The translations under genes and the position numbers were made by a program. The notes below the pieces were generated by a model, which did no database searches, was not told where the DNA came from, and worked only from the letters and a program-made list of their open reading frames with translations. A stretch of 64,000 nt of DNA from Alphaproteobacteria bacterium (GTDB lineage: Bacteria > Pseudomonadota > Alphaproteobacteria > MPNO01): the NCBI GenBank assembly GCA_965248835.1, contig CBDFLJ010000001.1, forward strand, positions 1,792,001 to 1,856,000, in the 5' to 3' direction. How positions within the stretch are numbered: position 1 is the first letter of the stretch; each line of letters begins with the position of its first letter. This document shows, in pieces, positions 1-64,000 of this stretch.

Positions 1-267
1 CCGACCGGTCGCCTCGCTATAGGCCCTGGCCTGTGCCGGATCGGCGCGCTCGACGCCGAACCGGGCCATGTCGAGCCCGGTCGAGAACGCCCGGCCGCCG
101 GTGCCGCGCACGATCACGCAGCCGACGCCGTCCGCGGCCTCGATCGCGCCGAGGACCGCTTCCAGCGCTTCCCAGTCCGCGCGTGCCAGCGCGTTGAACG
201 TCGCCGCCCTGGCCAGCGTGACCCAGGCGAGCGCGCCGTCCCGGGTGAGCAAGATCCCTTCACTCAT
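1..267 (-). CDS. Enoyl-CoA hydratase/isomerase family protein, N-terminal part (runs off the window edge)
   Basis: Not in the ORF track. Manual translation from ATG 267: MSEGILLTRDGALAWVTLARAATFNAL...CVIVRGTGGRAFSTGLDM, matching the crotonase N-terminal motifs (vTLnRp..NAL; G.AFsaGxD). Confidence 0.85.
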   Translation of the reverse strand, partial: MSEGILLTRDGALAWVTLARAATFNALARADWEALEAVLGAIEAADGVGCVIVRGTGGRAFSTGLDMARFGVERADPAQARAYSEATGR

Positions 268-336
268 GCGGCAAGGCTAACGCATTTGCCGTTCGAGGAA
301 AGTCGTCCCGGCGATGAAAATCCGCGCCGGTTCGCT

Positions 337-366
337 TTGTCATCCTCCGGCGATTCGCTCTATCAT
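337..366 (+). promoter_or_regulatory. Candidate sigma70 promoter for the cobS-like gene
   Basis: TTGTCA (337-342), 18-nt spacer, TATCAT (361-366). The spacer contains a GANTC site. Confidence 0.5.
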
Positions 367-404
367 CGCCGCGCCCGAGTGTGCCCCGAAGGCGAAGCCG
401 ATCC

Positions 405-1136
405 ATGGATACGTTCCGTTTTCTGATCGATATCACCGTATGCCTGCGGCGGCTGGGAGGCATCCCGCTGCCCGCCGATGGGCGGGAAACCGAACGAACG
501 CTCGCCCAGGCGGGCTGGGCTCTGCCGGTCCTGGGAGCCTTCTTTGGCGGAATTGTCGCGGCGGTTTATCTTGTGGTCTCCGCGCTCGGCCTCGGGCCGG
601 GGCTCGCCGCGGTGGTCGCCGTTGCCGTGTCGGTCGGTCTGACCGGCGCCGGCCCGGAGCGGGCACTGGCCGGTGCGGCCACGCATCTGGCATGGCGCGA
701 AGGGGACAGCCGGCCGTCATTCGGCGAATGGGGGACGATCTCGCTGGTGCTCGCGCTCGCCATCCGCATCGGGGTGATCGCGGCGATCGAAGATCCCCAC
801 GCGGTCGCCGGCGCGCTGGTCGGGGCCGGGGCGATCGGCTATGCGGCGCTGATGGCCGCCTTGGCCGCAACCGCCGCCGAGACCGAAGCGCCGGCCGGCG
901 AACCCGGCACGCCCGGGATCGGCGCCGTCGGGGCCGCGGTGCTGATCGGGCTCGCGGTCTCTCTGATCGTGGTCCCGCATGGCTGGCTCGCCGCGGTGAT
1001 CCTGGCCGGGCTGGCGACCGCCGGCCTCGCCTGGACGGCCTCGCGGCGGGTGCCGGGCGTCAGCGGTGCGCTCGGCCGGGCAGCGATGCCGGTCGCCGAG
1101 GCCTTGGCGTTGCTGGCAATCGCCGCCGCCCGCTGA
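405..1136 (+). CDS. CobS-like (cobalamin synthase fold) membrane protein with degenerate catalytic motifs
   Basis: Hydrophobic multi-TM protein with CobS layout (L..IP, W.lP.vG, LTGA..., G..G.i.lvl...iR). The LHxDGLAD and TGDxxG motifs are replaced by GPERALAG and SGALGR. Start placed at ATG 405. Confidence 0.6.
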   Translation: MDTFRFLIDITVCLRRLGGIPLPADGRETERTLAQAGWALPVLGAFFGGIVAAVYLVVSALGLGPGLAAVVAVAVSVGLTGAGPERALAGAATHLAWREGDSRPSFGEWGTISLVLALAIRIGVIAAIEDPHAVAGALVGAGAIGYAALMAALAATAAETEAPAGEPGTPGIGAVGAAVLIGLAVSLIVVPHGWLAAVILAGLATAGLAWTASRRVPGVSGALGRAAMPVAEALALLAIAAAR

Positions 1137-1173
1137 GCCGGGCCGGGCCGGGCAGAGCTGATCGGAACATGGG

Positions 1174-3258
1174 CTACGCCTCCTCGGGGCCAAGCACCAT
1201 CAGCAGGAACGCGTAGACCATCGCGACTTCCTCCAGCCGGCGAAACCGGCCCGAGGCGCCGCCGTGGCCGGCCGCCATGTTGGTGTGCAGCAGGAGCGGC
1301 CGGTCATCGGTCTTGAGCCGGCGGAGCCGCGCCACCCACTTGGCGGGCTCCCAATAGGTCACCCGCGGGTCGGTCAGTCCCGCAGTGGCGAAGATCGCCG
1401 GATAGTCCTGCGCCGCGACGTTGTCGTAGGGCGAATAGGACCGGATGGTTCGGAAGGCGGCCTCGTCCTCGATCGGGTTGCCCCATTCGGGCCATTCCGG
1501 GGGGGTCAGCGGCAGGTCCGCGTCGCACATGGTGTTGAGCACGTCGACGAACGGCACCTCGGCCAGGACCGCGCCGTAGAGGTCCGGCCGCTGGTTCGCC
1601 ACCGCGCCCATCAGCATGCCGCCGGCGCTGCCGCCATGGGCGGCGATCCGGCCCTTGGCGGTCAGCCCCAGCGCGAGGAGGTGATCGCCGGCGGCGTTGA
1701 AGTCGGCAAACGTGTTGGGCTTCTTCTCGCGCTTGCCGTCGAGATACCAGCCATAGCCGCAATCGGCGCCGCCGCGGATATGGGCGATCGCGTAGATGAA
1801 CCCGCGGTCGACCAGGCTCAACCGGTTGGTCGAGAACGCCGCCGGGATCGCATGTCCGTAGGCGCCGTAGCCGTAGAGCAGCACCGGCGCGGTCCCGTCG
1901 AGCGGCGTGTCCGCGCGGTGGAGCAGCGAGATCGGCACCTGCGCGCCGTCATGGCCGGTCGCGGTGAGCCTGCGGGTGACATAGGCGGCCGGGTCGTGGC
2001 CGGAGGGGATTTCCTGGGTCTTGCGCAGGGTCCGGGCGCGGCTGGCCATGTCGTAGTCGAAGGTCTGCTGCGGCGTGGTCATCGAGCTGTAGGTGAAGCG
2101 CAGGCTCGCTGTGGCGAACTCGTAGCCCGGCAGGATGCCGAGGTCGTAGGCTTCCTCGTCGAAGGCGATTTCGTGCTCCTCACCTTCGGCCAGGCTGGTG
2201 ATCACGATGCGCGGCAGCCCGTCCGCACGCTCGAGCCGGACCAGATGGCCCTCGAAGGCGGTCAACCTGCGGACATGGCGGCCCGTCCGGTGCGCCAACC
2301 AGTCCCGCCACGACCGGCGGCCGGGCGCGGCGAGCGGGGCCGCGACGATCTTGAAGTCGATCGCATCATCGGCGTTGGTCAGGATGTAGAGTTGGTCGCC
2401 GTGATGGGCGGGGTGATATTCGATCCCGGCCTCGCGCGCGGCGATCAGGCGCGGCGCGCTTTCGGGGTCATCGGCCTCGATCAGGCGGACTTCCGAGGTC
2501 GTGTGGTCATGCGCCGAGATCACCACGAACCGGCCGCTTTCGGACTTCCCCAGGCCGACAAAGAACCCCGGGTCCGGCTCGTCATAGACCACCGCATCAT
2601 CGGCGGCATCGGCGCCCACGACGTGGCGGCGGATCTGATGCGGGCGGTGGTTGTCGTCGATCGCCGTGTAGAAGATGGTCCTGGCATCGTTGGCCCAGAC
2701 CAGGTGGCCGCCTGCGTCTTCGATCGGGCCGTCGATCACCGCATCGGCGGCGATGTCGCGCACGAAGATCCGGTAGCGCTCCGAGCCGTTGAGGTCGAGG
2801 CTGTAGGCGATCAGGCGGTGATCGGGGCTGTGCCGGCAATGGCCGACCTTGAAATAGGCGGCCCCTTCGGCCTCGCGGTTGCCGTCGAGCAGGATGTGCT
2901 CGGCTTGCTCCCGGCCCATGGCCGCGCGGCAAAACAGCGGATGCTCGCCGCCCTCGACATGGCGGACGGAATAGGACCAGGCGCCGTCCCGCGCCGGGAC
3001 CGTGGAGTCGTCCTCCTTGATGCGCGCCCGCATTTCGTCATAGAGCGTCTTGCGCAACGCCCGGTGGGGCGCGAGCACGGCCTCGGTGTAGGCGTTCTCG
3101 GCCTCCAGATAGGCGCGGATCGCCGCATCGAGCGTGGTCGGATCGCGCATCACGGCCTGCCAGCCCTTGTCCTTGAGCCAGGCGTAGGGATCGCTGCGGG
3201 CGATACCGTGCAGGGTGGCGGTCCGCGGTTGCTCGGGCGCGCGGGGCGGTGCGCTCAT
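1174..3258 (-). CDS. ptrB: Oligopeptidase B (S9A prolyl oligopeptidase family)
   Basis: DPYAWL at the N-terminus, GYGAYG, nucleophile motif GGSAGG, DPRV and AGHGG catalytic triad motifs; 694 aa. Confidence 0.95.
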   Translation of the reverse strand: MSAPPRAPEQPRTATLHGIARSDPYAWLKDKGWQAVMRDPTTLDAAIRAYLEAENAYTEAVLAPHRALRKTLYDEMRARIKEDDSTVPARDGAWSYSVRHVEGGEHPLFCRAAMGREQAEHILLDGNREAEGAAYFKVGHCRHSPDHRLIAYSLDLNGSERYRIFVRDIAADAVIDGPIEDAGGHLVWANDARTIFYTAIDDNHRPHQIRRHVVGADAADDAVVYDEPDPGFFVGLGKSESGRFVVISAHDHTTSEVRLIEADDPESAPRLIAAREAGIEYHPAHHGDQLYILTNADDAIDFKIVAAPLAAPGRRSWRDWLAHRTGRHVRRLTAFEGHLVRLERADGLPRIVITSLAEGEEHEIAFDEEAYDLGILPGYEFATASLRFTYSSMTTPQQTFDYDMASRARTLRKTQEIPSGHDPAAYVTRRLTATGHDGAQVPISLLHRADTPLDGTAPVLLYGYGAYGHAIPAAFSTNRLSLVDRGFIYAIAHIRGGADCGYGWYLDGKREKKPNTFADFNAAGDHLLALGLTAKGRIAAHGGSAGGMLMGAVANQRPDLYGAVLAEVPFVDVLNTMCDADLPLTPPEWPEWGNPIEDEAAFRTIRSYSPYDNVAAQDYPAIFATAGLTDPRVTYWEPAKWVARLRRLKTDDRPLLLHTNMAAGHGGASGRFRRLEEVAMVYAFLLMVLGPEEA

Positions 3259-3412
3259 GCAAGAAGCCTTTCGTTTGAGCGGCCGGAAGACCTAGCCGAA
3301 ATCCGCCAAGGCGCACAGAGAAATAAAACACCGATCCGGTGCTTGACCATCCGAGCCGGCAAGGGCCAATTAGGACGCGAGATCATTCACGACACCGGCA
3401 AGGTCGTGTCCA

Positions 3413-4645
3413 ATGTCCCAGAGAGTCGGGCTGTCCGCGCGGCGCAAGTCGGTACCGGTTCCCATCGGTGGGGTGGTCGTCGGGGGCGATGCACCGGTCG
3501 TGGTCCAGTCGATGACCAACACCGATACCGCCGATGTCGAAGCGACCGCCGCCCAGGTCGCCGCGCTCGCCCGCGCCGGCTCGGAGATCGTGCGTATCAC
3601 CGTCGACCGGGCCGAAGCCGCCGATGCGGTGCCGCGCATCCGCGACCGGCTGACGGCGCTCGGCGTCGAGGTCCCGCTGGTCGGCGATTTCCACTATATC
3701 GGACACAAACTGCTCACCGACCATCCGGCGTGCGCCGAGGCGTTGGCTAAATACCGCATCAACCCCGGAAATGTCGGCTTTCGCGCCAAGCGCGACGTGC
3801 AGTTCTCGACCATGATCGAAGTGGCGCTGAAATACGACCGGCCGGTGCGCATCGGAGTCAATTGGGGCAGCCTCGACCAGGAACTCCTGGCCCGGATGAT
3901 GGACGAGAACGCCAGGCGCGCCGAGCCTGCGGACGCTGCCCAGATCACCCGCGAGGCCATGGTCGCCTCGGCCCTGGGCAGCGCCGAGCGCGCCGGCGCG
4001 CTCGGCATGGGGCCGGACAAGATCGTGCTGTCGTGCAAGGTCTCCGCCGTCCAGGACCTGATTGCGGTCTATTCCGCGCTTGCCGCGCAGTGCGCGTACG
4101 CGCTCCACCTCGGGCTCACCGAGGCCGGCATGGGCAGCAAGGGGATCGTCGCCTCGACGGCGGCGCTTGCGGTGCTGCTCCAGCAGGGGATCGGCGATAC
4201 CATCCGCATCTCGCTTACGCCCGAGCCCGGCGGGGACCGCACCCGCGAAGTGATCGTCGCCCAGGAGATCCTGCAGACCATGGGCCTGCGCTCGTTCGTG
4301 CCCCTGGTCGCGGCCTGTCCGGGCTGCGGGCGGACGACCAGCACCGTCTTCCAGGAGCTTGCCGATCGCATCCAGGGCTATTTGCGCGACAAGATGCCCG
4401 ACTGGTCCCGGACCCATATCGGAGTCGAGACCATGAACGTCGCCGTGATGGGCTGCATCGTCAACGGCCCGGGCGAAAGCAAGCACGCCAATATCGGCAT
4501 CAGCCTGCCCGGCACCGGCGAGGAGCCGGCCGCCCCGGTCTTCGTCGACGGCAAGAAGACCGTCACCTTGCGCGGCCCCGCCATCGCCGACGCGTTTCAG
4601 CGCCTGGTCGACGACTATGTCGAGAACCACTATGCGCGCCGCTGA
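3413..4645 (+). CDS. ispG: 4-hydroxy-3-methylbut-2-en-1-yl diphosphate synthase
   Basis: [51 protein letters not shown]. Confidence 0.97.
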
Positions 4646-4723
4646 GACGGCCGCCGGTGGGCAGCCGCCCCGGCGAGCGATCCAATGAGCCGGCCGAACG
4701 GCGCGCCGGCATGGGGACAAGCG

Positions 4724-5998
4724 ATGAGCACACCGGTCAAGAAGTTCGATTTGATCCTGCGCGGCGGCCATGTCATCGACCCCGCGGCCCGGCGCAACGG
4801 GCCGGCCGATGTCGCTGTAAGCGGCGGCCGGATCGCCGCCGTCGGCAAGGGGCTGAAGGGCGCCAAGCGGGTCATCGACGTGACCGGCAGCATCGTCCTG
4901 CCGGGCATGATCGACACCCACGCCCATGTCTACAAGCACGTGACGGGGAAGTTCGGGCTCGACGCCGACATGTGCGGCATCCGCTCGGGCGTGACCACGC
5001 TGGTCGACCAGGGCGGACCGAGCCTGATGACCGTCCCCGGGTTCCGCCGCTTCGTCGTCGATCAGGCCACCACCCGGGTCCTGTGCTTCCTGTCGGCCTA
5101 CATGGTGGGCGGGCTGGAGGGGCACTACTACCCCTCGCTGTACGGCCCGGATCAGGTCGATGTCGAGGGCACTGCCCAGGCGGCGATCGAGAACGCCGAC
5201 ATCGTCAAGGGCATCAAGGCCCACGGAGAGATCGGCGGCGCCTCGCGCTGGGGCTGTGAGGTGGTCAAGCGCGCCAAGGAGATCGCGCGCATCGCCAAGA
5301 TGCCGATCTACATCCATCTGGGCCAGGTGTGGCCGACCAAGGACAACCGCAACGTCGATCCCGACGAGATTGTGCGCCAGTTCGTGCCCTTGATGGAGGA
5401 GGGCGACATCCTCGCCCATCCGTTCACCCGCCACCCGGGCGGGTTCATCTCCGCCGAGACCGGCAAGATCCACCCCGTGGTGATGGAGGCGATCGCGCGC
5501 GGGGTGCGGATCGATGTCGGGCACGGCTCGCATTTCAGCCTCAGGATGGCGCGCATGGTGCTGGACCAGGGGATCGTCCCCTACACGCTGGGCGCGGACC
5601 TGCACGGCTACAACGTCACCGCGCCCGAGGAGGCCATCGGCTCGAAGTCCAAGTGGTACGACCCCTTCGTCGAGAACGCCCCGTTCAGCCTGTGCCACGC
5701 GATGACGGAGCTGTTGACGCTCGGCCTGGCGCTGCCGGACATCGTCAAGATGGTCACCTCGCACGCCGCGATCGTGCTGGGCATGCAAAAGCACATCGGC
5801 ACGCTCAGGAAGGGCCGCGCGGCCGATGTGAGCGTGATCGACCTGGTTTCCGGTCGCTGGGAGCTGCGCGACAACTCCGGCGATATGATGATCGCCGAGC
5901 GCGCGGTGGTGCCGCGCTTCGTGCTCAAGGACGGCGTGCGGTTCGATGCCGACTCGCCGATCCTGCCGCTTCCTGCCCCGGCGGCCGAAGCGGCCTAG
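4724..5998 (+). CDS. Metallo-amidohydrolase, dihydroorotase-like (EF_0837/Atu3266-type) family
   Basis: PGMIDTHAH, GIKAH (carboxy-Lys position), YIHLG, LAHPF, DVGHGSHF, GADLH. Start set at ATG 4724 after GGGGACAAG. Confidence 0.85.
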   Translation: MSTPVKKFDLILRGGHVIDPAARRNGPADVAVSGGRIAAVGKGLKGAKRVIDVTGSIVLPGMIDTHAHVYKHVTGKFGLDADMCGIRSGVTTLVDQGGPSLMTVPGFRRFVVDQATTRVLCFLSAYMVGGLEGHYYPSLYGPDQVDVEGTAQAAIENADIVKGIKAHGEIGGASRWGCEVVKRAKEIARIAKMPIYIHLGQVWPTKDNRNVDPDEIVRQFVPLMEEGDILAHPFTRHPGGFISAETGKIHPVVMEAIARGVRIDVGHGSHFSLRMARMVLDQGIVPYTLGADLHGYNVTAPEEAIGSKSKWYDPFVENAPFSLCHAMTELLTLGLALPDIVKMVTSHAAIVLGMQKHIGTLRKGRAADVSVIDLVSGRWELRDNSGDMMIAERAVVPRFVLKDGVRFDADSPILPLPAPAAEAA

Positions 5999-6014
5999 CC
6001 GGCGGGCAGGGTCG

Positions 6015-6860
6015 GTGACGGCAGGCATCCCCCGCAAGGGCGACAGGGTCGCCGGCAAGGTCGCGCTGGTCACCGGCGCCGGCTCGATCGGGCCGGGCTG
6101 GGGCAACGGCAAGGCCGCCTCCGTGCTCTATGCCTGCGAAGGCGCCAAGGTCTTCGCGGTCGACAACCGTCTCGAGGCGGTCGAGGAGACCCGGGCGATC
6201 ATCGAGGACGCGCACGGCGTGTGCACGGCCGAACGGGCCGACGTCACCGACGAGCGCGAGGTGGCTGCGATGGTGGCCGCGTGCGTCGAGACGTTCGGCC
6301 GGATCGACATCCTGCACAACAATGTCGGCGGCTCGGGACCGGGGGCGGCGATCCTGGAGACCGCCCTCGATGACTGGAACGCGGTGCTCGCGCGCAACGT
6401 CAGCGCCGCCTTCATGACCATCAAGGCGGTCCTGCCGCACATGGAGCGTCAGGGCGGCGGGGCGATCGTCAACATCTCCTCGATCGCCGGCATCAGCCAT
6501 ATCGGCGTGCCCTCGACGTCGTACTCGGCGGCCAAGGGGGCGCTCAACCAGCTCACCCAGAACATCGCCGTGGAATACGCGGCCAAGAACATCCGGGCGA
6601 ACTGCGTCGCACCCGGCCTGATGAATACGCCCTTCATCCTGCGCGAGAAAGACGGCGTGCCGAACCATATCCGCAAAGGCTACAAGACCGTCGAGGAATA
6701 CCACGCCGCGCGGTCCGCGAAGATCCCGATGCGCCGGATGGGCGATGCCTGGGACGTCGCCCGCGCCGCCCTGTTCCTCGCCTCCGATGATGCCGCCTAC
6801 ATCACCGGCCAGTGCCTGGTGGTCGACGGCGGGGTGACTGCGACGAGCCCCGGCGCGTGA
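6015..6860 (+). CDS. SDR family oxidoreductase
   Basis: VTGAGSIGPGWGNG, HNNVG, NISS, YSAAK, NCVAPG. GTG start at 6015 is assumed. Confidence 0.9.
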   Translation: MTAGIPRKGDRVAGKVALVTGAGSIGPGWGNGKAASVLYACEGAKVFAVDNRLEAVEETRAIIEDAHGVCTAERADVTDEREVAAMVAACVETFGRIDILHNNVGGSGPGAAILETALDDWNAVLARNVSAAFMTIKAVLPHMERQGGGAIVNISSIAGISHIGVPSTSYSAAKGALNQLTQNIAVEYAAKNIRANCVAPGLMNTPFILREKDGVPNHIRKGYKTVEEYHAARSAKIPMRRMGDAWDVARAALFLASDDAAYITGQCLVVDGGVTATSPGA

Positions 6861-6875
6861 ACCCGGCCGGCGGGT

Positions 6876-7799
6876 CTATTCCGCCGCCCCGGCCGCGGCG
6901 GTCAGGCTCAGGGCTTCGGTCCGCGTCTCCGGCAGGGTGCGGGTCGAGCCCCACATGCAGCCGTTGAACCGGTCCATCCCGAACTGGCGGGGCCGATAGG
7001 TCGCCTCCTGTTCCGGCAGGATGTGCTTCACTCCGCAGGAATACTCGAAGATCATCCCGTCCGGTCCTTCGAAATAGACCATGATGGCGGTCGAGATCGG
7101 ATGCCGGCCGGGGCCCCAGGTGATGCGAATGCCCTGCTCTGTGAGCCAGTAATAGGCCTTCATCACATCGTCGATGCCCTCGACCTGATGGTTGATGTGC
7201 TCGATGCCGCCGTGGTTGGTGGGAAACAGCACCACCGAATGGTGGACCGTGTCGATCCGCAGGAACGGTGACTCGCCGAGCCAGTCCGAGACCCTGGCAT
7301 TGCACACCTGCGTCCAGAAGGCCTGGTCGCGCTGCGCGTCGCTGCTGTAGAGCCCGATGTGGCTGAAATGGGTGATGCCGGCATCGCGGCTTGGGAAGTA
7401 GCGGACGCCGCTATGATAGGGCCGGGCGACGATCTCGATCTTGTTGCCCGACGGATCGGTGGTCGCGATCATATCCCGGGTGCACCTGATCTCGCACTCC
7501 TCGTGCGTGCCGTGGCGCACGGGACGGCCGGCCTTCTCGAGCTCCGCTGCGACGGTATCGAGGTCATCGGGGTTCAGCAGGTCGAACCCGATGGTGTGAT
7601 CGGCCGGATCGCCTTCGAAATAGACCAGCGTGTGGTCGCGCGTGTCGCCGCGCACCTCGGCGACGTCGCTGCGGAAATAGGCGGCCTTGCCCTGCCTTGC
7701 CACGAGCTGCAGGCCGATGACATCGGTTGCGAACTTGACCGCCGAGTCCAGGTCGTGCGTTCCCATCCGCACGTATCGGATGTCCTTCAGATTGATCAT
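6876..7799 (-). CDS. VOC-family extradiol ring-cleavage dioxygenase, CmtC/DhbA (2,3-dihydroxybenzoate-type)-like
   Basis: DIRYVRMGT, FSHIGL, HHSVVLF, IEHINHQV, GPGRHP...VYFEGPDGMIFEY; the His/His/Glu metal ligands are retained. Confidence 0.8.
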   Translation of the reverse strand: MINLKDIRYVRMGTHDLDSAVKFATDVIGLQLVARQGKAAYFRSDVAEVRGDTRDHTLVYFEGDPADHTIGFDLLNPDDLDTVAAELEKAGRPVRHGTHEECEIRCTRDMIATTDPSGNKIEIVARPYHSGVRYFPSRDAGITHFSHIGLYSSDAQRDQAFWTQVCNARVSDWLGESPFLRIDTVHHSVVLFPTNHGGIEHINHQVEGIDDVMKAYYWLTEQGIRITWGPGRHPISTAIMVYFEGPDGMIFEYSCGVKHILPEQEATYRPRQFGMDRFNGCMWGSTRTLPETRTEALSLTAAAGAAE

Positions 7800-7927
7800 C
7801 GGCGTTCCTTCATCAAAGCGCCCATGCCCCGTGGTCCCGCCCTCGAACTCTTTGCGGCCGCCCTGGACGGTTGGCATTATGCCCCTCGATCGAGCTGGGT
7901 TCGAACGAATTCGAAAGGCAGGGCAGG

Positions 7928-8806
7928 ATGGGCGAGGCGGTTTACCGGAACTACGATTCCGAGGCGCTCTATGCGCAGTACAACAATCGCGCGATGGTGG
8001 CAGCGGACATCCGCGAGGTGCACAAGGACGAGCAGACCAGGCGTGCCGAGGTGTTCACCGCCGCCGCCGGGCGCGCCGCGTTCGACCTCGCCTACGGCCC
8101 CAGCCCGCGCGAACGCCTGGACCTGTTCCTGCCCCAAGGCGAGGACGCGCCGCTCCTTGCCTTCATCCACGGCGGCTATTGGCAGTGGAACGACAAGGAG
8201 CCCTTTGCCTTCCTCGCCGAGCAGATCGTGCCGGCCGGCGCCGCCTTCGCCAATATCGAATACACGCTCTGCCCCGATGTCAGCCTGACCGGGCTGACCG
8301 ATCAGGTGCGCCGGGCCATGGCGTTCCTGTGGCGCGAGGCGCTCCGGTTCGGGATCGACCGCGACCGTATCGTGGTCTCGGGCCACTCGGCCGGCGGGCA
8401 TTTGACGGCGATGATGATGGCAACCGACTGGCCGGCCTTCGCCGAAGACCTGCCGGCGAACCTCGTCGCGGCCGGGCTGCCGATCAGCGGCGTCTACGAC
8501 CTGGAGCCGGTCCGGCTGACCCCGCTCAACGATCTGGTCGGGCTCGACGAGGCGGAGGCGCGCGCGCTGAGCCCGGAATTCGCCGTCCCGCCGTCCCGGG
8601 CGCCCATGGTGGTCGTCGCCGGCGGCGCCGAATCCGATGAGTTCGTCCGCCAGGCCCGCGCCTTCGCCGATGCCTGGAGCGCCCATGGGGTGAGCGCCGA
8701 GGTCGTGGTGCCGGCCGGGCTCGATCACTTCACCGTCCTCGACACCCTGGCCGAGCCGGGCCACGAAGTCTGCACGGCGGCGCTTCGCCTGCTCGGCCTG
8801 CGATAG
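7928..8806 (+). CDS. Alpha/beta hydrolase, arylformamidase (kynurenine formamidase)-like
   Basis: QYNNR, FIHGGYW, GHSAGGHL, ISGVYDL, DHF. Confidence 0.85.
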   Translation: MGEAVYRNYDSEALYAQYNNRAMVAADIREVHKDEQTRRAEVFTAAAGRAAFDLAYGPSPRERLDLFLPQGEDAPLLAFIHGGYWQWNDKEPFAFLAEQIVPAGAAFANIEYTLCPDVSLTGLTDQVRRAMAFLWREALRFGIDRDRIVVSGHSAGGHLTAMMMATDWPAFAEDLPANLVAAGLPISGVYDLEPVRLTPLNDLVGLDEAEARALSPEFAVPPSRAPMVVVAGGAESDEFVRQARAFADAWSAHGVSAEVVVPAGLDHFTVLDTLAEPGHEVCTAALRLLGLR

Positions 8807-8887
8807 ATCCGTCGCCGCCGTCGCCTTTCGGATCTCGATCGGCGGGCCGGCTATACTGCCGCCCGGACGGCGCGTGAGTGGGCGGAC

Positions 8888-9655
8888 ATGGACGGAGCGG
8901 ACATCGCGTTTCTGGGGATGGCGGGGATCGGGCCGTGGGTCTTCGCCGGACTGTGCGTTGCCGCCCTGCTGACCAACTTCATCGCCGCGGTTTCCGGCAC
9001 CGCGGGCGGGTTGATTCTGCTGGCGATCATGGCGTTCGTCTTTCCTCCGGCGCTTCTGATCCCGGTACACACCATCGTTCAGCTCGGCGGCAGTTTGAGC
9101 ATCGTCGCCTCACGCTGGCGCTACCTGATGCGCGGCGTCGTCGGACCGTTCACCCTGGGCTGTGTCGTCGGGGCGGCGCTCGGCGGGCGGATCTTCATCA
9201 GCCTGCCGCAGAGCACGCTCCAGATCATCCTGGGCGTCAGCATCCTGATCCTCGCCTGGGTGCCGCGGCTTGCACGGTTCGGGCCGGAGCGCGGCCGCTT
9301 CGTCTTCGTCGGGTTCATCGTCACCTTCCTCGGCGTGTTCATCAGCGCAACCGGGACCCTGCTTGCGACTTTCACCGCTGCGGTCGCCCCGGACAGGCGC
9401 AACCACATCGCGACCGTCAGCGGTCTGATGTGCATCGTCCACGTCGCCAAGCTCGTGGCCTTCGGCGTGCTCGGCTTCGGCTTCGGCAGCTACGCACCCT
9501 TGATGGCGGCGATGATCGCAGCCTCGGTCATCGGCACCTGGCTCGCCCGGATGGTGCTCGACCGGATCCCCGAACGGCTGTTCCGCATCGCCTTCCAGAC
9601 CATTCTGACCGCGCTCGCGCTGCGTCTGGTCTGGGTCGCGGCCGGCGGACCTTAG
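8888..9655 (+). CDS. TauE/SafE family exporter
   Basis: About 8 TM segments, 255 aa, AVSGTAGG and ISATG repeats typical of TSUP proteins. Confidence 0.85.
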   Translation: MDGADIAFLGMAGIGPWVFAGLCVAALLTNFIAAVSGTAGGLILLAIMAFVFPPALLIPVHTIVQLGGSLSIVASRWRYLMRGVVGPFTLGCVVGAALGGRIFISLPQSTLQIILGVSILILAWVPRLARFGPERGRFVFVGFIVTFLGVFISATGTLLATFTAAVAPDRRNHIATVSGLMCIVHVAKLVAFGVLGFGFGSYAPLMAAMIAASVIGTWLARMVLDRIPERLFRIAFQTILTALALRLVWVAAGGP

Positions 9656-9749
9656 CTCCGCGCGGCGCGGAGGGGTTATCATCCATCGTACGAGAGCCCC
9701 GTGAGCGCCGAGGCCCGCCCTCAATGACCCACCAAGCCGCGAAGTCTGG

Positions 9750-10928
9750 ATGAGCGCCCGCGGCACGCCGCTGTTCCTTGCCCTGGTCGCGATCACGCTG
9801 GTCGGGCCGCTTTCCATACATCTGTTCCTGCCCGCGCTGCCCTATGTGCGGCTGGCGTTCGCGGTCGATGAGGGCACCGCGCAGCTTTGCTTCAGCGCTT
9901 CGATTCTTGCGATGGCACTGGCCACCCTGTGCTACGGCAGCCTGTCGGACCGGTTCGGTCGGCTGCCGGTTCTGGTCTTCGGCATGGCGGCGTTTGCCGG
10001 CGGGGCGGCGGTCGGCGCGGTGGCGCCCTCGATCGAGGTTCTGATCTTCGGGCGCGTCCTGCAGGGCCTGGGCGCTGCCTGCGGCATGGTGATGGCACGC
10101 ACGATCGTGCGCGACGTCTACGGCACGGTACGGCTGGGCCAGATGCTGGCCTATCTGACCACGGCCTATGTCGTCGGCCCGATGTTCGCCCCGCCGCTGG
10201 GCGGCATCCTGACCGATGCCTTCGGCTGGCAGTCGATCCTGATCGTGCCGGCCGTCTTCGGCGGGCTGGGGCTGCTGATCTCCCTGGCGGTGATCGGAGA
10301 GACCCGGCCCGCCGGCGATGCGCCGGCCGTGCCGCTGATGCACGGCTACGGCCGGCTGTTGGGCATGCCGCGCTTCGTCTGCTTCGCCGTCAACCCGGGC
10401 TTCGGCTCGGCCGCCTTCTTCTCGCTCAATGTCGGGGCGAGCTATCTGTTCGTCGAGCAGATGGGCCGCGATGCGACCGATTACGGGCTCTATTTCATGC
10501 TGGGACCCGCCGGCTTCATGATGGGCAACTTCCTTGCGGGCCGGCTGGCGAGCCGCGTGCCGGCCAGCACGCTGATCGTCGTCGGCTCGATCACGACGTT
10601 TGCCGGCGCGCTGTGCCTGCCGGTGCTGATCGGGCTCTGGGGCCTGTTGCCGCTGAGCCTCTTCCTGCCGGTCCTGCTGCTGGCCGTCGGCCAGGGCCTC
10701 GGCATGCCGCATGTCCAGGCCGCGGCGATGAACACCGACCCCCGGCTTGCCGGCACCGCGACCGGCATCATCGTCTTCGGCCAGCACGCGCTGGTCGCGG
10801 CGGCCACCCAGGCGGTCGCGCTGACGGCTGACGGCACGACGCTGCCGATGACGGTTTGCGGGCTTGCCGCCGCCGCGCTCGCGGCGGCCGGCGGCCTCGC
10901 CGGCGTGGTTCTGTCGCGCAAGGGCTGA
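9750..10928 (+). CDS. Bcr/CflA family MFS efflux transporter
   Basis: GPLSIHLFLPALP, GSLSDRFGRLP (motif A), GRVLQGLG, R..VRD, APPLGG. Confidence 0.9.
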   Translation: MSARGTPLFLALVAITLVGPLSIHLFLPALPYVRLAFAVDEGTAQLCFSASILAMALATLCYGSLSDRFGRLPVLVFGMAAFAGGAAVGAVAPSIEVLIFGRVLQGLGAACGMVMARTIVRDVYGTVRLGQMLAYLTTAYVVGPMFAPPLGGILTDAFGWQSILIVPAVFGGLGLLISLAVIGETRPAGDAPAVPLMHGYGRLLGMPRFVCFAVNPGFGSAAFFSLNVGASYLFVEQMGRDATDYGLYFMLGPAGFMMGNFLAGRLASRVPASTLIVVGSITTFAGALCLPVLIGLWGLLPLSLFLPVLLLAVGQGLGMPHVQAAAMNTDPRLAGTATGIIVFGQHALVAAATQAVALTADGTTLPMTVCGLAAAALAAAGGLAGVVLSRKG

Positions 10929-10990
10929 GCCCACTCGATCCGGTTGGGACATGCTCTAAAATGGGCACAGACCTTGAGCGGGGGACGGAT

Positions 10991-12148
10991 GTGGCCAAGC
11001 CCGATTATCCGATCATCGATGCGGACAGCCATCTGAGCGAGGATCTGGGCCGGCTGGCCGAGCTTATCGATACGCGATACCGCCACTATGCGCCCAGGAT
11101 GCTCGACCAGGGGACGTCCGAGCTGTTCTTCATCGGCGGCAGCTACATGCCGCAGCCGCCCGGCATGTCCTGGGGCGAGACGATCACGCCCGGCGCGTTC
11201 CGCGCGGCCGACCGCGTGCCGAAAAAATTCGCCAACGGCGATCCAGTGGGGTTCGATCCCAAGGCGCGGCTCGCGCTGATGGACGAGCAGGGTGTCTACG
11301 GCTCGGTGATCTTCCCCTCGCAAGGGCTGTTTTCGGGCGCGCTGCAGCCCGGCGAGGTCGCTGCCGGGATATGCCGCGGGGTCAACCGCTATGTCGCCGA
11401 GTTCTGCGCAGCCGACACCGGCCGGCTGTGGAACACTGCGACCATCCCGCTGGCCGATCCGATCCTGGCCGCCGCGGAGGCCAGGTACGCGGTCGAGGAG
11501 CTCGGCGCGGTCGCGGTCTTCGCACCCTCCGGCGTGCACGGCCCGCAGCCGCTCTACCATCCCTTCTACGACCCGTTCTTCGAGACCATGGCCGGGCTCG
11601 GCGTGCCGTTCTGCACCCATACCGGGGCTGCCGTGATCGCCGAGCGCGGCCTTGCGGCCGAGCGCTTCCGCGGCCGGTTCGCGCCCTATCACATGACCAC
11701 CCATGTCTGCGAGGCGATGATCTCGGCCGCCGGTATCCTGTCCTACGGCATCCTCGACCGCCACCCGGACCTCAAGGTCGGCTTCTTCGAGGCCGGCGCC
11801 GGCTGGGCCCCGTTCTGGATCTCGAAGCTGCGCGAGAAATGGCAGGACATGGGCTGGATGATGCCCGAGATGGCGGCCGATCCGCTGGTCACCTTCCGCG
11901 AGCGCTGCCTGGTGACCGTCGAGGCCGAGGAGGCGATCCTGCCGACGACCATCGACTTTTTCGACGGCCGCGCGGTCGGCTGGTCGTCCGATCTGCCCCA
12001 TTTCGACTGCGAGGATTACGGCCGGCCCGACGCCTTGCTCGACAGCGCCGCGCTTACCGAGGCGCAGAAATTCCGCCTGCTCAACGCCAACGCAGTTGCG
12101 TTCTTCGACCTCGAGGTGCCGGGCTCGCCGGGCGCGGCAGCCGAATGA
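10991..12148 (+). CDS. Amidohydrolase_2 family metal-dependent hydrolase/decarboxylase
   Basis: IIDADSH, MDEQGV, HPFYDPFF, THTG, FFEAGAGW, SSDLPHFD. GTG start at 10991. Confidence 0.85.
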   Translation: MAKPDYPIIDADSHLSEDLGRLAELIDTRYRHYAPRMLDQGTSELFFIGGSYMPQPPGMSWGETITPGAFRAADRVPKKFANGDPVGFDPKARLALMDEQGVYGSVIFPSQGLFSGALQPGEVAAGICRGVNRYVAEFCAADTGRLWNTATIPLADPILAAAEARYAVEELGAVAVFAPSGVHGPQPLYHPFYDPFFETMAGLGVPFCTHTGAAVIAERGLAAERFRGRFAPYHMTTHVCEAMISAAGILSYGILDRHPDLKVGFFEAGAGWAPFWISKLREKWQDMGWMMPEMAADPLVTFRERCLVTVEAEEAILPTTIDFFDGRAVGWSSDLPHFDCEDYGRPDALLDSAALTEAQKFRLLNANAVAFFDLEVPGSPGAAAE

Positions 12149-12150
12149 GA

Positions 12151-12176
12151 CCGGGCGGGAGTCCCCTCCCGCCCGG
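12151..12176. terminator. GC hairpin between convergent genes (probable bidirectional terminator)
   Basis: Perfect 11-bp stem CCGGGCGGGAG/CTCCCGCCCGG with a 4-nt loop; no long U-tract. Confidence 0.55.
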
Positions 12177-12198
12177 CCATTGACGCGACTGGTTTGGG

Positions 12199-13236
12199 CT
12201 ATTTGCCGAAGATCAGCTCTCTGGCGCGGGCGACGACCGCGGGCGAAGCTTCCTCCAGCGCCTGGTGGACGACCCCCTGGATCTTGGCGCCGCTGGATGC
12301 CATCAGGCGCAGGCGGCGTTTGTTGAGGGCGGCGGTGAAGCCTGGGTCCGCGTTCATCTTGTCGTAGGCCGCGCGCAGCGTGGCGACCGCCGATTTCGGG
12401 GCGCCCGGCGGCAGGGCCAGACCACGCCCGAGAAGCCCGGCGACGGCGATGAACTTCACTACCGCCTTGTCCATCGGGTCGCTGACCAGGTCGCCCAGCA
12501 TCGGCACGTCGGCCGGCAGATCGGGGTCGCGGAAGATACCGACCTGGAGGACCGCCTTCGCGAATCGCTTGTCGCCGGTGAACCATTGCGGGACCTTGGA
12601 GCTCCAGGCCAGCCAGTTGAACGAGGCGGCGTTGGACTCGCCCTGCTCCATCGCCAGGATCGACCGCGAGGAGCCCTTGTAGCCGGTGACGATCTTCACC
12701 TTGAGCCCGAGCAGTTCCGCAGCCAGCTTGGGCACGATGTAACCGGTCGAGTTCTTGCCGCTGGTCGATGCGATGATCTGGATGGTCTTCATGTCCTTCC
12801 AGGTCTTCACGCCGGTGTCGGTGCGCACGACCATGACCATGTTGGTCTGGTTGGACGAGCCGACCCAGCTGTAGTTGCGCGCGTCGTAGCGCATCTTCTT
12901 GGGCCGCATGAGCTGGTTGACGACCGAATTGTCGAGCGGGACGATCATGCTGAAGCCGTCTTTGGGCATGGCGTTATACGCCCAGTTCATCGCCTTCGCC
13001 CCGCCCGCCCCGGGCATGTGCTGGAGGATGATGTTGGGGTTGCCGGGGATGAATTTGCCGAGATTGTCGGCAAACGTCGCGCCGTACTTGTCATAGGTAC
13101 CGCCCGGCCCGTAGGGGATGACGATCTTGATGGTCCGGCCGGCATAGTCCTGCGCCTGCGCGCTGCCTGCCGCCGCTGCGAGCGCGGCGGCCGCGACGAG
13201 CGCGGTCCGGGCGAGGCCGAGTCCGATCTGCTTCAT
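12199..13236 (-). CDS. Tripartite tricarboxylate transporter substrate-binding protein (Bug/TctC)
   Basis: Signal peptide, IVIPYGPGGTYD, MPGAGG, PKDG, GYKGS, EQGE, PPGAP. ATG 13236 follows GGGAGTGG. Confidence 0.9.
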   Translation of the reverse strand: MKQIGLGLARTALVAAAALAAAAGSAQAQDYAGRTIKIVIPYGPGGTYDKYGATFADNLGKFIPGNPNIILQHMPGAGGAKAMNWAYNAMPKDGFSMIVPLDNSVVNQLMRPKKMRYDARNYSWVGSSNQTNMVMVVRTDTGVKTWKDMKTIQIIASTSGKNSTGYIVPKLAAELLGLKVKIVTGYKGSSRSILAMEQGESNAASFNWLAWSSKVPQWFTGDKRFAKAVLQVGIFRDPDLPADVPMLGDLVSDPMDKAVVKFIAVAGLLGRGLALPPGAPKSAVATLRAAYDKMNADPGFTAALNKRRLRLMASSGAKIQGVVHQALEEASPAVVARARELIFGK

Positions 13237-13465
13237 GTGAATCCACTCCCTGAGAAATTTGTCCGGCCCCGTCCCGCGGGCAAGGGCACCGGCGGCAAGG
13301 CTCGCACCGTCTTGGCTCCGGTGCAAGCCGATATTGCGCCATCGCCGAAGCGTTCGCACCCCTGTTTCGGGCGAAGATGCCCGGACGCGACATCGCGCGC
13401 GGTGACGCGCGATGATGAAGACCGAGATCGGCACCCGCGCGGTCGCTTGAACGATGCCGCGCCGG

Positions 13466-14191
13466 TCAAGCGGTCTCCAGCCCGGCAAGAAGCTGCCCGA
13501 AGCCGTCGATCTTCAACCGCAGCCCGAGGCCGGAGAACGCGGCCCAGAAATCGGCCGGATCGCTCGCCACCACGGGCAACCCGCAATCCCGCTCGATGGC
13601 ATCGACCGCGTCCGCGGCGGGCCATTGCGGGCAAGGGATGTAGAGCGCATCGGCGCTCGGGGAGGCGGCAAGGACCTCGCAGGCGAACTTGTAGATCTCC
13701 TCGGTATGGACGTCCTGCAGGCGCTTGAAGACGACGTCGCGGGTCTGGCGGCCGACGACCTCGAACCCGTCGGCTTCCAGGAACGCGGCGACGTTGCGGT
13801 TGACCTCCTCGGGATAGGGCGAGGCGACGGCGACCTTGCGGGCGCCCAAATGGCGCAAGCCGTTCGCCGCCGAGCGGATCGAGGTGGTCGCCGGCACGCC
13901 GGCCTTTTCCTGGATGGTCGCGATCAAGGAGGCATCGAAGCCGTGGCCGCGCGAGGCCACCAGCGGCGCGCCGAAGTGGATCACGTAATCGACCGCGCGC
14001 GAGCCCAGATAGGCGGCGCTGTCCTCCAGCGTCCCCAGCGCCTGGTCGAAGTTCTCGTTGTCCCAGAACTCGATGTTGCAGGTGATGCCGACCAGCCCGA
14101 TGCCGTCCGGCACCATGCGATAGAAGTCGTAGGGCACGACCTCCATCACCGTCGGGCTGATGCCACCGATCCGTTTTCGCCATCCGAACAT
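13466..14191 (-). CDS. Asp/Glu racemase - maleate isomerase - arylmalonate decarboxylase superfamily protein
   Basis: VASPYPEEVN, FLEADGFEV, ADALYIPC, IERDCGLPVVAS. Only the second catalytic Cys position is Cys. Confidence 0.85.
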   Translation of the reverse strand: MFGWRKRIGGISPTVMEVVPYDFYRMVPDGIGLVGITCNIEFWDNENFDQALGTLEDSAAYLGSRAVDYVIHFGAPLVASRGHGFDASLIATIQEKAGVPATTSIRSAANGLRHLGARKVAVASPYPEEVNRNVAAFLEADGFEVVGRQTRDVVFKRLQDVHTEEIYKFACEVLAASPSADALYIPCPQWPAADAVDAIERDCGLPVVASDPADFWAAFSGLGLRLKIDGFGQLLAGLETA

Positions 14192-14258
14192 GAACCACCT
14201 CCTGTGCCGCGCGATCATCGACGGAACCGGGCCGTCTGGCAACGGGCTGCATTTTTTT

Positions 14259-14273
14259 GTTCACGCTATGTGC
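14259..14273 (+). promoter_or_regulatory. Candidate LexA (SOS) box upstream of mmcB
   Basis: GTTC-ACGCTAT-GTGC, one mismatch to the alphaproteobacterial GTTC-N7-GTTC box. mmcB is an SOS gene in Caulobacter. Confidence 0.55.
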
Positions 14274-14317
14274 CGAATTGTTATGATCCTTTTCCGATCA
14301 ACCGCGCCGAATTCGCC

Positions 14318-14746
14318 ATGCCGAGCCCCACCACCGAGGAATTGCTGCGCCGCGGCGTCAGCCGCCTTCTGACCGACATGGGCTATGGCACGTTGAGCGA
14401 GTTCAAGCTGACCACCGGGCGGCGGGTCGATGTGATCGGGCTCAACGACCACTGCGAGTTCGTCATCGCCGAGATCAAGTCCTCGATCGCCGACTACCGC
14501 AGCGACAACAAATGGCGCGAGTACCTGCCGTTTTGCGACCGGTTCTATTTCGCCGTTCCGGCGGCGTTCCCGCAATCGATCCTGCCCGGCGACTGCGGGG
14601 TGATCGTCGCCGACGGCTACGGCGGAGCGATCCGCCGGCCGGCGACCCCGATCGCGGTCAACGGCACCCGCAAGCGGCGCCAGATCGTCCGTTTCGCGAT
14701 GGCCGCCTCGTCCCGCCTGCACCGCGTCTTCGACCCGCACGCCTGA
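14318..14746 (+). CDS. mmcB: MmcB family DNA repair protein (PD-(D/E)XK fold)
   Basis: RGVSRLL, GRRVDV, EIKSSIADYRSDNKWREY..FCDRFYFA, GVIVADGYG. True start lies inside track ORF 13454..14746. Confidence 0.9.
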   Translation: MPSPTTEELLRRGVSRLLTDMGYGTLSEFKLTTGRRVDVIGLNDHCEFVIAEIKSSIADYRSDNKWREYLPFCDRFYFAVPAAFPQSILPGDCGVIVADGYGGAIRRPATPIAVNGTRKRRQIVRFAMAASSRLHRVFDPHA

Positions 14747-14789
14747 GGGCTGCGGGACCGCGCTGCGCCCGGTCCGCGCCGCCGGCGGC

Positions 14790-15548
14790 TCAGGTCTGCA
14801 GCCAGCGGCGGTCGGTCCCTTCCAGCACCACGCAGGTCAGCGAGCCGGTGAAAAAGGCCCCGGTATCGATACCGATCCGATTGGCGCGGATCTCCGGCCG
14901 GCGGACGATCGTGTGGCCGTGCACGACACAGAAGCCGTGATCGGCGCGCGAGTCCAGGAATTCGCCGCGGATCCACAGGAGGTCGTGGGTCTCCTGATCG
15001 GTGAGCGCGCGGCCCGGCCGGATGCCGGCATGGGCGAAAACGTAGCCGCCTTCGACATGGTAGACCGGCAAGCCTTCGAGAAAAGCCCGGTGGCGCGGCG
15101 GGATGGCCGCGCGCATCGCATCGCATATCCGGGTGAGTGCGCGCGCGCTATCGACGATCGCCGGCAGGGCGACGCCATAGCTGCACAGGGTGGTCTCGCC
15201 GCCGTTGGGCAGCCAATCGTGCCCCACCTCCGGCTCATCGAGGAACCGCAGCAGGAACGCCTCGTGGTTACCGCGCAGATGGACCGATTCGGCGCCGGCG
15301 ATCGGGGCGTCGATCAGCCGGTCGATCACCTCGCGCGAGGACGGGCCGCGGTCGATGTAGTCGCCGAGACAGACCACCACGGCGCGTTCCGGGCGCCGCC
15401 CGGCCAGATCTGCGGTGATCAGCGCCTGCATTTCCGCCAGCAGGTCGCAGCGGCCATGGATGTCGCCGATCGCATAGACCCGCGTGCCGGCGGGCGGCGC
15501 GTAGCCGTTCTCTGGGGTGGCGAACCGCTGCAGCAGGCGATCGAGCAT
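14790..15548 (-). CDS. Metallophosphoesterase (PrpA/ApaH-like Ser/Thr phosphatase family)
   Basis: GDIHG, GDYIDRG, RGNHE, HAG, HGHT, IDTG. Confidence 0.92.
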   Translation of the reverse strand: MLDRLLQRFATPENGYAPPAGTRVYAIGDIHGRCDLLAEMQALITADLAGRRPERAVVVCLGDYIDRGPSSREVIDRLIDAPIAGAESVHLRGNHEAFLLRFLDEPEVGHDWLPNGGETTLCSYGVALPAIVDSARALTRICDAMRAAIPPRHRAFLEGLPVYHVEGGYVFAHAGIRPGRALTDQETHDLLWIRGEFLDSRADHGFCVVHGHTIVRRPEIRANRIGIDTGAFFTGSLTCVVLEGTDRRWLQT

Positions 15549-15698
15549 GGCGCCAGGGCGTGATCGGCGGCCGGAGGCCGGGTTTCGCTGGGCCGCGCGG
15601 CGGCCGAATGTCCGGCGTGACCGCCCGATCATAGGCCTTGCCGGCCTCGGCCATCAATGTTCCAGCCGCCGCATCGAGGCCTGTCGGCCCCAAGCCGG

Positions 15699-16286
15699 TC
15701 AGTCGCCGGCCGGGGTCTCCCGCGGGGCCCGCTTGGACAGGATCCGCTGCAGCGTGCGGCGGTGCATGTTGAGACGCCGGGCGGTCTCCGAGACGTTGCG
15801 GTCGCACTGCTCGAAGACCCGCTGGATATGCTCCCAGCGCACCCGGTCCGCCGACATCGGCTGATCGGGCGGCGGCGGCAGCGCACCCTCCCGCGCCAGC
15901 AACGCCGCCTCGATCGCGTCCGCGTCCGCCGGCTTGGCGAGATAATCCACCGCGCCGGCCTTCACCGCCGCGACCGCGGTTGCGATGTTGCCGTAGCCCG
16001 TCAGGACCACGATCCGCGCATCGGCACGGGCGGCCCGCAATGCCGTCACGACCTCCAGGCCGCTGCCGTCGCCCAGCCGCAGGTCGAGCACGGCGAAAGC
16101 CGGTGGGCGCGATCCGGCCGCGGCGATGCCCTCGGCGGCCGACTCGGCGGTCTCCACCCGGAAGCCGCGGCTTTCCATCGCCCGGGCGAGGCGGTTGCGG
16201 AACGGCGCGTCATCCTCGACGATCAGCAGCGTCCGCTCGGCTGGCTGGCTGGCGCGCACGCCCGAGCCGGCATCCGGTCCTGTCAT
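15699..16286 (-). CDS. regA: Redox response regulator RegA/PrrA/ActR
   Basis: DLRL, LTGYGNIATAVAAVK, MSADRVRWEHIQRVFEQCDRNVSETARRLNMHRRTLQRIL. Confidence 0.97.
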   Translation of the reverse strand: MTGPDAGSGVRASQPAERTLLIVEDDAPFRNRLARAMESRGFRVETAESAAEGIAAAGSRPPAFAVLDLRLGDGSGLEVVTALRAARADARIVVLTGYGNIATAVAAVKAGAVDYLAKPADADAIEAALLAREGALPPPPDQPMSADRVRWEHIQRVFEQCDRNVSETARRLNMHRRTLQRILSKRAPRETPAGD

Positions 16287-17617
16287 GGGCCGTTCCCGCC
16301 TGCCGGCTCGCTCCGCGCGGCATTGGCCAGGACGGCGCGGTCCCAGATCACCTGAACCCGCGCCCCGCCGCCGGCGCCGTTCTCGAAGGCGATCGCGGCT
16401 CCGGTGCGCTGCAACAGAGTCCGAGCGATGAATATGCCCAGGCCCATGTGGCCTCCCCTGCCGGTTCGCGACGAAAGATAGGGCTCGCCCAACCGTTCCA
16501 GGAAGCGCGGCGGAAACCCCGGCCCGTCGTCTTCGACCGTCACGCGGATGCGATCACGGCTCCATCTTGTGGACACGGTGACTTCCGATCGCGCGAATTG
16601 CATCGCATTCTGCACCAGATTGCCGATTCCGTGAACGATTTCCGGCCGGTTGGGCACGATCGGAGGCTCCTTGGTGCCCGCGCCCTCCGGGCCCGAACGC
16701 ACCGCCAGCCGGATCGCGGCGTCCTCGTGGCGCGAGGCGGCGGCCTTGATCACCGCATCGAACGGCAGATCGGGATAGGGGACCGAGGCCGAGGCGTGGG
16801 AGGTGCTGCGCTCGAGGCTCGCCAGGATGTCGCGGCAGCGCTCGCTCTGGCTGATCAGGAGTTCGACGTCGGCTGCCATCGGGCTGTCCGGCCCGACTTC
16901 GCGGGCGAGCTCGCGGGTGACCAGCGCGATGGTGCCGAGCGGCGTTCCGAGCTCGTGCGCAGCCGCGGCCGCGATCCCGTCGAGCGTCGAGAGCTGCTGC
17001 TCCCGCGCCAGCGCAAGCTGGGTGGCGGCAAGCGCGTTGTGCATGTGCCGCGCTTCATCGGCGACGCGCCTCGTATAGGAGGCGAAGAACCCGATCCCCA
17101 GCGCCAGCGCGACCCACGAGCCCATCACGTAGGTCGGCGGCAGGGCGAAGCCGGCCGCGCCCCATGGCAGGGCGAGGTGATCCGTGGCGAGCAACGTGAT
17201 CGAGGCAAGGCCCAGGCCGCACAGCACGAGCGTGCTGCGCGGCCCGAGGATCGTCGCCGAGACCGTCAGCGGCGCCAGCAGCAGAAACGAGAACGGGTTC
17301 TCCAGCCCGCCGGTCAAATAGAGCAGGACCGTGAGCTGGACGATATCGAAGCCGAGCAGCGAGGCCGAGGCGACCTCGTTCAGCCGCTCGTGCGAGGGCG
17401 CGGCGATCGAGAGGGCCAGGTTGAGCAGCACCGATGCGCCAACCGCGGCGAACGTCGCGCCCAGCATGACCGGGAACCCGAGTCCGTAATGGACCACTAG
17501 GAGGGCCGCCGCCTGCCCGGCGATCGCCCCCCAGCGGATCAGCACCAGCGTGCCGAGCCGAACCCCATGAGTGGTGGTCAGGGCGTTCGGGTCGGGATGA
17601 GCGGTGTCTTCGAACAT
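16283..17617 (-). CDS. regB: Redox sensor histidine kinase RegB/PrrB/ActS
   Basis: TLVLIRW, GGLENPF (quinone site), AAAAAHELGTPL (H-box), ERCRDIL (redox Cys), DDGPGF, GLG. 4-nt overlap with regA. Confidence 0.96.
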   Translation of the reverse strand: MFEDTAHPDPNALTTTHGVRLGTLVLIRWGAIAGQAAALLVVHYGLGFPVMLGATFAAVGASVLLNLALSIAAPSHERLNEVASASLLGFDIVQLTVLLYLTGGLENPFSFLLLAPLTVSATILGPRSTLVLCGLGLASITLLATDHLALPWGAAGFALPPTYVMGSWVALALGIGFFASYTRRVADEARHMHNALAATQLALAREQQLSTLDGIAAAAAHELGTPLGTIALVTRELAREVGPDSPMAADVELLISQSERCRDILASLERSTSHASASVPYPDLPFDAVIKAAASRHEDAAIRLAVRSGPEGAGTKEPPIVPNRPEIVHGIGNLVQNAMQFARSEVTVSTRWSRDRIRVTVEDDGPGFPPRFLERLGEPYLSSRTGRGGHMGLGIFIARTLLQRTGAAIAFENGAGGGARVQVIWDRAVLANAARSEPAGGNGP

Positions 17618-17803
17618 GTCCTGACTCCATCCTCCTCGGCGGTACCCGGTCGCCTTGAGCGCAACCGCGGGCGTTTTCTCCCGCCCGGGCCAACGATATA
17701 GTGATCTCCGGGAGCGCTGCAGGCCAAGACCGGCGATATTCGTCGGCCCGGCCGGCCGACAGCGAAACTCCCGGCGGTCGATCGAAAGATGCGTGTCGTG
17801 CCA

Positions 17804-17818
17804 GAACATGTTCCGAAC
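17804..17818. promoter_or_regulatory. Candidate LexA box in the regB / ABC-exporter divergent spacer
   Basis: GAAC-ATGTTCC-GAAC, an exact GAAC-N7-GAAC match. Confidence 0.45.
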
Positions 17819-17868
17819 AGGCCGGGCCGGATCCGGGCCGCGTCGACCGCCGGCCGCGCCGGGGCGTG

Positions 17869-18657
17869 ATGCCGAACACAGGCCGTCGACAGCCCGCAGC
17901 AGTCGCCGATGCGATCAAGGTCGAAGGGCTGAGCAAGGATTTCGACGGGATCATCGCCGTTCAGGACCTCGACTTCTCGGTGGCAAGCGGCAGCACGGTG
18001 GCGCTTCTGGGCGGCAACGGGGCGGGCAAGACGACGACGATTTCGATGCTGCTGGGTCTGGTTACGCCGACCGCCGGGCGGATCGAGGTCCTCGGCGCGG
18101 ACATGATCGCCGACCGCCACGCGGTGCTGCCGCTGATCAACTTCTCCTCGCCCTATGTCGAATTGCCCAAACGGCTGAGCGTGCGCGAGAACCTGCGGGT
18201 CTATGGCACGCTCTACGGCGTCGTGCGGCTGCGCGAGGCGATCGACAGGATCACCGAGGATCTTGAACTCGCGGCATTCCTGGACCGGCCCTATGGCCAG
18301 CTTTCCTCCGGTCAGAAGACCCGGGTCGGTCTCGCCAAGTCGCTGCTCAACCGCCCGGCCCTGCTGCTGCTCGACGAGCCGACGGCATCGCTCGATCCCG
18401 AGACCGCCGATTGGGTGCGCGCCTATCTCGAGCGCTACCGCGAGAGCACGGGTGCGACGATGCTGATCGCCTCGCACAACATGGTCGAGGTCGAGCGTAT
18501 GTGCGACGACGTGGTGATGATGAAGGCCGGACGGCTGGTCGACCGCGGCGCGCCCAAATCGCTGATCGCCGCCTACGGCCGGGACAATCTCGAGCAGGTC
18601 TTTCTCGACATCGCCCGCACGCCGGCCGCGCCCGACGCCCCGGAAGCCCGCCGATGA
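17869..18657 (+). CDS. ABC-2 type exporter ATP-binding protein
   Basis: GGNGAGKTT, LSSGQ, LLLDEPT, SHNM. Start uncertain (17866 or 17869). Confidence 0.92.
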   Translation: MPNTGRRQPAAVADAIKVEGLSKDFDGIIAVQDLDFSVASGSTVALLGGNGAGKTTTISMLLGLVTPTAGRIEVLGADMIADRHAVLPLINFSSPYVELPKRLSVRENLRVYGTLYGVVRLREAIDRITEDLELAAFLDRPYGQLSSGQKTRVGLAKSLLNRPALLLLDEPTASLDPETADWVRAYLERYRESTGATMLIASHNMVEVERMCDDVVMMKAGRLVDRGAPKSLIAAYGRDNLEQVFLDIARTPAAPDAPEARR

Positions 18658-19493
18658 TCGGTCTTTCCGTCCAGCACCTCGGCCCCAACACGGGACTGCG
18701 CGGCTCGGTGCGCCGGATCGCGGCGATGGTGCTGCGCTACTTCTACCTGCTCAAGAGCTCCTGGGCGCGGGTGGTCGAGCTCGCCTATTGGCCGACCATG
18801 CAGATGCTGATCTGGGGGCTGATGACCGAGTTCCTGATGTCGCACAGCGCGTATTTCGTGCGGGCCGGCGGGGTGCTGATCGCCGCCGTCCTCCTGTGGG
18901 ATGTCCTGTTCCGGGGCAATCTCGGGGTATCGATCTCGTTCCTCGAAGAGATGTGGTCGCGCAATCTGGGCCAGCTTTTTGCAAGCCCGCTGCGGCCCTA
19001 CGAATGGGCGCTGTCGCTGCTGCTGATCAGCTTCCTGCGCACGCTGATCGGCATCCTCCCGGCGGCGGTGCTGGCGATTCCGGTCTATCATTTCTCGATT
19101 TTCGCGCTCGGCCTGCCGCTGGTGGTCTTCTTCTCCCAGCTTCTGGTCTTCGGGGCGGCGATCGGGCTCGCGGTTTCGGCACTGGTGCTGCGCTACGGGC
19201 TGGGCGCGGAGAGCCTGGCCTGGGTCGCGGTCTTCATCATTGCGCCGATCAGCGGCATCTACTATCCGATCGCGACGTTGCCCGATTGGGTCCAGCCGGT
19301 CGCGTTCGCCCTGCCCTCGGCCCATGTCTTCGAGGGCATGCGCGCGATCCTGGTCGACGGTGTCGTGGGGCTCGACCGGATGGTCTGGGCGGCTTGCCTG
19401 AATGTCCTCTACCTGGCGGCGGGGCTGGCGACGTTTCTGCATGTCTTCGGAATTGCGCGAAAACGCGGCATGCTGCTCCAGATGGGGGAGTGA
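18654..19493 (+). CDS. ABC-2 type exporter permease
   Basis: ATGA overlap with the ATPase. FLEEMWSRNL, SGIYYPIATLPDWVQ..A.ALP; about 6 TM segments. Confidence 0.9.
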   Translation: MIGLSVQHLGPNTGLRGSVRRIAAMVLRYFYLLKSSWARVVELAYWPTMQMLIWGLMTEFLMSHSAYFVRAGGVLIAAVLLWDVLFRGNLGVSISFLEEMWSRNLGQLFASPLRPYEWALSLLLISFLRTLIGILPAAVLAIPVYHFSIFALGLPLVVFFSQLLVFGAAIGLAVSALVLRYGLGAESLAWVAVFIIAPISGIYYPIATLPDWVQPVAFALPSAHVFEGMRAILVDGVVGLDRMVWAACLNVLYLAAGLATFLHVFGIARKRGMLLQMGE

Positions 19494-19545
19494 AGCGCGG
19501 GCTTGAACGAGTCGGGCGAACGGCCCAAATCGGTACAAACAGGAG

Positions 19546-20235
19546 ATGTCGATGACCGCTGTCCACAGATTCCCCCTCTTCGCGCTGGTGACCGCGCTGG
19601 CTCTCGTCCTTCACGCACCCGGCGCCCGGGCGGCCTCGGAGGCCCAGGCACTGGTGGACAAGGCGCGCCTGACCGTCCAGAAGATGTTCAAGCACCCCGA
19701 CACCAGGGCGATGCGCGACTGGGTGGACAAGGCCAGGGGCGTCCTGATCATTCCCAGCCTCCTGAAGGCCGGCTTCGTCATCGGCGGCGCAGGCGGCCGG
19801 GGTGTTCTGCTGTCCCGGAATTCCGCCAACGTCTGGAGCCAGCCGGCGTTCTATGCCATCGGCTCGGGCAGTTTCGGGCTTCAAATCGGCTTCCAGGACT
19901 CCGAGGTCATGCTGGTCCTCATGACCGACAACGCCCTGCAGGCGATCATCGATTCCCAGGTCAAGCTGGGCGCCGACGTCTCGGTCGCGGTCGGCCCGGT
20001 GGGCCTCGGCATTGAAGGGGCAACGACGACCAATCTCGGCGCCGACATCCTGGCCTACGCCTTGAACCGCGGGGCCTTTCTCGGCGCTTCGGTGGAGGGC
20101 TCCATCATCGTCGAACAACACGACCTCAACGCCAGCTATTACGGCCGCGGCGCGACGGTCCGCGGCATCGTCATCGAACGCAGATTCTCCAACCCCGCGG
20201 CGCTCGGCCTGGTCCGCGCGGTAGCGGGTAACTGA
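19546..20235 (+). CDS. Ysc84/SYLF lipid-binding domain exported protein
   Basis: Signal peptide, IIPSLLKAGFVIGGAGGRG, WSQPAF, SFGLQIG, GAFLGASVEG. Confidence 0.9.
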   Translation: MSMTAVHRFPLFALVTALALVLHAPGARAASEAQALVDKARLTVQKMFKHPDTRAMRDWVDKARGVLIIPSLLKAGFVIGGAGGRGVLLSRNSANVWSQPAFYAIGSGSFGLQIGFQDSEVMLVLMTDNALQAIIDSQVKLGADVSVAVGPVGLGIEGATTTNLGADILAYALNRGAFLGASVEGSIIVEQHDLNASYYGRGATVRGIVIERRFSNPAALGLVRAVAGN

Positions 20236-20245
20236 GCCGGCCAGC

Positions 20246-20800
20246 CTACTCCCGCACGCCGGCTGCGCGCAGGACGCGAACGATGGAACGCTGGTTGTTG
20301 CGCGCGGCCCAATCCAGGGCGGTGCGGCCGGTATAGTCGTGCCGCGTGGCATCGGCTTTGCGGTCCAGCAGGAGCTGGACGACCTCGAGGCGTCCTTCCG
20401 CGGCGGCCAGCATCAGCGGTGTGATGCCCTGGCGGTTCTCGGCGTCGATCTCCGCGCCGGAATCGAGCAGGATCTCGACCACGCCGGCATGGCCGCGCTG
20501 GGCGGCATAGGTCAGCGCCGTACCGCCGAGCCTGTCCTTGCGGTCGAGCTTTGCCTTGTGCTTGATCAACAGCTCGACCATATCCTCGTGGCCGGCCACG
20601 GATGCTACGATCAGCCCGGTCCTGCCGTAGGAATCGACGCGCTCCGGACTGACGCCCTCCTGCAGGTAGCGCTCGGCCGATTTGTAGTCGTCGTGTTCGA
20701 TTGCCTGGATCAGCTTGTCGGGGCCGAATATCTGGACCTCCGCGCCGGCGGTCCCCAGGCCCGTGAACAGTGCTAGAAAAACCGCCAGGGCGCCTCGCAT
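20246..20800 (-). CDS. Exported ankyrin-repeat protein
   Basis: Signal peptide plus 4 ankyrin repeats (GRTGL, GGTAL, GITPL, GRTAL). ATG 20800. Confidence 0.88.
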   Translation of the reverse strand: MRGALAVFLALFTGLGTAGAEVQIFGPDKLIQAIEHDDYKSAERYLQEGVSPERVDSYGRTGLIVASVAGHEDMVELLIKHKAKLDRKDRLGGTALTYAAQRGHAGVVEILLDSGAEIDAENRQGITPLMLAAAEGRLEVVQLLLDRKADATRHDYTGRTALDWAARNNQRSIVRVLRAAGVRE

Positions 20801-20852
20801 GCTCACAACTCCAACCTTCGATGAATTCCGTCCGCATCGAACCGGCACGACC

Positions 20853-20867
20853 GCAGCAGTTTGCCGC
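20853..20867. promoter_or_regulatory. Candidate RegA/PrrA binding site between the ankyrin gene and senC
   Basis: GCAGC-AGTTT-GCCGC resembles the GCGNC-N5-GNCGC inverted repeat with an AT-rich centre. Confidence 0.35.
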
Positions 20868-20950
20868 AGATGGTCCTTTTCCGCGACCGAACCTGGATAT
20901 ACAAGACGCATTGACCGCCCGGATCAAGGCGTTCGAGTGACGGGGAGACC

Positions 20951-21544
20951 ATGACTGATCGCAGGCTGACGCTGATCGTTTGCATTTTCTTCGCGGTAAC
21001 CGCCCTTGCCGCGATTGTGGCGGTCTATGCGTGGCGCAGCGACGGCGCGAGCGGAATCGCCAGGATCGGCGGCCCGTTCTCGCTGGTCGACCAGGACGGC
21101 CGCGCGCGGACCGACGCGGATTTTCGCGGCGGCTACATGATGATCTATTTCGGCTACACCTTCTGCCCCGATGTCTGCCCGACGGCGCTGTCCGACATGA
21201 TCGCGGCGGTCGACGAGCTGGGGCCGCTGGCCGAGCGCATTCAGCCGGTCTTCATCACCGTCGATCCGGCGCGCGACACGCCGGAAAGGCTCAAGTCCTA
21301 CGTGCCCAGCTTTCATCCGCGCCTGGTCGGCCTGTCCGGATCGGAAGCCCAGATCACCGCCGCCGCCAAGGTATACCGGGTCTACTACGCCAAGGCCGAG
21401 GATCCCGGGGCGGGGCCGGACTATTTGATGGATCACAGCTCGATCATCTACCTGATGGACCCCGACGGCCGCTACGTGACCCATTTCAGCCACGGGACCG
21501 GACCGCAGCAGATCGCCGAGCGGCTGCGCTCTCTGGTGTCCTGA
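20951..21544 (+). CDS. senC: SCO1/SenC/PrrC copper chaperone
   Basis: [24 protein letters not shown]; N-terminal TM anchor. Confidence 0.92.
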
Positions 21545-21560
21545 GCCTAAGGGAACCGCC

Positions 21561-21998
21561 ATGCTTGAAGAGGGATTCTGGCGCACCAAGACGCTCGAAG
21601 AGATGTCCCGGGACGAATGGGAAGCGCTGTGCGACGGCTGTGCGCGCTGCTGCCTGATCAAGCTCGAGGACGACGAGGCGGGCGAGATTCTCTACACCGA
21701 CATCGCCTGCCGCCTGCTCGACCACGGCACCTGCCGGTGCACGCGCTACGCCCAGCGGACCGCGCTGGTGCCCGATTGTGTGGATCTGACGCCGGAGCGC
21801 GTGCGTGCGCTGAAATGGCTGCCCTCGACCTGCGCCTACCGGCTGGTCGCCGAGGGAAAGGACCTCAATTGGTGGCATCCGCTGGTCTCGGGCAACCCGG
21901 ACACGGTGCGGATGGCCGGCGTCTCGGCCCACGGGCGGATCGTCCCGGAGAGCCGCGGCTGCGACCCGGAAGACCGCATCGTCGACTGGCCGGCCTGA
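21561..21998 (+). CDS. ycgN: YcgN (UPF0260) cysteine-cluster protein
   Basis: [29 protein letters not shown]. Confidence 0.9.
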
Positions 21999-22041
21999 TC
22001 CACCGCGGCGCGGCGCCGCAGCCGAGCACCAGGCCCGCCAT

Positions 22042-23946
22042 TCAGCGCTGCGTGTCGGGATATTCGTCCTCGTGGCCGAAAACGGCCCGAGTTTCCGGAA
22101 CCGCCGCGCGCGGCCGGCTCCGCGGTACCGCCGCCTTCATCACCGATTGCCAGATCCTGGCCGGCAGGCCGCCTCCGGTCACTTCGCGCATCGGCCGCCC
22201 GTCGTCGTTGCCGACCCACACCCCGGCCACCAGGTCGCCGGAAAAGCCGATGAACCAGGCATCGCGGAACCCCTGGCTGGTACCGGTCTTGCCGGCTTCG
22301 GACCCGTCCAGCCGGGCGGCGCGGCCGGTGCCCTTGCGCACCACCGTGCGCAGCATCGATTGCAGGACGGCCGCGCGCTCGGCCGAGATGACCCGCCGCG
22401 CGCCGGTGCCCGTGCGGCGATGGATCACCGTGCCGTTGGCGGTCTGCACCGTGCTCACCCCGAACGGCCAGACCGCGAGCCCGCCGTTCGCCACCGCCGC
22501 GTAGGCGGCCGTGAGCTCGATCAAGGTCACCTCGTTCGCGCCCAGCGCGAGCGCGGGATGGGCATTGAGCGGCGTGGTGATGCCGAGCCTGCGGGCGGCG
22601 CCGAGGACCGCGCCGCGGCCGGCCCGCTCGCTGACCTGGACGGCCACCGTGTTGACCGATTCGGCGAAGGCGCGCTCGATGCTGACCGGCCCGCGGAACC
22701 TGCCGTCATAGTTGCGCGGCGTCCAGCCGGCCACGCTGACGGGCTTGTCGACGAAGACATCGGCCGGCCTGAGCCCGGCCTCGAGCGCGGCGAGGTAGAC
22801 GAACAGTTTGAACGCCGAGCCCGGCTGGCGCAGCGCCTGGGTGGCGCGGTTGAACTGGCTGGCCGAATAGGCCCGTCCACCGACCATGGCGCGCACCGCG
22901 CCGTCGGTCGACATGATGATCATCGCGACCTGGCTGGCACCGGATTTGCCGCCCTCCGCGTCAAGCAGCGCGCGGGTCTTGTGCTCGGCCAAGCGCTGCA
23001 GGCGGGAATCCAGGGTGGTCGTGACCACCAGGTCCCGCGCGGTGGGCCCGACATAGCCGGTCGAGCGCGCGAGCGCCCAGTCGGCGAAATACCTTGCGCC
23101 GGGGCCGGTGCCCTCCATGTGCCGCAGCCGGCCGCGCCTGGCCTTGGCCGCCCGGGCGCGGGTCAGCACCCCGGCATCGACCATCGCGGCCAGCACCCGA
23201 TGGGCGCGCGCGGTCGCTGCCTCGGCATCGCGCACCGGCGAATAGCGCGACGGCGCCTTCAGCAGGCCGGCCAGTAACGCGGCCTCCAGCAGGTCGATCT
23301 TCTCGACCGGCTTGTCGAAATAGCGCCGCGCCGCGGCGCGGACGCCATAGGCGCCGGAGCCGAAATAGGCCCGGTTGGCATAGATCGCGAAGATCTGACG
23401 CTTGGTGAACCGCGCCTCCAGCCACAGGGCGACAATCGCCTCCTGAATCTTGCGTCGGATCGTCCGCTCGGGGCTCAGGAACAGGTTCTTGGCCAGTTGC
23501 TGGGTGATCGTGCTGCCGCCCTCGCGGATGCCGCCGGCGCGGATGTTGGCGACCGCCGCGCGCAAGATGCCCAGCACGTCGATGCCGGGATGCTCGAAGA
23601 AGCGGCGATCCTCCGTCGCGCTGACCGCTTGGATGAAGTAGGTTGGCAGGTCTTCGAAACGGGCCGGCCCGCCGTAGAGCTGGCCGTAGCGGGCCAGAAT
23701 GGCTCCGTCAGCCGTCCGCAGCAGCACCGCGGGATGGCGAGCCGGGGTCTCGAGCGAGGAGAGTTCGGGAAGATCCCAAGCATACCATGCTATGACGCCG
23801 CCGAGCCCGACCGCGAACCAGATCCCCAACACCAGGCTCCACCGCGCCAGACGCACGACCAACCGTCGAGGCGGCCGCCGGGGCCGGCCCGGCAGACCCG
23901 CGCGCGCGGGTCCGCTGCCCTGGCCCTTGGGGGATCGCCGTGCCAT
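22042..23946 (-). CDS. Class A penicillin-binding protein (PBP1A family)
   Basis: EDRRFFEH, GGSTITQQLAKN, RKIQE; QPGSAFK, SVN, GKTGTS. Confidence 0.93.
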   Translation of the reverse strand: MARRSPKGQGSGPARAGLPGRPRRPPRRLVVRLARWSLVLGIWFAVGLGGVIAWYAWDLPELSSLETPARHPAVLLRTADGAILARYGQLYGGPARFEDLPTYFIQAVSATEDRRFFEHPGIDVLGILRAAVANIRAGGIREGGSTITQQLAKNLFLSPERTIRRKIQEAIVALWLEARFTKRQIFAIYANRAYFGSGAYGVRAAARRYFDKPVEKIDLLEAALLAGLLKAPSRYSPVRDAEAATARAHRVLAAMVDAGVLTRARAAKARRGRLRHMEGTGPGARYFADWALARSTGYVGPTARDLVVTTTLDSRLQRLAEHKTRALLDAEGGKSGASQVAMIIMSTDGAVRAMVGGRAYSASQFNRATQALRQPGSAFKLFVYLAALEAGLRPADVFVDKPVSVAGWTPRNYDGRFRGPVSIERAFAESVNTVAVQVSERAGRGAVLGAARRLGITTPLNAHPALALGANEVTLIELTAAYAAVANGGLAVWPFGVSTVQTANGTVIHRRTGTGARRVISAERAAVLQSMLRTVVRKGTGRAARLDGSEAGKTGTSQGFRDAWFIGFSGDLVAGVWVGNDDGRPMREVTGGGLPARIWQSVMKAAVPRSRPRAAVPETRAVFGHEDEYPDTQR

Positions 23947-23947
23947 G

Positions 23948-23985
23948 ACACAAAATGTAGTGTGTTTACCCCGGTGATACAAAGC

Positions 23986-23994
<9 letters not shown>
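23948..23994. promoter_or_regulatory. Leaderless sigma70 promoter of the PBP gene overlapped by NrdR-box-like sites
   Basis: Minus strand TTGTAT-N17-TACATT-N7-ATG. Palindrome ACACAAAATGTAGTGT (23948-23963) and a weaker copy 31 bp away (23979-23994). Confidence 0.45.
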
Positions 23995-27016
<3,022 letters not shown>

Positions 27017-28234
27017 TCATGAAGACACCGCGAGCGGTGCCAGCGCGCCGTCGCGAATGCTGAAATGCTGGGCCCGGACACCCAGGCCGTCGAACGGGCC
27101 GGGCTCGGTGCCGGTCATCCAGGCCTGGCTGCCGAGCGCCAAGATCTCCTCGAACAGCGCGCCGCGCCGGTCGGCATCGAGATGGGCCCCGACCTCGTCC
27201 AGCAGCAACAACGGCGCCGCGCCGCGTTCGGCCGCGCTGAGCCGCGCATGGCCCAGGATGATGCGGATCAGCAGCGCCTTCTGCTCGCCGGTTGAGCACC
27301 CGGCCGCAGGGCAGTCCTTGGCGAGATGGACGCAGAGGAGATCGCTGCGGTGCGGGCCGAAACGCGCGCGTCCGGCCTCGATATCGGCCGGGCGCAGGCT
27401 CGCCAACCGCGCGCGCACCGCATCCTCGACCGCCAACGCAGGCGCCTCGTCGAGCAGCGCCTCGACGGCGCCTTCGACCGCCACCGAGGCCGCGGGGAAC
27501 GGTCCGGTCGCCGCGCCGCAGACCTCGTCCAGCCGCCTCGCCAGGCTGCGCCTCGCCGCAGCAACCGCGACGCCGGCCTCCGCCATGGTGCCTTCCAGAG
27601 CCTCGAGCCAGGCGCCGTCGGCACGCGTGCCGTCGTCGCGCAACAACCGCGAGCGCTCGCGCATGGCATGTTCGTAGCGGTTGAGCCGCGTCGAATGCTC
27701 GCGGTCGGAGCCATAGACCAGCCGGTCCAGGAACCGCCGCCGGTCCGCCGCCGGTCCGTCGAACAAGCGGTCCATCTCCGGCGTGATCCAGCTCAGCGAG
27801 ACCCACCGGGTGAGCTCGCTCTGCGAGGCCGCATCGGCGCCGTCGATGCGCACGATCCGCCGCGCGCCCGCGCCCGCGCGCGCAGCCGGCGCGATCCCGG
27901 TGCCGATCTCGACCGCACCGTCGGCTGTCTCCAGCCGGGCGGCGACGGCCCAGCCTCCGCCTGCTGCCGTTCCATCGGCGGTCCTGCGGCTCACCTCGCC
28001 CAGCACGGCACCGCGCAAGCCACGGCCGGGGGCCAGAAATGACAGCGCTTCCAAGAGGTTGGTCTTTCCTGCTCCGTTGGGCCCGGTCAGCACGACCGGG
28101 CGTTGGTCGACGCTCAGCCGCGCTCTGGCATAGTTCCGGAAATCGGTCGCGGTCAGCCTGCTGACGGCCAGTCCGGGCCCGGGTGCTGCCGCCCGGCCAT
28201 GCGGCATGTCGGCGTGATGGGCTGCCGGGCTCAA
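27017..28234 (-). CDS. recF: DNA replication/repair protein RecF
   Basis: FRNY, GPNGAGKTNLLEA, RRRFLD, GPHRSDL, STGEQK, LLLDE. ATGA overlap with dnaN. Confidence 0.96.
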   Translation of the reverse strand: MSPAAHHADMPHGRAAAPGPGLAVSRLTATDFRNYARARLSVDQRPVVLTGPNGAGKTNLLEALSFLAPGRGLRGAVLGEVSRRTADGTAAGGGWAVAARLETADGAVEIGTGIAPAARAGAGARRIVRIDGADAASQSELTRWVSLSWITPEMDRLFDGPAADRRRFLDRLVYGSDREHSTRLNRYEHAMRERSRLLRDDGTRADGAWLEALEGTMAEAGVAVAAARRSLARRLDEVCGAATGPFPAASVAVEGAVEALLDEAPALAVEDAVRARLASLRPADIEAGRARFGPHRSDLLCVHLAKDCPAAGCSTGEQKALLIRIILGHARLSAAERGAAPLLLLDEVGAHLDADRRGALFEEILALGSQAWMTGTEPGPFDGLGVRAQHFSIRDGALAPLAVSS

Positions 28235-29349
28235 ACGCGCATCGGCATCAGGACGTAGAGCGCACCGGGATCGGACACGTCCCGGACCAGCGCCGAGGAC
28301 GCGCTGTCGGAGAACATGAACTGCGCCCCGTCGCTTTCGATCAGGCCGGCGATGTCCAGCAGGTAGCGCGAGTTGAAGCCGATCTCGAGCGGGCCGTCGG
28401 CGTAATCCACCTCGAGCCGCTCTTCGGCGTTTCCCGAATCCGGGCTCGAGGCGGACAGCACCAGCACGCCCTGATCCAGCCGCAACTTGACCGCGCGCGA
28501 CTTCTCGGTGGCGATGGTCGAGACCAGATCGACCGCCTTGGCGAAGTTCTTGGGATCGACCCGCAGCGCCTTGTCGTTGGCAAACGGGATGACCTTGTCG
28601 TAGTCGGGAAAGGTGCCGTCGATCAGCTTCGAGACGAGCACCGTGTTGCCGACGGCAATCCGCACCTTGGTGTCCGACAGCGCCATGGTCACGTCCTGTG
28701 CGCCGTCATCGAGCAGCTTGCGCACCTCGCCGACCGTCTTGCGCGGCACGATCACGCCGGGCATGCCCACCGCGCCGTCGGGCAGCGGCATCTCGACCCG
28801 GGCAAGGCGATGGCCGTCGGTGGCGACGATCCGCAGCACCTGGCCGGTATCGGTGTCGGCGGCGTGGACATAGATCCCGTTGAGATAGTAGCGGGTTTCC
28901 TCGACCGACATCGCGAACCGGGTGCGGTCGATGATGCCGCCGAGCGCCTCGGCGCTCAGCCTGAAGCTGTAGGGCAGTTCGCCCTCGGTCATGATCGGGA
29001 AGTCTTCGCTCGGCAGCGTCGTCAGCGCCAGGCGCGAGTGCCCGCAGCGCACCACGAGTTGGCTCTGCTGGCCGCCGCTGGCGATCTCGATCTCGGACCC
29101 CTCGGGCAGCTTGCGGACGATGTCGTAGAGCGTATGGGCGGGCACGGTAGTCGCGCCGGGCTGGACGAGGTTGCAGTCCACGCGCTCGACGATGGCCAGA
29201 TCCATATCGGTGGCCGTCATCGACAACGCGCCATCCGCGGCGTTGAGCAGGACGTTGCACAGAATCGGTATGGTGGTCCGCCGCTCGACCACGCCTTGGA
29301 CGTGCTGCAGCGACCTCAGCAACGCCCCGCGTTCGATCGTGAGCTTCAT
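28231..29349 (-). CDS. dnaN: DNA polymerase III beta clamp
   Basis: MKLTIER, TIPIL, ATDMD, ETRYYLNG, ATDGHRL, GTFPDY, LMPMRV. Confidence 0.98.
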   Translation of the reverse strand: MKLTIERGALLRSLQHVQGVVERRTTIPILCNVLLNAADGALSMTATDMDLAIVERVDCNLVQPGATTVPAHTLYDIVRKLPEGSEIEIASGGQQSQLVVRCGHSRLALTTLPSEDFPIMTEGELPYSFRLSAEALGGIIDRTRFAMSVEETRYYLNGIYVHAADTDTGQVLRIVATDGHRLARVEMPLPDGAVGMPGVIVPRKTVGEVRKLLDDGAQDVTMALSDTKVRIAVGNTVLVSKLIDGTFPDYDKVIPFANDKALRVDPKNFAKAVDLVSTIATEKSRAVKLRLDQGVLVLSASSPDSGNAEERLEVDYADGPLEIGFNSRYLLDIAGLIESDGAQFMFSDSASSALVRDVSDPGALYVLMPMRV

Positions 29350-29385
29350 GGTGCTGTGGCTTCCCGTTTGGACAAGAGCATCGCC

Positions 29386-29435
29386 GAATCGGAGTGTGCA
29401 GTATAGCACAAGCGATTGCCGCAACGGTAGGAATC
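29386..29435 (-). promoter_or_regulatory. Candidate dnaN promoter: extended -10 flanked by two GANTC (CcrM) sites
   Basis: Minus strand TGCTATACT (29408-29400); GAATC at 29386 and 29431. Confidence 0.45.
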
Positions 29436-29479
29436 GTCGTTCTCGGCCGCTGCAGGTGCGGCCGGGACGGGCGTCGGGC

Positions 29480-30937
29480 TCAGCTCATCAGCATCCGCCG
29501 CAGGAGCTCGACATCCTCGTCGAAGCCGGGGTCTCCGCTGCGCAATTCCTCGATCTTGCGCACGGCATGCATTACCGTCGTGTGGTCGCGCCCGCCGAAT
29601 TTGCGTCCGATCTCGGGCAGGGATCGCGAGGTGAGTTGCTTGGCCAGATACATCGCCACCTGGCGGGGCCTTGCGACCGCGCGCGCGCGCCGCGCCGAGT
29701 GCATGTCGGCCATGCGGATGTTGAAGTGCTCGGCGACCTGCTTCTGGATCTCCTCGATCGTCACCCGCCGGTCATGGGCGCGCAGCAGGTCGTGAAGCAC
29801 ATCCTGGCAGGTCTCCAGCGAGATCTCCCGCCCGATCAGGGTCGCGTGGGCGGCGACACGGTTGAGCGCGCCCTCGAGCTCGCGCACCGAGGCGGTGATC
29901 TTGTGGGCCAGGAACTCCATCACCTTGACCGGGATCTCGACGCCGAGGTGGTTGGCCTTGGACTGCAGGACGCCGACCCTGAGGTCATAGGTCGTGGCAT
30001 GGAGGTCGACCACCAAGCCCCAGCCGAGCCGCGAACGCAGGCGCTCCTCCATCCCCTGGAGGTCCGACGGCGATTTGTCGGCGGACACCACGACCTGGCG
30101 TTTGTTGTCGACCAACTCGTTGAAGGTATGGAAGAATTCTTCCTGGATGGAGTCCTTGCCGTTGATGAACTGCACGTCGTCGATCATCAGGATATCGACC
30201 GACCGGAAGCGCTCCTTGAAGGCCATCGTGTCCTTGGCCCGGATGGCTCGGACGAAGTGGTTCATGAACTTCTCAGCCGACAGATAGACCACCAGGCGGT
30301 TGGGATGGCGGTGCCGGATATGCCAGCCGATCGCGTGCATCAGGTGGGTCTTGCCGAGCCCGACCCCGCCATAGAGGAAAAGAGGGTTGTAGGCCGAGGT
30401 CGGCGATTCGGCGACGCGCTGGGCGGCGGCGTAGGCGAGCTCGTTCGGCTTGCCGACGATGAAGTTGTCGAACACGAAACGCGGGTCCAGCGGCGCGCTG
30501 AACTCGACCGCCGGCGACGGAGCCGCTGCGGTCGCGGCGGCGGTTGCGCCCGACCCGTCGGCGCGGGCCGGACCCGGTCGCCGGGCGGCGGCGCGCTCGC
30601 CGGCCTTCTCACCCGGGTCCTTGCGGTCCTTCGTGTCCGCCGGCAGCCGACGCCGTTCGCGCCGGCTGGGCTCGGCCTGGATCTGGACGTCCAACGTCTT
30701 CAACTCCGGGCTTTCCGCGCACCACAGCGCCAGGATCCGATCGGCGTAGTGGCTGTTCACCCAGTCGCGCATGAACCGCGTCGGCGTGGCGATTCGGACC
30801 GCGCCGCCCTCGACGGCGACCAGCGTCAGGGGCTTCAGCCAGCTCCGGTAGGCGGACTCGCCGACCTCGGCGCGAAGCACTCCCCGGACCCTGGCCCACT
30901 GCGCGGAGACGCGCGGCTCGATCGTCGGCCCCGCCAT
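29480..30937 (-). CDS. dnaA: Chromosomal replication initiator DnaA
   Basis: YNPLFLYGGVGLGKTHL, IDDVQF, QEEFFHTFN, VRELEGAL, GGRDHTTVMHA. Confidence 0.98.
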   Translation of the reverse strand: MAGPTIEPRVSAQWARVRGVLRAEVGESAYRSWLKPLTLVAVEGGAVRIATPTRFMRDWVNSHYADRILALWCAESPELKTLDVQIQAEPSRRERRRLPADTKDRKDPGEKAGERAAARRPGPARADGSGATAAATAAAPSPAVEFSAPLDPRFVFDNFIVGKPNELAYAAAQRVAESPTSAYNPLFLYGGVGLGKTHLMHAIGWHIRHRHPNRLVVYLSAEKFMNHFVRAIRAKDTMAFKERFRSVDILMIDDVQFINGKDSIQEEFFHTFNELVDNKRQVVVSADKSPSDLQGMEERLRSRLGWGLVVDLHATTYDLRVGVLQSKANHLGVEIPVKVMEFLAHKITASVRELEGALNRVAAHATLIGREISLETCQDVLHDLLRAHDRRVTIEEIQKQVAEHFNIRMADMHSARRARAVARPRQVAMYLAKQLTSRSLPEIGRKFGGRDHTTVMHAVRKIEELRSGDPGFDEDVELLRRMLMS

Positions 30938-31466
30938 CGGCTAGCACCGGGTTGCCGCGGGCGGCCCGGATAGGTCTGTCGGTTCGAAGGCTCGATTGGC
31001 TGCAGGGCTTGTTCGCCGGCATTCGGTACGAGACGATTTGCGCGGTTCTAAGACCGGCCCGCCCCTGATGGGACCAATCATGCACTCATCCCGCATCGAC
31101 GCCCCCTTCTGCCCAAATCTCGACTTGGACTCAAAACGGCGAAGCCCCGAATTCTTGCATTTCCTTGACAAAATCGCCAGGCTGGCAATTTTTTAAATCT
31201 TATGAGGTGTGCGATGCAAGCATAGGGCAAATATTAGACCGTTTTTTTCCTTAGAGGAAGCGCCCTGGACGCCATCCTGTACCAATCACTGTAACGGCGA
31301 GCGATCAGGCTGGCAATGGCCTGATCACCGCGCCACCCAACTTTTTGGGGGTTTTTGCATGCTCGGCGGTGGACAAACGCGCAATGAACGCCGACGGCGA
31401 ACGCTAAACTTCGGCAAATAAACGGAGAATTGTTGCGCCGCCGCGTCGGCGGCTGCCGGAAAAAAT

Positions 31467-31730
31467 TCAGTCGATCGATTTGACCCGGGCGGCCAGGCGG
31501 GAGATTTTTCGCGCCGCGTTGTTGCGGTGAAGCAACCCCTTGGAGACGCCGCGCATCAGCTCGGGCTCGGCCGCTTTCAGAGCCGCACGCGCGGCTTCCT
31601 TGTCGCTGCCGGCGATCGCGGTTTCGACTTTTTTGACGTAGGTGCGGATGCGGCTGCGCCGGGCGTTATTGATCGCGGTGCGCGCAAGCGCGCGGCGCGC
31701 CCGTTTCTTGGCCGATTTAATGTTCGCCAT
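31467..31730 (-). CDS. rpsT: 30S ribosomal protein S20
   Basis: [10 protein letters not shown]...KG.lH.N.AARK.SRL. Confidence 0.97.
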
Positions 31731-31766
31731 CGGTCCCGTCCGTCGCCTTTTCCGGTCGAAGCCGGG

Positions 31767-31795
31767 TGTTTAATCCCCCTGTGCGCCGGCGTCAA
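31767..31795 (-). promoter_or_regulatory. Candidate sigma70 promoter of rpsT
   Basis: Minus strand TTGACG-N17-TAAACA. Confidence 0.55.
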
Positions 31796-31820
31796 GCCGC
31801 CGGTCGAGACGGCTTGCCGC

Positions 31821-32597
31821 CTAACGGTTGGCGAAGTCGGGATCGCGCTTTTCGATGAAGGCCTTCATGCCTTCCTTCTGGTCGTGGGTGCCGAACGTCG
31901 CCTGGAACAGGCGGCGCTCCAGCCGGACGCCCTGGCTGAGCGGGACCTCATAGGCCGCGTTGACCGACTCCTTGACCATCATGGCGATCGGCCGCGACAT
32001 CGCGGCGATCTTGGCTGCGGTCCGAACGGCCTCCTCCACCAGGTCGCCCACCGGCACGACACGGCTGACCAGGCTCGCGCGCTCGGCCTCCTCGGCATCC
32101 ATCATACGGCCGGTCAGGCACATCTCCATCGCCTTGGACTTGCCGACCAGACGGGTCAGGCGCTGGGTGCCGCCGGCACCGGGCGTCACCCCGATGGCGA
32201 TCTCCGGCTGGCCGAACCGCGCGTTGTCCGCGGCCAGGATGAAGTCGCACATCATCGCCAGCTCGCAGCCCCCGCCCAGCGCAAACCCGGCGACCGCGGC
32301 CACGACCGGCTTGCGGCAGCGGGTGATGTGCTCCCAATCGGCGGTGACGAAGTCCTCCAGATAGGTGCCGGGCCAGCCCTTGTCCTGCATTTCCTTGATG
32401 TCCGCGCCGGCGGCGAACGCCCTTTCGGAGCCGGTGAGCACGATGGCACCCACCGTGTCGTCGGCCTCGTAGCCGGCCAGCGCATCGGCCAGTTCGCGCA
32501 TCAACGGGCTCGACAGCGCATTGAGCGCATCGGGACGGTTGAGCGTGATCACGCCCACACCATCGCGGGTCTCGGTCAGGATGCTCTGGTAGGTCAT
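31821..32597 (-). CDS. Enoyl-CoA hydratase
   Basis: ITLNRPDALNAL, AFAAGADIKEM, ALGGGCE, FGQPEI, PGAGGTQRL. True start ATG 32597. Confidence 0.95.
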   Translation of the reverse strand: MTYQSILTETRDGVGVITLNRPDALNALSSPLMRELADALAGYEADDTVGAIVLTGSERAFAAGADIKEMQDKGWPGTYLEDFVTADWEHITRCRKPVVAAVAGFALGGGCELAMMCDFILAADNARFGQPEIAIGVTPGAGGTQRLTRLVGKSKAMEMCLTGRMMDAEEAERASLVSRVVPVGDLVEEAVRTAAKIAAMSRPIAMMVKESVNAAYEVPLSQGVRLERRLFQATFGTHDQKEGMKAFIEKRDPDFANR

Positions 32598-32608
32598 AAC
32601 AGCCCCAT

Positions 32609-33010
32609 CTATCTGGAGGTTTCGCCCGATCTGGAGGTTTTGTCGTGCGGCGCGAGCGCGAAGCGGACCGTCAGGCGTCCGTCGTCGGGCACGAGCTCCA
32701 GCCGCAGCACCTCGCCCTCGCGCACGAAGCGGTCGGTGCCGGCCGGCTCCCAGCCGAGCGCCGGCAGGGCAAGCCGGTAGAACCGCCGCACTGCCGGTTC
32801 GGAGACCCGCCCGACGGCGGTCGCGCGGACGATCCGGCCGTCCCGGTTCTCGAACACCACGCCGTCCTCGACCCGCTCGGCGAGGCCCGGCGTCAGGGGA
32901 AGATCGGCAATGGCGGTGAGGAACCCCGGCGCGGTCTGGGCGTGGCCGGGGAGGGCGATCCATGCCAGCAGGGTGATGGCGAGCGTGCACGCGGCGGTTG
33001 ATCTGCCCAT
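32609..33010 (-). CDS. Small exported hypothetical protein
   Basis: Signal peptide (…LPGHA-Q), 133 aa, co-oriented between mutM and the enoyl-CoA hydratase. It is the C-terminal part of track ORF 32609..33898. Confidence 0.7.
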   Translation of the reverse strand: MGRSTAACTLAITLLAWIALPGHAQTAPGFLTAIADLPLTPGLAERVEDGVVFENRDGRIVRATAVGRVSEPAVRRFYRLALPALGWEPAGTDRFVREGEVLRLELVPDDGRLTVRFALAPHDKTSRSGETSR

Positions 33011-33024
33011 CGCGCAGGCCTTCC

Positions 33025-33876
33025 TCAACGCTGCCGCCTGGGGCAGTAGAAGGTCGACCGGCCGGACTGGACGATGCGCCGAACGCCGCCGCCGCAGGTG
33101 CAGCCCGGGCAGGGTTCGCCCTCGCGGTCGTAGACCTTGAACCGGTGCTGGAAATAGCCCAACTCGCCGTCGGGCGCGACGTAATCGCGCAGGCTGGAGC
33201 CGCCGGCCTCGATGGCTGCGGCCAAGGTCGCCCGGATCGCTTGGGCAAGCCGGGCGGCTCGGGCCGCGCCGATATTGGCCGCAAGCCGCCTCGGCGAGAT
33301 CCCGGCGGCATAAAGCGCCTCGCAGACATAGATGTTGCCGAGCCCGGCGACGACGCGCTGATCCAGGAGCGCGGCCTTGATCGGCGTCCGCTTGTTGGCG
33401 AGCCGCCGGGCGAGCATCGGCCCGTCGAACGCCTCCGATGTCGGTTCCGGGCCGAGATGGGCCAACAGCTCGTGCGCATCGAGGGTCTCCCGGCGCGCCA
33501 GGTCCATCAGCCCGAACCGGCGCGGATCGGCGTAGCGGATCATGGTGGCGTTGCCGAGCACGAAGACGATGTGTTCGTGGTCCGCCGCCCGGCCGGTGTT
33601 TCGCGCAAGCCGGCCGGGCGCGCCGTCGTCGATCACAATGCGCCCGGACATGCCGAGATGGGCGAGCACGACCGTCCCGTCGTCGAGGTCGATCGTCAGG
33701 TACTTCGCCCGCCGTCCGATGGCGGTGACGGTGCGGCCGATCAGGCGCTGCTCGAAATCGGCCGGGAGCGGCCTGCGCAGGTCGCGGCGGGCTACCCGGA
33801 CGCCATCGATCCGGCGGCCCTCCATGACGCGCGCAAGGCCGCGGCGGACGGTCTCGACCTCGGGCAGCTCGGGCAT
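33025..33876 (-). CDS. mutM: Formamidopyrimidine-DNA glycosylase
   Basis: MPELPEVE, RRAKY, HLGMSG, GLGNIY, C-terminal Cys4 zinc finger. Confidence 0.98.
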   Translation of the reverse strand: MPELPEVETVRRGLARVMEGRRIDGVRVARRDLRRPLPADFEQRLIGRTVTAIGRRAKYLTIDLDDGTVVLAHLGMSGRIVIDDGAPGRLARNTGRAADHEHIVFVLGNATMIRYADPRRFGLMDLARRETLDAHELLAHLGPEPTSEAFDGPMLARRLANKRTPIKAALLDQRVVAGLGNIYVCEALYAAGISPRRLAANIGAARAARLAQAIRATLAAAIEAGGSSLRDYVAPDGELGYFQHRFKVYDREGEPCPGCTCGGGVRRIVQSGRSTFYCPRRQR

Positions 33877-33921
33877 GGCGCCAACCTAGCGCGATCACCC
33901 ACGCCGCGCTATGGTCCGGCG

Positions 33922-34674
33922 ATGGCCGAGGATCCGCGCACGACCGCGACCCGGTTCGGGTTCGAAACCCTGGGCACCGAGGAGCACGCGAGCAGGGTCC
34001 GCGCCGTGTTCGAGGGTGTCGCCGGCCGCTACGATCTGATGAACGACCTGATGAGCGGGGGCCTCCACCGGTTGTGGAAGGCGGTCCTGCTTGACTGGCT
34101 GGCGCCGCAGCCCGGTTGGACGGTCATCGATGTCGCCGGCGGCACCGGCGACATCGCGCGCGGTATCCTCAAGCGCGTGCCGGCGCGGGTGATCATCTGC
34201 GATGCGACCCCGGCGATGCTCGATGCCGGCCGTGACCGGGCGGTCGACAGCGGGATCCTCGACGGCCTCGCATTCGTCTGCGGCCGGGCGGAGGCGCTGC
34301 CTTTGCCGAGCGCATCGGCGGACGCGTTGACCATCGCCTTCGGGCTGCGCAACCTTACCGATCGTGCGGCGGCGCTGGCGGAGTTCCGCCGCGTGCTCAA
34401 GCCCGGCGGCAGGCTCGCCTGCCTGGAGTTCAGCCGCCCCGCCCTGCCGGGTCTCGCCGCGGTCTACGATGCCTATTCGTTCCAGATCCTGCCGCGGCTG
34501 GGCGCGCTGGTGACCGGCCGGGGCGATGCCTACCGCTATCTGGTCGAGAGCATCCGCACCTTTCCCGACCAGGAAAGCCTGGCAGAGGCGTTCACCGCCG
34601 CCGGGCTGGGCGCGGTGCGCTACCGCAACCTGTCCGGCGGGATCGTCGCCTTGCATACGGCATGGCGGACATGA
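33922..34674 (+). CDS. ubiE: Ubiquinone/menaquinone C-methyltransferase
   Basis: YDLMNDLMSGGLHRLWK, DVAGGTGD, IAFGLRN, YLVESI. Confidence 0.95.
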   Translation: MAEDPRTTATRFGFETLGTEEHASRVRAVFEGVAGRYDLMNDLMSGGLHRLWKAVLLDWLAPQPGWTVIDVAGGTGDIARGILKRVPARVIICDATPAMLDAGRDRAVDSGILDGLAFVCGRAEALPLPSASADALTIAFGLRNLTDRAAALAEFRRVLKPGGRLACLEFSRPALPGLAAVYDAYSFQILPRLGALVTGRGDAYRYLVESIRTFPDQESLAEAFTAAGLGAVRYRNLSGGIVALHTAWRT

Positions 34675-36221
34675 TCCGGGCGATCCGAAACCTGGCGCGG
34701 ATCTGGACCATCCTGCGCACCCTCGCCCGCCACGACGCGGCCGCCCCGCCTGGAATCGCCGTGCCGTTCGCCCTGCGGGCGGTGCTCCGCCTGGCCGGGT
34801 TTCCGCGCCGGCGCGCGGTGCGCGCGCTGCGCCCAGGCCAGCGGCTCGCCGCGGCGCTGGAGCGCCTGGGGCCGGCCTTCGTCAAGCTGGGCCAGGCGCT
34901 GTCGGTGCGCTCCGACCTGGTGGGTGAGGCGGCGGCTTCGGATCTCGCCATGCTGCAGGACCGTCTGCCGCCGTTCGACGCCGTTGCCGCCCGGGCCACG
35001 GTCGAACACGCGTTCGGCCAACCGATCGAGGCGCTGTTCGAAACCTTCGACGATCAACCAGTCGCGGCGGCCTCGATCGCCCAGGTGCACCGCGCGGTCA
35101 CCGCCGACGGCACCCCTGTCGCGGTCAAGGTGCTGCGGCCCGACATCGAAGCTGCCTTCGGCCGCGACCTGGAGCTGCTGCGCTGGCTGGCCGGGATCCT
35201 CGAGCGAAGCCTGCCCGCAACGCGCCGGCTCAAGCCTGTCGAGGTGGTCGAGACCTTCGCCGAGACCGTCGCCGTCGAGATGGACCTGCGCCTGGAGGCC
35301 GCCGCCGCCCAGGAACTGCGCGACAACTTCGCCGACAGCCACGGCTTCTCGGTGCCCGAGGTCGACTGGCGGCGGACCGGACGCCGGGTGCTGACGACCG
35401 GCTGGATCGACGGCATCGCGATCGGCGACCGAGCGCGGCTGGAGGCGGACGGGCACGACCTGAAGGCGGTCGTCGCCCGCATGGCCTCGGTCTTTTTCCT
35501 CCAGGTGTTCCGCGACGGCTTCTTCCACGCCGATCTCCATCCGGGCAACTTGCTGGTCGGTGCCGACGGCGTGGTCCATGCGGTGGATTTCGGCATCATG
35601 GGCCGGCTGGACCGGCCGACCCGGCGCTACCTGGCCGAAATGCTGCACGGCTTTCTGCTCCGCGACTACCGCAAGGTCGCCGAAATCCATTTCACCGCCG
35701 GCTACGTGCCGGCCGACCAGTCGGTGGAGGCCTTCGCTCAGGCCGCGCGCTCGATCGCCGAGCCGATCCTCGGCCTGCCGCTCGACCAGATCTCGCTCGC
35801 CCGGCTTCTGGGCCAACTCTTCCAGGTCACCGGGCGGTTCAAGATGGAGGTCCAGCCGCAATTGCTGCTGCTGCAGAAGACCATGCTGGTGGCCGAAGGG
35901 GTGGGCCGCGACCTGCATCCGGAGACCAACATGTGGGAGCTCGCCCGGCCGCTGATCGAGGACTGGATGGCTGCGCAGCTCGGCCCCGAAGCCCGTTTGC
36001 GCGAAGCGGCCGAGACCATCAGCCACGGCATCGCCGGCCTGCCCGGCCTGCTTGCCGATCTCGAGCGCTCGGCCGGGGCGATCAGCCAGGGCCGCGTCAG
36101 GCTCGATCCGCAGACCGTCGCCGCCATTCATGCCGGCATGGGCGCCAGGCGACGCGGGCGCGGGCTGATGATCGCGGCCGCAGCCGCGGCCGCGGCCGTC
36201 GCGGTGGCGATTCTTGCTTGA
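34671..36221 (+). CDS. ubiB: Ubiquinone biosynthesis kinase-like protein
   Basis: LGPAFVKLGQ, AASIAQVH, VAVKV, FFHADLHPGN, DFG; directly follows ubiE. Confidence 0.95.
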   Translation: MIRAIRNLARIWTILRTLARHDAAAPPGIAVPFALRAVLRLAGFPRRRAVRALRPGQRLAAALERLGPAFVKLGQALSVRSDLVGEAAASDLAMLQDRLPPFDAVAARATVEHAFGQPIEALFETFDDQPVAAASIAQVHRAVTADGTPVAVKVLRPDIEAAFGRDLELLRWLAGILERSLPATRRLKPVEVVETFAETVAVEMDLRLEAAAAQELRDNFADSHGFSVPEVDWRRTGRRVLTTGWIDGIAIGDRARLEADGHDLKAVVARMASVFFLQVFRDGFFHADLHPGNLLVGADGVVHAVDFGIMGRLDRPTRRYLAEMLHGFLLRDYRKVAEIHFTAGYVPADQSVEAFAQAARSIAEPILGLPLDQISLARLLGQLFQVTGRFKMEVQPQLLLLQKTMLVAEGVGRDLHPETNMWELARPLIEDWMAAQLGPEARLREAAETISHGIAGLPGLLADLERSAGAISQGRVRLDPQTVAAIHAGMGARRRGRGLMIAAAAAAAAVAVAILA

Positions 36222-36282
36222 TAATCATGGGCTTGTCGGTCTCCGCTTGTCGGCGAGCGCGGCCGGCACTAGGTTCTAGCCC

Positions 36283-37500
36283 ATGTTGGACGGCAAGCGC
36301 ATCCTCCTGATCGTCGCCGGCGGGATCGCCGCCTACAAGTGCCTGGAATTGATCCGCCGGCTTGGCGAACGCGGCGCGCGGGTGCGCTGCGTGCTGACCC
36401 GCGCCGGGGCGGAATTCGTAACTCCGTTGTCGCTGGCGGCGCTCAGCGGCGATAAGGTCTACGAGGATCTGTTCTCGCTCACCGACGAGGCCGAGATGGG
36501 CCATATCCGGCTGTCGCGCGAGGCGGACCTGGTGATCGTCGCCCCGGCGACGGCCGATATCATGGCGAAGATGGCGCACGGGCTCGCCTCGGACCTCGCG
36601 ACGACGCTCCTGCTTGCAACCGACAAGGACGTGATGATCGCGCCGGCGATGAACGTGCGCATGTGGCGGCATGCCGCGACCGCGGACAACCTCGCCGTGC
36701 TGCGCGCACGCGGCATCCGCGTGGTCGAGCCGGGCGAGGGTCCGATGGCCTGCGGCGAGTTCGGCCCCGGCCGCATGGCCGAGCCCGAGGCGATCATTGC
36801 CGCCGCTGCCGCCTGTCTCGCCGGTGGGGTCCGGCTTGCCGGGCGCAGCGCGCTGGTCACCAGCGGGCCGACTTACGAGGCGATCGATCCGGTGCGCTAC
36901 ATTGCCAACCGGTCCTCCGGCAAGCAGGGCCACGCGATCGCCGGGGCGCTTGCCCGCGCCGGCGCGGCGACCCGGCTCGTCACTGGACCGACCCACGAGC
37001 CGGACCCCGACGGTGTCGAGGTGGTGCGCATCGAGTCCGCGCGCGAGATGCTGGAGGCCTGCCGGGCGGGCGTGCCGTGTGACGTCGCAGTCTTTGCCGC
37101 CGCGGTCGCCGACTGGCGCCCGGCGCGGACCAGCAGGCGAAAGGTGAAGAAATCGGCCGCCCGGCCGCCCGGGATCGTGCTGGAGGAGAACCCGGACGTG
37201 CTGGCCACGATCGCCGTCCCGGGCAACGCGCGCCCCGCCCTGGTGATCGGTTTCGCCGCGGAAACCGAGAATATCCTCGAGAACGCCCGAAGGAAGCAAC
37301 GGACCAAGGGCTGCGACTGGGTGCTTGCCAACGACGTCTCGCTCGGCACCGGGACGTTCGGCGGCGAGGCCAACACGATCCACCTTCTGACCGGCGAGGG
37401 ATCCGAGGACTGGCCGCGCCTGTCCAAGGACGAGGTTGCTGCAAGGCTGGCGGCACGGATCGCGGATTGGTTCGACACCCGCCCCGAGGCCGCCGAATGA
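36283..37500 (+). CDS. coaBC: Phosphopantothenoylcysteine decarboxylase/ligase
   Basis: [43 protein letters not shown]. Confidence 0.97.
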
Positions 37501-37955
37501 GCGAGACCGCGGTCCGGGTCGCCCGCCTGGCAGGCCACGACGACCTGGCGCTGCCGGCCTACGAGACCGCGCAATCGGCGGGGCTCGACCTCGCCGCGGC
37601 GGTCTTCGAGCCGCTGGTGCTGGCGCCCGGCGCGCGGGCAATGGTGCCGACCGGGCTTGCTGTCGCCCTGCCTTCCGGCCTGGAGGCGCAGATCCGCCCG
37701 CGCTCCGGGCTTGCCGCGCGCGCCGGCGTGACGGTGCTCAACAGCCCGGGCACGGTCGATGCCGACTACCGCGGCGAGATCAAGGTGATCCTCGCCAATT
37801 TCGGGGACGCACCGTTCACCGTCGAGCGCGGCATGCGGATCGCCCAGCTCGTTGTTGCGCCCGTCATCCGGATTTCCTGGGCCGAGGTCGCTTCCCTGCC
37901 CGACAGCGGGCGCGGCCCCGGCGGGTTCGGCTCCACCGGTACCGCGCGGAAATGA
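37497..37955 (+). CDS. dut: dUTP diphosphatase
   Basis: [36 protein letters not shown]. Confidence 0.97.
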
Positions 37956-37962
37956 CCGACCG

Positions 37963-38739
37963 GTGATCGATTTCACCGAAGACCAGCTCCAACGTTACGC
38001 CCGCCACATCGTCCTGCCCGAAGTCGGCGGCACCGGCCAGGCCAGGCTGATGGACGGCAGCGTGCTGGTGATCGGCGCCGGCGGGCTGGGCGCGCCGTTG
38101 CTGCTGTATCTCGCCGCGGCCGGGGTCGGGACCATCGGCGTGGTCGACGACGACGTAGTCGATCTGTCGAACCTGCAGCGCCAGGTCATCCACGCGACCG
38201 AGCGGATCGGCATGGCCAAGGTCGAAAGCGCCGCCCTTGCGATCGCCGCGGTCAACCCCGAGATTCGCCTGGTTCCGCTTCACACCAGGCTTGATGAAGC
38301 CAATGTCGCCCGACTGATCGCGCCTTACGACGTGATCGCCGATGGCAGCGACAATTTCCACACCCGGTTCGTGGTCAACGATGCCTGCCATGCCGCCGGC
38401 AAGACCCTGGTCTCGGCTGCCATGCTGCGCTTCGAGGGCCAGCTTGCGACCTTCAAGTCGGGGCAGGGTGCGGAATACCCGTGCTATCGCTGCCTCTATG
38501 CGGAGGCGCCGCCGCCGGGCACCGTCCCGACATGCTCCGAAGGCGGCGTTCTAGGCGCGCTCGCCGGCACGATGGGCTCGCTCCAGGCAACCGAGGTGCT
38601 CAAGGAGTTGATGGAGATCGGCGACACGTTGGCCGGCCACTTGATGCTTTATGATGCGCTCTCGGCGACGATCCGCAAGATGACGCTGAAGCCTCGGCCC
38701 GACTGCGCCACCTGCGGCACGGCAGGCGGAAATGGCTGA
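37963..38739 (+). CDS. moeB: HesA/MoeB/ThiF family adenylyltransferase
   Basis: RYARH, GAGGLG, SNLQRQ, DGSDNF, CYRC, TCSEGG, CATC; no rhodanese domain. GTG start. Confidence 0.9.
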   Translation: MIDFTEDQLQRYARHIVLPEVGGTGQARLMDGSVLVIGAGGLGAPLLLYLAAAGVGTIGVVDDDVVDLSNLQRQVIHATERIGMAKVESAALAIAAVNPEIRLVPLHTRLDEANVARLIAPYDVIADGSDNFHTRFVVNDACHAAGKTLVSAAMLRFEGQLATFKSGQGAEYPCYRCLYAEAPPPGTVPTCSEGGVLGALAGTMGSLQATEVLKELMEIGDTLAGHLMLYDALSATIRKMTLKPRPDCATCGTAGGNG

Positions 38740-39124
38740 GCGGCCGGGCCTTGCGATCATCATCCAGTCAGGCGCCTTCGAGCGCGTCCACTACGCGCTG
38801 GTGCTTGCCTCCGCGGCGGCGGCGATCGACCGGCCGGTCACCCTGTTCTTCACCATGGAGGGGTGCAAGGCTCTGCGCCCGCCCGACAGGCTCGGCGCAT
38901 GGGCCGCGCCCGAAAAGGATTTCGCAGCCAAGGGCTTGGCGGGCTTCGAGGAGCTTCTGGGAGCTTGCGCCGAGCTCGGCGCAGCGATCACCGTCTGTGA
39001 GATGGGCCTCGCGGCCGTCGACTTGACGCCGTCGGACCTGCGCCGGGACCTGCCGATCACGGTGACCGGCGCGGTGAGCTTCCTCAACGGAGCGGGCGTC
39101 CACGCGCAGATGGTTTTCGTATAG
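38732..39124 (+). CDS. DsrE/DsrF-like family protein
   Basis: ASAAAA..PVTLFFTMEG, GAAITVCEMG, GAVSFL; 8-nt overlap with moeB. Confidence 0.8.
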   Translation: MAERPGLAIIIQSGAFERVHYALVLASAAAAIDRPVTLFFTMEGCKALRPPDRLGAWAAPEKDFAAKGLAGFEELLGACAELGAAITVCEMGLAAVDLTPSDLRRDLPITVTGAVSFLNGAGVHAQMVFV

Positions 39125-39136
39125 CGCATCACCCGC

Positions 39137-40135
39137 TCAGGTCTGTGCGGCGCCGTCGCGGTCGATCACGCGGTCGGGCGGGGTGCGGCCGTCGGCGAAG
39201 GCCTGGATGTTGATCAGGACGCGCTCCCCCATGGCGATCCGTCCCTCCCGCGTCGCCGAGCCGAGATGCGGCGACAGCACGACGTTCTCCAGCCCCAGGA
39301 GCGCCTTTTCGATCTTCGGCTCGCGTTCGAAGACGTCCAGCCCCGCGCCGGCGAGGACGCCTTCGGCGAGGCAGGCGGCGAGAGCGGCCTCGTCGATGAT
39401 CTCGCCGCGTGCGGTGTTGACCACATAGGCGTGCGGCTGGAGGGCGCGCAGCCGGGCGGCGTTCAGCAGATGATGGGTCTGGCGGGTGTGCGGGCAGTTG
39501 ATCGACACGAAGTCCATGCCGGCCAGCATCCGGTCGAGGTCGTCCCACCATGTCGCCTCGAGCGCGGCCTCGATCTGCGGATGCACGCGGTTGCGGTTGT
39601 GGTAGTGGATCGACATCGAGAACCCGCGCGCACGCTTGGCGACGGCCTGGCCGATCCGGCCCATGCCGATGATGCCGAGCCGCTTGCCCGAGACCCGGTG
39701 GCCCATCATGAAAGTCGGCGACCAGCCGCGCCAGTTTCCGGTTCGTGCCAGCCGCTCGCCCTCGCCCAGCCGGCGCGGCGCGCACAGCATCAGCGCCATG
39801 GTCAGATCGGCGGTGTCCTCGGTCAGGACTCCCGGCGTGTTGGTGACCATCACCCGCCTGGCTGCGGCGGCGGCCAGGTCGATGTGATCGACGCCGACCC
39901 CGAAATTGGCGATCAACCGGCAGCGGTCCGGCAGCGCGGCGATGACCTCAGCCGTGATCCGGTCGGTGACCGTCGGCACCAGCACGTCCGCCTCGGCTGC
40001 CGCCGTCTTCAGCGCCTTCGCGGTCATCGGCGTGTCATCGGCATTCAGGCGCGTGTCGAACAACCCCTCCAGGCGCGTCTCGATCTCCTGGGGAAGCTTT
40101 CGGGTCAGCAGGACCGTGGGCTTGGGGGCCACCAT
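39137..40135 (-). CDS. D-glycerate dehydrogenase / glyoxylate reductase (2-hydroxyacid dehydrogenase)
   Basis: VTNTPGVLTEDTAD, GMGRIG, NTARG, GLDVFE.EP, PHLGSAT. Confidence 0.93.
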   Translation of the reverse strand: MVAPKPTVLLTRKLPQEIETRLEGLFDTRLNADDTPMTAKALKTAAAEADVLVPTVTDRITAEVIAALPDRCRLIANFGVGVDHIDLAAAAARRVMVTNTPGVLTEDTADLTMALMLCAPRRLGEGERLARTGNWRGWSPTFMMGHRVSGKRLGIIGMGRIGQAVAKRARGFSMSIHYHNRNRVHPQIEAALEATWWDDLDRMLAGMDFVSINCPHTRQTHHLLNAARLRALQPHAYVVNTARGEIIDEAALAACLAEGVLAGAGLDVFEREPKIEKALLGLENVVLSPHLGSATREGRIAMGERVLINIQAFADGRTPPDRVIDRDGAAQT

Positions 40136-40245
40136 CGGCGCGATCTATCAACCCTGCCGCGTGCTGTCCAGAGGCGATGGCGAAACCGCGTCCGCCGGCT
40201 ATAGTGCGCCGGCCTAGAGACCGCCGCCCCGCCGAGACCCGCCCG

Positions 40246-40728
40246 ATGCGCTTGCCGTTCCTTTCGACCCTGGCGTTGGCCCTCCTGACCGCTGCCGGAG
40301 CCCCCGACCGGGCGGTCGCGGTGGAGCCCGACTACCCGCGTTTCGTCTCGCTGCGCGCCGCCAAGGCCAACGTGCGGATCGGCCCGGGTCGGCGCTATCC
40401 GATCGCCTGGGTGTTCGTCCGCCGCAGCCTGCCGGTCCAGATCATCGGCGCGTTCGAGACCTGGCGGCGGATCCGCGATTGGGAGGGCACCGAGGGCTGG
40501 ATCCACCAGTCGCTCCTGTCCCGGCGGCCCAGCATCATCGTGATCGAAGGCCCGCGGGCGCTCCGACGCATGCCGTCGCTCGCCGCACCCCTGGTCGCCC
40601 GGGTCAAGCGCGGCGTGATCGGCCGGCCGATCGAATGCCGGCCAGCCTGGTGCCGGGTCGAAATCCAGGGCCTGCGCGGCTGGATCGACCGAAGCGCGGT
40701 CTGGGGAGTGAAAACCGAGCAGGAATAG
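40246..40728 (+). CDS. Exported bacterial SH3-domain protein (two SH3_4 repeats)
   Basis: PRFVSL..ANVRIGPG.RYPI.W, WRRIRDWEGTEGWIHQSLLS, WCRV..GW. Confidence 0.88.
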   Translation: MRLPFLSTLALALLTAAGAPDRAVAVEPDYPRFVSLRAAKANVRIGPGRRYPIAWVFVRRSLPVQIIGAFETWRRIRDWEGTEGWIHQSLLSRRPSIIVIEGPRALRRMPSLAAPLVARVKRGVIGRPIECRPAWCRVEIQGLRGWIDRSAVWGVKTEQE

Positions 40729-40791
40729 CCGCGCTAGAGCTTGCTCCGAACATGCATTAGAGTGCGCAGGATCCCCAAATCGGAGGCGGAG

Positions 40792-41580
40792 ATGAACGCG
40801 AGCGTCGTTAAATCCATCAAGGGCTCATCGGTGCGCGACCGGGTGAGCGATGCCGAATGGAACACGCGCCAGGAGCTTGCCGCGGCCTATCGGCTGACCG
40901 ACATGTACGGCTGGGCGACGACCCTGATCTACAACCATATCTCGGCCCGGGCGCCCTCGCCCGACGGCGAGGAGCATTTCCTGCTCAACCCCTTCGGGCT
41001 GCGCTATGACGAAGTGACCGCCTCCAACCTGGTGAAGATCGATATCGAGGGCAACACCCTCGATGACGGCCCGTATGAGATCAACGAGGCCGGCTACGTC
41101 ATCCACAGCGCAATCCATGCCGCGCGCCCGGACGTGACGTGCGTCATCCACACCCACACCGAGGCCGGCATGGCGGTCTCCTGCCTCGAAGAAGGGCTGA
41201 TGTTCATCAACCAGGATGCCCTGTGGTTCTACGACAACATCGGCTACCACGAGTTCGAGGGCGTCGCCTGCAATCTCGACGAGCGCAAGCGCCTGGTAGC
41301 CAATCTCGGCGACAACTTCGCCCTGATCCTGCGCAATCACGGACTGCTGACGGTCGGACGCTCGATCGGCGAGGCGTTCACGCTGATGTTCTTCCTGGAG
41401 AAGGTGTGCAGCGCCCAACTCAAGCTGATGGCGGCCGCGGGGCGCGTCCATACCATCACCGAGGAGGTCTGCCGCTACACCGCCGGCCAGTTCAACCTCG
41501 CCGTCACGCGCGCCGGCGACCGCGAATGGCCGGCGCTGGTCCGCCAGCTCGACGCCGTCGATACGTCCTATCGCGATTGA
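40792..41580 (+). CDS. Class II aldolase/adducin family protein
   Basis: NHISAR, FLLNPFG, IHSAIH, HTHT, LRNHG. Confidence 0.92.
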   Translation: MNASVVKSIKGSSVRDRVSDAEWNTRQELAAAYRLTDMYGWATTLIYNHISARAPSPDGEEHFLLNPFGLRYDEVTASNLVKIDIEGNTLDDGPYEINEAGYVIHSAIHAARPDVTCVIHTHTEAGMAVSCLEEGLMFINQDALWFYDNIGYHEFEGVACNLDERKRLVANLGDNFALILRNHGLLTVGRSIGEAFTLMFFLEKVCSAQLKLMAAAGRVHTITEEVCRYTAGQFNLAVTRAGDREWPALVRQLDAVDTSYRD

Positions 41581-41589
41581 GCCCGCCGC

Positions 41590-42315
41590 ATGGCACAGCT
41601 CAGCGAGATCGCGCCCGACGTCTTCCGGCTCAGCGCCTACAACCCGGCGGCCGATTTCCAGTTCAACAGCTTCCTGGTGCGCGACGAGGAGCCGCTGCTC
41701 TATCACACCAATCTGTGCGGGTTCTTCGAGGAGATCCGCCAGGCCGCTTCCGCGGTGCTCGACCCGGCGTCGATCCGCTGGATCGGCTTCAGCCACTTCG
41801 AATCCGACGAATGCGGCTCGCTGAACGACTGGCTGCGGCTCGCGCCCGGGGCCACGCCGGTCTGCAGCTTCGTCGGCGCGCGCACCAGCGTCGGCGATTT
41901 CGCCATCCGGGCGCCGCGCGTCCTCGACGAAGGCGAGCGGCTGGAGACCGGGCGCCACCGGTTCCGGGTGATCGAGACCAAGCACGTCCCGCATGGCTGG
42001 GATGCGAGCCTGCTGTTCGAGGAGACCCGCAAGACGCTGTTCTGCTCCGACCTGTTCGGCCACAACGGCGATGTCGAGCCGCTCTATGAGGGCGACATCC
42101 TCGGCCGCAGCGCGGCCTACAACGACAGGCAGGCGGGGGGTCCGATGTCCCATTCGGTGCCCTATACCGGCCAGACCCGGCCGATCCTGAACGGTCTGGC
42201 CGACCTCGATCCGGCGACGCTGGCCTGCATGCACGGCTCCAGCTATGGCGGGGAAGCGGCGGCCGCCCTGCGCGCGCTGGGCGATGTCATCGAACGCAAT
42301 TCCAAAGGGGTTTGA
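41590..42315 (+). CDS. Stand-alone MBL-fold protein (FprA/ODP-like diiron domain, no flavodoxin domain)
   Basis: [28 protein letters not shown]. Confidence 0.8.
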
Positions 42316-42319
42316 GCCC

Positions 42320-42730
42320 ATGGCCACCAGGGAAAAGGTCCGAAAGACCGATGCGGAATGGCAGGCGCAGCTCACGCCCGAGCAATTCGCGGTCACCCGC
42401 CAACACGCCACCGAGCGACCGTTCAGCGGCGCATACGACAAGTGCAAGGACCCCGGCACCTACAAATGCATCTGCTGCGGCGAGCCTTTGTTCGAGGCCG
42501 GGGCAAAGTTCGATTCCGGCACCGGCTGGCCGAGCTTCTACCAGCCGATCGAAAAGGCGGCGGTGGAAACCACGGTCGACCGCAGCCTGTTCATGACCCG
42601 CACCGAGGTCCATTGCGCGCGCTGCGACGCCCATCTGGGCCACGTCTTCCCCGACGGCCCGAGGCCGACCGGTCAGCGCTACTGCATCAACTCGCTCGCG
42701 CTGGATCTCGCGCGCGGGGACGACGGCTGA
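42320..42730 (+). CDS. msrB: Peptide methionine (R)-sulfoxide reductase
   Basis: [32 protein letters not shown]; two zinc CxxC pairs. Confidence 0.97.
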
Positions 42731-42740
42731 CCCCGCGCCC

Positions 42741-44045
42741 TCATGGGCGATAGTGGCGCGCCAAACCCTGCCAGCAGTCCGGGTAGTCGTTCTGGCGCGC
42801 TCCGGTCTCCAGCGCGAAGCGGCTCGGCCGGCAGACATAGCGGGTCTCGAACATGAAGGCCAAGGTGTCGGCCAGGAACCGCGGCGCGAGATCGGCGGCC
42901 ACCGCGCTGGCGTGGGACTGGGTATCCGGCCCGTGCGGGGTCAGCGCGTTGTGGAGGCTCGCCCCGCCCGGCACGAACCCCTCGGCTTTGGCGTCGTACT
43001 GGCCCAGCACCAGGCCCATGAACTCGCTCATCACGTTGCGGTGGAACCAGGGCGGGCGGAAGGTGTCCTCGGCCACCACCCAGCGCGGCGGGAAGATTAC
43101 GAAATCCACGTTCGCGGTCCCGGCCAGGTCCGAGGGTGAGGTGAGCACGGTGTAGATCGACGGGTCGGGATGGTCGAAGCTGATCGAGCCGATGACGTTG
43201 AACCGCGCGAGGTCGTACCTGTAGGGCGCGAGGTTGCCGTGCCAGGCGACCACGTCGGTCGGCGCGTGGCCGATCGGGGCGGCCCACAGCTTGCCCTGGT
43301 ACTTGGTGACCAGCTCGAAGTCGCCTTCGCGGTCCTCGAAGCGGGCCTCGGGCACCTCGAAATCCCGCGGGTTGGCGAGCCCGTTGGCGCCGATCGGGCC
43401 GCGCTCGGGCGGCCGCAGGGCCTGGCCGTAGTTCTCGCACACATAGCCGCGCGCGGTGCCGTCGGGCAGCGCGATGCGCAGGCGGATGCCGCGCGGGATG
43501 ACCGCGATCTCGCCGGGCGAAACCACCATCGCGCCGAGCTCGGTGACCACGCCGAGCCGGCCCGATTCCGGGACGATCAGCATCTCGCCGTCGGCGTTGG
43601 CGAAGAACCGTTCCTGCATCGAAACGTTGGCGCGGTAGATGTGCGCCGCCATCCCGGCCTGCATTGCCGCATCGCCCGCCGCGGCCATCGTGACCAACCC
43701 GTCGATGAAATCGGTGTCCTCCTCCGGCATCGCAAGCGGGTCCCAGCGCAACTGTTCGGGCGGGCAATCGGCTTCGGTGAGCGGCGCGGTGCGCAGCAAC
43801 CCGTTGTCGATGCGCGAGAACCGGCCCTGTCTGACCGAAGGGCGGATGCGGTAGACCCAGGTCCGCAGGGTCTCCGCGCGCGGGGCGGTGAACGCGGTGC
43901 CGCTCAACTGTTCGGCATAGAGCCCAAAGGCGACCTTCTGGGGCGAGTTGCGGCCGCGCGGAAGCGCTCCCGGCACCGCCTCGGTCGCGAACTCGTTGCC
44001 GAAGCCGGTCATGTAGCGAAGCTCGGTCGCCGCCAGCGTATCCAT
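42741..44045 (-). CDS. hmgA: Homogentisate 1,2-dioxygenase
   Basis: [57 protein letters not shown]. Confidence 0.97.
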
Positions 44046-44192
44046 GTCTTGCCTCCCGATCGGACGGGTCGTGCTGGGCCGGATTATGCGGCCGGTGCGC
44101 CGGCGATCTCAAGCGCATCGGTTGGCGGCGCTGTTGCCAAACCCGCGGCGCTGGGTTGAAATCGACGCGATCGGACCTCAAGCCCCCGGAGC

Positions 44193-45215
44193 ATGGCCAT
44201 GTATCTGCGCAATCAATGGTATGTCGCCGCGCGCGCCAGCGAGGTCGGCAGGACGCCGATGCAGCGCTGGTTGCTCGACGAGCCCTGTGTGCTCTACCGC
44301 ACCGAGGCGGGCGCGCCGGTCGTGCTCGACGACCGCTGCCCGCACCGGCGCTATGCGCTATCCAAGGGGCGGCTGGTGGGCGATGTGCTGCAGTGCGGCT
44401 ATCACGGGCTTTCCTTCGCGCCCGACGGCGCGTGCGTGGGCATTCCCGGCCAGGAAAGGATCCCGCCGCAGATCCGCGCGCGGACGCTGCCGGCGGTCGA
44501 GCGCCACCGCTGGATCTGGGTCTGGCCGGGAGATCCGGACCAGGCCGACCCGCGCGAGATCCCCGATTTCCACTGGATGGACAAGCCGGGCTGGACCTGT
44601 TCGGACGATTACCGCCAGATCGGCTGCCATTACCGTCTTCTGGTCGACAACCTGCTCGATCTCACCCACGAAACCTTCGTGCACACCGCGACCATCGGTC
44701 ATGCCGAACTGGCCAAAGCGCCGATCGAGGCCAGGCGCGATGACGACCTGATCCGCATCGACCGGATCGTCCAGGACTGCACCCCACCGCCCTTGTTCAC
44801 CAAGGCCGTGGGGTTCGATGGCAACATCGACCGCTACCAGCTCATCCGCCACCAGGCGCCGTCTTTCATCTGGATCGATGCGCGGGCGATTGCGACCGGC
44901 TCGAACGATCTCGATAGCGGCCTGCGCTGGGAGGTGCTGAACGCGATCACCCCGGCGACTCCGGATGCGACCCACTACTTCTGGGGCCTGTCGCGCCACT
45001 TCCACCAGGACGACGAGGACCTGACCCGCGTGCTCCATGAAGCGGTCGAGCGGACCTTCGACGAGGACACCGAGGTGCTGGAGACCCAGCACCGGATGAT
45101 GAAATCCGACCCGCCGGACCATCCGATGGTCCATGTCGATGCCGACCGCGGCGTCGTGCTCGCCCGCCGTCTGCTGGACGAGCGGCTCGCGGCAGAGCAG
45201 GCTGGAGGGGCGTGA
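44193..45215 (+). CDS. Rieske non-heme iron oxygenase alpha subunit (VanA-like)
   Basis: Rieske site CPHR...CGYHG; mononuclear Fe site DNLLDLTHETFVH; FDED. Confidence 0.92.
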   Translation: MAMYLRNQWYVAARASEVGRTPMQRWLLDEPCVLYRTEAGAPVVLDDRCPHRRYALSKGRLVGDVLQCGYHGLSFAPDGACVGIPGQERIPPQIRARTLPAVERHRWIWVWPGDPDQADPREIPDFHWMDKPGWTCSDDYRQIGCHYRLLVDNLLDLTHETFVHTATIGHAELAKAPIEARRDDDLIRIDRIVQDCTPPPLFTKAVGFDGNIDRYQLIRHQAPSFIWIDARAIATGSNDLDSGLRWEVLNAITPATPDATHYFWGLSRHFHQDDEDLTRVLHEAVERTFDEDTEVLETQHRMMKSDPPDHPMVHVDADRGVVLARRLLDERLAAEQAGGA

Positions 45216-45688
45216 GCCGGTTCGTCCTGCGGATCAACGGCGCCCGTCGCGAGGTCGATGCCGACCCGGCGAGCCCGCTGATCTACGTGCTGCGCAACCA
45301 GCTCGGTCTCATGGGCGCCAAGCTCGGCTGCGGGCTCGAGCAATGCGGCGCCTGTGTGGTGCTGGTCGACGGCGCGCCGGTGCTGAGCTGCGTGCGCGCG
45401 GTCTCCGAGTTCGTCGGATCGGAGATCCGCACCGTCGAAGGCCTCGCCGCCGATGCCCGCGGACGCGCCGTGCAACGGGCCTTCATCGAAGAGAACGCCG
45501 CGCAATGCGGCTATTGCACGCCGGGACTCGTGATCGCGGTCACGGCGCTCCTGAGCCGCAACCCGGCGCCCGGGAACGCCGAGATCCGCGTGGCGTTGAA
45601 CGATCATCTCTGCCGTTGCGGCTCCCATCCGCGGGTGCTTGCGGCGATCGACCGGCTGGTCCGGGAGGGGGCGGGCGATAGCGTCTAA
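45212..45688 (+). CDS. Molybdenum hydroxylase small 2x[2Fe-2S] subunit (CoxS/IorA/NicA-like)
   Basis: GCGLEQCGAC, QCGYCTPG, LCRCG; GTGA overlap with the Rieske gene. Confidence 0.93.
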   Translation: MSRFVLRINGARREVDADPASPLIYVLRNQLGLMGAKLGCGLEQCGACVVLVDGAPVLSCVRAVSEFVGSEIRTVEGLAADARGRAVQRAFIEENAAQCGYCTPGLVIAVTALLSRNPAPGNAEIRVALNDHLCRCGSHPRVLAAIDRLVREGAGDSV

Positions 45689-47831
45689 CCCAAGCCTCGC
45701 CCGGCATCCCGACCTCGACGACTGGCTGTCGATCGGCGCCGACGGGCGCGTGAGGCTGCGCAGCGGCAAGGTCGATATCGGCCAGCGGATTTCCACCGCG
45801 CTCGCCTTGCTGGTCGCGGACGAGCTCGACGTTGCGCCTGCGCGCATCGATGTCGCGCGCGCCGAGACCGGCCTCTCGCCCGATGAAGGCATCACCTCGG
45901 GCAGCCAGTCGATGGTGGACTCCGGCACCGCGGTGCGTCTGGCCGCGGCGACCGCACGCCGTCACCTGCTCGCCTGTGCCGCGTTTGTGCTCGACGTGGA
46001 CCCCGCGACGCTGGAGGTCGCCGACGGCCAAGTCCGCTCGCGCGCAACCAACCGCACTACGACCTACTGGGAGCTGGCCGGCGGCAAGCCGTTCGGCATC
46101 CCGGTCGATGTCGGAGCCGCGGTGAAGGCGCCTGCCGACCTGCGTCATGTCGGGCGGCCCGTCATCGCCCGGTCCATGGAAGAGATCGTCACCGGCAAGC
46201 CCTATTTCGTTCAGGACATGACGCTGCCCGGCATGATCCATGCGCGCGTCGTCCGCCCGCCGCACTACCATGCGCGGCTGCGCGGACTCGACGAGGCGGT
46301 CCTCGGCCGGCTCGTCGAGGACGGTATCCGCATCGTGCGTGACGGCAGCTTCCTGGCGGTCGCGGCAAGCGAGGAATTCGCCGCCGTCCGGGCCGTCGAG
46401 CGCATCGCCCCGGCCGTCGACTGGGACCTCGGTGACGGGCTCAATGCCCAGGACGTCTTCGAGCGTCTGACCCGCAATGCGCGCGTCAGCCTGCCGGTCC
46501 GCGGCGGCGTGCCGCAGGACGCGCTCGTGCCCGACCCCGAGCCGACCCCGACCGAGGCGGTTGCCACGCTCGCTGCGCGGTTCGAGCGCCCCTATCAGAT
46601 GCACGGATCGATCGGCCCGTCGGCGGCGCTTGCGCTGTTCACGGACGACCGCCTGTCGGTCTGGACCCACAGCCAGGGGATCTATGTGCTGCGGGCGAGC
46701 ATGGCCGAAGCGCTGGGGATGGAACCCGAGGCGTTGCGCATCACTCATGTGCCCGGCGCCGGCTGTTACGGGCACAACGGCGCAGACGACGCGGCAGTCG
46801 ATGCCGCGCTGATCGCCCGCGCGCTGCCCGGGACACCGGTGCTGCTCAAGTGGTCGCGCGCCGACGAGCATGGCTGGGAGCCCTACGGCTCGTGCATGGT
46901 CATGGCGCTGAGCGCGAGCGTTGACGCTGAAGGGCGGGTCATCGCGTGGTCCCACGAAACCTTCAGCGACACCTACAGCATGCGGCCCCGGCCCGGTCCC
47001 GACGGGATCGGTCCCGCACGGCTGCTGGCAATGCGGCATGTTGCCGAAGCCTTCCCGGCACCGCTCCCGCAGCCGGCGATGGCCCGCCACATGGGTATCC
47101 ACCGCAACCTTGAGCCGCTCTACACGTTTCCCCGGCCACGGCTGGTCAAGCACCTGGTCCGCGGCCTGCCGCTGCGCACCTCGGCGCTGCGCGGGCTCGG
47201 CGCCTATGCCAACGTCTTCGCGATCGAGTCCTTCATGGACGAGCTCGCGCTGGCCGCCGGGAAGGACCGGGTGAGCTTCCGGATGGATCATCTCGACAAC
47301 GAGCGGGCACGGGCGGTGCTCGCGGCGGTGGGCGAGCGGCTGCGTCCGATGACGGCAGGCATCGGCGCCGGCCCCGGCAGCGGTCTTGCCTTCGCCCAAT
47401 ACAAGAACATCGCAGCCTATGCCGCGGTCGGCATCGAGCTCGAGGTCACCGAGGCGGCGGAGATCAGGTTGCAGCGCGCCGTGATCGCCGCCGACGCCGG
47501 CCATGTCGTCGACCCGAACGGCCTGACCGCGCAACTCGAAGGCGGGCTGATCCAGGCCGCGAGCTGGACGCTGCACGAGGCGGTGAGGTTCGACCGGACC
47601 GGGATCACCAGCCGGGATTGGGAGACCTATCCGATCCTGCGCTTCGACAACGTACCGGAGATCGAGACGGTGCTGGTCGACCGGCCCGGGGCGCCTTTCC
47701 TCGGCGCCGGCGAGGCGACCGCCGGTCCCACGGCGGCGGCGATCGCCAACGCCGTCAGGGACGCAACGGGTCTGTCGCTGCGCCGCTTGCCGTTTACCCC
47801 CGATGCGCTCCGCCGCGCCGCGATGGCTTGA
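45678..47831 (+). CDS. Molybdopterin-binding large subunit (IorB/NicB-like xanthine oxidase family)
   Basis: GKVDIGQ, GITSGSQS, HGSIGPS, GAGCYGHNGADD, LRGLGA..N.FAIESFMDELA, QLEGG, GAGE. Start ambiguous (ATA 45678 or TTG 45639). Confidence 0.88.
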   Translation: MASNPSLARHPDLDDWLSIGADGRVRLRSGKVDIGQRISTALALLVADELDVAPARIDVARAETGLSPDEGITSGSQSMVDSGTAVRLAAATARRHLLACAAFVLDVDPATLEVADGQVRSRATNRTTTYWELAGGKPFGIPVDVGAAVKAPADLRHVGRPVIARSMEEIVTGKPYFVQDMTLPGMIHARVVRPPHYHARLRGLDEAVLGRLVEDGIRIVRDGSFLAVAASEEFAAVRAVERIAPAVDWDLGDGLNAQDVFERLTRNARVSLPVRGGVPQDALVPDPEPTPTEAVATLAARFERPYQMHGSIGPSAALALFTDDRLSVWTHSQGIYVLRASMAEALGMEPEALRITHVPGAGCYGHNGADDAAVDAALIARALPGTPVLLKWSRADEHGWEPYGSCMVMALSASVDAEGRVIAWSHETFSDTYSMRPRPGPDGIGPARLLAMRHVAEAFPAPLPQPAMARHMGIHRNLEPLYTFPRPRLVKHLVRGLPLRTSALRGLGAYANVFAIESFMDELALAAGKDRVSFRMDHLDNERARAVLAAVGERLRPMTAGIGAGPGSGLAFAQYKNIAAYAAVGIELEVTEAAEIRLQRAVIAADAGHVVDPNGLTAQLEGGLIQAASWTLHEAVRFDRTGITSRDWETYPILRFDNVPEIETVLVDRPGAPFLGAGEATAGPTAAAIANAVRDATGLSLRRLPFTPDALRRAAMA

Positions 47832-47889
47832 GGGCTCGCCCGGCCGCGTTGGACACAGGTCCCGGGCCGCCATAGACTCGACCGGGCAG

Positions 47890-47929
47890 GAACGAGAGCC
47901 CGGCCATGAACGAGAGCCCGGCCATGAAC
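47890..47929 (+). repeat. Exact 18-bp tandem duplication spanning the RBS and start codon
   Basis: GAACGAGAGCCCGGCCAT x2 plus GAAC, giving in-frame ATGs at 47906 and 47924. Confidence 0.9.
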
Positions 47930-49372
47930 ATCCTCATCCGCAACGCTTGCGTCGTGACGATGGATCCGGGCCGCGCGGTGTTCGAGGGCGGTTTCGTCGC
48001 GATCGCCGAGGACGGCGCGATCGCAGCGGTGGGCCCCGGCGATGCCGTGCCGGACGGCGGCTACGACCGCATCGTTGATGCGACGGGCATGATCGCGACG
48101 CCCGGCCTGATCAACCTTCACCAGCACCACTGGTACAACCTGTTCAAGGGGCTGGCCGGCGGCATGCTGCTTGAGGACTGGGTCGAAAGGCTGCTTCTGC
48201 CTTGCGCCGGCCGGCTGGGTGCGGCGGATCTGCGCGCCTCGGCCGCTCTGGCCGCACTCGAGATGATCCGGACCGGGACGACCACCTGCCTCAACCACTC
48301 GGTGACGACCACCATGGAAGAGGAGGCGGCGGCGACGATCGAACCCATGGCGGAAATCGGCTTCCGCCATGTGTTCGCCAAGGATTTCCGCTGCCGGACC
48401 CCGGCCAATCCGGACCATCCGCACGATGCCGCGGCCGCCGCGGCCTATATCGGCGAACTGGTCGGGCGATGGGACGGCGCCCGCGGCGGGCTGGTGCGGT
48501 TGGCCCTTGCGATCGAATCGAACGCCCACTGGATCGCCGCCGGTATGAGCTCGGAGGCGCTGATTGCCGCCGGCCATGGCTTGGCGTGCGAGCGCGATCT
48601 GCGCATCACCAACCATGCGGCCGGCGGAACCTTGTCGGTCGAGAAGGGCTACCTCAAATACGTGCGTGCGACCGGCCGGACCGATATCGGCCATCTCATG
48701 CAGCTCGGCGTCCTCGATCCGAGGTGGCTGCTGATCCATGTCATCAACCTGACCGATTCCGACATCGAGATGATGCGGCGGTCCGGTTGCCAGGCGGTCT
48801 ACACGCCGACCAGCGAGTCGATGCGCGGCGGCGGTATCGGGCCGTGGCGCGCGCTCGACCGCGCCGGCATCACCGTAGCGCTCGGCACCGACGGGCCGAT
48901 GGTCGACTACTCGGTCGACATGGTCGAGCAGATGAAGGCGTGTCTGACCTTCCAGAACGTCAAACATCTCGACGCGGCGGCCTTCTCGCCCGAGCGGGTG
49001 CTCGAGATGGCGACCATCGATGCCGCCCGTGCGCTCGGGATGGACGGCGAGATCGGCTCGCTCGAGCCCGGCAAGCGCGCCGACCTCGTCCTGTTCGACA
49101 TGCGCGCGCCGCACCTGCACGTCATGCACAACCCGATCGCCAACCTGGTCTGCTGCGCACGCGGCGGGGATGCCCACACGGTCGTGATCGACGGGCGCAT
49201 CGTCCTGGACGGGGGCACGTTCCCCGATGTCGCCGATGTCGCGCAGATCGTTGCCGAAGCGACCGAACGGGGCCGGGCAATCGCACACGGGGCCGGCGTG
49301 CTCGACGCCGCGCGTCCGCGCTGGCCACCGCCACGGGCCGCAGCGAGCCGATGCGATCCGAGCTTGCCCTGA
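47924..49372 (+). CDS. Amidohydrolase, TRZ/ATZ - MTA/SAH deaminase-like family
   Basis: PGLINLHQH, GTTT, LIH, ALGTDG, IGSLEPGKRAD. Confidence 0.85.
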   Translation: MNILIRNACVVTMDPGRAVFEGGFVAIAEDGAIAAVGPGDAVPDGGYDRIVDATGMIATPGLINLHQHHWYNLFKGLAGGMLLEDWVERLLLPCAGRLGAADLRASAALAALEMIRTGTTTCLNHSVTTTMEEEAAATIEPMAEIGFRHVFAKDFRCRTPANPDHPHDAAAAAAYIGELVGRWDGARGGLVRLALAIESNAHWIAAGMSSEALIAAGHGLACERDLRITNHAAGGTLSVEKGYLKYVRATGRTDIGHLMQLGVLDPRWLLIHVINLTDSDIEMMRRSGCQAVYTPTSESMRGGGIGPWRALDRAGITVALGTDGPMVDYSVDMVEQMKACLTFQNVKHLDAAAFSPERVLEMATIDAARALGMDGEIGSLEPGKRADLVLFDMRAPHLHVMHNPIANLVCCARGGDAHTVVIDGRIVLDGGTFPDVADVAQIVAEATERGRAIAHGAGVLDAARPRWPPPRAAASRCDPSLP

Positions 49373-50323
49373 TCAGGACCCGGCGAGGTGCGGGAACAGG
49401 GCCAGCGCGTTGCCGCGCTCGATGCCGGCGAGATCGGCGGCGGGCAGGCCGAGGTCGATGAGGCCCTTGACGGTCGCGGTCATCGTGGCCTCGGGCGCGA
49501 ACGGGTAGTCGCTGCCAAACAGGACGTGGCCGGAGCCGACCAACTCGAGCAGGCTGCCGAAGATGAACCGGTTGGCCGACAGCGCGGTGTCGAAATAGAG
49601 CCGGGCGAGCTCGGGGATCACGCCGTTGGGGACCGCGTCCTTGAAGCCCGGCCGGGCGGCCAGCCGGGCGATCCGCTCGGCCAGGAACGGGACGGTGCCG
49701 CCGGCGTGCGAGAAGATGAACCGGATGTCCGGGCAGCGCGCGAACGTGCCGCCATAGAGCAGGCTCACGATCGCCCGCGTGGTATCGAACGGGAATTCGA
49801 GCGTTGCCGCTGGAATTTCGGGCAGGCACTGGCTGCATGGCGCCTGGGTGGGGTGGAAGTAGACGACGGCACGCCGCCGGTTGAGCTCGTCGAACACCGG
49901 CGCAAAGGCGGCATCGCCGGGGTACTGGTCGCCGTAGCTGGTCAACAGGCCGATGCCGTCGGCGTCCAGCGTGTCCAATGCATGGGCGATCTCGGCCAGG
50001 CTCGCCTCGACATCGGGCAGCGGCAGGCCGGCGAAGACGCCGAACCGGCCCGGATGGCGCTTGCGGATCTCGGCCGCGTATTCGTTGGAATGCCGGCACA
50101 GCGCGATCGTCTCTTCGGTGCTGCCGAACCAGAACCCGGGTGCCGAGATCGAGGTGATCGCGGTCGCGATGCCGTTGCGGTCCATCGCCTCGATCGACAT
50201 TTCGGGCGTCCATTCCGGCGTCCTGCCCGACAGGATCAGCGGCCCGATCCGCTCGTCGCCGACGATATCGACGTAATCCGGCGGCAGGATGTGGTGGTGG
50301 ACGTCGATCCGGTGGGCCTGCAT
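49373..50323 (-). CDS. Amidohydrolase_2 family protein (6-methylsalicylate decarboxylase/ACMSD-like)
   Basis: IDVHHH, YFHP, EFPFDTTRA, SHAGG, FDTA, FGSDYPF. ATG 50323. Confidence 0.88.
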   Translation of the reverse strand: MQAHRIDVHHHILPPDYVDIVGDERIGPLILSGRTPEWTPEMSIEAMDRNGIATAITSISAPGFWFGSTEETIALCRHSNEYAAEIRKRHPGRFGVFAGLPLPDVEASLAEIAHALDTLDADGIGLLTSYGDQYPGDAAFAPVFDELNRRRAVVYFHPTQAPCSQCLPEIPAATLEFPFDTTRAIVSLLYGGTFARCPDIRFIFSHAGGTVPFLAERIARLAARPGFKDAVPNGVIPELARLYFDTALSANRFIFGSLLELVGSGHVLFGSDYPFAPEATMTATVKGLIDLGLPAADLAGIERGNALALFPHLAGS

Positions 50324-50349
50324 CGGCAATTCCTTTCCTGTGTCGGGTT

Positions 50350-51255
50350 TCAGCCCGGCCTTCGCGCCGCCTTGGCTTCGATCCGGGCGATATAGCTGGT
50401 GCTGGCGATGATGATCAGGGCGCCCAGAATGGTCCAGACATCGGGGGTCTCGCCGAAGACCAGAAGGCCGAGGACGGCGGCATAGACCAGACGGCTGTAT
50501 TCCATCGGCCCGATCACGCTCGCCTCGGCGACGGCGAAGCCGTGCACGAAGGCGATCATGCCGAGTGTCGTCAGCAGCCCGATGCCTGCGGCCATCGCCC
50601 ACTCCAGCCCCACCGGTGAGCGCCAGACCAGGATGGCCGGGACCACAAAAACCAGCACGCCGCCGATGTGATAGTAGAACAGGATCCGAGTTGCCGGCTC
50701 GGTGCTCGACAGCATCTTTATCATCACGTTGGCGACCGCAAACGACATCGCCGCGCCGATCGCGACCACGGCGATCGGATCCATCCCTTCCGGGCCCGGG
50801 CGCAGCATCACGATCACACCAACGAACCCGAAGCCTGTCGCCCACCAGCGCTGGCGGGTCACCAGCTCGCGCAGCAGCACGATGGCGACGATGGTGGTGA
50901 ACACGATCCGCGAGAAGGACAGCGCGGTCGCGCTCGCCAAGGGCAGGTTGATCACCGCTATGAGCGTGCCGACCTGGGCGATCGAGGCGATGACCAACCT
51001 CGTTGCGTGCATGCCAAGCCGCCGGGTCTTGAGCCCGGCAAGGCCGGCGCGCCAGAACAGCGGCGCCAGGATGACCACGCCCACCAGATAACGGAACAGC
51101 GCGAGCTCCAGGGCATCGAGCGTTCGGCCCAGCGTCTTGATGAACACGTCGTTGAGGGCGAACGCGATACTGCCCAGCGTGATCCAGATGATGCCGCGCA
51201 GGTTGGGCGACAGCCCGCGCCAGGGCGCGAGCAGCGGCTCCAGGCGATGGATCAA
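50350..51255 (-). CDS. DMT/EamA family transporter
   Basis: About 10 TM segments, LLRE.V..RW, GFVGVI.MLRPG, PMEY, FGETPD. TTG start overlaps the upstream TGA. Confidence 0.88.
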   Translation of the reverse strand: MIHRLEPLLAPWRGLSPNLRGIIWITLGSIAFALNDVFIKTLGRTLDALELALFRYLVGVVILAPLFWRAGLAGLKTRRLGMHATRLVIASIAQVGTLIAVINLPLASATALSFSRIVFTTIVAIVLLRELVTRQRWWATGFGFVGVIVMLRPGPEGMDPIAVVAIGAAMSFAVANVMIKMLSSTEPATRILFYYHIGGVLVFVVPAILVWRSPVGLEWAMAAGIGLLTTLGMIAFVHGFAVAEASVIGPMEYSRLVYAAVLGLLVFGETPDVWTILGALIIIASTSYIARIEAKAARRPG

Positions 51256-51851
51256 TCGCTCAATGACGCCGGCACCCGCCCGGCAAGCTCGGCGTTGAAG
51301 GCGGCGTAAGCGCGAAACCCGGGCGCGGCGCGGCACATGGCCTCGGTCTCGCTGATCAGCGCCTCGTCGGACTTGGTGAAGTCGATCGGTTTCAGGAACG
51401 GCTGGGTGATGTACCACGGCGTGTCGGCGAAGAACTCCAGCGCGTTGCCCTCCGGATCGGTGGTGTACATCGCCCAGCACACGCCGTGGGTGACGGTGTC
51501 GACCGCGCGCCCGGACTCCGCGCCCAGCCGGTCGTGCATCCGGCGCAGTTCGGCGAGCGAGGCCAGTCGGAACGACAGGTGGTGCAGCACCGGGCCGACC
51601 CCCGGCATGTACCGGTTGGCGGGCAGGTCGCCGTCCGGCTTGCCGTCGACCAGAAACACCTGGTGATGCTCTTCGGGGTCCAGCGTCATGAAGGCCATCG
51701 TCGCACCCGAGCCGGTCATCCCCTTGTCGGTCAGCGCGAAGCCCAGCACGCGGGTGTAGAAATCCTGCATCATCTCTAGGTCGGAGACGACCAGTCCCAG
51801 ATGGCTGAACTTCATCCGCGGCGGCCCGTCGGTGGTCCTGGTTGTGCTCAT
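51252..51851 (-). CDS. VOC family protein (single-domain glyoxalase/dioxygenase-like)
   Basis: FSHLGL, FYTRVLGF, EHHQ, LHHLSF, HG, Y..DPEGNALE. Confidence 0.85.
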   Translation of the reverse strand: MSTTRTTDGPPRMKFSHLGLVVSDLEMMQDFYTRVLGFALTDKGMTGSGATMAFMTLDPEEHHQVFLVDGKPDGDLPANRYMPGVGPVLHHLSFRLASLAELRRMHDRLGAESGRAVDTVTHGVCWAMYTTDPEGNALEFFADTPWYITQPFLKPIDFTKSDEALISETEAMCRAAPGFRAYAAFNAELAGRVPASLSD

Positions 51852-52089
51852 CCGATCCCTCCCGATCCGGTCGTTCGATTCCGGCGCGCGGTCATTATCG
51901 GTCATTATATAGTCCCGCGCGGCCCCGCGGGCCTATCCGGTAGAGTCCGTGACCGAGCCGTCCGCGGCAATCCCGCGATCCCGGCGCCGCGCACGACATG
52001 GATGCCGGCGGGTCGAGCATGGAGGCGGCGCACCGCAGCCCCTATGCTCGAGCGCATCCGATCCGCAACCAGGCCCGAAGGAGCCGCCG

Positions 52090-52638
52090 ATGTCCCGTCA
52101 CCTACCCGTCACCCCGGAGTCCATGACCGACGCGCAGAAGGCGGTCCACGATGCGATCGCGGGCGGCCCGCGCGGCCACGTCCGCGGGCCGTTCCCGGTG
52201 CTTCTGCACAGCCCAAGCATCGCCGATCACGTCCAGAAGCTCGGCGCATACATCCGCTTCGAGTCCAAGCTGCCGGACAGGCTGCGCGAGCTCGCGGTCC
52301 TGGTCACCTCGCGGTTCTGGCGGGCCGAGTTCGAATGGTTCGCCCATCACAAGCTGGCCCGCGAGGCCGGGATTTCGGCCGCGGCGATCGAGGCGATCCG
52401 CACCGGCGGCCGGCCGAGCTTCGAGGATCCGGCCGAGGAGGCGGTCTACAGCTTCTGCACCGCGCTGCACGAGGACCATCAGGTCGATGACCGGACCTAT
52501 GGCCGGGTCCAGGAGCTGCTGGGCCAGGAGGTGTTGACCGACCTGGTGGCGATGTCCGGCTACTACACGATGCTGGCGATGACGCTCAACGCCTATCAAG
52601 TGCCGCTGCCCGACGGCTCCAGGGCATTCGATGACTGA
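52090..52638 (+). CDS. Carboxymuconolactone decarboxylase (CMD/AhpD-like) family protein
   Basis: GPRG..RGPF, LRELAVL, FEWFAH, EAG, GYY..LA..LN. Confidence 0.88.
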   Translation: MSRHLPVTPESMTDAQKAVHDAIAGGPRGHVRGPFPVLLHSPSIADHVQKLGAYIRFESKLPDRLRELAVLVTSRFWRAEFEWFAHHKLAREAGISAAAIEAIRTGGRPSFEDPAEEAVYSFCTALHEDHQVDDRTYGRVQELLGQEVLTDLVAMSGYYTMLAMTLNAYQVPLPDGSRAFDD

Positions 52639-52647
52639 GCGGCCCGC

Positions 52648-53202
52648 TCACAGCCGTTCGAGCGGCGCTGCGCCGCCGCCCGGAATGTCGACCTGGAAGG
52701 CGTTCAGGGTCAGCGCGACCATCGTATAGAACCCGGCGATGGCGACGATCTCGACCACCCCGGCCTCGCCCAAGGCGTCCAGCGCGCGGGCATAGGCCTC
52801 ATCGCCGAGTTCCCTGGTCCGGTAGAGCTCGGTGCACAGCCCATAGATCGCCAGATCGGCCGGATCGGACAGGTCCGGCGTCCGGCCCTGCTTGATCGCC
52901 GCGACCGCGTCGGCGGGTACGCCGGCCTCGAGCGCGGCGTCCTCGTGGACGTGCCATTCGTACTGCGCGGTCCAGAAGCGCGCAGTGATCAGGATGGCGA
53001 GTTCGACCTGGCGCCGCGGCAGTGACGTACCCGTGCGCAGGAAGTCGCCGAACCTGTTGGCGCGGTCGGCCATTTCCGGGTTGCGCAGCCAGATCGCGAA
53101 CGGCCCGCCCAGCTTGCCGCCGCGCGGCGCGGCAATCTCCTCGCCAATCCGTTTCTGCTCCGCCGACATGTCCGCGGATCTCATCGGATCAATCCGTGCC
53201 AT
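52648..53202 (-). CDS. CMD/AhpD-like family protein, paralogue of the convergent neighbour
   Basis: PRGG.LGGPF, ELAIL.TARFW.AQYEW.VH, GFY.MVA..LN. ATG 53202. Confidence 0.88.
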   Translation of the reverse strand: MARIDPMRSADMSAEQKRIGEEIAAPRGGKLGGPFAIWLRNPEMADRANRFGDFLRTGTSLPRRQVELAILITARFWTAQYEWHVHEDAALEAGVPADAVAAIKQGRTPDLSDPADLAIYGLCTELYRTRELGDEAYARALDALGEAGVVEIVAIAGFYTMVALTLNAFQVDIPGGGAAPLERL

Positions 53203-53322
53203 CTGCCTCTCTCCCTTTGGCTGTGCGGCGCAAGAAGAACAGTTTGGCCCCCGCTTGCGCAACCTGCGAAACTGAACCGGCCGGGGAGGTCTGGGACCCC
53301 GGCCGTGTAGGGAGACCGAGCG

Positions 53323-54087
53323 ATGGAGATCAAGGGTGGGGCGGCGCTGATCACCGGCGGTTCGTCGGGGATCGGCGCCGCCGCGGCGCTTCGGCTGGCC
53401 GCGCGCGGCTGCAATGTCGCGGTGACCTACCGCGTCAACGCCGACGGCGCGGCCGACGTCGTCCATTCCTGCCAGGCGGCCGGCGTCGAAGCCCTCGCAT
53501 TGCAGGGCGATGTCGCCCGGGACGACGATTGCCGCACCCTGGCCAGGACCGTTCTCGACCGATGGGGCCGTCTGGATGCCGTGGTCAACAGTGCCGGCAC
53601 GACCCGGTTCGTCGATGCCTTCGATCTGGAGGCGCTGACGGCCGAGGATTTCATGGACTCCTATGCCGTCAACGTCCTGGGGGCGTTCCAGATGAGCCGG
53701 GCGGCGGCACCGGCGATGAAGGCCGGCGGCGCCGGTGCGGTCGTCAACGTCTCCACCTATGCCGCGGCGAATGGAACCGGCAGTTCGATCGCCTACACCG
53801 CGTCCAAGGGCGCGTTGAATACGCTCACCCTGTCGCTCGCCCGGGTGCTGGCGCCGGAGATCCGGGTGAACTGCGTCGCGCCGACGCTGACCGACACGCG
53901 CTGGAACCGGGCCGGCCTCGGCGACGAGCGCTACGAGCAGGTCCTCGGCCGGTTCGAGACCGAAGCCCCTCTCAAGGCCAAGCTCCTCGCCGATCACGTG
54001 GCCGATGCGATCGACTGGCTGGTTGTCGGCGCGGACCGGATGACCGGCGAGATCCTGCAGATCAGTGCCGGCACGCATCTGGGATAG
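53323..54087 (+). CDS. SDR family oxidoreductase
   Basis: TGGSSGIG, VNSAG, NVS, YTASK, VNCVAP. Confidence 0.92.
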   Translation: MEIKGGAALITGGSSGIGAAAALRLAARGCNVAVTYRVNADGAADVVHSCQAAGVEALALQGDVARDDDCRTLARTVLDRWGRLDAVVNSAGTTRFVDAFDLEALTAEDFMDSYAVNVLGAFQMSRAAAPAMKAGGAGAVVNVSTYAAANGTGSSIAYTASKGALNTLTLSLARVLAPEIRVNCVAPTLTDTRWNRAGLGDERYEQVLGRFETEAPLKAKLLADHVADAIDWLVVGADRMTGEILQISAGTHLG

Positions 54088-54129
54088 CGGTCCCTGCCGC
54101 GCCGCGCGCCGCGCCGCCGGCAGGCCCCA

Positions 54130-54750
54130 TCATCCGAAATCGACGCCTTTTTGGACCGCCGGGCGGGCGGCGATACCCTCGTACCAGCGGGCGATGTTCG
54201 CCAGCCCCTCCACCAGTTGCGGGGCGACAATCCGGCAGCGGTACATGTGGCCGAAGAATGCGAAATCGGCGATCGTCAGGTCCTCGCCCGCACAATAGGG
54301 CCGTGCCCCCAGGGCGCCGTCCCAGACCTCGAGATGGCGGCGATAGCGCCGTTCGAACATTTCCTGGGTCGGTTTGTGCGGCTCCTCCATCCGGCCGATC
54401 ACGAAGATCGTCTGCAACCCGAGCCCGAGATCGGTCGCGATGTTCATATAGTGCTCGTCGAAATGAAGCCTGTCCTGGGGCGTCCTGGGCAGGAACTTGC
54501 CGGTCTTGTGCGCGAGATAGGACAGGATCGCCGGCGATTGCGCCATCGTGACTTCGCCGCCGTCAGGGCCGTCGTGATCGACGATCACCGGTGTCAGCCC
54601 CTGTGGATTGAGCGCCAGAAATTCCGACTCGAAATTCGCGCCCTTGGCCAGGTCGACGAAGTGGAGGCGGTAGTCCAGGCCGCATTCCTCCAGCATGATC
54701 CGAGCGCGAATGCCATTGGATGTCCCGGCGGCGTGGAGTTCGATCATCAT
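54130..54750 (-). CDS. Glutathione S-transferase, YfcG/Ure2 (Nu-class)-like
   Basis: GTSNG (cf. TPNG), LNPQG..P, QS.AIL.YLA.KTGKFLP, TIAD, RPAVQKG. Confidence 0.85.
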   Translation of the reverse strand: MMIELHAAGTSNGIRARIMLEECGLDYRLHFVDLAKGANFESEFLALNPQGLTPVIVDHDGPDGGEVTMAQSPAILSYLAHKTGKFLPRTPQDRLHFDEHYMNIATDLGLGLQTIFVIGRMEEPHKPTQEMFERRYRRHLEVWDGALGARPYCAGEDLTIADFAFFGHMYRCRIVAPQLVEGLANIARWYEGIAARPAVQKGVDFG

Positions 54751-54756
54751 CGCGTC

Positions 54757-54795
54757 CTTTCGTTTGGTTCTTTCGTTCGGTTCTTTCGTTCGGTG
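54757..54795. repeat. 3 x 13-bp tandem repeat in the divergent GST spacer, abutting the RBS of the minus-strand GST
   Basis: CTTTCGTTTGGTT / CTTTCGTTCGGTT / CTTTCGTTCGGTG. Confidence 0.85.
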
Positions 54796-54881
54796 GTCTG
54801 CTGCCGTTACTATCCACCGCCGGGAAGCGGGCGGCAAGATCGCCCCGCGGGACCGGCCGTGGATGGGAAAGGGAGCGATCG

Positions 54882-55718
54882 ATGGGGCTGACGCTCTATC
54901 ACTTCAACAATTCCGTGTGCTCGCAAAAGGTCCGGCTGGTGCTTGCCGAGAAGGCGCTCGACTGGGATGAGCGGCTCGTCGATCTGTTCAAGCTCGAGCA
55001 GTACGATCCGGATTATGTCGCTCTCAACCCCAAGGGCGTCGTCCCGACGCTGGTTCACGACGGCCGCGCGGTGATCGAGTCCACGCTGATCTGCGAATAT
55101 CTCGACGATGCCTTCTCCGATCCGCCGCTCAAGCCCGCCGACCCGGCCGGAGTCGCGGCAATGCGCGTGTGGACCAAGGCGGTCGACGAGGGCCTGCACG
55201 AGGGCGTGGCCGCGATCAGCTTCTCGGCGATGTTTCGCGAGCGTATGAAATCCATGGGCGAGGCGCTGCGCACCCGGCGCTATCGCAACATCGGCGATCC
55301 GGTCCGCCGCGACCGCGACCGTGCGGTCTTCGAACACGGCGTGGAGGCACCCCATGTCTTCAACGCGATCGCTGCCTACGAGACGGTGTTCGCCAAGCTC
55401 GAAATGACACTGGCCGACGGCCGCGACTGGATCACCGGCACGGCCTATTCCCTGGCCGAGATCGGGCTGGCGCCCTACGCGGCCCGGCTCGAATATCTCG
55501 ATCTTCTCCAGGTGTGGATCGATGACCGCCCGAACGTGGCCGCGTGGTGGGAGCGCATCAAGGCACGGCCCGGCTACCGGTCCGGGCTCAGCGGCCGGCT
55601 GACGGACGGGGAGATCGAGCCCATGAGGCGGTTCGGCGGCGCTATAAGGCAGCGCGTGGCCGAGCGCCGGCAGGAATATCTGGACGCGTTTGCGGTTCGG
55701 CCTCGAGATTCATCCTGA
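54882..55718 (+). CDS. Glutathione S-transferase with SxCS motif (PcpC/GDAP1/zeta-like)
   Basis: LYHFNNSVCSQKVR, LNPKGVVP, ESTLICEYLD, YSLAEI, RPGY; long helical insert. Confidence 0.85.
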   Translation: MGLTLYHFNNSVCSQKVRLVLAEKALDWDERLVDLFKLEQYDPDYVALNPKGVVPTLVHDGRAVIESTLICEYLDDAFSDPPLKPADPAGVAAMRVWTKAVDEGLHEGVAAISFSAMFRERMKSMGEALRTRRYRNIGDPVRRDRDRAVFEHGVEAPHVFNAIAAYETVFAKLEMTLADGRDWITGTAYSLAEIGLAPYAARLEYLDLLQVWIDDRPNVAAWWERIKARPGYRSGLSGRLTDGEIEPMRRFGGAIRQRVAERRQEYLDAFAVRPRDSS

Positions 55719-55772
55719 CATGGTGATCCGGCGGCGGGGGTCCGGTGTCCTTTCCGCGCCGGGCCACCGGAC

Positions 55773-56717
55773 ATGAAAGCATGGCAATCCGGGACCGAGG
55801 CCGCGATCGGGGGGCTTGCGCTGATCGAGGCGCCGGCGCCGCGGCCGGGGCCGGGCGAGCTGCTGGTCCGCGTCGAGGCTGCAGCGTTGAACTACTCCGA
55901 TCTCCTGATGATCGAGGGGCGTTACCAGGTCCGGCCCGAACGGCCGTTCACACCGGGCCAGGAGGTTGCGGGGACGGTCGTTGAAAGCGGCGCGCGCGTC
56001 GCTGCGAAGGTGCCGTGGGGCGGGTTCGCCGAGTATGCGCTGGTCCGGGCCGACATGGCGCTGCCGATCCCCGCCTCGATCCCGCCGGCCATCGCCGCCG
56101 CGCTTCCGGTGGTTTACACCACAGCCCTGGTCGCCCTGACCGAGACCGCGGCGGTCCGCCGGGGCGACTGGGTGCTGATAACCGCCGCGACGGGCGGGCT
56201 CGGCATTGCCGCGATGCAGGTCGCACGGCACCTGGGCGCTCGCGTGATCGCGCTGACCAGCGGTCCGGCCAAGGCCGCGGTCGCAGCCGAGGAGGGGGCG
56301 GAGGCGGTCATCGACTCGGCGACCGAGGAGATTGCCGGCGCGGTCTTGGACAGGACCGGCGGGCAGGGCGTCAGGATCGTCCTGGACAGCGTCGGCGGCG
56401 CAATGACCGAGACCGCGCTCAAGTGCCTGGCCTGGCGCGGCGAGATCCTGCTGGCCGGATTCCTGAGCGGCGAGATCCCGCGGATCGCCGCGCATCGGCT
56501 GTTGCTCAAGGGGGCGGCAGCCAAGGGGGTCTACTGGGACCACGACCGCGATGCGGCAATGTTGGCACACCGCAGCGCGCAGGTTGTGGATCTGTGTGCC
56601 GCAGGCACCTTCAGGCCACGTGTGACCTCGCGCTACGGGCTCGCCGATCTGCCCCGCGCGCTCGAGGATCTGCGGGCGCGGCGGTCGATCGGCAAGCTGG
56701 TCCTCAGCCTCGCCTGA
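55773..56717 (+). CDS. NADPH:quinone oxidoreductase (MDR family)
   Basis: LNYSD, G.YQ, PFTPGQE, AATGGLG, D.VGG, GKLVL. Confidence 0.9.
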   Translation: MKAWQSGTEAAIGGLALIEAPAPRPGPGELLVRVEAAALNYSDLLMIEGRYQVRPERPFTPGQEVAGTVVESGARVAAKVPWGGFAEYALVRADMALPIPASIPPAIAAALPVVYTTALVALTETAAVRRGDWVLITAATGGLGIAAMQVARHLGARVIALTSGPAKAAVAAEEGAEAVIDSATEEIAGAVLDRTGGQGVRIVLDSVGGAMTETALKCLAWRGEILLAGFLSGEIPRIAAHRLLLKGAAAKGVYWDHDRDAAMLAHRSAQVVDLCAAGTFRPRVTSRYGLADLPRALEDLRARRSIGKLVLSLA

Positions 56718-56827
56718 GGCGGGCCCGAGTCAGGACGCACGGCACCGGCCCGTGCGGGCACGCCCCGCACGTTTCCTGCGCGCACAGTCGAGCCGTCCGG
56801 GCGCTGCTCGGTTCGATCGTTGTAGGG

Positions 56828-57007
56828 TCAGTCCGAGAGACTGTTGTCTCCGCTACGCCAGCGAGTCTGGGATTTGCACTTCTTGCAGATCCGCTCCCCC
56901 GCCCAGGCACTCGGAAATGGCCCGCCGCACATCAGGCAGGCCCTTTCCTTTTCGCTGTACCTGTGCTCCAACCCCTGCTCTTCTAATTCGTATTCAAGCT
57001 CATCCAC
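56828..57007 (-). CDS. Small Cys4 zinc-ribbon-like protein, 59 aa (absent from the ORF track)
   Basis: GTG 57007 to TGA 56830-56828: MDELEYELEEQGLEHRYSEKERACLMCGGPFPSAWAGERICKKCKSQTRWRSGDNSLSD; two CxxC motifs. Confidence 0.75.
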   Translation of the reverse strand: MDELEYELEEQGLEHRYSEKERACLMCGGPFPSAWAGERICKKCKSQTRWRSGDNSLSD

Positions 57008-57201
57008 GCGCCTAATTTAGGACACGAAGCGGGTGTAGGACAACGCCGATGTTCCACTCGCATGGAAGCCATCCAGATTTGCATGGAAAGCGGTGCGGAC
57101 GGCGTTCTGTCGGACCGGTCAACGAGGGCTCGCGGACCCGCCGCGATCGGCCTATGATCGCGGCCGCAACCGCAATCGGCTGGGCATTCGGAGACCATGT
57201 C

Positions 57202-57417
57202 TTGAAAGAGGATTTGCTGGAAACCACCGGCACCGTCGTGGAAAAGCTGCCAAACGCGATGTTCAAGGTGAAGCTGGAAAACGAGCACGAGATCATCGCG
57301 CAGCCAAAGGGCAAGATGCGCAAGTTCCGCATCCGGGTGATGGTGGGCGACCGGGTCGATGTCGAGATGTCGCCCTATGACCTCACCCGCGGCCGTATTA
57401 CGTTCCGCCACAAATAG
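57202..57417 (+). CDS. infA: Translation initiation factor IF-1 (atypical, probable paralogue)
   Basis: [47 protein letters not shown] start after GGAG. Confidence 0.92.
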
Positions 57418-57475
57418 CGCCCCACGGCTTGCGCAGGGCGGGCCCGGCGTGATCCAGACAGCGAGGCGTTGAGCG

Positions 57476-59155
<1,680 letters not shown>

Positions 59156-59189
59156 TGCGATCGCCGCCGGCAGCGTCCAAACCGGCGGT

Positions 59190-59227
59190 TTGTCGCATGG
59201 GCGCGTTTTCCGTACTGTGCGCCTATG
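59190..59227 (+). promoter_or_regulatory. Candidate leaderless sigma70 promoter for dctQM
   Basis: TTGTCG-N17-TACTGT-N6-ATG. Confidence 0.5.
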
Positions 59228-59767
59228 ACCGGGGCGCGGCAGGATCGTTCGGCGGCCGATCGGGTGGAGCGGAAGCGCGATTTGGTCACCTCGTCGACCG
59301 AGATCCTGAGCACGGTCTCGGCCTTCTGGATCCTGCTCCTCGCCGCCATCTACCTTTACGACATCCTCGGCCGCGAGCTGTTCAACACGCCGTTTCTCGG
59401 CACCCATGAGATCGTCTCGAACTCGATCGTAGGGATCCTGTTCCTCGAGCTCCCCTCGACCATCAAGCGCGGCGCCATGCTGCGCACGACCATCGTCTTC
59501 GACGCGGTCTCCGCGGCGTGGCGGCGGATCATCGAATGCCTGTCCTACCTGTTCGGCGTCGCCCTGTTCCTGGCCATCATCTTCGGCGGCTGGGATGCGA
59601 TGATCGTAAGCTGGCAGCTCCTCGAGATCGAAGGCGCCGGCGCGTTCGAGGTGCCGATCTATCCGGTCAGGACCCTGATTATCGTCTTCAGCGCGATCTG
59701 CGCGCTGGTCTATGTCCAGCTTCTCTTTCTGACGTTGACCGGCAGGACCGCGCCCGAAAAGGCATAG
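59225..59767 (+). CDS. TRAP transporter small permease DctQ
   Basis: 4 TM segments, DILGRELFNTP..G..EI; directly precedes DctM. Confidence 0.85.
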   Translation: MTGARQDRSAADRVERKRDLVTSSTEILSTVSAFWILLLAAIYLYDILGRELFNTPFLGTHEIVSNSIVGILFLELPSTIKRGAMLRTTIVFDAVSAAWRRIIECLSYLFGVALFLAIIFGGWDAMIVSWQLLEIEGAGAFEVPIYPVRTLIIVFSAICALVYVQLLFLTLTGRTAPEKA

Positions 59768-59821
59768 CGAACCCGCGGTGAGACGCCGTCGTCCAAACGG
59801 AAGGCCCAAGGAGTAAACACG

Positions 59822-61123
59822 GTGGAGCCTGACGTTGTCCTTGTGATCATCCTCGTTGCCCTGATCGCGCTGGTGATCTCCGGGCTCCACATCGGCATCG
59901 TGCTCGGCATTGTCTCGCTCGGCGGCACCTATCTGATGTTCGACGACCTCGGCATCACGCTGGAGCTCGCCAACCAGGCGGCCTACGCGGTGCTGCGCAA
60001 CTCGGTCTTTGCCGCGATCCCGCTTTTCGTCCTGATGGGCGAGTTCATGAGCAAGTCGGGCATGGCCCGTGACCTCTACAAGATCTGCAACTACTTCCTG
60101 CGCCGGCTGCCGGGCCGGCTTGCGGTGGCCACCGTGTTCGGCAACGCGGTGTTTGCCGCCGTAACCGGGGTCAGCATCGCATCCGCCATGGCGTTCTCGC
60201 GGATCTCCTATCCGGAGATGCGTAAATTCGGCTACAACCGCTCCTATGCGCTCGGCTCGATCGCCGGCAGCGCCAGCCTCGGCATGCTGATCCCGCCAAG
60301 CGTGCTCCTGATCGTCTGGGGCATCGTCATCGAGCATTCGATCGGCAAGCTGTTCCTCGCCGGTTTCATCCCCGGGCTGATCCTGGCCGTTCTGATGGGC
60401 GTGTACTGCTCGGCGCGGGCCAGGTTCAAGCCGGAACTGGCGCCGACCCCCGACGGTGCGGAGGCTGCCGCGCCCACGATGGCGGAGGTCGTGAGCGGGC
60501 TCGGGGTGGTGGTTCTCATCCTGCTGGTGCTGGGCGGGCTGTTCGCCGGGCTGTTCACGCCCTCGGAGTCGGCCGCGGTGGGCTGTGCCGGCGCGATCGT
60601 CTTCTCGTGCTTCAAGCGGGTCGCCTGGACCGATTACCGCAGCGCGGTCATCGAGTCCGGCAAGACGATCGCCCCGATCCTGTTCCTGCTGATGATGGCC
60701 TCGATGTATGCGAAGTTCCTGGCGCTGGGCGGGATCATCAACATCATCCAGGACTTCATCGGCGGCTTCGGGCTCGGTCCCTTCGGCGTTACGGTGCTGA
60801 TGATCGTGATCTGGCTGGCAATGGGAACGCTGATCGATTCGATCTCGATCATCCTGTTGACCGTGCCGATCTTCTGGCCGCTCGCCCAGGTCGGCGGCTG
60901 GGACCCGTTCGCGTTCGCGATCTTCGGTATCCTGGCGATCGAGGCGGGCCTGTTGACCCCGCCGTTCGGACTGCTGGTCTACACCGTCAAGGGGTCGGTG
61001 CCCGATCAGTCGGTGACGCTGTCGGAGATCTTTCTGGGATCGATCCCCTACTGGATCCTGATGCTGTTGGTGATGATCGTCATCTGGGTCTGGCCGGTCA
61101 CCGCGACGTTCCTGACCAAATAG
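59822..61123 (+). CDS. TRAP transporter large permease DctM
   Basis: AIPLFVLMG, FAAVTG.S, LGMLIPPS, FTPSE, LLTPPFGL. Confidence 0.93.
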   Translation: MEPDVVLVIILVALIALVISGLHIGIVLGIVSLGGTYLMFDDLGITLELANQAAYAVLRNSVFAAIPLFVLMGEFMSKSGMARDLYKICNYFLRRLPGRLAVATVFGNAVFAAVTGVSIASAMAFSRISYPEMRKFGYNRSYALGSIAGSASLGMLIPPSVLLIVWGIVIEHSIGKLFLAGFIPGLILAVLMGVYCSARARFKPELAPTPDGAEAAAPTMAEVVSGLGVVVLILLVLGGLFAGLFTPSESAAVGCAGAIVFSCFKRVAWTDYRSAVIESGKTIAPILFLLMMASMYAKFLALGGIINIIQDFIGGFGLGPFGVTVLMIVIWLAMGTLIDSISIILLTVPIFWPLAQVGGWDPFAFAIFGILAIEAGLLTPPFGLLVYTVKGSVPDQSVTLSEIFLGSIPYWILMLLVMIVIWVWPVTATFLTK

Positions 61124-61129
61124 CGCGGC

Positions 61130-62125
61130 TCAGCCGAGCCGCACCGCCGTTGCGGTCTGCGCGGAGGCCACGATCGCCTCCAGGATCTCGACATTGTGCA
61201 GCTTCTGTGCGCGCGTGAACCGGTAGGGCGCCGTGCCTTCGGCCGCATCCGCCCAGGCTTCCAGGTTGGCCCGAACGGTATCGGTATGCTTGAAGGTCCG
61301 AGTGCGGATCTCCTCGTCCATGCCGCACCAGGTGAGCACCGCCGGGTCAGGCTCGTCGACGTTGGAGACCTCGCGCGATTCCGCCCAGCCGCGGTCGCCG
61401 AAAACGCTGATGCGCTGGTAGAACGGCGTGGTCGCCAAGGTGCACAGCGTCCCCGTCACGCCCGAGGCGAAGGCGAACTGGATCGACAGGATGTCGTCAT
61501 CGGCATAGTCGGCCGACCGGTGCGCGGTGCGGGCGGAAATTTCGGCGACCGGGCCGGCGATGCTCTGGATGTAGTCCGTCATGTGAACGCCCAGCGCCGT
61601 CAGCATCCCGGCCGGGGCCTGGGCGGTGTCCTTGCGCCAGCCCGTGGGCGGCGCGTTGACGAAGCGGTTGTAGGAGCAGTTGATCTCGATATGCAGCAAC
61701 GTTCCAAGCGCGCCGGTATCGGCCATGCGCTTGATTTCCTCCAGGGCGCCCTCGTAGCGCCGCTCGTGGCCGATGCCGAGCACGATGCCCTTGTCATCGC
61801 AGGCGCTCAGCATCCGCTCCGCCGCTGCGCCCGAAAGCGCCAGGGGCTTTTCACAGAAGACCTGCTTGCCCGCCGCGGCCGCGGCCAGCACCTGCTCTTC
61901 ATGCAGGCCGTGGGGCGTGGCGATGATCACCGCATCGATCGCGGTATCGCGGAGAACCGCGTCGTACCGGTCGCTCAGCCGCAGGCCCCGGTCCGCGGCG
62001 AACTGCGCCAAGCCATCGAGCGCGACATCGACACCGCAGACAACCGCGATGCGATCGCTGCCCTGGAGGCTTGCGATGATCTGCTTGCCCCACCAGCCCA
62101 GCCCGACGACGGCTGCCCGCAGCAT
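61130..62125 (-). CDS. Gfo/Idh/MocA family oxidoreductase
   Basis: VGLGWWG, IATPH, CEKP, GHERRY, GVH..D. Confidence 0.9.
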   Translation of the reverse strand: MLRAAVVGLGWWGKQIIASLQGSDRIAVVCGVDVALDGLAQFAADRGLRLSDRYDAVLRDTAIDAVIIATPHGLHEEQVLAAAAAGKQVFCEKPLALSGAAAERMLSACDDKGIVLGIGHERRYEGALEEIKRMADTGALGTLLHIEINCSYNRFVNAPPTGWRKDTAQAPAGMLTALGVHMTDYIQSIAGPVAEISARTAHRSADYADDDILSIQFAFASGVTGTLCTLATTPFYQRISVFGDRGWAESREVSNVDEPDPAVLTWCGMDEEIRTRTFKHTDTVRANLEAWADAAEGTAPYRFTRAQKLHNVEILEAIVASAQTATAVRLG

Positions 62126-62169
62126 GGGTTAGCAGACCAGGTGGCGGCAGGGCAGCCTGAGCACCGCGA

Positions 62170-63255
62170 TCAATCGATCTGGTACTTGTGCGGCAGCTTG
62201 ATCCCGGCTTCCTGGGCGAGCGCGAGATAGCGCTTGAAGAACGCGGCCCCGGGCAGGCCCTTCTTGTCGAATTCCTTGGCCTTCTCGTTGGGCCAGCCGC
62301 CCAGCGCCGCGGCCATCTTCGCGCGCTCGGCGAACGGCAGATGCTGAATCGTGCTGCCGGTCGCTGCGAGCTTCTTGAGCGAGGCATCGAAGCGCCTGGT
62401 GGATTCCTCGGCCGTCTTGACCATCCAGTTCTCGGACTCCTCGGAAATGATATCCCGGATCGCCTTGGGGAGCTTGTTCTGCGACTTTGCGTTCATGCTC
62501 ATCTGGTAGAGCGAGGTCGCACCCCAGCCGACGACGGTGAAAACCGGCGCCGGCTCGTTGAGCCGGAACCCGAGCCAGGCCGTCGGGAAGATCACCAGCC
62601 CCTCGTACACGCCCGACTGAAGCGAGTTGTAAGCCTCGTTCAGGCTGGTCTGGACCGCGGTCGCGCCGGACAGCTTGAGCCAGGGAAGGTTCGGGCCGGC
62701 ACCGGCGATCTTGTGGCCTTTCAGGTCGCTCATCTTGGACCATTTGAACTTGGTCCCCAGGCCGTAGGAGGAGAACGTCCCGAATCCCAGCCATTTCTGG
62801 TCGTGCTTCTCCAGCGCCCCCTGCCATTGCGGGAACTCGCGGTAGAGCTTGCGGGTGATCTTGTGCTGCAGGATCGGATCGTCGGTCACGAAAGGCAGGT
62901 AGTAGTGGAAGGCGAAATGCACCGCCTTTGTCGGCTCGAAGCACGCGCACCACAGGCCGATGTCGAACAATCCCTTCTGCACCGCCTCCAACGTGTCGAA
63001 CGGGCCGGCGACGGTGCCGCCATAGGCTTCGATGAACCTGATCTTGTGCCCGGTCTCCTTGGCGACCCGCTCCTTGACCTTCGGCACCAGGTACTTGCTG
63101 GCCATGAAGATGGGCTCGAGCGGCTTCATCGGCTGCCCGGCACCGATGCGCAAGGTAAAGGAATCCGCCTGGGCAGCCGACGCCGAGAGCATCGCCACTG
63201 CCGCCGCCGCACCCAGACTCAACCGTCCGGCCGGGCCGATGATCTCGCGTAACAT
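62170..63255 (-). CDS. TRAP transporter substrate-binding protein DctP
   Basis: Signal peptide, AYGGT, DLKG.KI, EAY.SLQSGV; 361 aa. Confidence 0.85.
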   Translation of the reverse strand: MLREIIGPAGRLSLGAAAAVAMLSASAAQADSFTLRIGAGQPMKPLEPIFMASKYLVPKVKERVAKETGHKIRFIEAYGGTVAGPFDTLEAVQKGLFDIGLWCACFEPTKAVHFAFHYYLPFVTDDPILQHKITRKLYREFPQWQGALEKHDQKWLGFGTFSSYGLGTKFKWSKMSDLKGHKIAGAGPNLPWLKLSGATAVQTSLNEAYNSLQSGVYEGLVIFPTAWLGFRLNEPAPVFTVVGWGATSLYQMSMNAKSQNKLPKAIRDIISEESENWMVKTAEESTRRFDASLKKLAATGSTIQHLPFAERAKMAAALGGWPNEKAKEFDKKGLPGAAFFKRYLALAQEAGIKLPHKYQID

Positions 63256-63340
63256 TCCAGTTTCCCAATTGTCTCCCGGTTATTGTTGATAGTCGCACGA
63301 TTGTGGACGGCCGCAAACCGTCGGTCGATGACCGCGCGCG

Positions 63341-64000
63341 TTATCCGCCTTGCAACGACACCAGGATCTCGCGCGATGACTCGGCAAGCTCGCACTTGAT
63401 CGCCTCGAAGTTGGCAAGCGGCGGGAACACCAGCCCGGTGCCCTCCATGTGGCCGCGCATCTCGGTGAGATAGCGGTTGACGATCTGCTCGGTGGTGCAG
63501 CGCTTGAGCCCGGTCTCAAGGCAGAACGCGTTGTCGGGCCCGGCGAGCCGGCCGAAGGCGCGCTTGACGCAGTTGGGCAGCACGCGGTCGAAGGCCGCCT
63601 GAAACTCGGCGAGCTGAGCCGGGTCCCTGGCGACTTCCTTGAGGTTCTCCACGCCGTTGTCGTAGTGGTCCTCCTCGTCGGCCAGCACCACTTCCTGGCT
63701 GTCTGCCCAGGGCACGTAGCTCGACCGGCGATACTCCATGATCTGATGGCTGCCCGCGCGGTCGACGGTGAAGTTGAACACCGCGATGTGCAGCCAGTTG
63801 TCGAGATCGATCTGCCAGAATTCGCCGGAATCGGGGCGGCCGGCGATGATCGCCTCCGGGTCCTCGCCGAGATCGACCAGCAGGTCGTAGAGCCCCTGGC
63901 TGTGGCGCGCCTCCTCGGCGGCGAATTCCGCGGCCAAGGCCTTCTCCTTCCAGTTCGGCGCCACCGAGATCGCCTTGCCGAACACCTCGGCCGTCGCCGT
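63341..64000 (-). CDS. Ferritin-like diiron protein, PaaA/PaaC family (5' end outside the window)
   Basis: AP....K, EEARH, N..VDRAG, SSYVPW, DEEDH; the frame is open to the window edge. Confidence 0.75.
   Translation of the reverse strand, partial: TATAEVFGKAISVAPNWKEKALAAEFAAEEARHSQGLYDLLVDLGEDPEAIIAGRPDSGEFWQIDLDNWLHIAVFNFTVDRAGSHQIMEYRRSSYVPWADSQEVVLADEEDHYDNGVENLKEVARDPAQLAEFQAAFDRVLPNCVKRAFGRLAGPDNAFCLETGLKRCTTEQIVNRYLTEMRGHMEGTGLVFPPLANFEAIKCELAESSREILVSLQGG

Follow-up and report, generated by a model that had tools for sequence, protein, structure and literature searches.

A Rieske oxygenase gene overlapping an IorAB-type molybdenum hydroxylase gene pair in an alphaproteobacterium: a probable link at the pathway level

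In the genome of an alphaproteobacterium (G000), the gene of a VanA/DdmC-type Rieske oxygenase overlaps the first gene of a two-gene, IorAB-type molybdenum (Mo) hydroxylase. IorAB genes are repeatedly found beside different oxygenases, which makes a link at the pathway level most likely: the two enzymes would belong to one co-transcribed catabolic gene set and draw on redox partners encoded in trans, a reading to which we assign a probability of about 0.6. The preliminary description of this locus had gone further and proposed a self-contained, electron-coupled module. The functional association stands insofar as IorAB lies beside VanA-like oxygenases in three genera; the self-contained module is not supported.

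The window (the whole stretch of 64,000 nucleotides that was analyzed, C1:1792001-1856000 of G000) contains the following genes around the overlap; positions without a contig prefix are counted from its first nucleotide.

42741..44045, minus strand: homogentisate 1,2-dioxygenase (HGD; Pfam HgmA_N, E 9.3e-120, and HgmA_C)
44193..45215, plus strand: VanA/DdmC-type, alpha-only Rieske non-heme iron monooxygenase, "type A" (Pfam Rieske and VanA_C)
45212..45688, plus strand: small subunit with 2x[2Fe-2S], IorA/CoxS type (Pfam Fer2 and Fer2_2)
45678..47831 (ORF 45639-47831), plus strand: IorB-type molybdopterin subunit (Pfam MoCoBD_2 and MoCoBD_1)
47906..49372, plus strand: TRZ/ATZ-family amidohydrolase (AH1), deaminase or chlorohydrolase type (Pfam Amidohydro_1)
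49373..50325, minus strand: Amidohydro_2 decarboxylase, ACMSD/IDCase/LigW type (Pfam Amidohydro_2)
50350..51257, minus strand: EamA-family transporter (Pfam EamA)

The original calls of the Rieske, small-subunit, Mo-subunit and amidohydrolase genes were borne out by Pfam for all four, and the GTGA in which the Rieske stop codon overlaps the GTG start of the small subunit (45212-45215) was read directly in the sequence. Logan contigs from four runs of one sample cover this overlap free of indels, one of them corresponding to positions 44000-48148. AH1 (Amidohydro_1, E 1.6e-38) has atrazine chlorohydrolase as its nearest solved structure (4v1x, E 6.2e-50), and in NCBIfam it comes closest to TRZ/ATZ-type deaminases and chlorohydrolases, with every match below the equivalog cut-off; its similarity to AtzA, guanine deaminase and 8-oxoguanine deaminase places it in the TRZ/ATZ family. 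AH1 is missing from the same position in the same-genus genome G402 (loci L001/L155). Convergent to the operon lies the Amidohydro_2 decarboxylase gene, with an ATG at 50323 preceded by a Shine-Dalgarno (SD) sequence and with PDB matches to 2f6k, ACMSD, IDCase and LigW; this decarboxylase is the most conserved neighbor of IorAB across families. Upstream of it, on the same minus strand, the EamA transporter is 85% identical and syntenic in G402. The HGD gene, divergent from the Rieske gene, is present in a single copy (tblastn, whole genome), is syntenic in G402 and in the metagenome contig L137, and probably encodes a housekeeping enzyme. HGD was considered as a pathway member and rejected: being single-copy and unlinked to the Rieske homologues outside the genus, it is probably an incidental neighbor.

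The oxygenase combines a CxH...CxxH Rieske domain (E 7.7e-19) with a VanA_C catalytic domain (E 2.9e-42), the defining features of the VanA/DdmC type, and its nearest solved structure is DdmC (PDB 3gb4 and others, E 2.6e-52); it reaches no NCBIfam equivalog cut-off. Across 34 homologues, three of the Rieske ligands (C49, H51 and H71) never vary and the fourth, C68, is present in at least 90%, and H159, H164 and D292 of VanA_C, which from DdmC numbering we take to be the iron ligands of a 2-His-1-carboxylate site, are invariant or nearly so. The surroundings of this gene are variable. The six closest homologues outside the genus (49 to 65% identity) all sit in different contexts, without a Mo enzyme, and a metagenome scan with the Rieske protein returned six loci, of which L137 (84% identity) breaks off inside the gene and the others are paralogue-level matches (38 to 47% identity) without Mo genes.

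The Mo enzyme is of the IorAB type, with two [2Fe-2S] motifs, permuted MoCoBD domains and no FAD subunit. Eight cysteines of the small subunit (C40, C45, C48, C60, C99, C102, C134 and C136) are shared by all 21 sequences aligned. In the Mo subunit, a MoCoBD_2 fragment (residues 24-148) precedes MoCoBD_1 (residues 305-445), the permuted IorB order in Pfam terms, and near the C terminus stands a GAGE motif, the Glu of which is presumably catalytic. Its nearest solved chain is the large subunit of an aldehyde dehydrogenase (8gy3_C, E 3.1e-38). The ancestral ATG of the Mo subunit, located by N-terminal alignment with G402, reads ATA at 45678-45680; an alternative TTG start is found at 45639 and an SD-like GGGAGG at 45663-45668. 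A search for CxxCH found none in the Mo subunit, in agreement with the preliminary description, which had noted the lack of a heme motif. Upstream of the conserved N terminus the frame is open for only ~30 codons, and this stretch holds no RR-plus-hydrophobic region of the kind expected of a Tat signal; export of the Mo enzyme to the periplasm by Tat, which would exclude coupling to the oxygenase, was rejected because this signal is lacking. With no Tat signal, no CxxCH and no cytochrome c gene nearby, the enzyme falls outside the periplasmic, NdhAB/AldFGH-like subgroup and is, judging by its sequence, cytoplasmic. Among 20 homologous loci, multihaem cytochrome c genes occur near 4 and Tat-like signals at 6, and no conserved or evident electron-acceptor gene was found near the cytoplasmic representatives. 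Scans of ORFs around the 20 class-level and the order-level IorAB loci found no FAD-subunit gene; the missing FAD is a trait of the IorAB family, not a loss at the present locus.

The window is indeed free of a reductase and of an FAD subunit, as initially reported: a whole-genome search placed no match to PF00175, PF00941 or PF14759 there, the sole PF00111 match within it is the small subunit, and none of its 49 ORFs is a reductase, ferredoxin or flavodoxin by Pfam. However, being "reductase-less" and "FAD-less" is not special at this locus, because the genome holds about 100 Rieske matches against four reductase systems and because the IorAB family lacks FAD. These reductases comprise three PF00175 proteins (Fer2-FAD-NAD, FNR type) and one Reductase_C ferredoxin reductase; one of them (C1:1724516-1725502) lies immediately downstream of a VanA-like paralogue with 41% identity. 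Twenty relatives have 1 to 6 such reductases each versus 5 to 27 VanA-like genes; the ratio of reductase to Rieske genes is extreme in this lineage. No adjacent reductase was detected at the closest Rieske loci of public genomes (0/17, L002-L018); among 80 Rieske loci overall, 31 have one. The genome further encodes one stand-alone plant-type ferredoxin frame (C1:2177085-2177330), small Rieske-type ferredoxin frames, and a second FAD-less CoxS-CoxL pair directly preceded by its own gene for a 116-aa Rieske ferredoxin (C1:1642708-1645837); a search of 400 genomes of the class yielded no close homologue of this ferredoxin (best match, 39% identity).

The proposed trio, lacking a reductase, is also found in other genomes. 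Among the 41 genomes of the order, 32 have IorAB orthologues, most of which lack a Rieske neighbor; at 30 orthologous loci, a Rieske gene lies directly upstream in 13, is convergent in 1 and is absent from the available flank in 16. G402 keeps the order of the Rieske and IorAB genes, with a 199-bp spacer between Rieske and small subunit versus the 4-nt overlap here. In the sister genus g313, all 11 loci examined carry a different VanA-like paralogue (35 to 39% identity) directly upstream of orthologous IorAB, with a tight Rieske-small junction conserved across the 11 species. For example, the operon in G407 consists of exactly the Rieske, small-subunit and Mo genes, with a 2-nt spacer at the Rieske-small junction; it stands between divergent and convergent genes, and the surrounding +/-8 kb contain no reductase. 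In another genus, a third VanA-like paralogue abuts IorAB. The adjacency is thus beyond chance across the order, because a VanA-like gene abuts IorAB in three genera and with three different paralogues: 0.15 to 0.4 juxtapositions would be expected, giving for the three observed a Poisson P of roughly 0.001 to 0.01 by our own post-hoc estimate (assuming that VanA-like genes are 0.2 to 0.6% of genes, with two flanking slots and about a dozen independent gene orders). Within G000 alone, adjacency exceeds chance weakly, a Mo gene lying within 2.5 kb of 12 of the 100 Rieske matches versus 7.4 +/- 2.6 at random. Outside the order, none of the IorAB loci scanned has a Rieske neighbor (0/20 within +/-8 kb and 0/28 within +/-1.5 kb).

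The same comparisons speak against a self-contained module. In G403 and G408, which represent two sister genera, orthologues of the Rieske protein (63 to 65% identity) and of IorAB (68 to 70%) are encoded on different contigs, and the orthologue of the g313 Rieske partner ("type B") is present in G000 itself (C1:139075-140073) with no adjoining IorAB. Co-inheritance, in which neither would occur without the other, is therefore not observed; on the distribution of orthologues, neither the Rieske gene nor IorAB depends on its neighbor. In the family f211, the operons read UbiD, Amidohydro_2, small subunit, Mo subunit and TauD, the Amidohydro_2 orthologues (75 to 80% identity) lying directly upstream of the small and Mo subunit genes in 6 of 7 loci; the oxygenase in these operons belongs to the TauD/TfdA type and thus requires no electrons from outside. 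Together with the 16 IorAB loci lacking a Rieske gene, the reductases encoded in trans (one beside a VanA-like paralogue) and the family-wide absence of FAD, these arrangements leave the idea that the two enzymes form a closed electron circuit unsupported. A complex prediction from alignments of the small subunit and the Rieske protein scored 0.00 against a mark of 0.32, but its controls were not folded and it counts in neither direction as regards binding. In the literature outside subscription journals, our search returned no described electron couple between Rieske and IorAB or other Mo enzymes.

Under the pathway-level reading, the operon would pair a VanA/DdmC-type Rieske oxygenase with a putatively cytoplasmic IorAB-type Mo hydroxylase, followed in G000 by the TRZ/ATZ amidohydrolase, and would face the EamA transporter and the ACMSD/LigW-type decarboxylase. 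The small and Mo subunit genes form an order-wide, vertically inherited two-gene unit that has landed beside an oxygenase gene repeatedly, next to three VanA-like paralogues in three genera and a TauD/TfdA oxygenase in another family. The Mo enzyme may oxidize the ring on which the oxygenase acts, following the logic of picolinate, quinoline or quinoxaline degradation, or else the aldehyde by-product of an oxidative demethylation. The oxygenase would be fed by one of the few shared, trans-encoded reductases, as must the ~90 other Rieske oxygenases of the genome, and the FAD-less Mo enzyme would hand its electrons to a soluble acceptor, like its orthologues that have no Rieske neighbor. We infer that the two enzymes function together, that redox partners of this kind are used, and that the substrate is a substituted aromatic or N-heteroaromatic acid or amine.

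The three juxtapositions and the tight junctions (the 4-nt overlap here and the 2-nt spacer in G407) would also fit a link at the level of electrons. In its strict form, a surface [2Fe-2S] cluster of the Mo enzyme would reduce the Rieske cluster directly, two electrons paying for one turnover with no NAD(P)H. Such direct wiring is quite unlikely. The apparently cytoplasmic location of IorAB, with no FAD subunit, cytochrome c or conserved acceptor gene nearby, is consistent with it, as are the translational coupling of the Rieske gene to the small subunit, the presence of the trio at every g313 locus with another paralogue (in G407 as a stand-alone three-gene operon) and the small number of reductases per Rieske gene; the midpoint potentials of XO-family Fe/S clusters, which are lower than in the Rieske clusters of oxygenases, count in the same direction. 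Electron handover to the product of a neighboring gene is exemplified by NdhAB and pseudoazurin, encoded by an adjacent gene (PMC7688666, in the accessible part of that source). However, both partners are unlinked in sister genomes, a Rieske gene is missing from the available flank at more than half of the IorAB loci, the Rieske-small spacer widens to 199 bp in G402, the f211 Mo subunit is coupled to an oxygenase that needs no such electrons, alignments reveal no lineage-specific insertion in either the small subunit or the Rieske protein, and reductases are available in trans. A variant that we regard as very unlikely is a self-priming demethylase, in which IorAB, working as an aldehyde oxidoreductase, would oxidize the formaldehyde released by the VanA-type demethylase of the upstream gene and return two electrons from its surface [2Fe-2S] cluster straight to the Rieske cluster, for a net reaction of R-OCH3 + O2 -> R-OH + HCOOH that would require neither NAD(P)H nor a reductase. 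The by-product being identical whatever the aromatic substrate, this scheme would explain why one IorAB stands behind three VanA-like paralogues and, if true, how some 100 Rieske oxygenases manage with four reductases.

Two looser arrangements were also weighed. The Mo enzyme could reduce a ferredoxin pool that feeds many Rieske oxygenases, so that electrons would be partly recycled with no specific complex. The scarcity of reductases in a genome where both enzyme families are numerous points to such a shared carrier, and so do the stand-alone and Rieske-type ferredoxin frames and the second CoxS-CoxL pair with its upstream Rieske ferredoxin gene; but neither this locus nor its orthologues have a carrier gene linked to them, and oxygenases of the VanA/DdmC type usually have specific reductase or ferredoxin partners. 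This possibility is about as unlikely as direct wiring. Mere chance, that is, adjacency with no shared function in a paralogue-crowded genome, is unlikely. In favor of chance, the ~100 Rieske matches are accompanied by 73 Mo large-subunit genes and by 22 TauD-like and 37 UbiD-like matches, genome-wide Rieske-Mo adjacency is just 1.6 times random, the neighbors differ at every closest Rieske homologue, and even within the genus AH1 comes and goes and the Rieske-small spacing varies. Against this stand the three independent juxtapositions with orthologous IorAB, improbable by the post-hoc Poisson estimate, and the junction conserved in 11 g313 species. The pathway-level link, if true, would add one more catabolic cluster to a lineage whose electron carriers are scattered; a Mo enzyme that feeds an oxygenase, if true, would mean that Rieske chemistry can be powered in a new, cofactor-free manner, of interest for biocatalysis. 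For testing such feeding, the three-gene operon of g313 would be the cleanest system.

Among known enzymes, the oxygenase resembles DdmC and VanA in its Rieske plus VanA_C architecture and conserved metal ligands; DdmC relies on a ferredoxin together with a reductase, VanA on VanB. The Mo enzyme shares with the membrane-bound aldehyde dehydrogenase 8gy3 (chains C and B) a two-gene core of Moco and 2x[2Fe-2S] without FAD, but the 8gy3 complex has a cytochrome c subunit that the locus lacks. Two-subunit, FAD-less Moco plus 2x[2Fe-2S] enzymes also include NdhAB of Agrobacterium tumefaciens S33, described in the accessible part of the report as periplasmic, unable to use NAD(P)+ or O2 and served by pseudoazurin as acceptor (PMC7688666); NdhAB is Tat-exported and passes electrons through this copper protein to the respiratory chain, whereas the enzyme studied here has no Tat signal and an oxygenase gene as its neighbor. 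The closest parallel in enzyme kinds is the pic cluster of Alcaligenes faecalis JQ135, in which, according to the sections available, the Mo hydroxylase PicA, the Rieske oxygenase PicB and the Amidohydro_2-type decarboxylase PicC act in sequence on an N-heteroaromatic acid (bioRxiv 10.1101/530550). The likeness seen is one of enzyme kind: PicA has three subunits, including an FAD subunit, compared with the two-subunit IorAB type, and PicB, an alpha/beta oxygenase of four components, includes a ferredoxin and a reductase of its own, compared with an alpha-only VanA-type protein with no linked redox partner. PicB was also considered as a Mo-coupled Rieske system and rejected, since the same sections describe an ordinary four-component oxygenase. 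Similarly, in riboflavin/lumichrome catabolism, a xanthine-oxidase-family hydroxylase and a Rieske oxygenase that share an operon work on one heterocycle, LumJ followed by LumABCD on quinoxaline, as far as the available excerpt describes it (PMC12746152); unlike the locus, LumJ combines Fe/S, FAD and Moco domains, and LumA/LumB are a dedicated ferredoxin and reductase. The sequence of a Mo hydroxylase and then a Rieske oxygenase is well established as a means of opening N-heterocycles. In the available parts of both reports, the pic and lumichrome oxygenases bring their own reductase (bioRxiv 10.1101/530550; PMC12746152), whereas the minimal Rieske, [2Fe-2S] and Moco operon with no redox partner recurs in two genera with non-orthologous oxygenases.

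The locus is a row of four + strand genes with divergent and convergent neighbors, and Pfam assigned to the four the same identities as the preliminary description:

44193-45215, + strand: Rieske oxygenase, VanA/DdmC type, Rieske plus VanA_C (Pfam)
45212-45688, + strand: small subunit, Fer2 plus Fer2_2 (Pfam)
frame ending at 47831, + strand: Mo subunit, MoCoBD_2 plus MoCoBD_1 in the permuted IorB order (Pfam)
47906-49372, + strand: TRZ/ATZ-like amidohydrolase, Amidohydro_1 (Pfam; NCBIfam matches all below cutoff)
49373-50325, convergent to the row: Amidohydro_2 decarboxylase-type gene
beside the Amidohydro_2 gene, convergent to the row: EamA transporter (Pfam)
upstream of the Rieske gene, divergent: homogentisate dioxygenase (Pfam; single copy in the genome)

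None of the locus proteins reached an NCBIfam equivalog model. The GTGA overlap described as translationally coupling the Rieske and small-subunit genes was read in the window sequence, and short-read contigs from four runs of one sample reproduced the junction without indels. Among solved structures, the Rieske protein is closest to DdmC, the oxygenase of dicamba demethylase; its cluster ligands and His-His-Asp set are invariant or nearly so among 34 homologs. All eight cysteines are retained in the small subunit. For the Mo subunit, the closest large subunit of solved structure is that of a membrane aldehyde dehydrogenase (8gy3_C, E = 3.1e-38); as originally stated, no CxxCH heme motif was found in the Mo subunit. 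Its frame opens ∼30 codons ahead of the conserved N terminus, and because this leaves no room for a Tat signal, the enzyme formed by the small and Mo subunits (IorAB) is predicted to be cytoplasmic. Where the Mo gene of the same-genus genome G402 has its ATG start, the aligned codon in the window (45678-45680) is ATA, with an intact Shine-Dalgarno-like GGGAGG ahead of it (45663-45668) and no variant in the contigs of the four runs; TTG at 45639 is an alternative start. Translation of the Mo subunit may thus begin from a near-cognate codon or from this TTG. The first codons of the TRZ/ATZ amidohydrolase encode a duplicated NESPAM hexapeptide, and this gene constitutes a 1.5-kb presence/absence difference between the window and G402. 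The window also holds gyrB, dnaN, and dnaA (24524-30940), and a probable replication origin region lies ∼14 kb from the locus.

The window had been described as devoid of a reductase and an FAD subunit, and this proved correct: genome-wide profile matches placed no FNR-type reductase, ferredoxin reductase, or CoxM-type subunit inside it, Pfam scans of its 49 ORFs detected no redox carrier, and its sole plant-type ferredoxin domain is that of the small subunit. The window spans C1:1792001-1856000 of its alphaproteobacterial source assembly (4.89 Mb, two contigs [C1 and C2], roughly 67% G+C). Rieske-domain matches number 100 in this assembly, which also contains 73 Mo large-subunit (CoxL-like) genes, of which only the one in the window is of the IorB type, and 24 small and 23 FAD subunits, leaving ∼50 “orphan” large subunits, all copy counts being inflated by a few because ∼227 kb of the assembly, rated 9.5% contaminated, is duplicated, mostly as contig-end overlaps and repeats. 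Long near-identical stretches at contig ends, inverted or shared (C1:1-21046 and C1:2264326-2285374; C2:1-23721 and C1:271259-294985; C2:2597304-2606847 and C1:1-9543), resemble overlaps or fold-backs of the assembly. For a 4.9-Mb genome, the expansion of catabolic redox families is extreme; 22 TauD-like and 37 UbiD-like matches were also recorded. Reductases are limited to three of the Fer2-FAD-NAD (FNR) type and one Reductase_C ferredoxin reductase; one reductase gene lies directly 3' of a VanA-like paralog that precedes the Rieske gene of the window by 111 kb. Among 20 relatives, each genome encodes 1 to 6 reductases versus 5 to 27 VanA-like genes (E ≤ 1e-60), and with reductases so few, oxygenase genes of this lineage typically have none linked to them. 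In sphingomonads, according to an extract of PMC12319509, electron-transfer components are shared among Rieske oxygenases.

Neighborhoods of Rieske homologs were compared at 80 loci, one genome per species. The small and Mo subunits directly follow the Rieske gene only in G402 (locus L001, 87% identity), and a xanthine-oxidase-family gene occurs within 8 kb in four further loci (L035, L046, L070, and L071). In G402, 199 bp separate the Rieske gene from the small subunit, the Mo gene begins with an ATG and shares 11 nt with the small-subunit gene, and the convergent decarboxylase gene directly follows the Mo gene, with no TRZ/ATZ amidohydrolase between them. The next Rieske relatives (G403, 65% identity; G408, 63%; L002, 61%; then 51 to 49%) have different neighbors in each case, with no Mo enzyme or reductase beside them. 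Of the 80 loci, 31 have a reductase-like ORF detectable close to the Rieske gene; L001 to L018 are not among them. Downstream of the Rieske ortholog in G408 lie genes for a small GFA-domain protein of the glutathione-dependent formaldehyde-activating family (L153:8033-8467, E = 5e-7) and for a GST; these neighbors weakly hint that the oxygenase might release formaldehyde.

Centering the comparison on the Mo enzyme gave a broader picture. IorAB orthologs (59 to 84% identity) are present in 32 of the 41 genomes of the order, and 30 of these loci were examined. The Rieske gene of the window's type (type A) lies upstream of IorAB in both genomes of the window's genus. In another genus, g313, a different VanA-like paralog (type B; 84 to 100% identity within the type, 35 to 39% to type A) occupies the position directly upstream in 11/11 loci; in one of these genomes, G407, a 2-nt spacer separates the Rieske and small-subunit genes, the trio stands alone between one divergent and one convergent gene, and no reductase is encoded within ±8 kb. 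A third VanA-like paralog (42 to 44% identity) is convergent to IorAB in one g321 genome, 5 nt from the end of the Mo gene. Thus, the reductase-less trio that was to be surveyed recurs, in g313 with another paralog. In family f211, an ortholog of the Amidohydro_2 gene lies directly upstream of the small and Mo subunits in 6/7 loci and is more conserved relative to the window (75 to 80% identity) than the Mo subunit (62 to 65%); all four extended loci (L221 to L224, in G424, G433, G438, and G427) show the order UbiD, Amidohydro_2, small, Mo, followed in L221, L223, and L224 by a TauD/TfdA oxygenase.

Each partner also occurs without the other. No Rieske gene was found in the available flank of 16 of the 30 IorAB loci. 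In G403 and G408, the IorAB ortholog (70% and 68% identity, respectively) and the type A ortholog occupy separate contigs, and neither was found in the flanks of the other. The source genome itself encodes a type B ortholog (65% identity; C1:139075-140073) that has TctA and Amidohydro_3 neighbors as in G407 but no IorAB.

A Mo subunit homolog was found in 74 of 401 genomes of the class. The 20 best loci, all outside the order, were compared over ±8 kb: the small-Mo pair is conserved as a unit in 19, the exception being L123, whose contig breaks off within the Mo gene, and no locus of the 20 carries a VanA-like gene, a homolog of either amidohydrolase, or a BenC-type reductase within that distance. 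A Tat-like signal is present in six of them and an adjoining multiheme cytochrome c gene in four; 28 further loci had no Rieske gene within ±1.5 kb.

Other Rieske and Mo genes adjoin in the source genome. A second FAD-less Mo enzyme (C1:1640834-1645837; L156:2834-7837), ∼150 kb upstream of the window, is encoded in a tight row of four genes, a 625-amino-acid amidohydrolase, a 116-amino-acid Rieske-type ferredoxin, CoxS (155 amino acids), and CoxL (766 amino acids), with no FAD subunit within 4 kb. The ferredoxin, which has no close homolog in 400 genomes of the class, could be the electron acceptor. At C1:1500078-1503883, a Rieske oxygenase (468 amino acids) and an orphan CoxL-like gene (800 amino acids) overlap by 4 nt, and further same-strand pairs lie at C2:1623667-1627173 and C2:2460539-2465170.

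Lack of an FAD subunit characterizes IorAB enzymes as a family, and lack of a linked reductase characterizes the lineage. Chance adjacency is an unlikely explanation: genome-wide, enrichment is weak, with a Mo gene within 2.5 kb of 12 of the 100 Rieske matches against a random expectation of 7.4 ± 2.6, but VanA-like genes are ∼0.2 to 0.6% of genes, and a rough post hoc estimate (two flanking slots, about a dozen independent gene orders) predicts 0.15 to 0.4 juxtapositions, compared with three observed (P of ∼0.001 to 0.01). By this rough estimate, adjacency across the order is not random. The functional link that was originally proposed is therefore supported by VanA-like genes adjoining IorAB in three genera, whereas the self-contained, electron-coupled module is not, because partners that occur alone in close relatives do not need each other. 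Direct electron transfer from the Mo enzyme to the oxygenase would suit the tight gene junctions and a cytoplasmic IorAB subgroup without a known acceptor, and the FAD-less NdhAB passes its electrons to a protein encoded by an adjoining gene (extract of PMC7688666); no description of a Rieske/IorAB electron couple was found in the literature searched. Such wiring is nonetheless improbable given the unlinked partners and the f211 loci. TauD/TfdA oxygenases are 2-oxoglutarate dependent and do not require external electrons, so that such an enzyme in the coupled position is more readily reconciled with a common pathway than with a common electron circuit. A ferredoxin pool that couples the Mo enzyme and the oxygenase indirectly is likewise given little credence.

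We therefore favor, with a probability of roughly 0.6, a pathway-level link of the oxygenase and the Mo enzyme, with redox partners supplied in trans. The two might act in Mo-then-Rieske order on one substrate, as documented for picolinate catabolism (bioRxiv 10.1101/530550) and, in lumichrome catabolism, for the quinoxaline steps (PMC12746152). Alternatively, the Mo enzyme might oxidize an aldehyde released as a by-product when the oxygenase demethylates its substrate oxidatively, which would explain its indifference to the identity of the neighboring oxygenase paralog. By gene content and order, the locus represents a minimal version of the known pairing of a Mo-hydroxylase with a Rieske oxygenase, one that lacks a linked redox partner and has been put together more than once.
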